A stretch of DNA of 63,322 bases, the filler included, from Rhabdomonas costata (taxonomy: Eukaryota): assembly GCA_019059605.1 (NCBI GenBank). It is 49 parts of 49 records of this genome, joined end to end, with 100 filler letters (N's around TTAATTAATTAA, not from the genome) between each part and the next. Parts side by side here need not be neighbours in the genome. Positions count along the whole stretch, not along the records: positions 10,359 to 11,552 come from JAHMHO010024107.1; 48 more parts are not named here. One strand, given 5' to 3'. The notes under the pieces are model-generated. The model saw nothing but the letters and a program-made list of their open reading frames with translations. It made no database searches and was not told where the DNA came from. Made by a program: the position numbers and the translations under genes. Numbering within the stretch: position 1 is the first letter of the stretch; each line of letters begins with the position of its first letter. Below are positions 1 to 63,322 of this stretch, piece by piece.

Positions 1-295
1 GGTTTTGGGGTGGGAGTAATTGTAGTGGGAAGGAGGCGGGCATCGAATATGTAATATCGTTGCAGCCTTCATGATCTTGTGCGCCCCACTCGCATAGTTT
101 TGGTTGTTTTGGAAACTGTTAAGACGGACTTATGCATCTTCATTTAACATTCATCATTAAACCAACAACACCATTACACGATTAACATTAATGAACGGTC
201 AGCTACAAGGAGGCACGAAAAGCGTGAATGTGTGTATGAATATGTGAGTGGGCGGGCGTGGACGGGCGTGCGTGTGTGATTGCGCCCTTGCGCAC

Positions 296-1084
296 CGGAC
301 GCCGGGGAGTGTCCTGGGCCGAACATCAGGTCATCCGAGCAAACCATGAAGTGCACCCCGCGGTGCCGGAGGGTGTGCGCAACGTACCGAACGGAGACCT
401 GTGCGTGTTTGGCCAAAGAAAGCAAAATTCACAGAGTGTATTTGTATGCGCGCAACAACAATATCGATCAACTCACTCGGTGCTGCTCTACCACTTTTCA
501 GAAGAATGAGATACATTCGTTTCAGTGTTAAACAAAAAGAGGCACTGCATCCAACCACACCACAGCTCAAGTATGTTGCTACTAAAAGATGAAAACATCA
601 CAGGAGGAAAAAGACATGATAAAGCCGAAGAAGAAGTATAATACAAGAATAATAAGAAGCGTGATATTCGGGACAGCAAATCCACACAAAAAACTAACAC
701 TTCAAAAGCCAACGAGCGCACCGCTGGAGCGGCACCCACAAGAACACACACATGCATGCGCGCGCGCACACACACACACATACAAAGAATCCAGACACCC
801 TCCGGCATCGAACACACACAACCAGCCGCACATTCCGCGCGCACACCACAGCGCCGTAGAAGCTGAACGCGGAAAGCACCAGGTTCCACAGGGCGAACAA
901 CGGCCTCAGGCTGAGGCCCTTGCCCTTCCCCGGGGGCAGCAGAGCGGGCACCCCGAACACCATCCCGATGTACAGCAGGGAGACCACCACCGGGGCCTCC
1001 CACCGGGCCTTAACATACTCCCACGTGGGGTGGCAGTCGAAGCTCGACAACCACGCCGGCACATCCTCCAGGAAGGAAGCGCTG
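296..1084 (-). CDS. Fatty acid elongase (GNS1/SUR4/ELO family), partial, 2 exons
   Basis: Exon ~1084-847 reads ...VSLLYIGMVFG...LRPLFALWNLVLSAFSFYGAV. A GT-AG intron (846-399) follows. Exon 398-296 reads VSVRYVAHTLRHRGVHFMVCSDD. The join is phase 0 and in frame. Confidence 0.85.
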
Positions 1085-3896
1085 CTGAGACCAGCGACCA
1101 TTCTTTTGTTAGCCCTGGGTTCACTTGCTTTCTCAAAGTTGCTCGCTCACACTCAGAACTTTCCCAGGGGGATCCGAAAACCACCCCACCCCACANNNNN
1201 NNNNNNNNNNNNNNNNNNNNNNNNNNNNNNNNNNNNNNNTTAATTAATTAANNNNNNNNNNNNNNNNNNNNNNNNNNNNNNNNNNNNNNNNNNNNTTGTT
1301 GTTTGAAAAAAATATAGAAGCGCGTCCCCAGTACGTGGCAGGTATTGGGGGTGATGGTGACAAGCATCAAACAGAGCGGACGAAGCACAACAAAGGGGAA
1401 AAGGCGGAGAAAAAAGAGAAGGCAGCGATATAGGGCAGGGTTTTGGGCAGAAATTTTACAAACCAAGCTTGGAACAAATTTGATGACTAGTCCGTGATTA
1501 GAATATTGCCGGAAGATGCCAGAAACCCGGACTTTTTCAGGAAGACGGGAACCAAGGAACGTCGTACCTAAAATCGGGAATACGAGCTAACGCTTGGTAG
1601 GTCTTTTGCCCCGGGTCCGCGGCACACTGATATGGGGGCAAATGCCGTGGCAAAGCTTGTGCTGACACTTCTGGGGCTACCATGTTGCGTTTGGATCGGC
1701 AAATGGTGAACCAGATTCTAGGTTCGCCCATAGGAACCTTTTGGGACGAACAGCGCCGACCTCAGACTTTTGAAGGTGCAATGGAGGTCCTTTTATAAAA
1801 ACGGGAAGTCCTGAACCACGGCGATTGTTGCGGCCACAATGGAAACGACCGGGACGGGGGAGGCAAAGTGTTATGGAAAGTCCTTGATTTCGGGCTTCCG
1901 CTCGCTTTTCGACGGGGAATCGCTGGATCCACGGCGTTGTCTTCAGAAACCGTTTGTGCGCCCTCAGTCCGGAAAAGGAAGAAGGAGAGTAGGACGAGAA
2001 ACCGGCAGCCAGGAGACGAAGTGAAGGTGGCATTCGTGGTGCTGAGAGATTGGACCTCTGGAATGGGATACATGCGTTTCTACCCGCATGCGGGATGCGG
2101 AAGGCGAAGGAAACACCAGATTGTTGCCGACAGGTGTGCCGAACAAGCGGCACAAGGACATCTGACGAAGCAAATTCTAAGAGGGGATCGAAAGTGTGGC
2201 ACAGAAGCACAAAAGGAGCGGAAGGCCAAGAATCCTGAAGACACCAAGCGGCCGTCGATTGACTTTGCCGGGGTGACCTCACGTCGTGGCAAAGTTTGAA
2301 GCAGCGGACCGAAGCCATGCCTTGGGGCATCGGGGTGCCCGTTGCTCCCTTCGATTAAGGCCGCACAACCCTGGCAGCAGCACCAGACCGCGCCGCGGTG
2401 AAAGAAGCAGATGGACCCTTGAGGCCCGGTGGCAACCCCCCGCCAGCGCGCGGGAACAAGAACTACCAAACACCACCATCACCAACCCCCNNNNNNNNNN
2501 NNNNNNNNNNNNNNNNNNNNNNNNNNNNNNNNNNTTAATTAATTAANNNNNNNNNNNNNNNNNNNNNNNNNNNNNNNNNNNNNNNNNNNNTGTTTTGGTT
2601 TACCACATGCGCCGTTTCAAACCCAAGCGGATCAATGATGAGTAATTTTATAAGCACATTCTCATGTCAAACCCCAATATCGACTCCAGGGGAGATCGAT
2701 TACGACAGTGGCCGTTTTCTGACATTTCTTGCTTTGGCCCATCTGCTCTCTCTGTCATCCTCACGCTCGCAAACACGCACAGATGAGGCGATAAGCGCCC
2801 ATCTTTCATGAACGCAATTTCTTTGTTAGTTGAAAAAGAATTTGGTGAGAGCGGGCCCAGACAGAGAGAAGCAGAACTGAGGACTCTTCTGGCATGAAAT
2901 CACGAAGGAAAAACAAGAATAATAAAACTCGTATTGACAATTGGTTGACAAATGCCTTGAGCATCGCTCCGTGGTACCGGGATACACAAAAAAAATGAGA
3001 TCAATTGAACTCACAAATTTTCCAACCCCAAAAAGAGTCAAACAAGAAAAGTGCTTGGTGCTTTTTTTGGCCCACACCCACATGATGATCGGCTCATGAC
3101 TGTCTGATTCCGTCGGTGCAGCCGCCGCGGAGACGGAAGCAGTGGCGAAGGGGTGAGGCACGGCGGCCGCTGGGACTTCGGAGTCCCCCCCACTGACCCC
3201 ACCAGTGCGGACTAGGGCAGAGGAAGGGCCGCCAGCAGCGAGGGCAGGCGCCGCCTCGGGCACGGGGGAGGGCATCCCAGGGAAAGCCGTCAGCATCCGC
3301 TCCAGATCCGCTGGAACCCAGAAACATAGAGAGAACAGCATATCCCAAAGTAACATTGAGGTGTATTGATAATGGATCGGATGAATGGTGGATCAGCTCC
3401 GGATTCTTTTTCATGAACATACATGATAGATAACAAAAATTGATCAAACGAGGGGCCAATCTGTACCAGCGAAACAAAATACCCTTCATGTTCCTGTTCA
3501 TGGAAACAATTAACATGTAATAATACGGAATAACATCGCGGTGCGGTGGACACTTTTATTGGGCGAACTTGATGTTGCTGGTTTTTTTTGCCTTTCTGCC
3601 AAAGAAAAAAGAGAGACGATACCCTGTCTCGTTTCCTCCCCTATTCTCATTCCGCTAGCTTCCCGCATTCAAGGTGCTCCGGTACTGTCCGCATGTGTCT
3701 GCACTGATCCCCTGCAATATTACTTTCAGTTTCTCATCTAAAACAGAGGCCCTGCGGCTCCGGAGCTTGCCCTGTGTGACAAACCNNNNNNNNNNNNNNN
3801 NNNNNNNNNNNNNNNNNNNNNNNNNNNNNTTAATTAATTAANNNNNNNNNNNNNNNNNNNNNNNNNNNNNNNNNNNNNNNNNNNNGTGGGTGTGGG

Positions 3897-4096
3897 GGCG
3901 GATGATATAACTAGCCTGCAAGTTCCATTCACATGCAATGGTCGTGTTTGGTTGTGAAACCACATCTCTAAGGACACGGGAACCCACCGATACGCTGGAA
4001 GCATGTGAGACCCACATGTGAGAGCCGTGATTACCACTCAACCAAACACGACCATTGCATGTGAATGGAACTTGCAGGCTAGTTATATCATCCGCC
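3897..4096. repeat. Contig-end fold-back inverted repeat (~58-bp arms), probable amplification chimera
   Basis: 3897-3954 is the reverse complement of ~4039-4096. The outer arm begins with G/T-only bases that mismatch the inner copy. Confidence 0.85.
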
Positions 4097-5762
4097 TCCA
4101 CGCACACGCACGATAAGCAACGGAGGAGTACGTTGGGTAGAAGGCCGCTGGAAGGCGGTGAGACATACGCTATGCGTTAACGGCTCAGGTGCTGATGTGA
4201 AACATAGTGGCATATGGTGCCACATGGACCTATGCGATCAGAGACACTACACTATAGCGTACGCATAGCGTAGTACTATGTGTATGTATGTTATTGGTAG
4301 AGGTAGAGGCAGAGGGTAGAGGCAGTGCAATGCTGGTACGCTACACCAGATGCATTAATGGTGATGTATCAGCTTCCAACCCCTGTAGTTGTATGGGTGT
4401 AGTAACCCTGTAATCCAGTGCATAGGGTGGATGATGTTGATGTTGATGATGCTGTTGTGCCATCTGGTGGCCCATAGGCGTGGCTATCCTGGTAGTGGCG
4501 ACGCCTACATGTGTATGTCTGATGGGATAATTGCCATAGTGGTGTCTCCGAAAACCAACATGACTGGTATGGATGCCTTAACCGCCACACCCAACGCATT
4601 AACCCAACAGAACCACGCTATGGGTGATAAGGCAGGGGCACACAAACACCGTGGAACTGTGATGGTGGTGGAGTCAACAATCATATGGCATTCAGAGGCC
4701 AAGGGTGATGCGGCAACCCACCACCAAAACCAGAACTCACTTACGGAGCGTTAGGAATTCCATCTTATGCGTATGCCTCTTCCCCCGGTGGTCCGGGAAA
4801 ATTCTGAGGGCTTATGGGTTGATGCGGCACCTTAACCCGCCATATTAATTCCAAGGAAGGTATTCCGCCTGGACGTATTGAGCGCAACCTTGACAGCGGG
4901 GGAGCGAACGGAGAGACAGGTATGGAGAGAGAGAGAGGTATTGTGAACAAGGCAGCGGCCAATGGAGTGGCGGTCCGCCCCGCGGCTTTGCACGCCGAAA
5001 GGGCGACACGAAGCACCACACATGCCCGCATTCACCCTTCCACTTTGCCGGCCGGCAGGCTTTTACTTCACACCCACACANNNNNNNNNNNNNNNNNNNN
5101 NNNNNNNNNNNNNNNNNNNNNNNNTTAATTAATTAANNNNNNNNNNNNNNNNNNNNNNNNNNNNNNNNNNNNNNNNNNNNGGGTTTTTTTTTGCCTATTT
5201 TGCGCTTTTTTTTTTACAACGATGTCGGCGGGAAAGTTCTTGCAGTAGGCAATGAACAGACTGGCGTTGCAAGGATAAACCAGTTGAACAGAATGCACTT
5301 GATCCTCGCACCAAGAAACAATTCACAAGAAGGACGCGGGAGATCGGTGGGGGAAAGCAAACTACAAAGACCGACCCGGGAGTGGCAATTCCGAGAGGGG
5401 GAAAAGGGCAGAAACTGTATGATGATGGGCTATTTTTATCTAGTTTTGACAATTTAGATCATAATAAGGAAGTTTTAGGTTTGACCCCTTGTGTCAGTTC
5501 AGGGTTGAAGAAGGAATGTTAGGGGTAGCACTATGCCTTAGGATGGAAAGGAGCTCTCGGGCACGAGTGACGGAAAGTTTTTTTTGAAAGGACAATGAAT
5601 GGTTGGCATTGCTGCGCACCAGCATCTTCAACTGGTGCCGCCCATGCGGTCGGATTTTTTGTGGGGAATGCCCCGCCCCTCAAGTAGGTGAGGAGTGGTC
5701 GGCAGTTCGTTCCGTTCCGTTCCGTTCAGTTATCGGATTCTTGCGTTCGTGTGCATATGCAG

Positions 5763-6350
5763 CGCCAACCTGTGCGAACCAGACCGTGACGTGTGCCAGG
5801 GGCACGGTGGCTGTGGGCAGCCCCTCCACCACCCTTTGCGTGACTCACACCTGCAACTCCACGGACTGCTGCGTGCCCCGTGTGTGCCCTCTCCCATCCC
5901 ATCACCTCTCCGTGGGTGCGATTAGAACCCTCTGTGCCTATTGCTTGTTTGACAACCATGAAAAGGGGGAACACACAATGCTCTGCTGAAACAACCACCT
6001 TCAGATGAAGTTGCGAACGGTGGCGTTCAAGAGTACCTGGGATGGGCCAGTCAGTGGTTTCTCTTTAGCGTCGTCAGCTACTGCTCCGTTTTGCCCGTGT
6101 ACGAAGTGGACGTTTTCGGTGTTGGAAAAGACGGTTTGTTTTGGTTTGGTCGCTTCTTTGATTCGGCGTAGCCCTATGCTCTTCTGTCGGTGTGACCTTT
6201 GGCTTTGATGGTATAAATCCACTTCAGAGCCCACGTGTGCGAAGCAGCCCAGCGTGCAGTGCAACGGCAGCCTGCCCATCCCAAAAGCAAACCTGAGCAC
6301 CGTGTTCTGCTCTGCCGCCGCGTGCCAGCAGGAAGAGTGCTGCAAGCCAG
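5763..6350 (+). CDS. Cys-rich repeat extracellular protein, two symmetric phase-1 exons, partial
   Basis: Exon 5763-5879 reads PTCANQTVTCARGTVAVGSPSTTLCVTHTCNSTDCCVP. Exon 6228-6350 reads PTCAKQPSVQCNGSLPIPKANLSTVFCSAAACQQEECCKP. Both are AG/GT-bounded with the same 6-Cys spacing. Confidence 0.75.
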
Positions 6351-6861
6351 GTCTCTCTTCAGCACCCCCCCCCNNNNNNNNNNNNNNNNNNNNNNNNNNN
6401 NNNNNNNNNNNNNNNNNTTAATTAATTAANNNNNNNNNNNNNNNNNNNNNNNNNNNNNNNNNNNNNNNNNNNNAATAATTGTAATCCACCAGCAAAACAC
6501 TTCGCCGAGCCTTCTGCCTTTTTGTGGTGGTTGTTCTTTCGTTTCACTCAAGGCTTCCAGTGTCCGCCAGCATTCATAATTTGTTCAAGGGGAAGAAAGA
6601 GACGAAGAACCGTGTAGAAGAACCATGCCTCGTGACATCCGTTCCGTACTTCAACCGCATACCTTGACATTCTTCCCGATCTCACGGATATTCATGACCA
6701 ATGACCTGGTCTGAGTAAAAAACCTCCCCTTACCAAGAGGAGATCAACACATGGTTCGACGAGCAGAAACAGTGTCAAATGAATGCAACAGCAACATTCG
6801 TGGTGAAAACAAAATGGTCGCTTTTTCAGCACAGGCACAAGACATCGCTTGCTGACGACAC

Positions 6862-7228
6862 CTCAATTTGGGTAACCCCGGTGTAGTTGCCCGCGGTGAA
6901 AGTGAACCACCACACGTATCCCTCGCTGTCCGGATGCACGTCGGTAATATTGCCATCGCCGGAGACAATCTTAGCATCGAACCCAAGCCAAGGCACAATG
7001 CGCAGTAGCGGCACACAGGAGCACTTTTGACGTCACAACCCTCATTTAGCTTTAGCTACAGCAGAAAAGGGTTGCAGTTGTAGGTAGGTCCCCGGGTTTA
7101 AACCTGAAAAAGGAAGCCTCGGCCGCTGGGCCCGTCATTACAAGTGTCGTTCCAGCCAAGGCCACAACGAGAAACTACGGTTCCCGCCGGAGTCTCTGTA
7201 GACAAGTAAAAACCAAACGAGTCGCTCC
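6862..7228 (-). CDS. Putative extracellular Ig-like/beta-sandwich protein, partial, 2 exons
   Basis: Exons 7228-7104 and 6969-6862 join in frame: ...GRGFLFQ|IVSGDGNITDVHPDSEGYVWWFTFTAGNYTGVTQIE. The peptide has a beta-strand pattern and N-glycosylation sequons. Confidence 0.45.
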
Positions 7229-8029
7229 CTGGAGGCGGAAATATCCAGCAAAACAACGAGGACAAAGACGACGCGCGGATCATCCAAAAGTCCAAAAGGA
7301 GCTCCTAACGTCCCCTGCATAACGAGTACCAGATCACCAACTGTTTCCGACACCGGACAGGGAAGGAAACAGCACAAATGTTGAAACAGTTAAACGACTC
7401 AATCGAGCACGGCAGGTGGCTTCGAAATGGACTCTGTACTACGTGCTCATTCAGCAGTTCCTGCATCGACCCCCTGACAAGTCCAAACAATTTTGATGCA
7501 AGAGCTTCGCCCTGTAAAACCCTACAACAAAAAACAGCCTCGAATAGGGGCCCACCCAACCCCTCTGTGGGCAAAAGCCACTCTCTATTCAAGAACAAGC
7601 GCAACGCTCCCCCTCCTTCAGCCCTCAAAGCGGCCCAAAACATCCTGGACCTTCAAAAATGTGTTTTTNNNNNNNNNNNNNNNNNNNNNNNNNNNNNNNN
7701 NNNNNNNNNNNNTTAATTAATTAANNNNNNNNNNNNNNNNNNNNNNNNNNNNNNNNNNNNNNNNNNNNTGTGTTTGGGGGTGTGTGTTCAAGCGGAAATC
7801 ATGCCGATGAAAGCTTATCCAGGGTGGGTTATGATACTCAGCTGCCGGTGCTCCCTCACTCTCTTTGCTTCTCACGAGCTGCATGTACATATCTGTTGAC
7901 TTCAGGACGATTTGTCCTTTCTCCGTGAGGGTGTGTTGCGTGCGGCTTTCATTTGGTGGTGTGTTGTCCGTTGTACTGCGGTGGCCGTGCTGTGTGCCCT
8001 GCGCTGGCCTTCCGTGAGGGCGCGGCAGG

Positions 8030-8549
8030 ATGGACCTCGAGGGGGGAGCGGCGGTGGACCGCGCCCACCAGGGCCGCTGGCGGAACTTCAGCGCGGAGGT
8101 CTCCAGCATCCTAGCGAGCTTTGACAAAGCCAAGGAGTGGGCCGATGTGATCAACTCTCTTAACGAACTGCAGAGGTGGCTGTGCCTCGACCTCCGCCCC
8201 TCACCTATCGTTGTGCCTGTTGCGTATTGTCTTTGCAATTGAAAAAGAGACGGAGTTTCATGTCACTGCACCGCAGGCACCGTCTCTAGGTAAGCAGAAT
8301 TGTTGAAGTGTTTACTAACGTTGAAAGAGAGGTTATGGAGCGAAGCAGTTTTCACGAGGTGTTTATCGTTGTCACTTGGAAAATGGCACATATCTTTTCA
8401 GGGTGCTGGTTCAGCGGAGATACGAGATGTTTGACAGTGTGCCGGAGAAGCTCGTGCTGTGCAAACGTCTCGCGCAATCGTTCAACCCATCCCTCCCCGC
8501 GGGGGTTCACATGAGCGCGCTGGACACCTACGACTGCGTCCTGCAGAAG
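8030..8549 (+). CDS. DOP1: Dopey (Dopey_N domain), first two exons
   Basis: Exon 8030-8175 reads ...RWRNFSAEVSSILASFDKAKEWADVINSLNELQ. A GT-AG intron spans 8176-8401. Exon 8402-8549 reads ...VPEKLVLCKRLAQSFNPSLPAGVHMSALDTY, matching the Dopey EWAD and KRLAQCLNPxLPxGVH motifs. Confidence 0.92.
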
Positions 8550-8577
8550 GTCCCCGCTCTGTTTCTACCTCTGTTGT

Positions 8578-8609
<32 letters not shown>

Positions 8610-9555
8610 GGTCTTGTTTTCGCTTTTTATTCGCCAACGCCACTGCGGTGGATTAACGAGGCGCCAGTTTATCAGATCATCGCCCAGGAATTGAAAGCAT
8701 GGGTGTGCCCCAAGTCAGAGGCGAGTTCATGAGGATGCATAGAAAATTCTGAACTTGCCATGCGGCCTGGAAAATTCGAGCCCAATGCTGCCGAGATGAA
8801 GACTGGTGCCAGTGCAAGTGGCTTCCAAGTGGCTTCCACCTTCCTTAAATTGGAAGGTGATCAACGCTCCTGTGCTGGAAGGCAGAACGCATTGCAACCT
8901 CCTTCTGACTCGCAGTGTCAGTTTAGACTAGCAGAAACGCCTGAAACACACTGCACAAAACACNNNNNNNNNNNNNNNNNNNNNNNNNNNNNNNNNNNNN
9001 NNNNNNNTTAATTAATTAANNNNNNNNNNNNNNNNNNNNNNNNNNNNNNNNNNNNNNNNNNNNGTGGTTCTCAGTGCCTGTTTTCCATGATTCCTCTCAT
9101 AGAATGCAACTGCATGTTTTTGAAATTGTTGGCGTCTGCATCATTGTACGTATTTATGGCCCGGGTCGTGCCAAAAGTGAAAGTTGGAGCAGCGGAATCT
9201 AGCTGTCAACCGTTTTTGAATGCCTCCAGTAAACAACGGGCAGATGCATGCAAAGCTTGCTGGGTACCCCTGCCTGTGAGGCTTACTTTGGGCGGCTGCC
9301 GCACAGCGTTTCATGCAAGCGATGGCATGTGACAGATTTGGCCACATGGCGAGATTTTTGCTCTAGTAGTCAAATAGTGTTTGTTGCAGGTTTTACTGGA
9401 GAAAAAAGTCGAAATACCAGCCTCCCAAATATGAGGACGCCACGCCAGCGATGGAGCATTGCTATTTGCAGGGGTTGCCGTCGTCATTGGTGCACTTCCG
9501 TTTTTAACGAAAACTGCTCCAATGGGAAGTTCGCGGGCGTCCGCTCCCTCTCCAG

Positions 9556-10258
9556 TGTACGTTGAGCTCCTCTCTCGCCAAGCTGGCGACCAGCGGGACG
9601 CCCTACTCACCAGGTTGCACACCCGCCAAGCAGCAAGCAGAGACCCGAAGGTGTCAAGGTGGCGGTGACTTTGAAACCCCCGATAGGGGCTCGAGCACCT
9701 GTGTCTTTCTACGAGCGTGCGCGTCCAAACCGGCCTCCGTAACTGGTGCACCGTTGACAAGATTGTGGTCATGCTTCTGCGGGCTTCCTCATTGTATGCC
9801 ACAGCAGTGGTCCAGACTTGCCGCAGAGTGCCCCTTTTCTTCCTCCGAACCCTTCTTTTTGGGTGTTTTAACAGCAGTTCTGCTCTGCGTAGGGTTTGCC
9901 GTCGTCCTCTTTGCTGACCTCTTATCTACCTTTTCTGATCCACGCTTTGTGCTTGTCGCTATTCGTTTCTTTTTCCACATTGTGGGCCCAAGGAGATGGC
10001 GGATCCGATGTCCGTCGAAGCCAGGCTTCCCCGCCGGAACTCGCTGGACTCCCTGGCCACGGCTCTGCAGAACACCCCTCCCATAGCCTCCACGGTGAGC
10101 ACGTTTGAGATCCCTCAGAGCCTTACTCTGGATGCCATCACACATCCTGTTTTAGCCTGCGGGACCCCCGAGGCGGAGGAAACTGCCCTGCCTGCACCGC
10201 CGTTGGATTCCTTCATCATCAGCGAGACTACCTCCAGCTTCACCCCGATCCCAGTGCC
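9556..10258 (+). CDS. Hypothetical protein, partial, 2 exons
   Basis: Exon 9556-9650 is AG/GT-bounded. Exon 9993-10258 joins in phase 0 and is Pro/Ser-rich. No family recognised. Confidence 0.45.
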
Positions 10259-10443
10259 NNNNNNNNNNNNNNNNNNNNNNNNNNNNNNNNNNNNNNNNNN
10301 NNTTAATTAATTAANNNNNNNNNNNNNNNNNNNNNNNNNNNNNNNNNNNNNNNNNNNNTGTGGGTGTTTGTGGCTTGAAGTTTCGGGAAAGTGGGTGTGG
10401 GGAGGGGATCTTTCGGAGTTAGAGGGCGTTTGGATTTTCACAG

Positions 10444-11545
10444 ACTCCGGGGCCGTGACTGAGATTGTCGCCTCTGTGGTGGCCTCCGTGGTGGTGGTTG
10501 GGGTGGCCGTCTTGGTGTACTGCTTGTGTCGGAGGAAGATCTTGCTCTCCGCCCCTGGTCCTCTCTTCACGTCCTGTTCTGCTGCAGCTACTGTGCTTTA
10601 TTTTTGCGCTTTCCTCTGCACCGGTGGGGAAAGTGAAGCCTTAGCTGAGGCAGCCTTTCGGATCGAAACGGACAGCGGCGGGTAGCGACCCAACAAACGT
10701 GTGGTGCCAGGCAAGGTCGGATGGTCGCAGCAACCAGTGCACCTCCTTTCTTTGTTTTTCGTCCTTCTTTCTTCATTGGAGGCTGTTGTATTGGATCGGG
10801 GGGGGGTCGTTAACATTGAACCGCCACAGGCGGTGGGAAAGATTTTCCACTATGGGGCTGTGGCACCACGTATCTAACCTCCATTCCATTTGTCCAAAAC
10901 ACGAAGCTTTTCTTCCCGCCTTCCCGCAATTCAGTTATTTCTCTTTCCTCCTCCTTCTTTCCTGTGTATTCCCAATCCTTCTGCCCTCTTCTTCATCTCT
11001 TTCGTTTTTTGCCCTTCGCGATCCCCCCACCCCGATTTCCTGCTCACCGCAGGCTTTCTCGGTTTGGGCTTTGGGGAGGCGGTGGAAGTCCGGGACGAGA
11101 AGTGGGAGGCCAAGTTCAAGGAGCTGTTTGAGAAAGAACGCAGCATCCTCATGACGAAGGCGGAGCCTCTGCTGGCCTCCGCCCAGGAGGTCCACGCTGC
11201 GGGCAGCCAGAACGCGGTGAGCTTTGCGAAGGAATGCATGCAGTGGGCGCAGACCAACTTTCCTGACAGCGTGCTGGCGGTGGCGACGTGTCGGTGGTGG
11301 ACCATGGGCGAAAGCCAAACCAACGTACGTGCCCCGTACTGGGTGATCAACAACTCGCTGAGGCCGGGGGTGCGGAAGGAAAATACCGCGGCCGTGGAGA
11401 AGGTAATGCCCGCGGTGTGCCTGCTGCTGTGGGCTCTGGAGAACCTCCCTGAGAAGCCGTTCGAGCGCAAGCCCTCGACGGTGTTCCGGGTGGTGAGCTG
11501 GCTCTTTCCGAACCCGCAGGAGCACAACCCCAGGCTCTTCCCCCA
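10444..11545 (+). CDS. Single-pass membrane protein with C-terminal ADP-ribosyltransferase (ART)-like domain, partial
   Basis: Exon 10444-10557 reads EIVASVVASVVVVGVAVLVYCLCRRK (TM helix plus basic stop-transfer). A phase-1 GT-AG intron spans 10558-11052. The exon from 11053 to the contig end reads AVATCRWWT...PYWVINNSLR...LLLWALENLP...TVFRVV, resembling the ART pattern AI.LYT...Y..LN..LR...LL..AL.KLP...TVYRG. Confidence 0.7.
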
Positions 11546-11730
11546 CCCCACCNNNNNNNNNNNNNNNNNNNNNNNNNNNNNNNNNNNNNNNNNNNNTTAA
11601 TTAATTAANNNNNNNNNNNNNNNNNNNNNNNNNNNNNNNNNNNNNNNNNNNNGGTGTTGTGGGCAGAGAGAGAGGTGATGCGTGTATGTGTGTGTGTGTG
11701 TTGGCGAGTCGGTTGGCAGGGTTCACGCAC

Positions 11731-12794
11731 TGGTGGTTCGGGCCCATCGCCATCGCCACGCCCGCGCTGACGCACCGGAACCACCCAAACCCGTTCTCCA
11801 CCGCCCGCCACGACTCCAGCCGCACCGCCCACGGCCCCAACGGGCCCCACGTCTCCGCGGTCTGCAGGAAGAGGTCCACCTTGGCCTGCCCCGCTTGCCG
11901 GATCAGGTCAGGGAACTCCATGTCAAAGCAGATCGCCCCGCTGATCCTGTCCGCGAGCCACAGGAATATGCGCACAGAAAGGACGGGTGCCTGGCATGGG
12001 CAGGTGTGCTTGCACTTGCGTGACCCCGAGGACCCCTGTCTTTCGCAATTTTGTTCACCCTTCGTTTTTGTCTTTTCTTGTGGTTTTTGTGCCCGTGTTC
12101 TAAGCGGTGGACTTGAGCCCTTGTCGCCGCGAGGACCTGTTTTCCCATGACCACGATGACATCGACAGAGATGCAATGCTGACCTGACAATCCAAGAGTG
12201 CAAGAGAAGAGGAAAAGCAGCCCTTTTGAAAGCCATTACTTGGGCATAGGAGCCAAAGCACACCGGAAAGCTTTAGGGACGAAAAGCAAAGGGGAAAGCT
12301 AAAGCTCAAACCACACAAGAGCAACCCAACAGAACACGAAGGCGAGGACAAAGGGCCAAGAATGTAAATGGAAAGGCATTCGACAGGGAGAAAATACGGC
12401 AGCTTGAACGTTGACAATGCCGATTCTGTATGGCAGAAAAAAGGGAATGAACGGCGCGGGCAGGGGGTGAGGGGGTGAGGTCGGATGATGAACAAAGTGG
12501 GAAGAAAGGCACAACGGAATAACAAGCGACTAGTCGTTGAGTCCAAGCGGTTCGTTTTGGTCTCCTCTTCCTGCCCACCAGAATAGTCCTTTCGCGATTT
12601 CTCTATTCAACCCCATTGTGGTGTGCTTCGCGGGGCATGGCACACAGACCTGCCGAACTTCTCCGTGTCCAGGAAGGGCAACTGCCCAGGGCCTGGGGTG
12701 CGGCTGGCCTCCACAATGGGCACGGGGTGGGTCTTGGGGTACTTCCACGCCAGCGAGCCGTTGGGGAAGAACAGGGCAAAGTAGTTGAAGTTTT
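11731..12794 (-). CDS. Apolipoprotein N-acyltransferase-like / carbon-nitrogen hydrolase domain protein, partial, 2 exons
   Basis: Exon 12794-12650 reads NYFALFFPNGSLAWKYPKTHPVPIVE...LPFLDTEKFG. Exon 11946-11731 reads RISGAICFDMEFPDLIRQAG...WRAVENG. The catalytic Lys (K.HPVP) and Cys (ICFD) motifs are present and the phase-2 join is in frame. Confidence 0.88.
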
Positions 12795-12953
12795 CTGTGC
12801 AAGGTTTTTCAATGAGCCTGGGTGTGTGACGGAGCCAACAACAAANNNNNNNNNNNNNNNNNNNNNNNNNNNNNNNNNNNNNNNNNNNNTTAATTAATTA
12901 ANNNNNNNNNNNNNNNNNNNNNNNNNNNNNNNNNNNNNNNNNNNNGTTTTTGG

Positions 12954-13080
12954 GGCAGCAAGCCTTGAAAAGGGGGCATTTTGGCTTCGAAAATGGCTTC
13001 AAAGGGGTAGAAATTCCCTTATTTCACCCCCTTTGAAGCCATTTTCGAAGCCAAAATGCCCCCTTTTCAAGGCTTGCTGC
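12954..13080. repeat. Contig-end fold-back inverted repeat (~55-bp arms)
   Basis: GGCAGCAAGCCTTGAAAAGG...AAAGGGGT is mirrored by ACCCCTTTG...GGCTTGCTGCC across a short loop at the contig start. Confidence 0.85.
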
Positions 13081-14494
13081 CACAAAAATCCGTCACAAGA
13101 GACTCTAAAACGCATTTTCGGAACCCCTACCTCAGAAATATCACGTTGGGTCAATTTACAGGTGGTGGAATTTTCACCATGGACACCCCATTTTCGACAC
13201 TTACATGGTAACACCGAGGCAGGCTTCGAAAACCACGGCACCAAAAATGGGAATAGGTCACTTTAACTTGCTGGAATCGAAGACTACTACTTCGTTCTAT
13301 AGTCCAAAAACACGATTTTTAGTGTTTTTTGAGAAATAATAAGTATAATCATTTTTCGATTGAAGTGCCGCTGGATTTGTTGTTCTTCTAGGTGGCTTGG
13401 CATCACCCTATAAATCAACCCCAAGTTGTCTCCTGCTCCCACCTGCTTCCATTTCATGTGCACATGATGGCAGCATACACCTGGGATTGCCCACAACCAC
13501 CCCCACTACCAGACTCTCTTCCACTCGCTGTTCCCACTGAAACGCCTCCTCGCCAGCTCTGTTTCTCTTCCTCGACAGCCTCCATTTCAGGAGCTCCTCC
13601 TGTTACGGATTCCTCCTCCAGGCCGCTGTTCAGCTGCCATCACGCTGACTTCCGGCGTTAGCAAGGGGTGGAGAGGACTTCAGTCCAGTTTCACACATTG
13701 AGAATGTGCACCTACAATCTGGTTGGTCTGTACCCTCTCCGCGGCTGCAGCTTCATGCCCTCTGGGTGTGCTCCCGTTGCTTGCGACTCCCAGCGCTCAG
13801 CCGGGCCTGCCACCAATGCGGGAAGCACTGCCATAATGGGGCCCCGCGAACCAAAAGGCCAGGTTTGGCGGATTATCCGCATGAAACAGCAATTGAGGCC
13901 TACTTGTCAACACTTGAATCCAATTCGACACTGATCCCTCCAGCCCCGGCATGACCTCTTCCCTCCATGGAGCAGCTATTGGGGACACACGCGGAGACCC
14001 TCCGACACATCCCGAAAGGTGCACCGTTGTATTGCTCCGAATCATACGCTGCCGCGCTGGAAGCTTTCGCCCGGGACCCCAACCACTACACATTTTTTCT
14101 GCTCCAGGGGTTTCCAAAGTTGGTTTTAGCCCCAAACCCNNNNNNNNNNNNNNNNNNNNNNNNNNNNNNNNNNNNNNNNNNNNTTAATTAATTAANNNNN
14201 NNNNNNNNNNNNNNNNNNNNNNNNNNNNNNNNNNNNNNNTGTGGTGGGTGTGTGTGGGGTGTTGGGTGCGTAATTGATACTTTCCATCCTGTGAAGCCTT
14301 GCCGCAACCATTTTCATTGCCTTACAGTTCTTTGTCATTTGTGAACAGCCTGTCACGCTCTTCACAGGCAGTGGGACCTGGTAGACCCGTGACCATCGAG
14401 GTTGGGGAACCTGGGGGTACCTGGACTCCTCCAATAAAAAATTGGCGACGTCGGTGTTATGTGTACTGCGAACCACCTTCTTCGTTTTCCACAG

Positions 14495-14933
14495 GCCGGC
14501 CTGAAGGAAGAGAAGCGCCACCTCAAGGAGCTGCAGGAGCAGTTTGCCACGGAGAGGGACAAGTTCAGGATTGAGCTAGGGCGGGCCAAGGAGGAGCTGG
14601 TACTCCGCAGCAACCACCAACGAAATAGAGAGAGAGCACTGACCCACATGGATTTGAATTCGAAATCCGATGAGAGATAAAAGCCAGATAAAAGCCCCTT
14701 TGGACGAATGTCATTTTCGGCTGATAAACTGCCTGGATTCCAGTGCCGCGTTGACATGTGGGAAGTGGATCCTCCTCGATTCCCTTTCTTGCCTTTTTGG
14801 AGAATGTGATCCTTTCATCAAGCACGAAAAAGAAAGTGTGGTTCAACGTTTCCTGCAGCTGTACTGGAAAGAGAAGGCTCTAAGCCGCGAGCGCAGCGCG
14901 CTGAGCCGCCGGTCCAGCCGCAACGTGGTAAAG
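14495..14933 (+). CDS. Coiled-coil protein, partial, 2 exons
   Basis: Exon 14495-14599 reads AGLKEEKRHLKELQEQFATERDKFRIELGRAKEEL. The exon from 14859 reads LYWKEKALSRER. The 3' end is uncertain. Confidence 0.55.
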
Positions 14934-16984
14934 GTGCTGAAGGGCGGCCAGCGGCATACCACCACTGCCGCCCCTGGCAGTGGCCCTGGACTCCCGTTGC
15001 CACCCCTGGACAACCCCTGAGATACGTCCAAGCGATTTCCTTCGTTTGGAAATTTGTGTTCGTGACTTCAGTGTACACCAACACCTTGTGACGCTGTCCT
15101 GTTGTATACTTAGATTTCGTCCTGAACTGGCAGGCACACCGAGACGGTGTTGCTTAGAGAGCGGGATGGAAATGTCGGGAAACGTCAGAAAAGTATTCTG
15201 GAAGGACAAGCTGGTCCTGAAAAGAAGAGGCCCTCTTCATACCCTCGGTCGAGGAGATGAAGCTCACTCTCATATGAGGTGGTTGCTCTGTTGCTGAACC
15301 ATTATATGGTCTTTCTCACAATTACATTTTTGAGACGGCTGTGTGGTGCTTAACGATGAATCGGCCCTCGCGTTGCGCAGCTTCCACGATTCTCCGACAC
15401 ATGAAACGATAATGCTCCTGCCCCCAACCCCCCNNNNNNNNNNNNNNNNNNNNNNNNNNNNNNNNNNNNNNNNNNNNTTAATTAATTAANNNNNNNNNNN
15501 NNNNNNNNNNNNNNNNNNNNNNNNNNNNNNNNNGTGTGGGGTTTTCGCTTCTTACTTGCCCGACTACCTGCGTGTCTGCTTTGCCTGCTTTATTCACTGT
15601 ATTTGTCGTACCCCAGTGCGGAACTTTTTACTTTGCATTTTCGCCTTGCTGTTGTGAGCATTATGTTGCGGCAAGAACAGGGTGTCCGAAGGCATACGGA
15701 GATTAGGCAGCACAGATGGCGGGAGCAATGGGGTGGTGCTGATCTTTCACCGCTGTGTAGAAGGGCGCCTTCAATTAGGAAGGAACTCGAGAGAGGGAGG
15801 GAGTTGAGTGATTGCGGGGAAACCCCTAGAAAGAAAACGAGATGGGGGGGGTAAACCGTCAACGAGGGGGTGCACACAGAATAAACAAACACCGACAAGA
15901 AACCTTAGGAAAATGGAATCAATGAAGCACATGCGTGAAACAGATCCAAGCAAATACAAAAGTTTTATGGAGTTGAGGGACAGACGCGGTTTCATGCCCG
16001 CGTCACAATCATCCATCCGGCTTTGGGTAGGGCCACCCTGTAATTGATAGTGTCGACGACTAAGGGCAACTCAAGCGTAGAACTTCAAGTCGGGTGGTGT
16101 CCCAGTTCTGCGGGCTGCCCCTTGGCAGGTCCCGTGTGTGTCTCTTTTCGTGCAGCTACAGAGCTTTGGACGGGGTGGTAACCGTCAGCAATGGTGACAA
16201 TTCTTCTATGGCAGTATATTTAAAGAAAGGCCCCCCTGGTCACGTTCCGTACCCGCGACGCTGGCCTTTGCCAATACAGCAATGCTGTCCTACTCATCCG
16301 CCAATATCCCAGCCATTGGCTAGTCTTCATCAAGCAGTAGCTTCGAGCTACTAAGCAAAAACACTCGTCCAGGGAACACTACAAAAAAGTCAGTTCGAGA
16401 AAGCTGGCATAATACCTAACCCTGTTCAAGTTCATTTAGCAAAAGAAAATTTTAAGCAAAAACCCCAGTTGTCTGTAACCGTTACGTCCCCCTCTCCCGC
16501 CCGACATTTACGGAAGGATTCCAATCTCAATTTCAGCTAGGCCATGGTAGGATCTGTTGGTCAGGTCAGGTTATCAGCGCTGGTCTGCTACTTGCCCCGT
16601 GAGTGCGTGGTCAGTTTTATTAGGCGCATCACCCATCCTCTCCTTTCACTGTGAAGTAAGACAGGAACTCCACAGACAGCCATGTACATGCCACTGCAGG
16701 AGGTGACAGTGCCTGCCCAACAACCCCNNNNNNNNNNNNNNNNNNNNNNNNNNNNNNNNNNNNNNNNNNNNTTAATTAATTAANNNNNNNNNNNNNNNNN
16801 NNNNNNNNNNNNNNNNNNNNNNNNNNNCCCTCACTGCCAGGGGTGGTCGAACCCCACCATTTTTCGCAAAGCTTCTCAAAACAACACTGGCTTCGGAGAA
16901 GTCGCCTAAAGCTGTAGGTATTGCGGACTTAACCCCTTCCGTTGAGTGGTAGGGCCCTCTCCCTTCTCGACGCCACCCACGCAC

Positions 16985-17748
16985 CGCTGGGGGAGCACGG
17001 TGTCGAGGTACTTCTTCATGCGCTCTGCGTCGGCACGACCGGGCAGGAAGACCAGCATGGACTGGTGCGGCAGACTGCGCTGCGCAATGAATTGGATCAG
17101 CGCCTGTTTTGTGCAAGACAAAATACATAAGAGAGACGAGCGAAGAACATGAAGGACAGAATTTCGCATTTTTGGTCCAAATCTTCTTTCGCGATTTTCT
17201 TATGATTTTTTTAAAACCATTGTGAACGTCTGTTTTTTTTTCATTTCTTTAAATTTTTGGACTTTTTTTTGGGGGGGGGGGGACAACAGGCCACACTTTC
17301 ACAGTGAAAAATGGCATAGAGCGCTCTCACAAAGTGCCGATGAACGCACCCCGCGTTTTTTTTTCGGGAAACATCCGGTGACCCGAACGTCGGAACGTCC
17401 CCAAGGAAAACAGCAGTGTGCTTTCTTGGGGAGACGGGTACCTTTTCTCCGTGTCCCTTTACACCCTAATTTACACCCTTTACACCCATTGTGAAGGGGG
17501 AGCGGTAGAGAAGATATATAATTGTGTTTTTTACTCCGCAGGAACTTTCTCGTTAGCGGAACCCTGGGCTTTGGCTCCAAACGTCGAAAGCCATGAAATA
17601 TGAAAGCACTCGCTTAGGCAGGACGAGAGCGAGAGTGTGTGCGTGTGAGAGCAGCGGCAGACCTGGGCCACGAAATAGATGTTCTCGACGTCGCTGGGGT
17701 GCACGGACTGTCCCACGTTGAAATGCTTCGGGGGGTTGATCGCCAGCC
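16985..17748 (-). CDS. DEAH-box RNA helicase, internal fragment, 2 exons
   Basis: Exons 17748-17663 and 17103-16985 join in phase 0. SMLVFLPGRADAERM matches DEAH/RHA motif IV (ILVFLPG). Confidence 0.75.
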
Positions 17749-18672
17749 CTGGGTGCCAACACGATCGATTCACAACAACAGGGGCTTCCTGTGTGGCTTT
17801 TGGGAAGGAAGAGCGCATGTCAGGGACCAGCTATTTTCGCTTCATGCTCCGAACCTGGTCTCACACCCTACCTTTGCCTGTGTGAAGGTAGGGTTTTTAA
17901 GAAGGCCCAATGGAAGCTGAAGGGGGGTGGAAGTGGCAAAGGTTAGCAGTGGTGACATAAAGCTGGCTCAACACTTATGCTAAATTATTTTGAAAAAGGT
18001 CAGGTCAAACAAGCCAGCANNNNNNNNNNNNNNNNNNNNNNNNNNNNNNNNNNNNNNNNNNNNTTAATTAATTAANNNNNNNNNNNNNNNNNNNNNNNNN
18101 NNNNNNNNNNNNNNNNNNNTTTTGTTTTTCTCACACATTTTTTCAACATCAGCCGGATGGCTTCTTCTGAAAGGTCAGTGTTTAGATAGGTCTACGGTGT
18201 ATGCGCAGTCTTGTCCCAAGATTGACCCATGAGGGGAAGAGGGAACAAAGATGCAGAATGAATTCTTTGATTTTAAATATGAGTTTTGTGAACTAGTTTT
18301 TCAGCGAACTGTAACTTCGGCATCGCTTGTACTCGCGCAAAACGCAACTTTCGGAACGAAACCCATGCTTTCGCCCTCTCCTGCATTTTTGGTGGGGATA
18401 GGGGGGTGACCTGGAACATGCAAATGCTATTGAAGCGCAAATTTTGCCTAATTTTGTCTATGTTTTTCTAATCTCTGGTGATATTTTTGCCTTTTGAGCA
18501 TTTTATGACCGTTTGAAAATTGACTTTTTGGGGGAGCTTGCTGGAGACTTCACAAGCAAGGGAAGGTCATGGCGCAGGAAGTAATTTCAGGGGGGGCTAT
18601 GTCTTAGGATCCTTTTTAAATTGTCAGCCGGTTTCCAGGTGTAGCTCAGCCATCCTTCATTCCCCTGGTTAG

Positions 18673-18926
18673 GTCGCCGAGGGGTACCCCGACGTGATCC
18701 ATGACGAGCACCTCCTGGACAGCTTCATGTACAAGATCACCAGCCACCCCCACGACTACGACGTCGTGCTGGCGGGCAACACCTGGGGCAACATCATCAG
18801 CAACGCCTACGCCCCCATGGTGGGTGGTCTGGGGATGGTCGAGGGGATCAACCTGGGCGACAACTTCGTCCTGGGCGAGCCCGTGCACGGCGCCCCGCGC
18901 AACATGGAGGGCCAGGGCATCGCGAA
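18673..18926 (+). CDS. Isocitrate/isopropylmalate dehydrogenase family protein, internal exon
   Basis: The AG/GT-bounded exon reads VAEGYPDVIHDEHLLDSFMYKITSHPHDYDVVLAGNTWGNIISNAYAPMVGGLGMVEGINLGDNFVLGEPVHGAPRNMEGQGIA(N). Confidence 0.9.
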
Positions 18927-19818
18927 GTATGCAGTCGACCCCCGTACCCGCTGGGAAAAAAGTGCAACCTGCAAAAAAAAATTTGTCATTTTTTGCATGT
19001 TCGACCCCTCCGGCAATTTTTTGCATGTTTAAGCACTTTTTTGCATCTCATTTTGACGGTTTCGTGGCCCCAAGTTGCATTTTTTTCCTTCCGGTGTTGG
19101 TTTGTGGGCCCCCACAGCTGTCACCACCAGTGCCTGCTGCGAAAGGAGACGGAAATTCTTCTGACGCTTGCCTAAAAGGAGGGATGAGTGTCCTGAGGCC
19201 TTTTGCATCCATCAATGGACCGGGGGCTTTCAAGGAGTTGGAGCAAAGCAGAAGAGAAGCTTGGACCCTCTCTGAGCGTTCCAAGCTTCTCTTCTGCTTT
19301 GCTCCAACACCCCNNNNNNNNNNNNNNNNNNNNNNNNNNNNNNNNNNNNNNNNNNNNTTAATTAATTAANNNNNNNNNNNNNNNNNNNNNNNNNNNNNNN
19401 NNNNNNNNNNNNNTTGTGGGGTTCGTATTGTGTTTTGTGAGAAAGTCTTAAGCAGAATAAGTCCCACTGGTGTCACAGTGCTGCCAGAGCGCCGGCAAGG
19501 GGCAGTGAGTCAGTGCTTTGCACCCAAGGTGCCGGAATTTTTTATGACGTTCCCCCTCTTCTCAGGGTCCGTAGAACATAATACCGGATGCCGCCGCCCA
19601 AGTTTTTGGTCGAGGGTGGTCACCAGGGTGCTGGGAAAGTGTAGTTTCGAAAGTACGGGGAACTTTGCTCACATCAAAATATCCGCATGTGTGCAGAGGA
19701 AACTTTGGTTTCACATTCTAATGTCACCGTTGAGAGAAAAGCATTTTTGGTAGGTTCTTCCGCACCTCCTCTGCGCACTCCGGTGTGGGCCTTTCTTTCT
19801 CTTTCTTTTTCTTCTCAG

Positions 19819-19950
19819 GAAGCCCAGAAGGAGATCTTCCCCGTGAAATGCGCAATTCAAGCGGTACGGCACATCTTGGTGTGCCCAGGGGCCCGGGAAG
19901 CCGTCCGCTCGGCTGTGCCTGCCCTGGTCGAGGCACTGCTCCCGCTAATG
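19819..19950 (+). CDS. HEAT/ARM repeat exon, possibly importin-beta family (importin-7/8-like)
   Basis: A 132-nt AG/GT-bounded exon reads IFPVKCAIQAVRHIL...VPALVEALLPLM, an amphipathic HEAT-like helix pair. Confidence 0.45.
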
Positions 19951-21356
19951 GTGTGTGCGTTTTGCGTGGACGAGCATCCCACTTCTCTTCCTAAAGAGAG
20001 AGGATGAAAACCGTATGTGGAGGAGGCGTGAGGTGGAATGCGCGCGGGTACCCATTTGGAGGTTCCAGCCTCGCCCCCCTCCTGTCCCAGAGAGCACCCG
20101 AGAGTCTTCTGGTCCTTAATGATTTGGTATGGGCAGCGTACAAAAAGCGAGGCCTGGTTTCCATTTTTCTAACCTTCGCTGCATCGTTGTATACGTCGAT
20201 GATACCTAAAGTTCTTTTTCCCTTCGTGGTACTCGGAGTCCTCGGATATTTCCTGGCATTAACCCGTGATAGGGCTCGCGTGCGTTTGCCTGGGAGCAGT
20301 AATTTCTGCTGTGGGGCAAAGTGAAAATTGCGTAGTTGCGTGATGCTGTGACGCTTCCAGTAGCCAAGGGGCAGTTTTTTAGAACATGATAGGTTCTTCT
20401 GCACCGTAAGTGTCCCTCTCCTTGAATCGCTTGTGCCCTTCGCCCTCTATCTCATGTTCTTTCCTTCCTTATCCGTTTCTTGACTATTTGCTGACTGCTG
20501 TTGACATCCCCGAAGACGGTGTTTTGCTGCATTGCTGGGTCGGTCATAGTGCCTGTAGTTGTGGAGATTGTCTTCTTAGGGAGAAGACAATCACCACAAC
20601 ANNNNNNNNNNNNNNNNNNNNNNNNNNNNNNNNNNNNNNNNNNNNTTAATTAATTAANNNNNNNNNNNNNNNNNNNNNNNNNNNNNNNNNNNNNNNNNNN
20701 NGTGTTGGTGTGTTTGGGGGGGGTGTTGACAAAATGGGGGAAAGTTCACACAGCTTAACATTGGGAATGAAGCAAGCAATCTGTCAGACTGCCTTTGTTT
20801 TGCGATGAAGCGTTCAAAAGTAATCAAGCATGAGGTACGAATGCTGGATGGCCATCATTCCCAGTCTGTGTCTTCGCCAGGGTTTTAACCAGAACGAGTT
20901 CTCCAGCAGACATCCTTTCGTGGGACTCTCAGGAGCCCCATTGATTGTCTTGGACATTTTTTTTGCTCATTTCGCCAGGAATTCTGTCTGTGAGACAGAA
21001 CGAGGACACATTTTTAGATTTCCCAGTCACCGGGCTTGGAGAACATCTCAGAATAAACTCTAGTTCAACCTTTTCAGTGAACCAATTCACACCTGATGCA
21101 GAGGTTCTTGATATTGAGATGGTAATATCACCATGAACATGTTACTTCACCCACCCCGGAAGCGGTCAAAGCTCATAGATTTCCAAACAGCCGTTGAAAT
21201 GCCTCATGTTACGTTTTCCTGCGCCTCAAATTTATTTCTTATCAGTCATACATTGACGATTTTCCCATAAAAGCTGGTCCCAAGGAAAAAGATTTCGTAA
21301 ACCCCTTTGTATCAAATATTGGATGCAATCCCAGTGATGCGTGCTGTTGTGGCAAG

Positions 21357-21520
21357 GTATCTTGTGCGCGATAGAGCTTTCCGGGGGCTGGTGCTGGATT
21401 CGTGCCCCGCGGTGAGCACGTGGAAATTCCGGTGGAGGATGTTCGAAACCCGGGCCTTCGCCTCCTCGGGATGGTGGGTGCCCTACGTGCACCAGCTGCT
21501 CTGGCCTCTGACCTCCACAG
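21357..21520 (+). CDS. DUF829/TMEM53-like alpha/beta-hydrolase fold exon
   Basis: GC-rich exon containing RGLVLDSCP, similar to the G.IFDS.P motif. Confidence 0.5.
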
Positions 21521-24500
21521 GTGCACCTCAGATGCACCTCCATTAGTGAAGAATTCGGCTTCCCGCGCCCATCACATGCATCATTTCCCTTCACCCTTTA
21601 CCCAAAAGACAGAACTTGGGTGCTTTTTCCCTCACGCGCTGTCTCTCTCTGTCTGGTTGCATTCTTGCTGCTGTGTTTTGTGCTAGAACTGAAGAAATTC
21701 CTTTTTGCGGTTTTGGGGCCTGTGCTGGTGTGGAAAGCTAGTGTCAGGCTCGATCCACAACCACCGCAAAAACTAAGGATATCGGACACTTTCTTGTTGC
21801 ACCTTTGTCATGGTCAGAATCAATAAGAACTGCTTGGTACCAAGCAGAGCCCAAAAACCCAGGAGGTTGTTTATGGCCTTCGCGCCAAAAACACCNNNNN
21901 NNNNNNNNNNNNNNNNNNNNNNNNNNNNNNNNNNNNNNNTTAATTAATTAANNNNNNNNNNNNNNNNNNNNNNNNNNNNNNNNNNNNNNNNNNNNGGGTT
22001 TTTGGGGAGGCCGATGCAAACGAGAAAAAATGCTTGCCCCTTTCATAACGAAAGGAATAATTTGCTGACACACTCCACTGGAGTCTCACGGTATTGCCGC
22101 CACTGCACTGCAGCTCGTCAAAGTAGAATCCTACATCTTTAGGCAGTGAAATTTCAGCCGCCCTGCTTTTTTCTTGAACCAGGACTCCGACACTGACAAC
22201 AAGCAAAGCACAGAGGTCTGTTCAAAAAAATCGGCAAGAGTGCGGGAAAAAACACGCGGGTAATGGGGGAGTCCATCCGCACCACCTCGCCCCACAGCTC
22301 TTGCTGCATTACCCATCCCAAGACGGACGGTGGGCGGTTCCGTGCCACAATGGTGGCTGCAGGGCACTCTTACAGTATTAGGGACGCCAACCCAAAGTGG
22401 CTGTACAAGGCTGGGGCAGCTATGCCCCACTTGGGGGTTTATCATTGGAAAAAATGAAAGACCAGCACGGGAGTTCGCCCACGCGTACGCGTGTATGTAC
22501 GTATTTCCGCTGCTGGAGGCTGAGGGAGTTGGAAAAAGAGGAAAGACGGCAGGGGAAGCCGAACAGAACTATCGCCAATCATGGTGCGGCGATGAGAGCA
22601 AAGGGGGAGGGCGACACCGCTATTTCACTGCGCAAACAAAGGTGGCAGCAAGCGCCGTGTAAGGTGTCCCATCGATTGCCACCCTCACCCCACCCGGCCA
22701 ACCTCACATTCCAAAACGGTTGGCGCACACCCAACACTGGAGAAGAGGAAGAGAAGACTGTGCATCTTCCAGCCTTGGTACAGGGAATGAACAGACAGCG
22801 GAGAATGGAAGAAAGAAAGAAAGAAGAATAGCCCTGAAAGCTAACAAAACAACTTCCACAAAACCCCCAAAAACAGACACTCAAGCTTACACCTCACACA
22901 CATACATGCAGCTGGGTGAGAGGCAGCCCTGTGGACCTCCACCCTCAACGCATCAACATCGTAGCAACCCTCCCGCCTCCTCACTCACACTCCGCGGCCC
23001 AACGCGTGGACTTTACATAGGCGGATCAACCTTCACGGGGTGTATGAGACATGCTCCAGAGCTCTTTCGCAGAGGAAAAATAAAAACGCAAACCTGAAAA
23101 CAGGCACACACACATGCTCGCGCGAACGCACCGCTTTTCCGGTGGTTACCGAGACACAGAAGAGGGGAGAGAAACCTTTACAAACCACANNNNNNNNNNN
23201 NNNNNNNNNNNNNNNNNNNNNNNNNNNNNNNNNTTAATTAATTAANNNNNNNNNNNNNNNNNNNNNNNNNNNNNNNNNNNNNNNNNNNNGGTGTTTTTGC
23301 ACCAGACAAACTCTTATGTCCTGAAGGCGGACTGAATTGCCGAATTGTCGAGATCGCCACTCAAGCCAGTACTTCGTTTGGTGTAGAAGAGAGGCAGTTC
23401 CTGGATACTCGACATGGTTGGACGTTTTAGGGTCAAAATTGGTGATGCCATGACCACGTGGTGACACCAGGGCGGCTATGATACCACTACGCAACTCCAC
23501 TATAGCATAGCCATAAAATAGCATAACACAGGATATACGTGTGTGTATGCCCTGCGATATGCCATAATACCACTGGGTATATCGGGTATATATTGGGTCG
23601 GTAGGTGGGTTGTAGCACTCTGCGGAAGGTGAAACTTGGCGAAAACGATGTTTTGTAGTCGTATCGTAATTAGGAGGAATCCGGTGGCTTTGAAGATGAG
23701 CGAAAAAGCCAGTATTCCCCCGCAAACACAGCTTTCACACCAAAATTCCCCTTCATTTTATGAGACAAAGCGCAATTCTAAAATGCACTTTTTGGGGTTC
23801 ACAATTCCATCCCCAGTTCAAACCCCGATTTTCCCATTGGGTCAATGCTGACTTTTTTGATAGGCTGGGTCTTCGGGAGGGCAAGAGGAGTTCTGGAGAC
23901 GGAGAAGCAAAAAGTTCTTGAATCATTAACCTCCTTTTGTACCGTAGGATGGGGCATTATAAAATCGAGCTTCGGCAGCTCTTTTTCCTTTTTATACCGC
24001 TCTGGGTGCTCTTTTTTTTTTCGAGCACGCGTGATCAATATGTGTGATTGCCAATGTTCATTTGGACTGTCAATTTGATCACATCCTTTCGCGCGATCCC
24101 ATTGCCACCCCTTTCCTACCCACTGCGCCACTCCACTGGCATATCACTGCGAGCTCATCAAAGCAAAATAGGGCACCCAAAAATCAGCAGAGCAACGACC
24201 GGAACCAGCTCAGCAGGAAAGTCACCACGCTTCTCAACAAAAATACATCGCGGAACACACTACGCCGCGCAGAAGCAAAAAAAAAAGCATTGCCTTTGAC
24301 AGGTGCGCTAATATTTGGTGAACGAGGCCTGACATCTGCCGAATTTGGAAGGAAACTGCGGAGGAAAAGCTGCACAGGAGCAGATGCGCACTTCACATCC
24401 CCAGCGAAACTCTTTTTGAACTCTGTAACGTGCTCCTTGTATACGGAAACAAGAATTTTGATTTCACTCGACGTATAAGCTCCNNNNNNNNNNNNNNNNN

Positions 24501-24616
24501 NNNNNNNNNNNNNNNNNNNNNNNNNNNTTAATTAATTAANNNNNNNNNNNNNNNNNNNNNNNNNNNNNNNNNNNNNNNNNNNNAGATACTCCCCGTTATT
24601 GCCAATCTTGTAATTG

Positions 24617-24712
24617 GGTAGGTAGGTAGGTAGGTAGGTAGGTAGGTAGGTAGGTAGGTAGGTAGGTAGGTAGGTAGGTAGGTAGGTAGGTAGGTAGGTA
24701 GGTAGGTAGGTA
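24617..24712 (+). repeat. (GGTA)n microsatellite, ~24 units
   Basis: Perfect tetranucleotide array. Confidence 0.97.
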
Positions 24713-24909
24713 TGCTTTTTCTTTGTGCCGAATCGAATCTTTCTGAAAAACAACCACATGTTAAATATGGTTCATCGCCTCGCGCACGTTTAGAAATCGT
24801 GTCCCTGGTTAAAGGGGAACGGTGATGCCAGATTCAAATATCGACCCTAGACTCGCATAAGAGAGAACTTTCGCCCGCTCCCCCTCCTCCCCCGCTCCTT
24901 AGAAGGCAC

Positions 24910-25061
24910 GCATGCCAGGCCGTGGGGAAGTTATGGAAGATGATGGTGTCCGGGATCCGGAACCGCAGCGGCCGGTCCTCGAGCCCGCTGCGCTTCTTGC
25001 TGAGGTAGAAGAACAGGTTGAACGCCGCGCCGTCGCCGTCCAAAGGGTGCAGCAAAGACAT
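24910..25061 (-). CDS. Hypothetical protein, first coding exon
   Basis: ATG at 25061 opens a strongly GC3-biased frame, MSLLHPLDGDGAAFNLFFYLSKKRSGLEDRPLRFRIPDTIIFHNFPTAW. The donor is either 24915 (GC) or 24909 (GT). Confidence 0.6.
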
Positions 25062-28000
25062 TCTTACACAGGCAACGGAACGTGAACGCGGAGGTGATGC
25101 AGACAAGTGTCGGTTTTTGGGGAATCACGGCTCGGCAACGATAGGAAGATTCCAGTGGGCAGCGCCCAGCAGGGAACGTTTGAAATCCATTCAGAACAAG
25201 CACAGACTGAACAATGCAAGCGAAGAGACAGCGACGTGCAGAGGAACGAGTTTCATTGATTATCAAATTAGTGAAGGGACATATGGTCATATGATATTGG
25301 CCCATCGAATGGGGAGGCAGAAACACCGGCCAGGGCGTGGTGACCCTTCTCTAAAACTCAGGAAAAGACTACGCATCCACCCATCACTTGGATTTTTCCC
25401 CTGAGGTCATGAGGTCAGCACGTAGCTGATCAGGCCAATGGGCTCCTTTTGGCCTCCTTTAATCAAAGTGCAAGGAGGTCATGCCACTCATCTTTACTTA
25501 ACTTGGCTGCGACTCCTGACACTCCAGAACATGAGTAGAACCTCAAAACATCGGTTTATATTGAGCGGTACTTTAACTCAGGAAAAGTGTTCGATTTCAG
25601 AAAGAATAGTGGGCGGCAGATCAACATCGATGCACAGCAATCAAAACGGCGTTCCCCTCCTCTATCCCATTTCACGCTGAATCGAAAATCTTCGCAGCTG
25701 TGCAACGACTGTCTGAAAGGCCACCTCCGGCGGCGAATTCCGAAGATACATACGTTCTGCTCGCACAGGGCACCGATCNNNNNNNNNNNNNNNNNNNNNN
25801 NNNNNNNNNNNNNNNNNNNNNNTTAATTAATTAANNNNNNNNNNNNNNNNNNNNNNNNNNNNNNNNNNNNNNNNNNNNGGTGTTGTTGGGGAGTGAATTG
25901 GGTCGCGCCGCTGATGGCCGTTTGGGCATTGGGGAGTTTAGGGTCACTGCTGCTATTGTCAGTATGTGAGACTGTTCTCCGGTGTTGATTTGGCATGGAA
26001 GCGTTTTACGTTTCTGGGCGGAGTAGGCAGAGATTGCTGTCCTGCTGTGTGATGAACCGGTGCACGTGCACCAGGATTCACAACAGGTTGATGGGGGATC
26101 TCCGCGCAAACCCAGAAAGTGCGCGTCTTTTTCTTTCATCCATCTTTCAGATATGTCACAGCTTTTCGCCAGTCAAAGGAAAGCAAGGCAAGGCACACAA
26201 TATAATGGGCCCAGAGGACGCCTCGACTCACAAACCTGGTCCCGGTAGGAGCAGCGAGACTCCTGCAGGTCGATGGTGCAGAACAAAAGGGCCTCCAGAT
26301 TTGCCTTGTACAACTAAATTGGAGGAGATGGTGGTGGAGGTGGTGGTGGGCAACAGGAAGAGGAAGTCCATCCAAAGGGACAGCTCGAGCCGTTTCCATT
26401 TCGCACACCGACACGACCCCTTTTCGGCCGCGCGGAGCGCAAAAAGTCGATTTCGAACAGAAAAACTCGCCATTGTTGTTTAAAAAAGGTGTCATCAAAA
26501 TTCCAATTAGCGGTTGTGTCGACGATTTCACAAGGACTCAAAGGCAATCACACCGCTATTATTCTCTTCGCTCTGGAGGCGTAGGCGGCCTGCTTTCTGA
26601 AAGAAAAATAGAAAGAAAATACCGTGAAATGAGCGCAACTTTCCTGTTTCAGTGCAAGACGATAGCCAGAGAAGAAAGAACAGGGCAGGATTGCAAAAAA
26701 AAAACCACTGAAGGATGTGTGCCAATTTTCCTTCTCGGAAACTGCTTTCGGATTGAGTTCGTTACGAAGGAGAAACACTATTGCTAACGCGGTGTGGGCT
26801 TTCGCGTCGACCATCCCAGTCCCTCGTTTCAACCACTACGAGGAGCGCGTGGACGGGGGAGAGGAGTTCGTTACTCACCTGCACTCCGGAAGCTCTGCCT
26901 CAACTTTTTCCAGGAATTTTTGCAGCCGCTCCGCACCTTGGTCGCGGAGCAGGCCCTCCAGGCTAACCACCACGGCGCCGTTGTTGCGGAGCCCCCAGTC
27001 CGAGCCAAGCTCCAATACAATCCCAGCCAGCGGAAACTTCTGGTTCCCAAAAAAACCAACCACACCCACCACNNNNNNNNNNNNNNNNNNNNNNNNNNNN
27101 NNNNNNNNNNNNNNNNTTAATTAATTAANNNNNNNNNNNNNNNNNNNNNNNNNNNNNNNNNNNNNNNNNNNNTTAATTCTTCCTGGATTGTCGCTGGTAT
27201 TTTGTGTGGTGGTGGGGTGGCGATGGGGGCGGTGGCGGTCAGCATTATTCACATTTGCGTTTGTCTTTCGCCTCACAGCGCCGTTCCTCAGGCAGATCAA
27301 AAGGCTGAGCAAACGAAGGTGGTGTTTCGTCATCGTTTTGGGCTCTAATTTTGGGGGGTCAGAGCAGCATAAATTCACGAAAAAGCATACTTCCTATTCC
27401 AGATTTGACTGTCTCTCTTTTTTTCCAGGTGATGACGCCCTCGACGGATGCTCGATGGTTGTCTGACCTTCAGGAGGTGCCCTGCAGCCTTGTGCAGCGT
27501 CGTGAACTGTCCCTTGCATTCAAATTTAAAACTTGAGACATTTGCACCATTGGAACAAAACACACTCGAGATGTTCCCTTTTCGTGTCACACTCTCAAAC
27601 TAGTGAAACAGGAAAGTGCTGTGTCCAACATGTATGGCTGGAACGTTTGTCAATATGTTTGAACATCCTTACCTTTGCCCCGGCATCCCGTCCATGCTAC
27701 AGCATCGTAGTTTAGCGGGGGGGTGGGGGTCATACTTTTATTGGCAAGCGTTGTTGGGACGACTGCCATTGTCCCTTTCAGAAAGTTGCGCGGTTCATTC
27801 AGCAGAGACGGGAAGAGACCCGTCGGGTCCAGGACGAGCTGGCCAGTGAGCCGCTGCCCGTGGACTGGGACCCTGGTGTGACCCACATGCCCTCATCCAG
27901 GCTCTTCTGCTTTGCTCAGCAGCCGTTTCTATCCGTCGAAGGCTTCCCCGATGTGCTCTTTACGCACGTCTTTTGCTCTGCAGCAGCCATTGTTCTCGCG

Positions 28001-28474
28001 GTATTTTGCTGTTTGAACCTATCCTCTTGATAGACCACCTAACAGAAACACAGTTAGGAACCAATCGCTTTGTTTGTTTGCCTTTCGTCTCGGACATCAT
28101 TCTTCGCCCTACACAAAGTGTGCCTCCGCACTCCCTTCCTTTGCTCGCTGTAGGGGTGCTTGGCAACGCGTTTGCGGCCGCTGTGAACGCCACCCGGGCA
28201 TGGGCCTACCTCGGTACGCGAGCCCTTAATTACCACCTCCCATTCCCTAGTGCACCTGCGGCGTCCTTCTTTTTTGAAATATCAGTGTACTCTCCCCCGC
28301 CTTCCTCCCGTGGACATTGCGTTTACCATCTATCCCCTCATTAACCACCCACCAACCACACCCAACACNNNNNNNNNNNNNNNNNNNNNNNNNNNNNNNN
28401 NNNNNNNNNNNNTTAATTAATTAANNNNNNNNNNNNNNNNNNNNNNNNNNNNNNNNNNNNNNNNNNNNTTGGGG

Positions 28475-28816
28475 TGGGGAAGATCTCCGAGGGCCGCACC
28501 CCGGAGTGCCAGACCCCGAGGAAGGTGAGGTTGCTGCCCTGCTCCGGGGCGGCAGGGGAGGGCCGCACCGGGCCCCCATCGGAGGAGGTCAGGATGACGA
28601 GCCACTCCTGGGAACGCAACACAAGGGAACTGAAGAAATATGAGAAGAAGAGCAGCGGCCAACAGAACAGCTGCGCTTCGTTCCCTGAAAAAACCGGATT
28701 TCTCTGTTATAAAATAATAATAACCATGAATAAAAAATAATAATGAAAGTTTTTAGGTTGGGGCATTTCAGCAGCACCCATCCTGTTTTCGGTCCGATCG
28801 TCAGGAGATCACATTC

Positions 28817-28864
<48 letters not shown>

Positions 28865-29392
28865 GGAGCGGGATTTGGCACCCCTTCGGCTGAATTCTTC
28901 GCCTTACTCACAGGACACCTTTCCAGCATGATCCTACTGGACTGTACCCGCTGGAAGGCAAAGCATTAGTATCCAGGCCTCCAATGGTCAACAATGCGTT
29001 GGTCATGTGGCGCATTGAAAAAGACCTCATACAACCCAAAATAGTTAGTACTCTCTAAAATTGGCCTGGAGATGCTCCTGTCCGCTCGCACCGGGGTGGG
29101 TTAAAATGCACCCAAACGCGCAAAATCAACAGACAAAATGGAACTACAGGTATTTGCGACCGACCCAGATTGAGAAAAACTGGCACTGTTCGGGGGCCTG
29201 GCATCCCCAAAGGGTGTGTGGCGCGGCCGCCGAGACCTCGCCCTTGCGCTGGGTGATCCCGCTGAGGAACTCCGAGACCCGCGTGTTCACCTGGCGGGCG
29301 GCCTGGATGTACCTCCGGGAACGGTGGTGGAAGCCCCCCGCGCGGCGCGGGCCGTCCAGGTACACAAACGTGGCGTCCGGGCAGTCCCCCTC
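28475..29392 (-). CDS. Alkaline phosphatase / nucleotide pyrophosphatase superfamily-like protein, partial, 2 exons
   Basis: Exon 29392-29237 reads PDATFVYLDGPRRAGGFHHRSRRYIQAARQVNTRVSEFLSGITQR. The exon from 28607 reads EWLVILTSSDGG. This resembles PD..FVY....D.AGH...Y..A...VD..IG.....EDWLVIVTTDHGG. Confidence 0.65.
28819..28861 (+). repeat. (GT)n microsatellite, intronic
   Basis: About 21 GT units. Confidence 0.97.
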
Positions 29393-31073
29393 CTAGTGGT
29401 GTTTTTTGTGTGTGCTTTTGCGTGTGCGTGCCCAGAACGGCAACCTCACCAAATGGGTCGGCGACAGTTCACGAGAGAGATGAGAGAGGCATTCCAAATG
29501 GGGTCCAGGGTACAGAAAGAGACGCCGGGAGGCCACACGAGAGATGAGACCGGCATGTATTTTGACCACTGCTAATCACGTTATTACCCCCCCCTCAACC
29601 AGCTTAGAATATAAAATTCAGTCCCCCCGGGCTTCTGTTGCACGCCCATTTGGTGAGGTTGCCGTTCTGGGCACAACCACCCNNNNNNNNNNNNNNNNNN
29701 NNNNNNNNNNNNNNNNNNNNNNNNNNTTAATTAATTAANNNNNNNNNNNNNNNNNNNNNNNNNNNNNNNNNNNNNNNNNNNNCGCTGGTCACTAAAGTCC
29801 CGGGGGAGGTGATGGGGATGGCCGGGATGCCCAGCTCCAGGTCGGGCGCCTGAGAAAGCTCCCCTGTGATTTTTTCAAAGACAGTTCTCTGTTTCCTTTC
29901 CTTTTTTTTACAATGTTCGCGCAACAGTCGTGAAAGAGAAAAAAGAACCGCAGAACATATATCCCACGCCGGGCATTCTGTACATTACCCTCCAAATTTC
30001 AGAAGACAAAAAACGGCAAATGAATAAGCAAGGCCTCTCGCAATGTAACCCAAAAATATGTTTGGGGGCATGACGAACCACTGCAAGGGTGGTACCTTTT
30101 ATGGAGCCTGAGGAGTGTGAGACTTCCCTTTTTATGTATTTTTCTGCAAGGCGAAAAGATGGCTGATCGTGAGTCCCCTCCACCCTGATTCAACACACAC
30201 ACACTTACGCAAGGTTTTGCGCAAAGTTTTGGAAGGGAGGAGCTGTATCGCGACAAGGACAACGAGCCATGCCCTGCAATGGAACAAACAGTCACTAGCC
30301 CAAGGAGTTGAAAACTCCAAAAAGCCTGAGGTACAACCACCAACTGGTCCCCCTATTAAAAAACTGACTAACAAAGAGATGGTTCTTCTGTTTCACCCCA
30401 TTTCCAACAATGCACGGCACTGGTTTGTGTGAATGGATTGCTTTTTTTTATGGTTCATGGAAACACACACACATACAATGTGCATCAGCCTTAGAGGAGG
30501 TCTTTGCTGCCTCTAGCAGGCTTTCGGATTCTTTCCCGCTGCCTGACACACATACAAACACACACCGCGGTCCGGAAGACTTTCCACTACGCACTGCATC
30601 AGCCCCCCAGAGGCCTCCGACACGGGCAGGAAGAACGACACCCGCTTCCCTGTGGTGCCCTGCATACTCAGATTGGACGCCGCTGGGGGGTCGTCCCTCC
30701 GAAGCACAAAACGCCCCTATCGCGAACAGACACAAGAAGAAGGCAAAGAAGTGACAGCTCGGAGTCGAACAATTTTTCGCCGAAGATGCCAGAAGCGGCT
30801 GTTTCCGATTCCAACTGCGGCGCTCAGGCTCAGGGAATCCTTTTTTCTTTCGCAGTTTTTTGGCACGACGTTTTTTTTCTTGTAATTATGTGCGAAACAA
30901 ACACAAATATTTCTCGCAGAAACATCTGCTTTTCCACCAACCTCGGAAGACAAAGCAAAACTTCACAACACCCNNNNNNNNNNNNNNNNNNNNNNNNNNN
31001 NNNNNNNNNNNNNNNNNTTAATTAATTAANNNNNNNNNNNNNNNNNNNNNNNNNNNNNNNNNNNNNNNNNNNN

Positions 31074-31637
31074 CTTCTGGAACTGTTCGGGCTGCAGGGT
31101 GGGCAAGAAGAGCTGACCGCGGCACAGGCCATGCAGCACCCCTTTTTTGCTGAGGTGTTCCGCCCCGAACACTTGAAGGTGTGCGTGAGCGTGTGCGCAT
31201 AGCATAGCATAGCAAAAGCGCAGTGCCGACGCCGGACTGTGGTGCTTGGAATTGGGGTGCGCTGCTGCTGCTGCGCCGTATTGCAGGACAAGACCCTTGC
31301 TAGTGATGGTTTCTTCATTGGGGGCATGAGTCGTAACGATGTGAGCTATCACTGCCTCGCCTATCCACTGTTTGTCAGTCGTCAGACTTTCGCGACACTC
31401 TTTAACACACTCCGTTATAGTGAATGAATGATGTGATTCTGATGGTTGTCTTACGAACTTTAAGGAAAGGAGTGGGTTACAGCATCCCCCTGAAGACAAA
31501 GTTGGAGCCCAGCCCTTTTTTTATAGGTTGTTGGCAATCCCTTCACGGGGGTGACAATGTTGGAGGGGGACCCCGAGGCGATTTCCGAGAACGACAGCGA
31601 GGCCATCCTTACCTTTGTGAACCGAGCTGTGTCCAAA
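31074..31637 (+). CDS. Protein kinase C-terminal region (CMGC/MAPK-like), partial, 2 exons
   Basis: LTAAQAMQHPFFAEVFRPEHLK (subdomain XI-like, ends 31178) joins in phase 0 to exon 31527-31637, VVGNPFTG... Confidence 0.55.
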
Positions 31638-32595
31638 GTAGCTCTGCGCTTCTGCACTTTTCACGGAATTAGAAACGTCGGCTTTTTATTTTTGCGCCTC
31701 ACGCACTCAGATTGTTTCTCTGGCCGGTTGCTCGGTGCCTCGGTCAGTGGCGAGTGCCATACACACGCATTAAGTTATTGTTAATTTATGTTGAGTACCC
31801 CCCCCCCCAAGTGCAGTGGTGTCCCAGCGGGTGTGCGCATCGCCTCTGCCGCGTGTTCTGGTGCGTGTACGCTCTCTGTTGGCAGATGATTACCGGTGCG
31901 AGTGTCCGTTCTTGTGCATCCGGATTTCGCCCATGGGCTTTCACATACGCCGCACGTGGCATTTCAGATTTATTTTCCATGATTGCTTACTTCTCTTACT
32001 ACTCTTTAGTTTGCCGCCACGCAGGGCTGCCACTTCTCCATTTCCATCCATTTCCATCCCGGGTGCTCCTTTCCCCGTATCTCCATGGCAGAGCCTTGCG
32101 CTTGCGTCTGCCTCTTTTAATGTGTGTGCGTCCTCTTTTGGTAAAAAGCCCTAGTAGCCTTTCTCTCTCTCTTCCAGTGGTCTGGTCAGCTCTCTCACGA
32201 GGCGTCTATTCGTGCAGCCCAGGCGGAGGTGGACTCGCTGTGCCCTGGGCGGTACCTCTTGCTCAAGNNNNNNNNNNNNNNNNNNNNNNNNNNNNNNNNN
32301 NNNNNNNNNNNTTAATTAATTAANNNNNNNNNNNNNNNNNNNNNNNNNNNNNNNNNNNNNNNNNNNNGGGCGAGTGACTCGCGTTCGTCACTGAGCAGTG
32401 CTCCCCACGCAGACATCTTACGTGTGGATCAGTATGAAGCTCTGGGGGTCGGAAGTGGCGGAAAATCTTTTCTGCTGTGGTCGAGCCCTTGCGATACACC
32501 AGTTTCGCGGAGACTTCGGGGGACCCAACCCATGCACGACTCCACAAGTACCAAAACAGAAAACAACACCAAAATTGAACTCCCACAAAAAAAAG

Positions 32596-33535
32596 ACCCT
32601 GGGCTCGCACTGGAGGGCCTGGGAGCGGGTGCTGCGGTACGGCGGGGACTATGGTGGGGATGCTCCGCGGAGTGTCATGCGGGCCGCCCTCTCGCGGCAC
32701 ATCGCCGCGATTGGGCTGCTGTGCGCGCGCTGCCCAGGCCTGCGTCTGGAAGGCTCTGCGCTGTTGCGGGACCTTCTGAAGATTCCCGAGGACCAGCCGT
32801 TTCCTGAGCTGGGCGGCATCTTCACGACAGACTTCGAGGTAACATCTACCACAGATTTTGTACCCTCAACGCACACACACAGCTCAAGATGCAATAGCAA
32901 TATCTCCGATATTGAGGCTACATGACGCGCCATAGCTTTTTCCGCCGCACTCTTTTGCTGTTTTTCAAAAGTTAAAAAGAAGAAAAAACACAAAAATCTG
33001 CGAATGAGCTGTCTTCCTGGACCTGCTGAAAGCCTCTGTCTTCGTTTTGTGTGTTTGTTTTCCAGGCTGCCTTATTATGAATTCTTTCTCGATGTCTTCT
33101 CGTTTTTGCTTGGGTGCAGTGTGGTGTGGCGTCAAAACCAAATGGCAAAAATTCCCGACATACTACGCATGGAAAATTTCCTGTAAAAAACAACCAAAAA
33201 AGTAATCTCTGCAGTATCCTAGGTGGTGATGTAAAAATAACTGCTCACGGAAATGTCCAATGCCTCGTATACCAGCTGCATACTAGACTTGGTGCGGGGG
33301 GGCTAACCCTAACCCTTATCTTCGCTCACGTCCCGGTTTCGTTCTCGCCGCCACTTTGCAGGGGTTCGATCTGAGACAGCGGCTAGGGGGCTGCGCGCAC
33401 CCCGTTCTGAAGTTCATCGGCCTGCGACGGGCAGGTCAGCGGGACCCCCGATGCCCATGGGCCCGGCTGGAGCTCCACGTGGAGGACACGTCGGACCTCA
33501 TCCCCAGCACAGAGACCACGCTACTGAGTGATGCA
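32596..33535 (+). CDS. Hypothetical protein, partial, 2 exons
   Basis: GC-rich exons 32596-32838 and 33362-~33535 join in phase 0 across a GT-AG intron. No family recognised. Confidence 0.55.
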
Positions 33536-33661
33536 CCCACAAACCCACACACACCCAACACNNNNNNNNNNNNNNNNNNNNNNNNNNNNNNNNNNNNNNN
33601 NNNNNTTAATTAATTAANNNNNNNNNNNNNNNNNNNNNNNNNNNNNNNNNNNNNNNNNNNN

Positions 33662-34829
33662 CAACGGCACGGCCAACCACTACACGGTGTGGCCGGCCAC
33701 GCAGAGCTGCGCGGATTGCGGTGGGGAAGGCGTGGAAGGGCTCTGGAGGGACTCGGATTGGATGAGGCGGCGTGGGGAGGAGAGCGCCGAGAATACCATG
33801 TTCAACTCCTCGCAGCGGGTGTGCCATCAGACTGCTTATTACGCTGATTGTGTTTCAGATGGTTGCCTCTGTGTGACTTTTCTGTTTCGATGTCCCAGCT
33901 TGTCAGTGCCTTGGGTTTGCCACGACATGTCTTCCACGTCCACGTATGGTGCCCGCCCTCCTCATTCGAACTTGGTATGTTGTGTGCATCCGTGCTTGCA
34001 GAAGAACAAAACGGCACAGTTAGGGCGCTGCTGATGTGCCGGTGTGACAACGGAAACAAGGATCTCCCCCAAAAGGCAATAAGTACGGTGAGCCAGGATG
34101 TCAGACGCGCCCCATTGCACCAGTCGGCCATCTCAAAACCACTGGCAAACCACCTCAAAACCACTCCCGGGCATCCAAAACTATTCAAAAACCACTGCCG
34201 TGGTTTGAAACCCCCCCACTTCGTCGATCCCTAACCACAGTTGTTGTTTTGCAACTACTTTTGTAAGTTTATCGTTCAAAGCCATATGACGTCAGTGCAT
34301 TTTAAATTTTCAAGGCGAAATTCGAGTTTAAGATTTCGGGTGTAAGTTGGAACCGCGGGGGGTGGGTGGCGGGGTGAAGCCACGTCTCTCCTAACTGAGA
34401 ACCCCCGAACCCCCAAAGCAAGTGCTGTGCCACTCCCCGGCCACGAAGTGAGAGAGGAGCAGGAAAATGACAGGGCGACTCTCACCGAGGGCCCGCAGAG
34501 GATGGGCGCGGTGAAAAGAGGAATTCATGTTCACTCGTAGCTGTTGGAAGCTGATTGGCCCCTCCCCCAACACACACATGCGCACGTCTTGATGGTGAGA
34601 GGAAGCTCCTCTTCTTGCCCAGCTGTGGTACAAGTACGCCCTGAACTCCAGCGGAGAGGTGGTCTTTGCCCCTACCTTCACCACCCTGATGCCCTCGAAG
34701 GGTTCTCTGAGCAGTGTGCTGGCAATGCCTGTGGTGGTTCCGGTTCACCACGCCAACCACACCGACAGCCCGTTTGCGGTTGCGATGACGACGTGCACAC
34801 AGGAGCGGTTTGACGACTTGCTGAAGTCG
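33662..34829 (+). CDS. Cache-type extracellular sensor domain protein (paralog A), partial, 2 exons
   Basis: The exon ending 33818 reads ...WPATQSCADC...GLWRDSDW...FNSSQR. Exon 34623-34829 reads LWYKYALNSSGEVVFAPTF...VLAMPV...FAVAMTT. This fits the Cache pattern (F/Y)D...RPWY..A...PY...A.PV...GV. Confidence 0.7.
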
Positions 34830-36252
34830 GTGTGCTTCTAACTCGAGCCTCCCGANNNNNNNNNNNNNNNNNNNNNNNNNNNNNNNNNNNNNNNNNNNNT
34901 TAATTAATTAANNNNNNNNNNNNNNNNNNNNNNNNNNNNNNNNNNNNNNNNNNNNTACAAAGTAAATTAGCACTACAAGTCGTACAAGTCGTATATCATA
35001 TATAATATGCCACACGCAGCTGATCTCCGGAGGCCTGTAATGCGTGTTAAATTGGTGTGTAATCAATCCAGAAAATATGACAAGATTCCATTAGGTGATT
35101 CTTTTACATTGGTATGAGATAGTTGTCGGGGTACACATTGATGCATGAAATAGATTAAGTCTACATAAAAGTCTCCATAAAGTCAACAGTGCTGGCATTT
35201 AAGTTTTGCTAACCGTGCTAGTGACAGTTTTATGTACCGATGTCGCTAATATGATGTCAAATTGTTGCCGCGCTGCTTATAGAGCCCATTTCCACGGATA
35301 GAGAAATGCAAGCCGGATCCCGAAGCAACACACGCCTAAAATTGAAACCAAAGTTCTGCCCTCTTCCCACATGGCTGGTATACCGCAGCTCCGGAAGATA
35401 GTTACCAAGTCCAGATAGCGATACAGTCATCTTCGTTATGGGGGTTTCAAACCATATGATCGGTGGGAGCGCCCACCAGGGCAGACTGTATACCAGCCAA
35501 TTGGCAGGACCTGGATCTGGAGGACATAGCGACGGAATATTTGAAGTATACGACGGTATAACGGTCTGGGTATCGCACTATGTTGTGATTGTATGACACA
35601 TCCGTATCACTCCATGTGGTTTTATGGCCTTGGTACCTACTCAAAGACGCTAACTACAATACACACGACAAAACTCCACTTCCATGTGGTCGTGTATTCC
35701 ATGCAGTCGGCGCCTTGCGCGTGGAATGGCCCGCATGTCTAGTAAATTTCGGCGATGTTGCGGTTAACCGCAATGGAACTTTATGGAAAAAGAATGACCA
35801 TACACACATCAATATATATAAAACTTCACACTACCCTAAGTTTTGATGCTGGAAAAACGTGAAAAATGGGCGGGGTGGTATCAAAGCTGGAATGGCAGCA
35901 GCACGTTGGGCCATATCTCTGGTTAGCTGGGTTTTTGTTTAGAAATCTCCGACGCCAGAAAGAGTACTACCAAGTCATCGGGAACGTCTAGTAGAGACTA
36001 GCGGAATTGGAAACAACTGGTCCGAAGGAAGCGGCGGGAGGCATAGTGAGGGCAAAAAGAATGGAGGAAGCCGCAAGTCTCGTGACAAAGCTCTGGAAGC
36101 AAGAAAGACCAAATCCAATCACAGCAACGCAAGGGGAAAACACCCCACCNNNNNNNNNNNNNNNNNNNNNNNNNNNNNNNNNNNNNNNNNNNNTTAATTA
36201 ATTAANNNNNNNNNNNNNNNNNNNNNNNNNNNNNNNNNNNNNNNNNNNNGGG

Positions 36253-36410
36253 TGTTCTACGCGAAGGCCCAGCCATCTGTGGTCAGTCGACCAACAGTAA
36301 CATGGAGAACAAGGTGAAAGCAACTTTGATTGAGCATCCGTTGCTTTCACCTTGTTCTCCATGTTACTGTTGGTCGACTGACCACAGATGGCTGGGCCTT
36401 CGCGTAGAAC
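36253..36410. repeat. Contig-end fold-back palindrome (~70-bp arms)
   Basis: GTTCTACGCGAAGG...GAAAGCAAC is mirrored by GTTGCTTTC...CCTTCGCGTAGAAC. Confidence 0.88.
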
Positions 36411-36591
36411 AGCTGGACCAGACTGTCCCTGCTCTTTGTGTTTGTCTGTCACGTCACTGTAGCAACAGAGGTCGGCATGGAAACAAATCAAACTTATTTA
36501 TTGGCAAGTTTCGCTTTCCTTGCGTTATTTCTGCACAAACTGAATGCTGTCCGTCTAAAAATGTTGTGAAGTGGAGAAAAATGGCGTAGAT

Positions 36592-36633
36592 CTTGTTGTT
36601 CTTGTTGTTCTTGTTGTTCTTGTTGTTCTTGTT
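36592..36633 (+). repeat. (CTTGTTGTT)n tandem repeat
   Basis: About 4.5 copies of a 9-mer. Confidence 0.85.
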
Positions 36634-38845
36634 GGTTCAAGGGTGAGTTAGGGTGACGACCTCCAGACCAGTAAAGAAACCTTCATCTTCGAGAGATAAA
36701 AAAAAGATGAATCATCAATAAACTGATCAACGAGGACAGTGACCGGGTTGTGTTTTACTGATACGGGGGTGGCCCTCCTTGATGTATTTTTGGATGATCA
36801 ATTTTTTCTTCAGGAAAGAAATCCGAGCCGATCCATTATTAACATTATTAACCATACCCCCCCCCCTCCACTGGTACACACGGGCGCAAGTAACGAGGTG
36901 TTTTTTGGTGCGATGACGGGGTTTGGGTTCAGCTGCAACACGGCGTCGACATGGCCCTCGTGAAAAGAGGGCGTCTTCTGTGTGCGCCAGCAATGCGTAC
37001 TGCTCCACGGAGGAGCTTTTGAGCCTTGAAAATGCCACCTTGTATGAACTCAGATCAGCGGGCGTCCTCCCCTCCACATTGGTGCTGTCTTTGATGCTTT
37101 TTCACGTCGTGGTTCTTGAGACTTACACTCATTGCTTCATCCGGTTGAAAGTGTCGGTTTTAGAACGGTTGCCCGATAAAAACGGTCGGTGTTTTGTAAA
37201 AAAAAAACTCTTCACGGCACTGCGGCACAGGCACAAGAGTTCGTGAAGAGTGCAACACAAAAAACAAACAATGTACAAGAAGGAACGCGAAAGAGATTTG
37301 CAGGGATAAACTAAGCACAAAAGAAACAAAGACTATAAAGCACAAAATACATGTAAATACAAAGACTGAAACAGGATAGGAATGTGAAGGTGACAAAAAT
37401 GGCATTGGTGGAGGATAGACCACACCCACCAAACACACCCACCNNNNNNNNNNNNNNNNNNNNNNNNNNNNNNNNNNNNNNNNNNNNTTAATTAATTAAN
37501 NNNNNNNNNNNNNNNNNNNNNNNNNNNNNNNNNNNNNNNNNNNGGGGTTGTTTGAGAAAAAAGACAAAACAATGCAACCATTGTGATCGTTTTCGGGAAG
37601 AAGGTGGAGGGCTCGGGGTTCTCACTTTTGGTTTGCAAGGACTTGGCCGGCCCTCCGGCGGGGTTCTCCATCCTGGACCCTGGCGCCCTGGACAGCGTCC
37701 GGAGCCCCAACGATGACCGCCGATCGGCGGGCTCCCGCTCCCGTGCCGGTTCCCGTGCAGGTGTGCTGCCAGAAGGTGCTGCGGTTCATATGGCAGCTCA
37801 CTCGTTGATGATAAAATCCCGTCTCTTCGCCAAAATAAGGCGAAGTAACGTCTTTTCTGTTTTTCTTGTTGGACTTGGGACGCAGCCGTTGAACCGGAGA
37901 AGCCCTTCGGTTCGAAGGGCTTCTCTCTTGAAGGCCAACAATTTCCTGTGCTGAAGCTACGCAGCAGCTCTATGGCTCAGAAGACCATGTCCTTGCATGC
38001 GGTTTGTATGGCATAGAGCACTTCGTCCACCGCACTCAACGACAAACGAAGTCCACCGCAACGCGCACGAGACGGCACGGAGGAGTTGAGAAAACTTCGC
38101 GCCGCACCCCTCACTGCACTGACTCCACTGCAGGCTCCATTGCCCCCTCGGAGTATGGGGGGCGGCTCTCGGGGTTCCAGTTCCCCAACGCCGCCTCTGG
38201 AGGGCGCCGCACCAGCCAGCCCGGGACCACTCTCAGCCGTACCAGCACCAGCACCTTCACTCGAACTACCAGTGGGCTGGTCAGGGCAGGGTAGGTGCCC
38301 TCCGCCCTTGCATATCCCTCCTCCGCCCTTGCATATCCCTCCCATCTCCCAACGCCCGAAAACCACGGACCCTCCACCTTTTTTAATCTCATTTTCCTTT
38401 CATCTTATTATCGGCCACTTCATCCATGCTTCGTGTGTGTGGACAGCATCAACTCAAACCGGCAAACGAAGAAGCACACCTTTCCGCGAAAAGAGAAGAA
38501 ATTATCCGTCGCTCCGAAATATCTCTCATCCCTCGTGGTCAGCTTTCATCCTTCCACGCCCTGCCTTGGGCTCGCCTTCCTTTTTCCTCACGTAACAACA
38601 TGCAAAGGTCTCAGTCAGTTACCATTGCAACAAATTCAAGTTGCTTTTCCATTTAGTAACCCACCACCATCTATTCTTTTCGGGCACCTATTTGCAATTG
38701 TGATTTTATACATAGCGTGTTCTGCGAAGACTTCCACNNNNNNNNNNNNNNNNNNNNNNNNNNNNNNNNNNNNNNNNNNNNTTAATTAATTAANNNNNNN
38801 NNNNNNNNNNNNNNNNNNNNNNNNNNNNNNNNNNNNNTGTTGGGT

Positions 38846-51450: not shown

Positions 51451-52008
51451 CATTGACGAGCAGGGTACGGCATCCACAGAGAGTGTCCCAGGGTCGAGCT
51501 GGAATGGGTTCGTGTAGGTACCATCTGCAGGTCCGGACTGCTGCTCAGGAAGGGAGGGAAATCCTTTTCCATGACCTCAGGACTGCGGAAGGAAGCAGAA
51601 TCCAAACCTGCAGGGCTTCTTCGGTATTGAGCTTTGCGCACATTCATTGGGGCTTTGGCAGTGAAACTGACCACCANNNNNNNNNNNNNNNNNNNNNNNN
51701 NNNNNNNNNNNNNNNNNNNNTTAATTAATTAANNNNNNNNNNNNNNNNNNNNNNNNNNNNNNNNNNNNNNNNNNNNGGTGTTGGGCAAATTTTCCCATCA
51801 TAGATGATGTACTTTCCCCAATGCCCTGACGCGCCTCAATCCACAGCTTTTCACGTTTGCAATGCTTGGTGATGAAAACTCTAGAAAACTCTCTTGTGCT
51901 AGGGTTAGGTTACATGTTGTCGGATGTTGTCTGTGATCAAATGTTCCAGCGGTTATGTTGATTCTGCTTTTGGCCTGTTTCTCCCGCACCTGTGCTGACT
52001 CTCTTGAG

Positions 52009-52730
52009 GTTTACAGTGAGGTTCCCAGCTACGACATTGTCGTGCCTCACGTGGTGAGCAAGGGGCTTGCGGGGCTCACCGACGTGAAGTGCCAGATTAC
52101 CCTGGGTTTCAATTTCTTCTTGTTGTGTGTTAGGGAGACTTCCTTTCTTGCCAGCAGCATGGGTGAAGACTATGGAGTGGTTTCTGGTGAGGAACCGCTG
52201 TTTCACTGACTAGAAAAAAGGCCATGGGAAGAAAGAACAACTTGGGGCAGGGTCGTAACAGTCAAGAGTCGACGGCGGCAATGGTGAAGCTTGACCGACC
52301 AACTTTTCCCTCACACGTTTCTTGCATTGGGATAGAGAGGTCACAATGGGAGGCGGGGCGGGGGGTTGATGCTCCTTGCAGGGCTCCCCGTGAAGCCCAT
52401 GCTAGCTAAGCCCACCCGGGGTATCAGCGAGGTGCTGGACCGCTTCACCGGGGTGCAGTTCACGTGTGAGTTCAAGGACGACGGCGAGCGGGCTCAGGAA
52501 AGCGTGCGCGCTGAATAGGACAGAAAAAATAGTGAGAGAAAATGGCGGTGACCATGGATGACTGTTCGTTTGATTGGGTTTGTGACAACATGAAAACGTG
52601 TTGTTTCTGTCTGTTTTTGGATCAGATCCACTATGATTCCAGCTCTGCGGGCTCGGAGATTACGATCTACAGCAGGAACTCTGAGAACCACACCACGAAG
52701 TACCCTGACATCATCCACAGGCTGCCCGGG
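52009..52730 (+). CDS. LIG1: DNA ligase I, adenylation domain region, 3 exons
   Basis: Exon 52009-52105 reads VYSEVPSYD. Exon 52382-52497 reads [39 protein letters not shown]. Exon 52626-52730 reads IHY...[16 protein letters not shown]. Confidence 0.93.
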
Positions 52731-53099
52731 GTGTGCTGCCCGGAGAAACACTTCACGTGCCCCGGTTTTTTCTTTTTTTTCCGTGGTGCACGGGCTGCCT
52801 GCTCCTGCTCTGCGGAATTGCCAGATGGGGGATAGATTGTTGATGTTTTCGTGTTTCTTTCACGGCGAACTGGCAAAGCAAAGGTAATGGACAGGCTCAC
52901 AAGTCAACGCGCCAGAGCCTGTGTGTGATGGCGCCTTTGAGGTGTGTGTAGGTGTTTTTCCGTACATCCGNNNNNNNNNNNNNNNNNNNNNNNNNNNNNN
53001 NNNNNNNNNNNNNNTTAATTAATTAANNNNNNNNNNNNNNNNNNNNNNNNNNNNNNNNNNNNNNNNNNNNGTTTGAGGTGATGGTCTCCGAGACCACTG

Positions 53100-53990
53100 C
53101 GGCGCCCCGCGCAGTGGTCTCGGAGACCATCACCACCGTCCCAAAGGCCTACAAAGGACGCAGCCATAGCAAACAGCAATTCGGTTCTCCTCTGCGCTCT
53201 TTGGGAGTTAGACCTGCAGTGAAACGTTTTCGAGCTTTGCGGGGGACGTTCGGTGCTGCTGTCGACAACACGGCACTTCTCAATGTGGTTGAGTCGGGAG
53301 GTGCGCCTGGTTGCTGGGTGGGGCTTTCTTCCTGTGATGGCTCTGAAGATTGGAGTCTGGAAAGTGCTCCCAGGCCCTCGTCTATACATCCTGCCTCCGA
53401 TATGCACAACCGATACTTTTTCGTCTCCCAGAGAACCGCTGAAGGTCGATGGCTAGCGTGGAACCTTTCGGAGTTTTCGAGTTTTGGATGTGACTTCATT
53501 CAATGACAGCAAGCAAGCAAGCAATTGGATGGCAAGGGAATTTTAGCTAAGACTACCACTACCACTCAGGGCGTCCGCATCTCCCAAACCCTTTCCCAAA
53601 CCTTTTCGCATCCCTGGTGATACAGAACAGCAGTGGGAATGCGTAACAAAACCCATCGGGTGTTGCCTGATGGGGGCGCGTGATCTCTCCGGTCGACCCT
53701 TACGCTTCTGTGCTCGTGAGCTGCGTGTGTGCCCAGTGTCGGTTGGCTAGGGTGGCATGCACCGCAGCTGATAGCCAGGATGCTTATCCCAGTGCCTTGC
53801 GTTGCTGACTTTCTGTTCATGTCTGGCTCGGGATCTAAAGAAGACAAGGGGAACACAAACAAACGCACGCACACACATACACACTCTCTCTCGTGTGCGT
53901 GTATGCGAGTATGTGTGTGTATGTGTGTGTGGTGCGCACGCCACACCTTGTTGGAGGCTTCCAGCCGGCTGGCGAGGTTCACTCCATCCC
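53100..53990 (-). CDS. Class III adenylate/guanylate cyclase catalytic domain, partial, 2 exons
   Basis: Exon 53990-53947 reads GDGVNLASRLEASNK. The exon from 53148 reads AFGTVVMVSETT. It is truncated by a fold-back at 53077-53133. Confidence 0.9.
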
Positions 53991-55128
53991 CTGAAACGGG
54001 ATTACTCCCAACTCTCATCACTCCGACACAACAGAGGCGTATTGCTGAAGCCTCTGTTCCATCAAATCCAGACCAGAAACCACACTCACTACCGGGGAGA
54101 CGCTTCAACTTCGTGTGAGGATATGATGAAATAAAAAAAGGCACCCCTAAAAATCACAGAATGCGCTCGAATTCATTTTTCAACCCTAAGCCTAATCCAT
54201 TGTTCACCCCGTTTCTCATTTGCACTGCTGATCGTCGTGCTGGATCCCTGGGAACCCAAAACAANNNNNNNNNNNNNNNNNNNNNNNNNNNNNNNNNNNN
54301 NNNNNNNNTTAATTAATTAANNNNNNNNNNNNNNNNNNNNNNNNNNNNNNNNNNNNNNNNNNNNGGGTTGGGGGGAAGAAACTATTTAACTTAAGTGGTG
54401 GCAGAAGGTCACTCAGAAGATATGACTCAGTTCCGAGATGCCACATAAAAAGAGAACAAAGCATCTTCATCGTTCGATGTGAGGTCAGTTGTGTGAGCAG
54501 ATTAATTGCCGTGGCAAGCGGTGACCAGGAAAACGTTCAAGGTTTGCATCGGAGAACATGAGGTGGTGTGGGTTTGAGCACAACTGTGATTGCAACGGGC
54601 ATATAAGACACACAACGTCTGTTGGTATGCTTGAACTGAACATCATCTCCTCCCCGAATACAAAGTTGCTGCACCGAATACAAGGTTTTTTCCCTCCATC
54701 ATCTGATCACTGCTTATGATTTTTCTAATGTTAATAAATAAAACAAAGAAGAGACACCGGTGTAACAAAAACAAAAAGTTCGAGGGAGTCAACAACCATT
54801 TGAATTTGCTTTTCACGTAGACGCTGGTTTCCTTCCACGGCCTTCTTCTCCAAGAGATTTTGACCGGCTGGCTGAATCCTCGCATCTTCCTGAAGGCGCT
54901 TCCTGTTTGTTGTTGATAAAACCAATGAGAGGAGAAACAGTGCGCACCACCGTGCCCATATCTTACAAACAGATGCAGGTGCTTTTTGCTTGGGACGTGC
55001 AGAGGCACGGGCAGAGGCATGTGCAATATGAAATGTGTAAAAGTGGGCAGCTGTCCCCAAGTAAAAGAGGAAAAGTTGTGCTGATCCCGCCGAGCGTTGT
55101 CAACACAAACATGGCTCGGAATGCATAC

Positions 55129-55419
55129 GGTGTTGAAAAGAGCAAGAGCGTCGCTGCACCTTTTCATTTTCGGGTACAGCTTTTCAAGGACTTTCTGCTT
55201 CTTGCGCTGCCTCTGTCCCTCCAGGTCGTTCAGCCGTTGAGAGGCCTCCGGCTGCAGCCCACTTTGCTTCAGCGCCTTACGGTAATGGCTCAGCGTGTTG
55301 CTAAGCGCTCGGTTCTTCTTGGCCTCGCGCTGCTGCATCAGCTCGAAGCCCACTCGAGCACGCCTCAGAGCGGGTCCCTCATCGAGGCGTCCTTGGTTGG
55401 AGGGCTTTCTCGAAGCCCA
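55129..55419 (-). CDS. Basic coiled-coil hypothetical protein exon
   Basis: A 291-nt AG/GT-bounded open frame reads ...FELMQQREAKKNRALSNTLSHYRKALKQ... Confidence 0.5.
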
Positions 55420-56955
55420 CTGAGGAAACCAAGAATATAATTGATTCACAGTACACCGTTCGTGGTCAAGCACAAGATGCAGTAAAAATTTACTCCACTG
55501 AACCTCCAGCAACAAGCAACATAGCGAGGATTCTGATGCCGGTATTATCCCACAACACNNNNNNNNNNNNNNNNNNNNNNNNNNNNNNNNNNNNNNNNNN
55601 NNTTAATTAATTAANNNNNNNNNNNNNNNNNNNNNNNNNNNNNNNNNNNNNNNNNNNNCTATTCACAGTTTCCAATTTTCTGTGCTTTGCTCTCTTTCAT
55701 TTTTTCTCTTGCCTTTTTTGTTGTGCGTTTTGTGTTTACGTGCGAGTGGTAGCGGGTCGATGCGCCCTTGTCGACCTTCCACGGCTGCCCGGTTCCCCAT
55801 TTCACATTAAGTGTCGCTTTTGAAATCGCTGGAGTTTTCAGAGCTCGATGGTGCTGACAGTGAGAATGTGCGCTGGGCACCTCCCAAGGGTCGCCCAGGA
55901 GAGATGCTTTGGGACTTCGTTGAAGGCGGTTTCACACAGCAATATTTGCAGGGTTAGGGTTCAAGAGCAATCTACGCTTATCATTTGGAGCCGGGCAATA
56001 CCTAGTGATGGAAAATGTTTTTGTTTGTACGATTCATCTGCCCGTCTTTCTTGCTAGATTCCTACGTAGTGAAGCCCGACACGACGCAGGCCACGCGGGA
56101 GTTCGCTCCCGGCGTCGTGACCAATCACGAGATTGAGCGGCGGACGGCGAAGACGTGGGCAGTCGTCCCCACAGGAGTTCTGGTGCGGCTAGAGAAAAGG
56201 ACGCGTCGGAAATTGAAGACGTGCAAGGCCTTGCGCTGTTCTTCCGACTCAATCCGTGCTTGAAGTGATTTTTGTATCACGGGATGAGCGGATGGAGGAG
56301 ACTGAAAATATGAAAATATTGGTGCTGGATTCGTGTTTATGGAGCGAAGACGCCGTTGGCTTACAGCGGTGGCATGGCCCTATTTGCTGAGGACGGTTAA
56401 GGCAGAGCATACTCGGTCTTTGAAAGATTGGCGAATGATCGCGTGGAACAGTCTGCGTCATTCCACGTCGCACGCACATATGCAGTCGCTGTCGCATTCC
56501 ATTTTTATGAAGGGCAGGACACGTCAGCAATATAATGACCGTGCCACCTTAAAAGTTAGAGTTGGAAGAGTGGGACAACAAGGACACCATTTGGGGGAAT
56601 TAGGGATAGTAAAAAATGTTCTCATTTTAAACCACGTCAAATTTGCTTCTTGTGTTTTGGCTTTTTGCTTTACACCTTTTCGTCTTTGACTTGGCACGAG
56701 CCGTATACGGCAAAATTATACCGAAAAAAAACGAGAACACGAGATTAAGACCAACCAGAAAGCCGGCACTCTAAGAAAACCAGCGCATATAAACAAGCCC
56801 GTCAAAACAACGAGAACACCCGAAGGCACCCAAAACAAGGAGAACAACCACCNNNNNNNNNNNNNNNNNNNNNNNNNNNNNNNNNNNNNNNNNNNNTTAA
56901 TTAATTAANNNNNNNNNNNNNNNNNNNNNNNNNNNNNNNNNNNNNNNNNNNNGTG

Positions 56956-57058
56956 GGTTGGAAACAATGGAAACGGTGAGAGGACTGAACAAAAAATCCT
57001 TTGTAGGAAGTCATACATTTTTTGTTCAGTCCTCTCACCGTTTCCATTGTTTCCAACC
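56956..57058. repeat. Contig-end fold-back inverted repeat
   Basis: GGTTGGAAACAATGG...GAACAAAAAAT is mirrored by ATTTTTTGTTC...CCATTGTTTCCAACC. Confidence 0.88.
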
Positions 57059-57097
57059 TCGCTCCCGTCTTCCCGTTGCTCAGCACAGGGAAGGACA

Positions 57098-58146
57098 ATG
57101 AAGCCACTTATTTTATTTGCTATCTTGTCCTGCCTGCCCATTATGGGGAGTGCGTATAAGGCGTTGGTGACTACGGTGGGGATCAGCGGAAGCCAAAACC
57201 TGATCATGTATCGCTTGGGCGAGCTAATGGCCGAGCGGGGTCACGACGTAACCATTCTCAATTGGTGCGTTTTTCCGGAGGCCGAATCACCAAAGCTGAG
57301 CAAGGCAAAGGAGATGAAATATCCGTTGGTGAAGGAAGGTCCGATTTTGGATGAGCTGCGTGTGCTTATGCTAGATACTTGGGAGACTGACTCCAAGCAC
57401 CCCTTGCCCGTCCGTATCTTCAAGAGATTTGCCAGTCTTGCTCGTGCTGGCTGCGGTGCGGCCCTGGGGGACTCCGCGTTGTTGGAGAAGCTGAAGGGTG
57501 AGCAGTTCGATGTTGTCGTTCTGCATCTCGTGGACTTTTGCGGCATTGGTTTGACCCACGTTATGGGGGTGGAGAGTTACGTATGGATGACCACGGGGTG
57601 GATGGTGGACTTCATGGCCTGGCACAGTGGCAGCCCAACCCCGCTTTCCTATGTTCCAGCAGGCGCCAATCCCGTCGCCGACCTGATGAGCTTCCCAGAG
57701 AGACTGAAGAACGTCCTTTATGGCGTTGTTGTGCAGACCGCGTTCAATTTTGTGGCGATGCCTTCCATGACCGCACTTTTTCGGGAGCACTTCGGACCCG
57801 ACTTCCCACACTTCCGCCAGATTCTCTCCAAGACTCAGCTCTATTTCATCAACAGCGATCCCTTCTTCGAGTACCCGCGGCCCATTATGCACAACGTCAT
57901 CTACGTCGGAGGGCTGACCATGAAGCAACCCGAGGCTCTGGACGAGAAGTGGTCAGCCTTGCTGGAGAGGGCACCCGCGGAAGGCGTGGTTGTCTTTTCC
58001 CTCGGCACAGTTGCCAACACGACCTTCATGCCGAAAGAGATGAAACACGCCTTCGTCTCGGCTTTCAAAAGGCTTCCTCATCTTATCATATGGCGCCTGC
58101 TTGGAACCTTGGCAGACAACGAGACAGCTCTCAACATCCACGTGAC
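57098..58146 (+). CDS. UDP-glucuronosyl/UDP-glucosyltransferase (GT1, animal membrane-UGT type), intronless, 3' partial
   Basis: Signal peptide MKPLILFAILSCLPIMGSA, then motifs AERGHDVT, LKGEQFDV, PTPLSYVP, MSFPERLKN, FGPDFP, EYPRPIMHNVIYVGGL and GVVVFSLGT. Confidence 0.95.
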
Positions 58147-58246
58147 NNNNNNNNNNNNNNNNNNNNNNNNNNNNNNNNNNNNNNNNNNNNTTAATTAATT
58201 AANNNNNNNNNNNNNNNNNNNNNNNNNNNNNNNNNNNNNNNNNNNN

Positions 58247-59432
58247 GGGGTAACCGCAGTGAAGGTCTGCCCCACGGTGACGCCGGAGTTGGAGCTCACA
58301 CCTTCTTCATACCAAACCTTCGCAACCCCTCCCCTCCCCTCAATCGAAGCTTCAGCCTGTATTTCCGGTTTGTCTGCAATCTTTTTTAGGTGAAGACCGT
58401 AGAAAGCAACATGCCGGATGGTACAGGGCCATGCACGCGGTTGCTTGTCCTGGATATGTTATGGTTGCTACGATCCTGAGCATCATTGCGTAAAAATCGG
58501 CACTTCCCGCTGCACCCGTTCACCCTCCGCTCACGACACATCAGCCACGGATCACGGATCACGAATCCGCACAGAAGCTTTCTTCAGGCAGCCCGCACAC
58601 AAAAGTTCTCCTTGCTGGTTTCCACCAGCAACACCTACCTCTTCTTTCGCACCTCGTTCTGAACCGCTTGAAGTTCACGATTTGTCTGTCGCGTGGATCA
58701 TGACGATGAACAACTGTTGCTACTACTGTGACCCCAGGATGTGCTAAAACTTGAAATGTACACGCAAAAAATGAACACGGTGGAGTATAGGGGGGCGAAA
58801 AGTTCCGCACAAAGTGCATAACGCGTAAAGCGGTGGTTTACGTATAACGGCGTTAACGCCTATCACTACATGGCAAATTACACATACACATACACTCTCA
58901 CTAAACAGGAAACAACAGCCCTAGTGTTGGGTATGCTGGGGTTCGGATGGTACCATGGTAATCGGTGGGCCCCAGAACGGGGAACAGCATTAGAGGGCCA
59001 CTTGCAGCTGCCAGCATATAAAAGGTAAAATATCGGCTAAATCCATAAAAACAGGGCAAAAAAATCAACGACCAGTGTATGATGGCTCACTCGGAGAAAC
59101 TCTAACAATCTAAAAGGAGGTACAAAGGGCTGCACGCCGATGTGCCCTACAGAGGCCCACATCTATTTCCACCACCCCCATCCGCAGCAGAATCAATGCC
59201 AATGCAAACCAGCCACTTGACGAACCCAAGGGCATACATCACTCGACAGCACAGCACGTGACGAACCCTTTTGGTGGCATTGAGGCAGATAGAGTCGAAT
59301 TTGCTCTCATTTCGTAGCAGCTGCCAGTCCGAGTTCGCCCACAGCCCTCGTTCTTCCTCAGGGCACAGCGCACAGCCACTCGCGCTGGTCGTGGCCGGCC
59401 ACATGGTGCGGTTGTATCCCGTGGTGTTGTCA
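58247..59432 (-). CDS. Cache-type extracellular sensor domain protein (paralog B), partial, 2 exons
   Basis: The exon ending 59267 reads WPATTSASGCALCPEEERGLWANSDW...LNATKR. The exon from 58317 reads VWYEEGVSSNSGVTVGQTFT. It aligns with 33662-34829, including the intron position. Confidence 0.7.
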
Positions 59433-59581
59433 CCAAAACANNNNNNNNNNNNNNNNNNNNNNNNNNNNNNNNNNNNNNNNNNNNTTAATTAATTAANNNN
59501 NNNNNNNNNNNNNNNNNNNNNNNNNNNNNNNNNNNNNNNNCTTTAGTCCGTAATACGGAAAGGGGGGGGGTGGTGAAACGA

Positions 59582-59692
59582 ACTCTTCCGCTGCAGACGC
59601 GGAGTGGCCGTGGAGGTAGTAATCGCTCTGCAAGTCCCACAAGTCCACTACACGCGTGCCCAGGGGTGTGCCCATGGCCTGGGGGCACTCCT
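59582..59692 (-). CDS. Hypothetical protein exon
   Basis: AG/GT-bounded GC-rich frame ECPQAMGTPLGTRVVDLWDLQSDYYLHGHSASAAEEF. Confidence 0.4.
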
Positions 59693-61216
59693 GAGCGCAC
59701 ATGATTTGCCACAGGGTATCAGAGAACGAGGAGGATTATACTTTTCGGCTATGAGTGAACAAGGGTACGGCGGAGAGGGGGCATAGGCGGGTTCAGAGGA
59801 CTAAATAGTCCTTTGCGGACGTCAGGTCGTGTGCAGGGTCTGGGGTTGAATCATTGCCTGATGCTCGTAAAGCAAGAAACACCCCAAAAGCAAGAGATGA
59901 GTGCGCAACGAATTTGAAGCCGTTTTTCACGATGACTTTCTAACTCTGGCTCTTCTGGAGGGTATTTTACCAATAAGTTTTGACTTTACGGTGTCGATTG
60001 TTTTTTTTTGTGGCGATGTTAAGTGTGTATCCTCTGCTAAAGACCAAACAACCTACCTTCTGGACCGGAAAACCACGCAATCAGTTTGTCATTTGTTGTG
60101 GCCTACTCTTTACCTCACCACTTAACGCGGATTGCAGCTGCCATGAAAGCAACCAGAAAGGATAGAGAAAATCACAAACACAGTGACAGCGATATTCACA
60201 CACCACAGTGGAGGCGATGCAGGGGATGCAGTCAAAGGCACTGGACCTGTGCGAATCCCGAAACAAGAAAATAAACGAAGTTCACTGATGTGCAAATATG
60301 AAGGTACAGAAGGTACAAATATGACACACAAGGGTGTAATTCAGCACTTGCGAGAAGGGTAGAAAGAGTTAGCAGTCATTGAATGGGAATCATTCCGGGA
60401 ATAAGAATTCTCAGTTCAATCGATTATTGCAGCATCACCGATTAACTTGCCGCGATACCTCTTTCCAGGACATTGTAAAATTGATGCAAGTCCCAAAACT
60501 CACCAACTTTTTGGATAGATTTTTTCGGGGGGAGGGGGCAAGGTCATTCACCTTTGAGATATGATGCCACTCTTGTCCCCATATCCCATCCGCCGTCTAA
60601 ACCATCCGCTCACCTCACTCTTCGCCATTCCCACCCTGCCTGGCCACCTACATACGATCCATGCACTCGCCACACCCATTCTGTGCACCGTGCAGCGCAG
60701 GCGGCGGTAATAAACTTCGTGAATACAAAACACANNNNNNNNNNNNNNNNNNNNNNNNNNNNNNNNNNNNNNNNNNNNTTAATTAATTAANNNNNNNNNN
60801 NNNNNNNNNNNNNNNNNNNNNNNNNNNNNNNNNNGTGGTGTTGGGGAGATTCCTCTGGGCACCCAGTCCAGTTGAGCCTGGGCTTCTGGTGCAAAAGTGA
60901 CAAGGTTCGACGGGCTCCAACTACACACAACGTCAAAACGATCAGGACTACGACATGCGGCGACCAAGTTTATGGTGAAGAGAAACCGCGAGCAACTCAA
61001 AGATTAAGACAAAACCCATAGCAGCACCGCGGCAAACGACACATACCAAAGCATAACGCACTGGGTATAGGATATATATACTGGTATATATATACTGGGT
61101 ATAGGGTGCTAAAAACGCATCGCAGCGCTCCACCCCAAAGACATTATCACAGATCTCGCCCTCTTAAACAGTTAGGGACCCCTTCCCATAAGAGAGCGCA
61201 AGGAAAGGGCAGCCAC

Positions 61217-61376
61217 CTCGCAGTCCTGGAGAATGGCTCGGGAGGCATGCACCACCACCGCAGGGCCCTTCTTGCAGTCCCGAATCACGCACCGCTGCAC
61301 CGACGGCAGCGCCCCCGTGAGCACTCGAACACACCCACCCTGGCCGGTGATCACGCAGCCCACAATGTCTGGCGAG
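61217..61376 (-). CDS. Right-handed parallel beta-helix (PbH1) repeat exon
   Basis: SPDIVGCVITGQGGCVRVLTGALPSVQRCVIRDCKKGPAVVVHASRAILQDCE shows repeated P.I..C.I spacing. Confidence 0.7.
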
Positions 61377-62169
61377 CTGAAGGAAACAGCAGCACACCCC
61401 ACACCCCAGGTTCAACTACTTCCACACATCCTGAGGAGGTCGTTTATACAAACAGCAGGTCTTCCAAAACGGCCTCGGGAGGGTCCGTTCAGTTTCGGAT
61501 CGTGATTTATTTTTGTGCCGCTTCTTGCCCCACCATAGTGAGGGGCCACATCACCCACAAACCAAATTAGCGAGCGGTGGGGGTGGAGCGAGCTTTGCCT
61601 AGAGCTTTGTCTAAAATCCAGACACCCAAAAATAGGCCGGCAGTGACTGCCGTGGCCCCATAATCCGGGCTTCATTGGAAAAGGAGACTCGCGCTACTAG
61701 CAAGGTCCCACTTATGGTGGCATCGCGGCACTCCAAAATGTCCGATCCATGATAAATTCAGCCATGCATGTGACATTGTGAGCATATGCCCACCACTAAT
61801 TGCACTCAAACCGCAGCCCACTTTTCTCCGATTCCCAGGTGTTGTGGTCTTGGTTTTCACCTCTACCCATTGTCGTTGCGTTGTGCTATATACATTTGAA
61901 CTGTTGTGCTACACTTGAACTTTGCCTTTATCCTGCGGGAAGCGTTACAACATAAACACACAAACTCAAGCGGCCACACGGGTTTAAACCCCCGTCACCC
62001 TCGTGGCCCGCGTTTTCAGCAACAATAANNNNNNNNNNNNNNNNNNNNNNNNNNNNNNNNNNNNNNNNNNNNTTAATTAATTAANNNNNNNNNNNNNNNN
62101 NNNNNNNNNNNNNNNNNNNNNNNNNNNNTTGTGGGCAATCCAGAGCCAACAAACGTTCGGTGAATTACT

Positions 62170-62310
62170 GCCTTTTTCTTTCCTCACTGAGAAGCTTCAT
62201 TATTACACCGAACGTTTGTTGGCTCTGGATTGCCCACAAGCAGCCCTCCAGCTTCTACGCAATTGCCTTGGAGCATGTAAGGTCGTTTACGCACCCTCCA
62301 TGTGCCCTTT
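62170..62310 (+). mobile_element. Remnant of a CRE-like non-LTR retrotransposon (post-RT region)
   Basis: ERLLALDCPQAALQLLRNCLGACKVVY resembles L..L...Q.AL.LLR.C....K..Y. It overlaps a fold-back at 62129-62240. Confidence 0.5.
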
Positions 62311-63322
62311 ACCAGTAGTACCGTGGTACCCCCCAGTTGTAATCAAAGCGGGATCAGTTTCATTGTTATGATCCCAGGGCGCCGAAGACGGAAAGTTCCT
62401 TTCGAAAAACAGGAGAGGACAAGTACAGCGAAGATCGGAAACCCGCGAGAAAGGGGTCCTCAGTTGGAGAATGGCGCACACGCTGTTCCCTGCACAGTCA
62501 GGATTATGCAGGCAAAGGGCCTAGTTTATTTGGGTTACACTGGAGTTGCTTATCCGCTTTCGATATTGGTCATATGTAGATGCATCCTCGGTGGTCCCCA
62601 GCACCCAAAGAAATACAACACCCCGTGCGTTCTTCTGGGATTTTGAAGGAGATCGAACTTCTTTCATGAAAAGCATTGCCTTGAAACGGAAATGGTCGCT
62701 CAAGTTAAACTGCACACTGAACCCAACGTCACAATCCAGCTCTTTGTCTGCTTCAGGAAGAGAACGAAGTGCTTTTCCCGCCGCTGTCGCGGTTTCTGGT
62801 GAAGGAGGTGGAGAAGGTATTCCCTGACATCCCGGACAAGGTCACCCTGGTGTACCTCAGCAGCGGCCCACTTTCAGATGGCGACCCCGTCTTACTAATC
62901 CGAAATGCGCAGCCTCAGTAAAATGGGCTCTTTTCGTCCTTTTGAGTCCTCCGTACGGATCTGAGGGACACACACCATCATACAGACTCCATGTGCAGAT
63001 TTCTGGGGTTGTGCAGCTGGTGTTTTGCCAGGTGTTTTTTGTTTTCTGAAGGCTTCCTCGGTGAACGTCCATATCGTGTTCATCACTTTGCATATCTCGC
63101 ACGCATCTTTGAGTGCCTTGCACCGGAAGGATGGTTGAGTCTTACCTGTGGTGGGGGCGCTTCAGAAAGCCCTCTCGCGCTGGCACACACAAGACTTTTT
63201 CCGGATTCTGTTTGTGTTTTTCTGCGCTCGTGTGGTGCAGTGTGCCGCTGGTGTTGCCGCCGGCTTGGATTTCCTAGTTGTTGGACGTGTGAAAATCCAA
63301 GCCGGCGGCAACACCACCCACA

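Follow-up and report, generated by a model that had tools for sequence, protein, structure and literature searches.

Which catalytic activity can stand behind a single transmembrane helix in a eukaryotic cell is a question that the locus described here raises. Single-pass receptors signal through kinases, phosphatases, nucleotide cyclases and TIR domains, and we know of no such receptor whose output is ADP-ribosylation. Further, cells contain cytosolic ADP-ribosylarginine hydrolases while, to our knowledge and as abstracts describe them, the eukaryotic ARTC-type ADP-ribosyltransferases (ARTs) are ecto-enzymes; thus, the writer of intracellular arginine ADP-ribosylation has long been unclear. 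A first-pass annotation of a gene fragment in the Rhabdomonas costata assembly GCA_019059605.1, made from the DNA sequence alone, proposed that an exon encoding a transmembrane helix is spliced to an exon encoding part of an ART-like domain, which would place the enzyme in the cytoplasm below an upstream ectodomain. In this work, we followed up this proposal by exon-intron analysis, homologue and profile searches, structure modelling and topology prediction.

Exon-intron anatomy of the locus

The window, i.e., the whole stretch of 63,322 nucleotides that was analysed, consists of 49 contigs, each about 1.2 kb long (1188-1214 bp), with 48 spacers between them, each of 100 bases and made of N runs around TTAATTAATTAA. 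The candidate ART gene fragment sits on contig 10359-11552, which holds the helix and part of the catalytic domain only. Rfam and tRNA scans of the whole window returned no RNA genes, and tblastn with eight homologues matched two contigs only, this one and 62129-63322, finding neither an LRR exon nor an S-motif exon in the window. The features of both contigs are collected in Table 1.

Table 1. Features of the candidate ART gene fragment and of the candidate terminal exon, in window positions
Feature	Position	Strand	Remarks
Upstream intron end	10359..10443	+	putative intron; AG at 10442-10443
Exon 1	10444..10557	+	114 nt, phase 1; stub, helix, basic cluster, linker start
Hydrophobic helix, 22 residues	10464-10529	+	in exon 1
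Basic cluster RRK	10530-10538	+	directly after helix
GT-AG intron	10558..11052	+	495 nt; 3' part pyrimidine-rich
Exon 2	11053..11533	+	linker, ART N-terminal helical region, first strand; 3' end approximate
Tail, candidate next intron start	11534..11552	+	pyrimidines 0.88; no GT; GC at 11534-11535
Candidate terminal exon	62757..62921	+	contig 62129-63322; pyrimidine tract and AG at 62755-62756 upstream

The short phase-1 exon that had been annotated, with a hydrophobic helix followed by basic residues, is present: its first two bases finish a codon, and the remainder translates as DSGAVTE, IVASVVASVVVVGVAVLVYCLC and RRKILLSAP, with a mean of 2.76 in the best 19-residue Kyte-Doolittle window of the helix. 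Upstream of it, the frame runs back to the contig start with neither a stop codon nor an ATG (open frame 10311..10685), so that an upstream coding exon is required for this gene. Counted by eye, this upstream stretch has a GC3 of about 0.54, lower than that of exon 1 (0.84), and its peptide bears no resemblance to any of the homologues.

The sequence also agrees with the annotated in-frame splice, whose donor GT occupies 10558-10559 and whose acceptor AG occupies 11051-11052; a Gly codon arises across the join, from the final base of exon 1 and positions 11053-11054, hence the frame is kept, and the two spliced exons give about 199 stop-free codons. By itself, an in-frame join is weak evidence, since 31 GT/GC-AG pairs in the region would also yield stop-free joins. 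The 10558/11052 pair is preferred because GC3 drops on both sides of the intron and because the product is colinear with homologues. GC3 is 0.85 in exon 2; within the intron it falls to 0.49-0.58, whichever of the three frames is read, and to 0.48 in the stop-free stretch before the acceptor (10878-11052), the intron as a whole having a GC content of 0.53 and 0.62 pyrimidines. No gap of more than 1 residue interrupts the alignment of the peptide spliced in silico with three transcript-derived homologues (P0003, P0005 and P0011), from the helix through the basic cluster to the short linker; these chains share the helix-cluster-domain spacing of the spliced peptide, which argues for one gene and against a chimeric join. 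We infer that this junction is used in vivo.

Exon 2 encodes an FG motif in the linker, then ATCRWWT, PYWVINNSLR, MPAVCLLLWALENLP and the strand TVFRVV, whose Arg codon lies at 11487-11489; the motifs RWWT, PYWVINNSLR, LLLWALENLP and TVFRVV had all been quoted correctly. From about 11535 the contig translates as LFPHPT, six final codons in which it departs from every homologue, and as this tail is also pyrimidine-rich, exon 2 probably ends near 11533 at a non-GT boundary, and the remaining bases are probably, to judge by their composition, the start of the next intron. In the preferred reading, both exons are internal to a protist gene, the likeliest source being a euglenid.

As annotated, the contig ends before the S and E motifs of the enzyme; an exon with the motif E-N-E was found on the other contig matched by tblastn. 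This candidate terminal exon opens with E-E-N-E-VLFPPLSRF, with the ExE motif at 62760-62768 and a TAA stop at 62919-62921, and has a GC3 of 0.71. It is identical to P0003 (residues 325-364) at 26/40 positions (tblastn, E 1e-10) and shows 70% identity to P0004 (E 5e-12). Lying on a separate contig, it may, as far as its sequence tells, be part of the gene described here or else of a close paralogue.

Homologous family and ART fold

The family to which the window sequence belongs is rare, a search of 1.84 billion proteins having yielded 11 representatives at E<=1e-3; 5/10 of those looked up originate from the EukProt Rhabdomonas costata transcriptome. The exon 2 peptide found homologues with E-values of 1.4e-42 and 2.5e-46, the latter being P0003 (54% identity, BLASTP E 5e-58), and the full-length homologue P0004 is likewise 54% identical over the window fragment. 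The collections hold no identical or near-identical protein, the best match having 63% identity over half the query, and given this result the window gene could be a silent paralogue. Identity to the window sequence is 54-63% in the membrane-type group and 32-40% in the soluble group of helix-less members (P0007, P0008 and P0015). A tree of the N-terminal region, from which P0006, P0012 and P0014 were omitted as redundant or too short, did not group the window sequence within the tight membrane-type cluster and drew it weakly beside soluble members (support 49/86); as the tree did not resolve its position, subfamily placement by phylogeny was dropped. Long forms were limited to P0005 and P0007 among 5504 candidates of 670-2000 aa, in a search that was restricted by a word index and missed P0008 (951 aa). 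Genomic relatives were sought in metagenome contigs and none was recovered: a single-protein scan gave 56 pattern matches with 0 confirmed, and of the 9 loci that a degenerate DNA pattern for AVATCRWWT picked out, one alone (L009) had a tblastn match (E 1e-4). This locus was rejected, as the match arises by chance and out of frame in a bacterial contig whose ORF we take, from reading it, to encode an elongation-factor-P-like protein.

For the window fragment taken alone, the ART fold that had been annotated was not recovered. Its exon 2 peptide (P0001) had no ART match in Pfam, only DENR_N at E 1.1, and the fragment had 0 matches among PDB sequences at E<=10. Folded alone, its 167 residues formed a confident helical bundle that was without a Foldseek match at E<=1e-3, the best ART row being XopAI at rank 2 with E 2.5. 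A language-model search with the fragment was uninformative, with low recognition (1577), phage DUF7207 clusters on top and a 10%-ART cluster at rank 14. The ART assignment of the fragment therefore rests on its homologues, in which the annotated fold does stand, both in the P0004 model and in Pfam. In the structure model of P0004 (pLDDT 74.6), Foldseek found 17 matches at E<=1e-3, with R-S-E ARTs throughout among the matches listed, and VIA-align returned ARTs in 50/50 rows at a sequence identity of 11-22%, including XopAI (Z 12.0, 193 aligned), HopU1 (Z 11.1) and rat ART2.2 (PDB 1gxy; Z 10.7, 188 aligned, rmsd 4.0). The ART2.2 alignment spans model residues 1-344 and thus includes the N-terminal helices that the window encodes. 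Furthermore, the language-model look-alikes of P0004 were ADPrib_exo_Tox and ART clusters.

At the profile level, Pfam PF01129 (ART) matches 6/13 family members at the ExE region. Its cutoff of 22.3 bits is exceeded by P0010 (29.9 bits) and P0013 (31.6 bits), with P0004 (22.1), P0003 (20.1), P0005 (19.2) and P0007 (16.5 bits) just under it, and PF03496 (ADPrib_exo_Tox) matches 3/13 members. The candidate terminal exon had no ART match in Pfam; for the window pieces a missing match says little, since they are without most of the profile-matched region. A profile of the family found XopAI (E 4.1e-4) and Vis (E 0.029) among PDB sequences, with ExE-VLFpP aligned residue for residue and the ExE of the family set against E-Q-E of XopAI and E-A-E of Vis. 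Judged by the modelled fold, the window family is one of R-S-E (cholera-toxin-like, ARTC/C3/VIP2) ADP-ribosyltransferases, a class whose fold has helices at the N-terminus packed against a split beta-sheet core.

With regard to catalytic residues, the Arg of the aromatic-Arg strand is kept in 11/12 aligned rows, the window sequence included, the exception being P0007 with Glu. The equivalent of the window TVFRVV in P0004 is Y139-R140, within model strand 133-143, and by whole-domain structural alignment, not by a residue-level match, TVFRVV would be the catalytic strand. In the homologues the S-x-S motif takes the form F-x-(S/A/T)-(A/S)-S, with the last Ser in 11/11 rows and the first position occupied by Ser/Thr in 6/11 and by Ala in 5/11. 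ExE is found in 6/8 aligned rows, among them the candidate terminal exon of the window. Degenerate members are P0007, in which Arg has become Glu and ExE has become G-D-E, and P0008, in which ExE has become K-G-M.

Compared with known enzymes, the family appears from the models to have the R-S-E ART fold in common with the vertebrate ecto-ARTs (ARTC1-5, rat ART2.2, PF01129), and the aromatic-Arg strand and ExE are kept in both; the window family differs in an insert of about 100 residues, partly of low model confidence, that separates the Ser motif from ExE, and in the first Ser of S-x-S, which is often Ala. The best structural and profile matches are bacterial R-S-E effectors and toxins (XopAI, HopU1, Vis, C3, VIP2/iota; PF03496), which are soluble and exported into other cells, whereas the window gene is eukaryotic, intron-bearing and predicted to encode an integral membrane protein of its own cell.

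Predicted membrane topology and putative ectodomain

Across the helix, the charge of the window peptide changes from -2 on the N-terminal side to +3 on the C-terminal side, and a basic cluster follows the helix in every membrane member (RRK, RRCLRSR, KRKKKRR, RQRRKRRR). In the assembled transcripts P0003, P0005 and P0011, helix, basic cluster and ART domain lie in one chain. The longest view of this architecture is given by P0005, a protein of 1224 aa in which LRR repeats (LRR_4/LRR_8/LRRNT_2) are followed by the helix, the cluster RRCLRSR and the ART domain; it has one strong hydrophobic segment (778-815), 13 N-x-S/T sequons before the helix and 0 after, and 23 Cys before against 7 after. No obvious N-terminal signal peptide was seen in P0005, in which a hydrophobic window >1.6 is absent before residue 778. 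Since the ART domain comes after both the transmembrane helix and the basic cluster, its predicted location is the cytoplasm, the side that the first-pass annotation had assigned to it, and an extracellular placement as in ARTC1-5 is, by this prediction from sequence, not matched by the window peptide, P0003, P0005 or P0011. The vertebrate ecto-ARTs, in contrast, are described in abstracts as secreted or GPI-anchored, outside the cell.

The annotation had further deduced an ectodomain upstream of the helix. Such a region, with LRR repeats and LRRNT_2, exists in P0005, the single protein from which an ectodomain of the family is known, itself of transcriptome-assembly origin; for the window gene, with 85 nt upstream on the contig, we infer the ectodomain from this homologue. 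A TSP1-like module before the P0005 helix was set aside as a lead at most, the match being to TSP1_spondin only (E 0.013; 16.2 bits, the cutoff being 41). Going by its sequence, P0005 appears to have the layout of an enzyme-linked receptor (ectodomain, single helix, catalytic domain), and we consider it reasonably probable that the window gene encodes a single-pass membrane protein with a predicted cytoplasmic R-S-E ART and with an LRR-bearing full-length relative.

An LRR-TM-cytoplasmic ART order would be an arrangement not known for the R-S-E ART class. Literature searches for ADP-ribosyltransferases in euglenids or Euglena found no reports, and those for receptor, membrane-bound, transmembrane or LRR-linked ADP-ribosyltransferases found bacterial cases only among the titles and abstracts listed, an earlier mention in the ART-diversity review of Aravind et al. 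(2015) being possible. In the main text of the R. costata article PMC8219788, the terms 'ADP-ribos', 'leucine-rich' and 'receptor' are absent.

Proposed receptor function and alternative readings

If P0005 and its relatives work as receptors, a ligand bound by the outer domain would change the conformation of the protein or its oligomerisation and thereby activate the cytoplasmic ART domain, which would draw on cytosolic NAD+ for mono-ADP-ribosylation, either of itself or of a protein downstream. Arginine would probably be the residue modified, since the catalytic motif has kept its ExE form. We thus put forward, as a realistic though tentative possibility, a hitherto undescribed euglenid class of enzyme-linked receptors, type I membrane proteins in which an LRR ectodomain controls a cytoplasmic ARTC-type ART, so that a ligand would lead to arginine ADP-ribosylation or NAD+ cleavage. 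The case is computational throughout, and its receptor part comes from one full-length homologue, P0005.

The same architecture might instead serve NAD+ hydrolysis, as a ligand-triggered NADase that depletes NAD+ or produces ADP-ribose-derived signals in a pattern-recognition or cell-death receptor, by analogy with LRR-TM-TIR proteins. The order of LRR, TM and NAD-using domain in P0005 parallels that of Toll-like receptors, R-S-E ARTs are commonly NAD glycohydrolases (general knowledge), and several paralogues in one organism, some of them catalytically degenerate, are common in immune-type families; however, sequence does not separate a transferase from a hydrolase, and as the kept ExE and aromatic-Arg strand are generally held to be typical of arginine-specific transferases, we regard hydrolysis as the output as rather unlikely. 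A related doubt is whether the gene or its enzyme is dead, that is, a paralogue that is silent or in decay, or a pseudoenzyme that serves only as a scaffold. The collections searched hold related transcriptome proteins and none identical to the window product, the contig tail departs from the homologues, and catalytic residues have been lost in P0007 and P0008; nevertheless, the two exons run without a stop at a coding-like GC3 (0.84-0.85), the Arg and the conserved motifs have been preserved, and E-N-E is retained in the candidate terminal exon, which makes a dead gene unlikely.

The two remaining readings concern the anatomy of the protein rather than its activity. Exon 2 might come from a soluble member like P0007, P0008 or P0015, the hydrophobic exon belonging elsewhere or to nothing, as might be supposed from the existence of soluble members, from the position of the window sequence in the tree and from the many alternative in-frame joins. 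Against this, both exons have the same extreme GC3 and lie on the same strand, 495 nt apart with GT-AG borders, the joined product has its helix, basic cluster and linker spaced as in P0005, P0011 and P0003, and the window sequence is closer to the membrane-type than to the soluble group, so that we find unjoined exons quite improbable. More improbable still is an outward or lumenal domain, the helix being a signal anchor or the stop-transfer of a secretory or organelle presequence and the protein an ecto-enzyme like the animal ARTCs. The characterised eukaryotic ARTC-type enzymes are all extracellular or lumenal, going by general knowledge and by abstracts, euglenid plastid-targeting presequences contain a stop-transfer helix (general knowledge), and a potential sequon, N-N-S/T, is conserved in VINN(S/T)LR of the window sequence and P0003/P0004; P0005 is without it (INNAL), though, and in that protein the sequons and the Cys-rich LRR region precede the helix, with no sequons after it. 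The basic cluster behind the helix of every membrane member points the same way, and R. costata is described in the abstract of PMC8219788 as a primary osmotroph.

Under the preferred reading, that of a single-pass protein with its ART domain in the cytoplasm, P0005 is similar in domain logic to the LRR receptor kinases of plants, the Toll-like receptors and the receptor-type adenylate cyclases of trypanosomatids, its catalytic module being an ART where those receptors have a kinase, a TIR domain or a cyclase. This likeness may indicate a possible way of working, by analogy, and not family membership. If the proposed receptor function is true, the family would represent a eukaryote-encoded, cytosol-facing, toxin-type arginine ART for the cell's own use, enlarging the unusual receptor repertoire of Euglenozoa, and its members are concrete, clonable candidates both for a receptor output by ADP-ribosylation and for a writer of intracellular arginine ADP-ribosylation.

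Exon structure and coding signal

The window of 63,322 bases represents several loci rather than a single locus: it is composed of 49 contigs of 1188-1214 bp, with 48 intervening 100-base spacers that each consist of a run of N around TTAATTAATTAA. Being concatenated, neighbouring contigs are unrelated in position, and their adjacency carries no genomic meaning. One contig of 1194 bp (10359-11552) carries exon 1, the intron and exon 2 of the studied gene. The exon, splice-site and motif details of the first-pass annotation were each borne out by sequence reading and translation, and its statement that the remaining catalytic motifs lie "beyond the contig end" is literally true, this contig being a separate one.

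Features of the studied gene in the window
Feature	Position	Strand	Details
Exon 1	10444-10557, 114 nt	+	AG at 10442-10443 before; first 2 bases finish a codon
Exon 1 peptide		+	DSGAVTE, 22-residue helix IVASVVASVVVVGVAVLVYCLC, RRKILLSAP; from translation
Intron borders	GT 10558-10559, AG 11051-11052	+	From sequence reading
Exon 2		+	P0001 (exon-2 peptide), 167 residues up to contig end; RWWT, PYWVINNSLR, LLLWALENLP, TVFRVV
Terminal exon	62757 to TAA 62919-62921		Pyrimidine tract and AG at 62755-62756 before; begins E-E-N-E-VLFPPLSRF

A Gly codon spans the junction, with one base coming from exon 1 and two from exon 2. Since 31 GT/GC-AG combinations in this region also give a stop-free product, the in-frame join is weak evidence by itself; the proposed splice pair is favoured because composition shifts at both borders (GC3 of 0.84 and 0.85 in exons 1 and 2, respectively; 0.49-0.58 over the three frames of the intron, and 0.48 in the open stretch directly upstream of the acceptor) and because of the comparison with homologues. 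The exons, joined in silico by coordinates, align with the database homologues P0003, P0005 and P0011 with gaps of at most 1 residue across the helix, the basic cluster, the linker and the first domain helix, and this continuity constitutes comparative support for the splice, since the sequences of all three derive from transcript assemblies.

The final six codons of the contig (LFPHPT, from about 11535) are pyrimidine-rich and unlike all homologues, which read K/E-A/S-H-F at this place; the likely end of exon 2 is thus near 11533, where no GT marks the border. The stretch 11534-11552 is 88% pyrimidine, has GC, not GT, at 11534-11535, and resembles an intron start; an intron beginning at 11534 may be of the GC-AG type or a non-conventional euglenid intron. 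Antisense to exon 2, the minus strand of 10931-11596 contains two frames of 221 residues without a stop, which we interpret as shadow frames arising from GC3-rich coding sequence and not as genes. The contig at 9064-10258 contains an open frame that starts with the ATG at 9996, spans 87 or more codons (MADPMSVEARLPRRNSLDSL...; 9996-10258) and reaches the contig end.

With P0003 as query, tblastn over the whole window produced two genuine matches, exon 2 and a site on the last contig (62742-62861; identity 26/40 residues, E 1e-10), to which the homologue P0004 displays 70% identity. Judged by sequence, 62757-62921 represents a terminal exon, either of the gene that contains exons 1-2 or of a close paralogue; its GC3 (0.71) is somewhat below that of the other exons.

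Homologue family and the ADP-ribosyltransferase fold

Taken alone, the P0001 fragment contains nothing recognisable: it matched DENR_N at chance level and nothing else in Pfam, retrieved no PDB sequence at E<=10, and gave low recognition and mixed matches in a language-model search. Modelled alone with its alignment, it forms a confident helical bundle at residues 16-130 (pLDDT mostly 80-95) with a disordered end; Foldseek returned no match to this model at E<=1e-3, the ART effector XopAI standing at rank 2 (E 2.5).

The family is rare, and euglenid wherever the source is named. HMMER over 1.84 billion representative proteins recovered 11 sequences at E<=1e-3, among them 9 at E<=1e-10 and 2 at E<=1e-30, and word-indexed searches contributed P0003 (E 2.5e-46; BLASTP identity to the window fragment 87/162 residues) and P0016 (63% identity across 52% of the query). 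Half of the 10 looked-up proteins (P0003, P0005, P0007, P0008 and P0011) derive from the EukProt Rhabdomonas costata transcriptome set, the other 5 from records in ENA, Logan and JGI. Given these relatives, the DNA most likely stems from a euglenid, and the presence of an intron agrees with a eukaryotic source. None of the searched collections contained a protein identical to the window's product, and scans of metagenome contigs found no genomic relatives. In a tree of the N-terminal region, the window sequence occupies its own branch, path-nearest to P0003 and outside the tight membrane-type cluster (support 49/86).

The ART-like domain proposed by the first-pass annotation is supported through P0004 (370 aa; 54% identity to the window fragment across residues 2-155), together with Pfam ART matches in the family. 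The P0004 model (13-row alignment; mean pLDDT 74.6, pTM 0.68) retrieved 17 PDB matches by Foldseek at E<=1e-3, and all among the matches listed were R-S-E ARTs (XopAI, Certhrax, C3 exoenzymes, HopU1, Vis, Plx2a, VIP2, ExoS/ExoT). Similarly, ARTs made up 50/50 of the VIA-align matches listed, including XopAI at Z 12.0 over 193 aligned residues (rmsd 4.4), HopU1 at Z 11.1, and rat ART2.2 at Z 10.7 over 188 residues (rmsd 4.0; model residues 1-344). These alignments start at model residues 1-30, and therefore take in the window-encoded helical region. Pfam ART was matched by 6/13 family members (best E 1.3e-7) and ADPrib_exo_Tox by 3/13; P0010 (29.9 bits) and P0013 (31.6 bits) exceeded the ART cutoff of 22.3 bits, P0004 (22.1), P0003 (20.1), P0005 (19.2) and P0007 (16.5 bits) fell slightly below it, and P0008, P0011, P0015 and the window's terminal exon had no ART match. 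The window pieces themselves lie below Pfam thresholds. Against PDB sequences, the family profile gave 9 rows at E<=10: 6 ARTs, namely XopAI twice (4.1e-4, 5.8e-4), Vis (0.029) and ART2.2 three times (0.14-1.1), and 3 unrelated proteins (E 0.65-8.8); here, the family E-x-E-VLFpP aligned to E-Q-E-VLFPP of XopAI and E-A-E-VLFAP of Vis. In the language-model search with P0004, considering named clusters only, ADPrib_exo_Tox and ART clusters appeared at 0.95.

Regarding catalytic residues, the aromatic-Arg strand retains Arg in 11/12 aligned rows, with the window (TVFRVV) among them; the exception is P0007, with Glu. The Ser motif, F-x-(S/A/T)-(A/S)-S, was counted in homologues only, as no part of the window covers it; its last Ser is present in 11/11 rows, with Ser/Thr (6) or Ala (5) at the first position. 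ExE is found in 6/8 alignable rows (G-D-E in P0007, K-G-M in P0008), P0014 being excluded for its unalignable C-terminal tail. By homologue structure prediction and the Arg and ExE conserved in the family, the domain is assigned to the R-S-E ART fold class.

Membrane architecture and sidedness

In several family members, one reading frame encodes a membrane helix and, after it, an R-S-E ART domain. The 22-residue window helix is strongly hydrophobic (Kyte-Doolittle mean of 2.76 in the best 19-residue window), with a charge of -2 before and +3 after, a pattern that fits an N-terminus outside and a domain inside. P0011 contains a full helix, then KRKKKRR and the domain start, and P0003 begins inside a comparable helix followed by RQRRKRRR. 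P0005 (1224 aa) displays LRRNT_2 at 73-111, LRR_8 and LRR_4 matches through 212-669, a Cys-rich stretch before the helix with a weak TSP1_spondin hint (E 0.013), and a single strong hydrophobic segment (778-815), after which come RRCLRSR, a short linker and then the ART domain; its N-terminus shows no clear signal peptide. Before the helix it has 13 sequons (N-x-S/T) and 23 Cys, versus 0 and 7 after. The sequon and Cys distribution in P0005 and the window's charge bias agree with the earlier claim that the basic residues place the domain in the cytoplasm.

The reading frame of exon 1 continues without a stop to the start of the contig and contains no ATG there, so the gene must have at least one upstream coding exon. 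The upstream ectodomain, also claimed earlier, would be encoded there; a receptor-type ectodomain, with LRRs, is seen in one protein, P0005, which comes from a transcriptome assembly. A word-indexed search for more long forms, which missed P0008 (951 aa), returned P0005 and P0007 only.

In P0011 (201 residues, transcript-derived), a unit made up of the end of the helix, the basic cluster, the linker and the first helix of the domain occurs as two tandem copies, through either exon/gene duplication or an assembly artefact.

Putative signalling mechanism and alternatives

As far as sequence analysis reaches, the receptor-like reading of the first-pass annotation is supported. The ART domain would face the cytoplasm, where NAD+ is available; an outward-facing enzyme is an unlikely alternative. 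Members of the membrane type have retained the Arg, ExE and the last Ser of its motif, and would be catalytically competent. Retention of the ExE form suggests arginine as the acceptor residue; alternatively, the output of the domain could be that of an NADase rather than a transferase. By analogy with other single-pass enzyme-linked receptors, an outer domain may control the ART domain.

Exon 2 might instead form part of a soluble form: P0007, P0008 and P0015 lack the helix, differ in the N-terminal region and, in two cases, have lost catalytic residues. This soluble branch shares an N-terminal module, G-L-S/G-x-K/R-x-A-E-x-x-L-x-W-G, with no Pfam match. P0007 bears a second, partial domain copy at the C-terminal end and no longer has the Arg and first Glu, and P0008 has lost ExE entirely; both are probable pseudoenzymes. 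The window copy might likewise be a silent or dead paralogue; its exons have high GC3 and it retains the Arg.

Compared with known systems, LRR receptor kinases, Toll-like receptors and trypanosomatid receptor-type adenylate cyclases share the domain logic seen in P0005, with an unrelated catalytic part. In the literature searched, from which the main ART-diversity review and supplements were absent, we found neither a transmembrane or LRR-linked ART of the window type nor ARTs described in euglenids, and the main text of the R. costata paper does not contain 'ADP-ribos', 'leucine-rich' or 'receptor' (PMC8219788). We regard the window gene as an architectural variant of a known enzyme kind, one that may have been mentioned before. 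Animal ecto-ARTs differ in topology from that predicted for the domain of this family.
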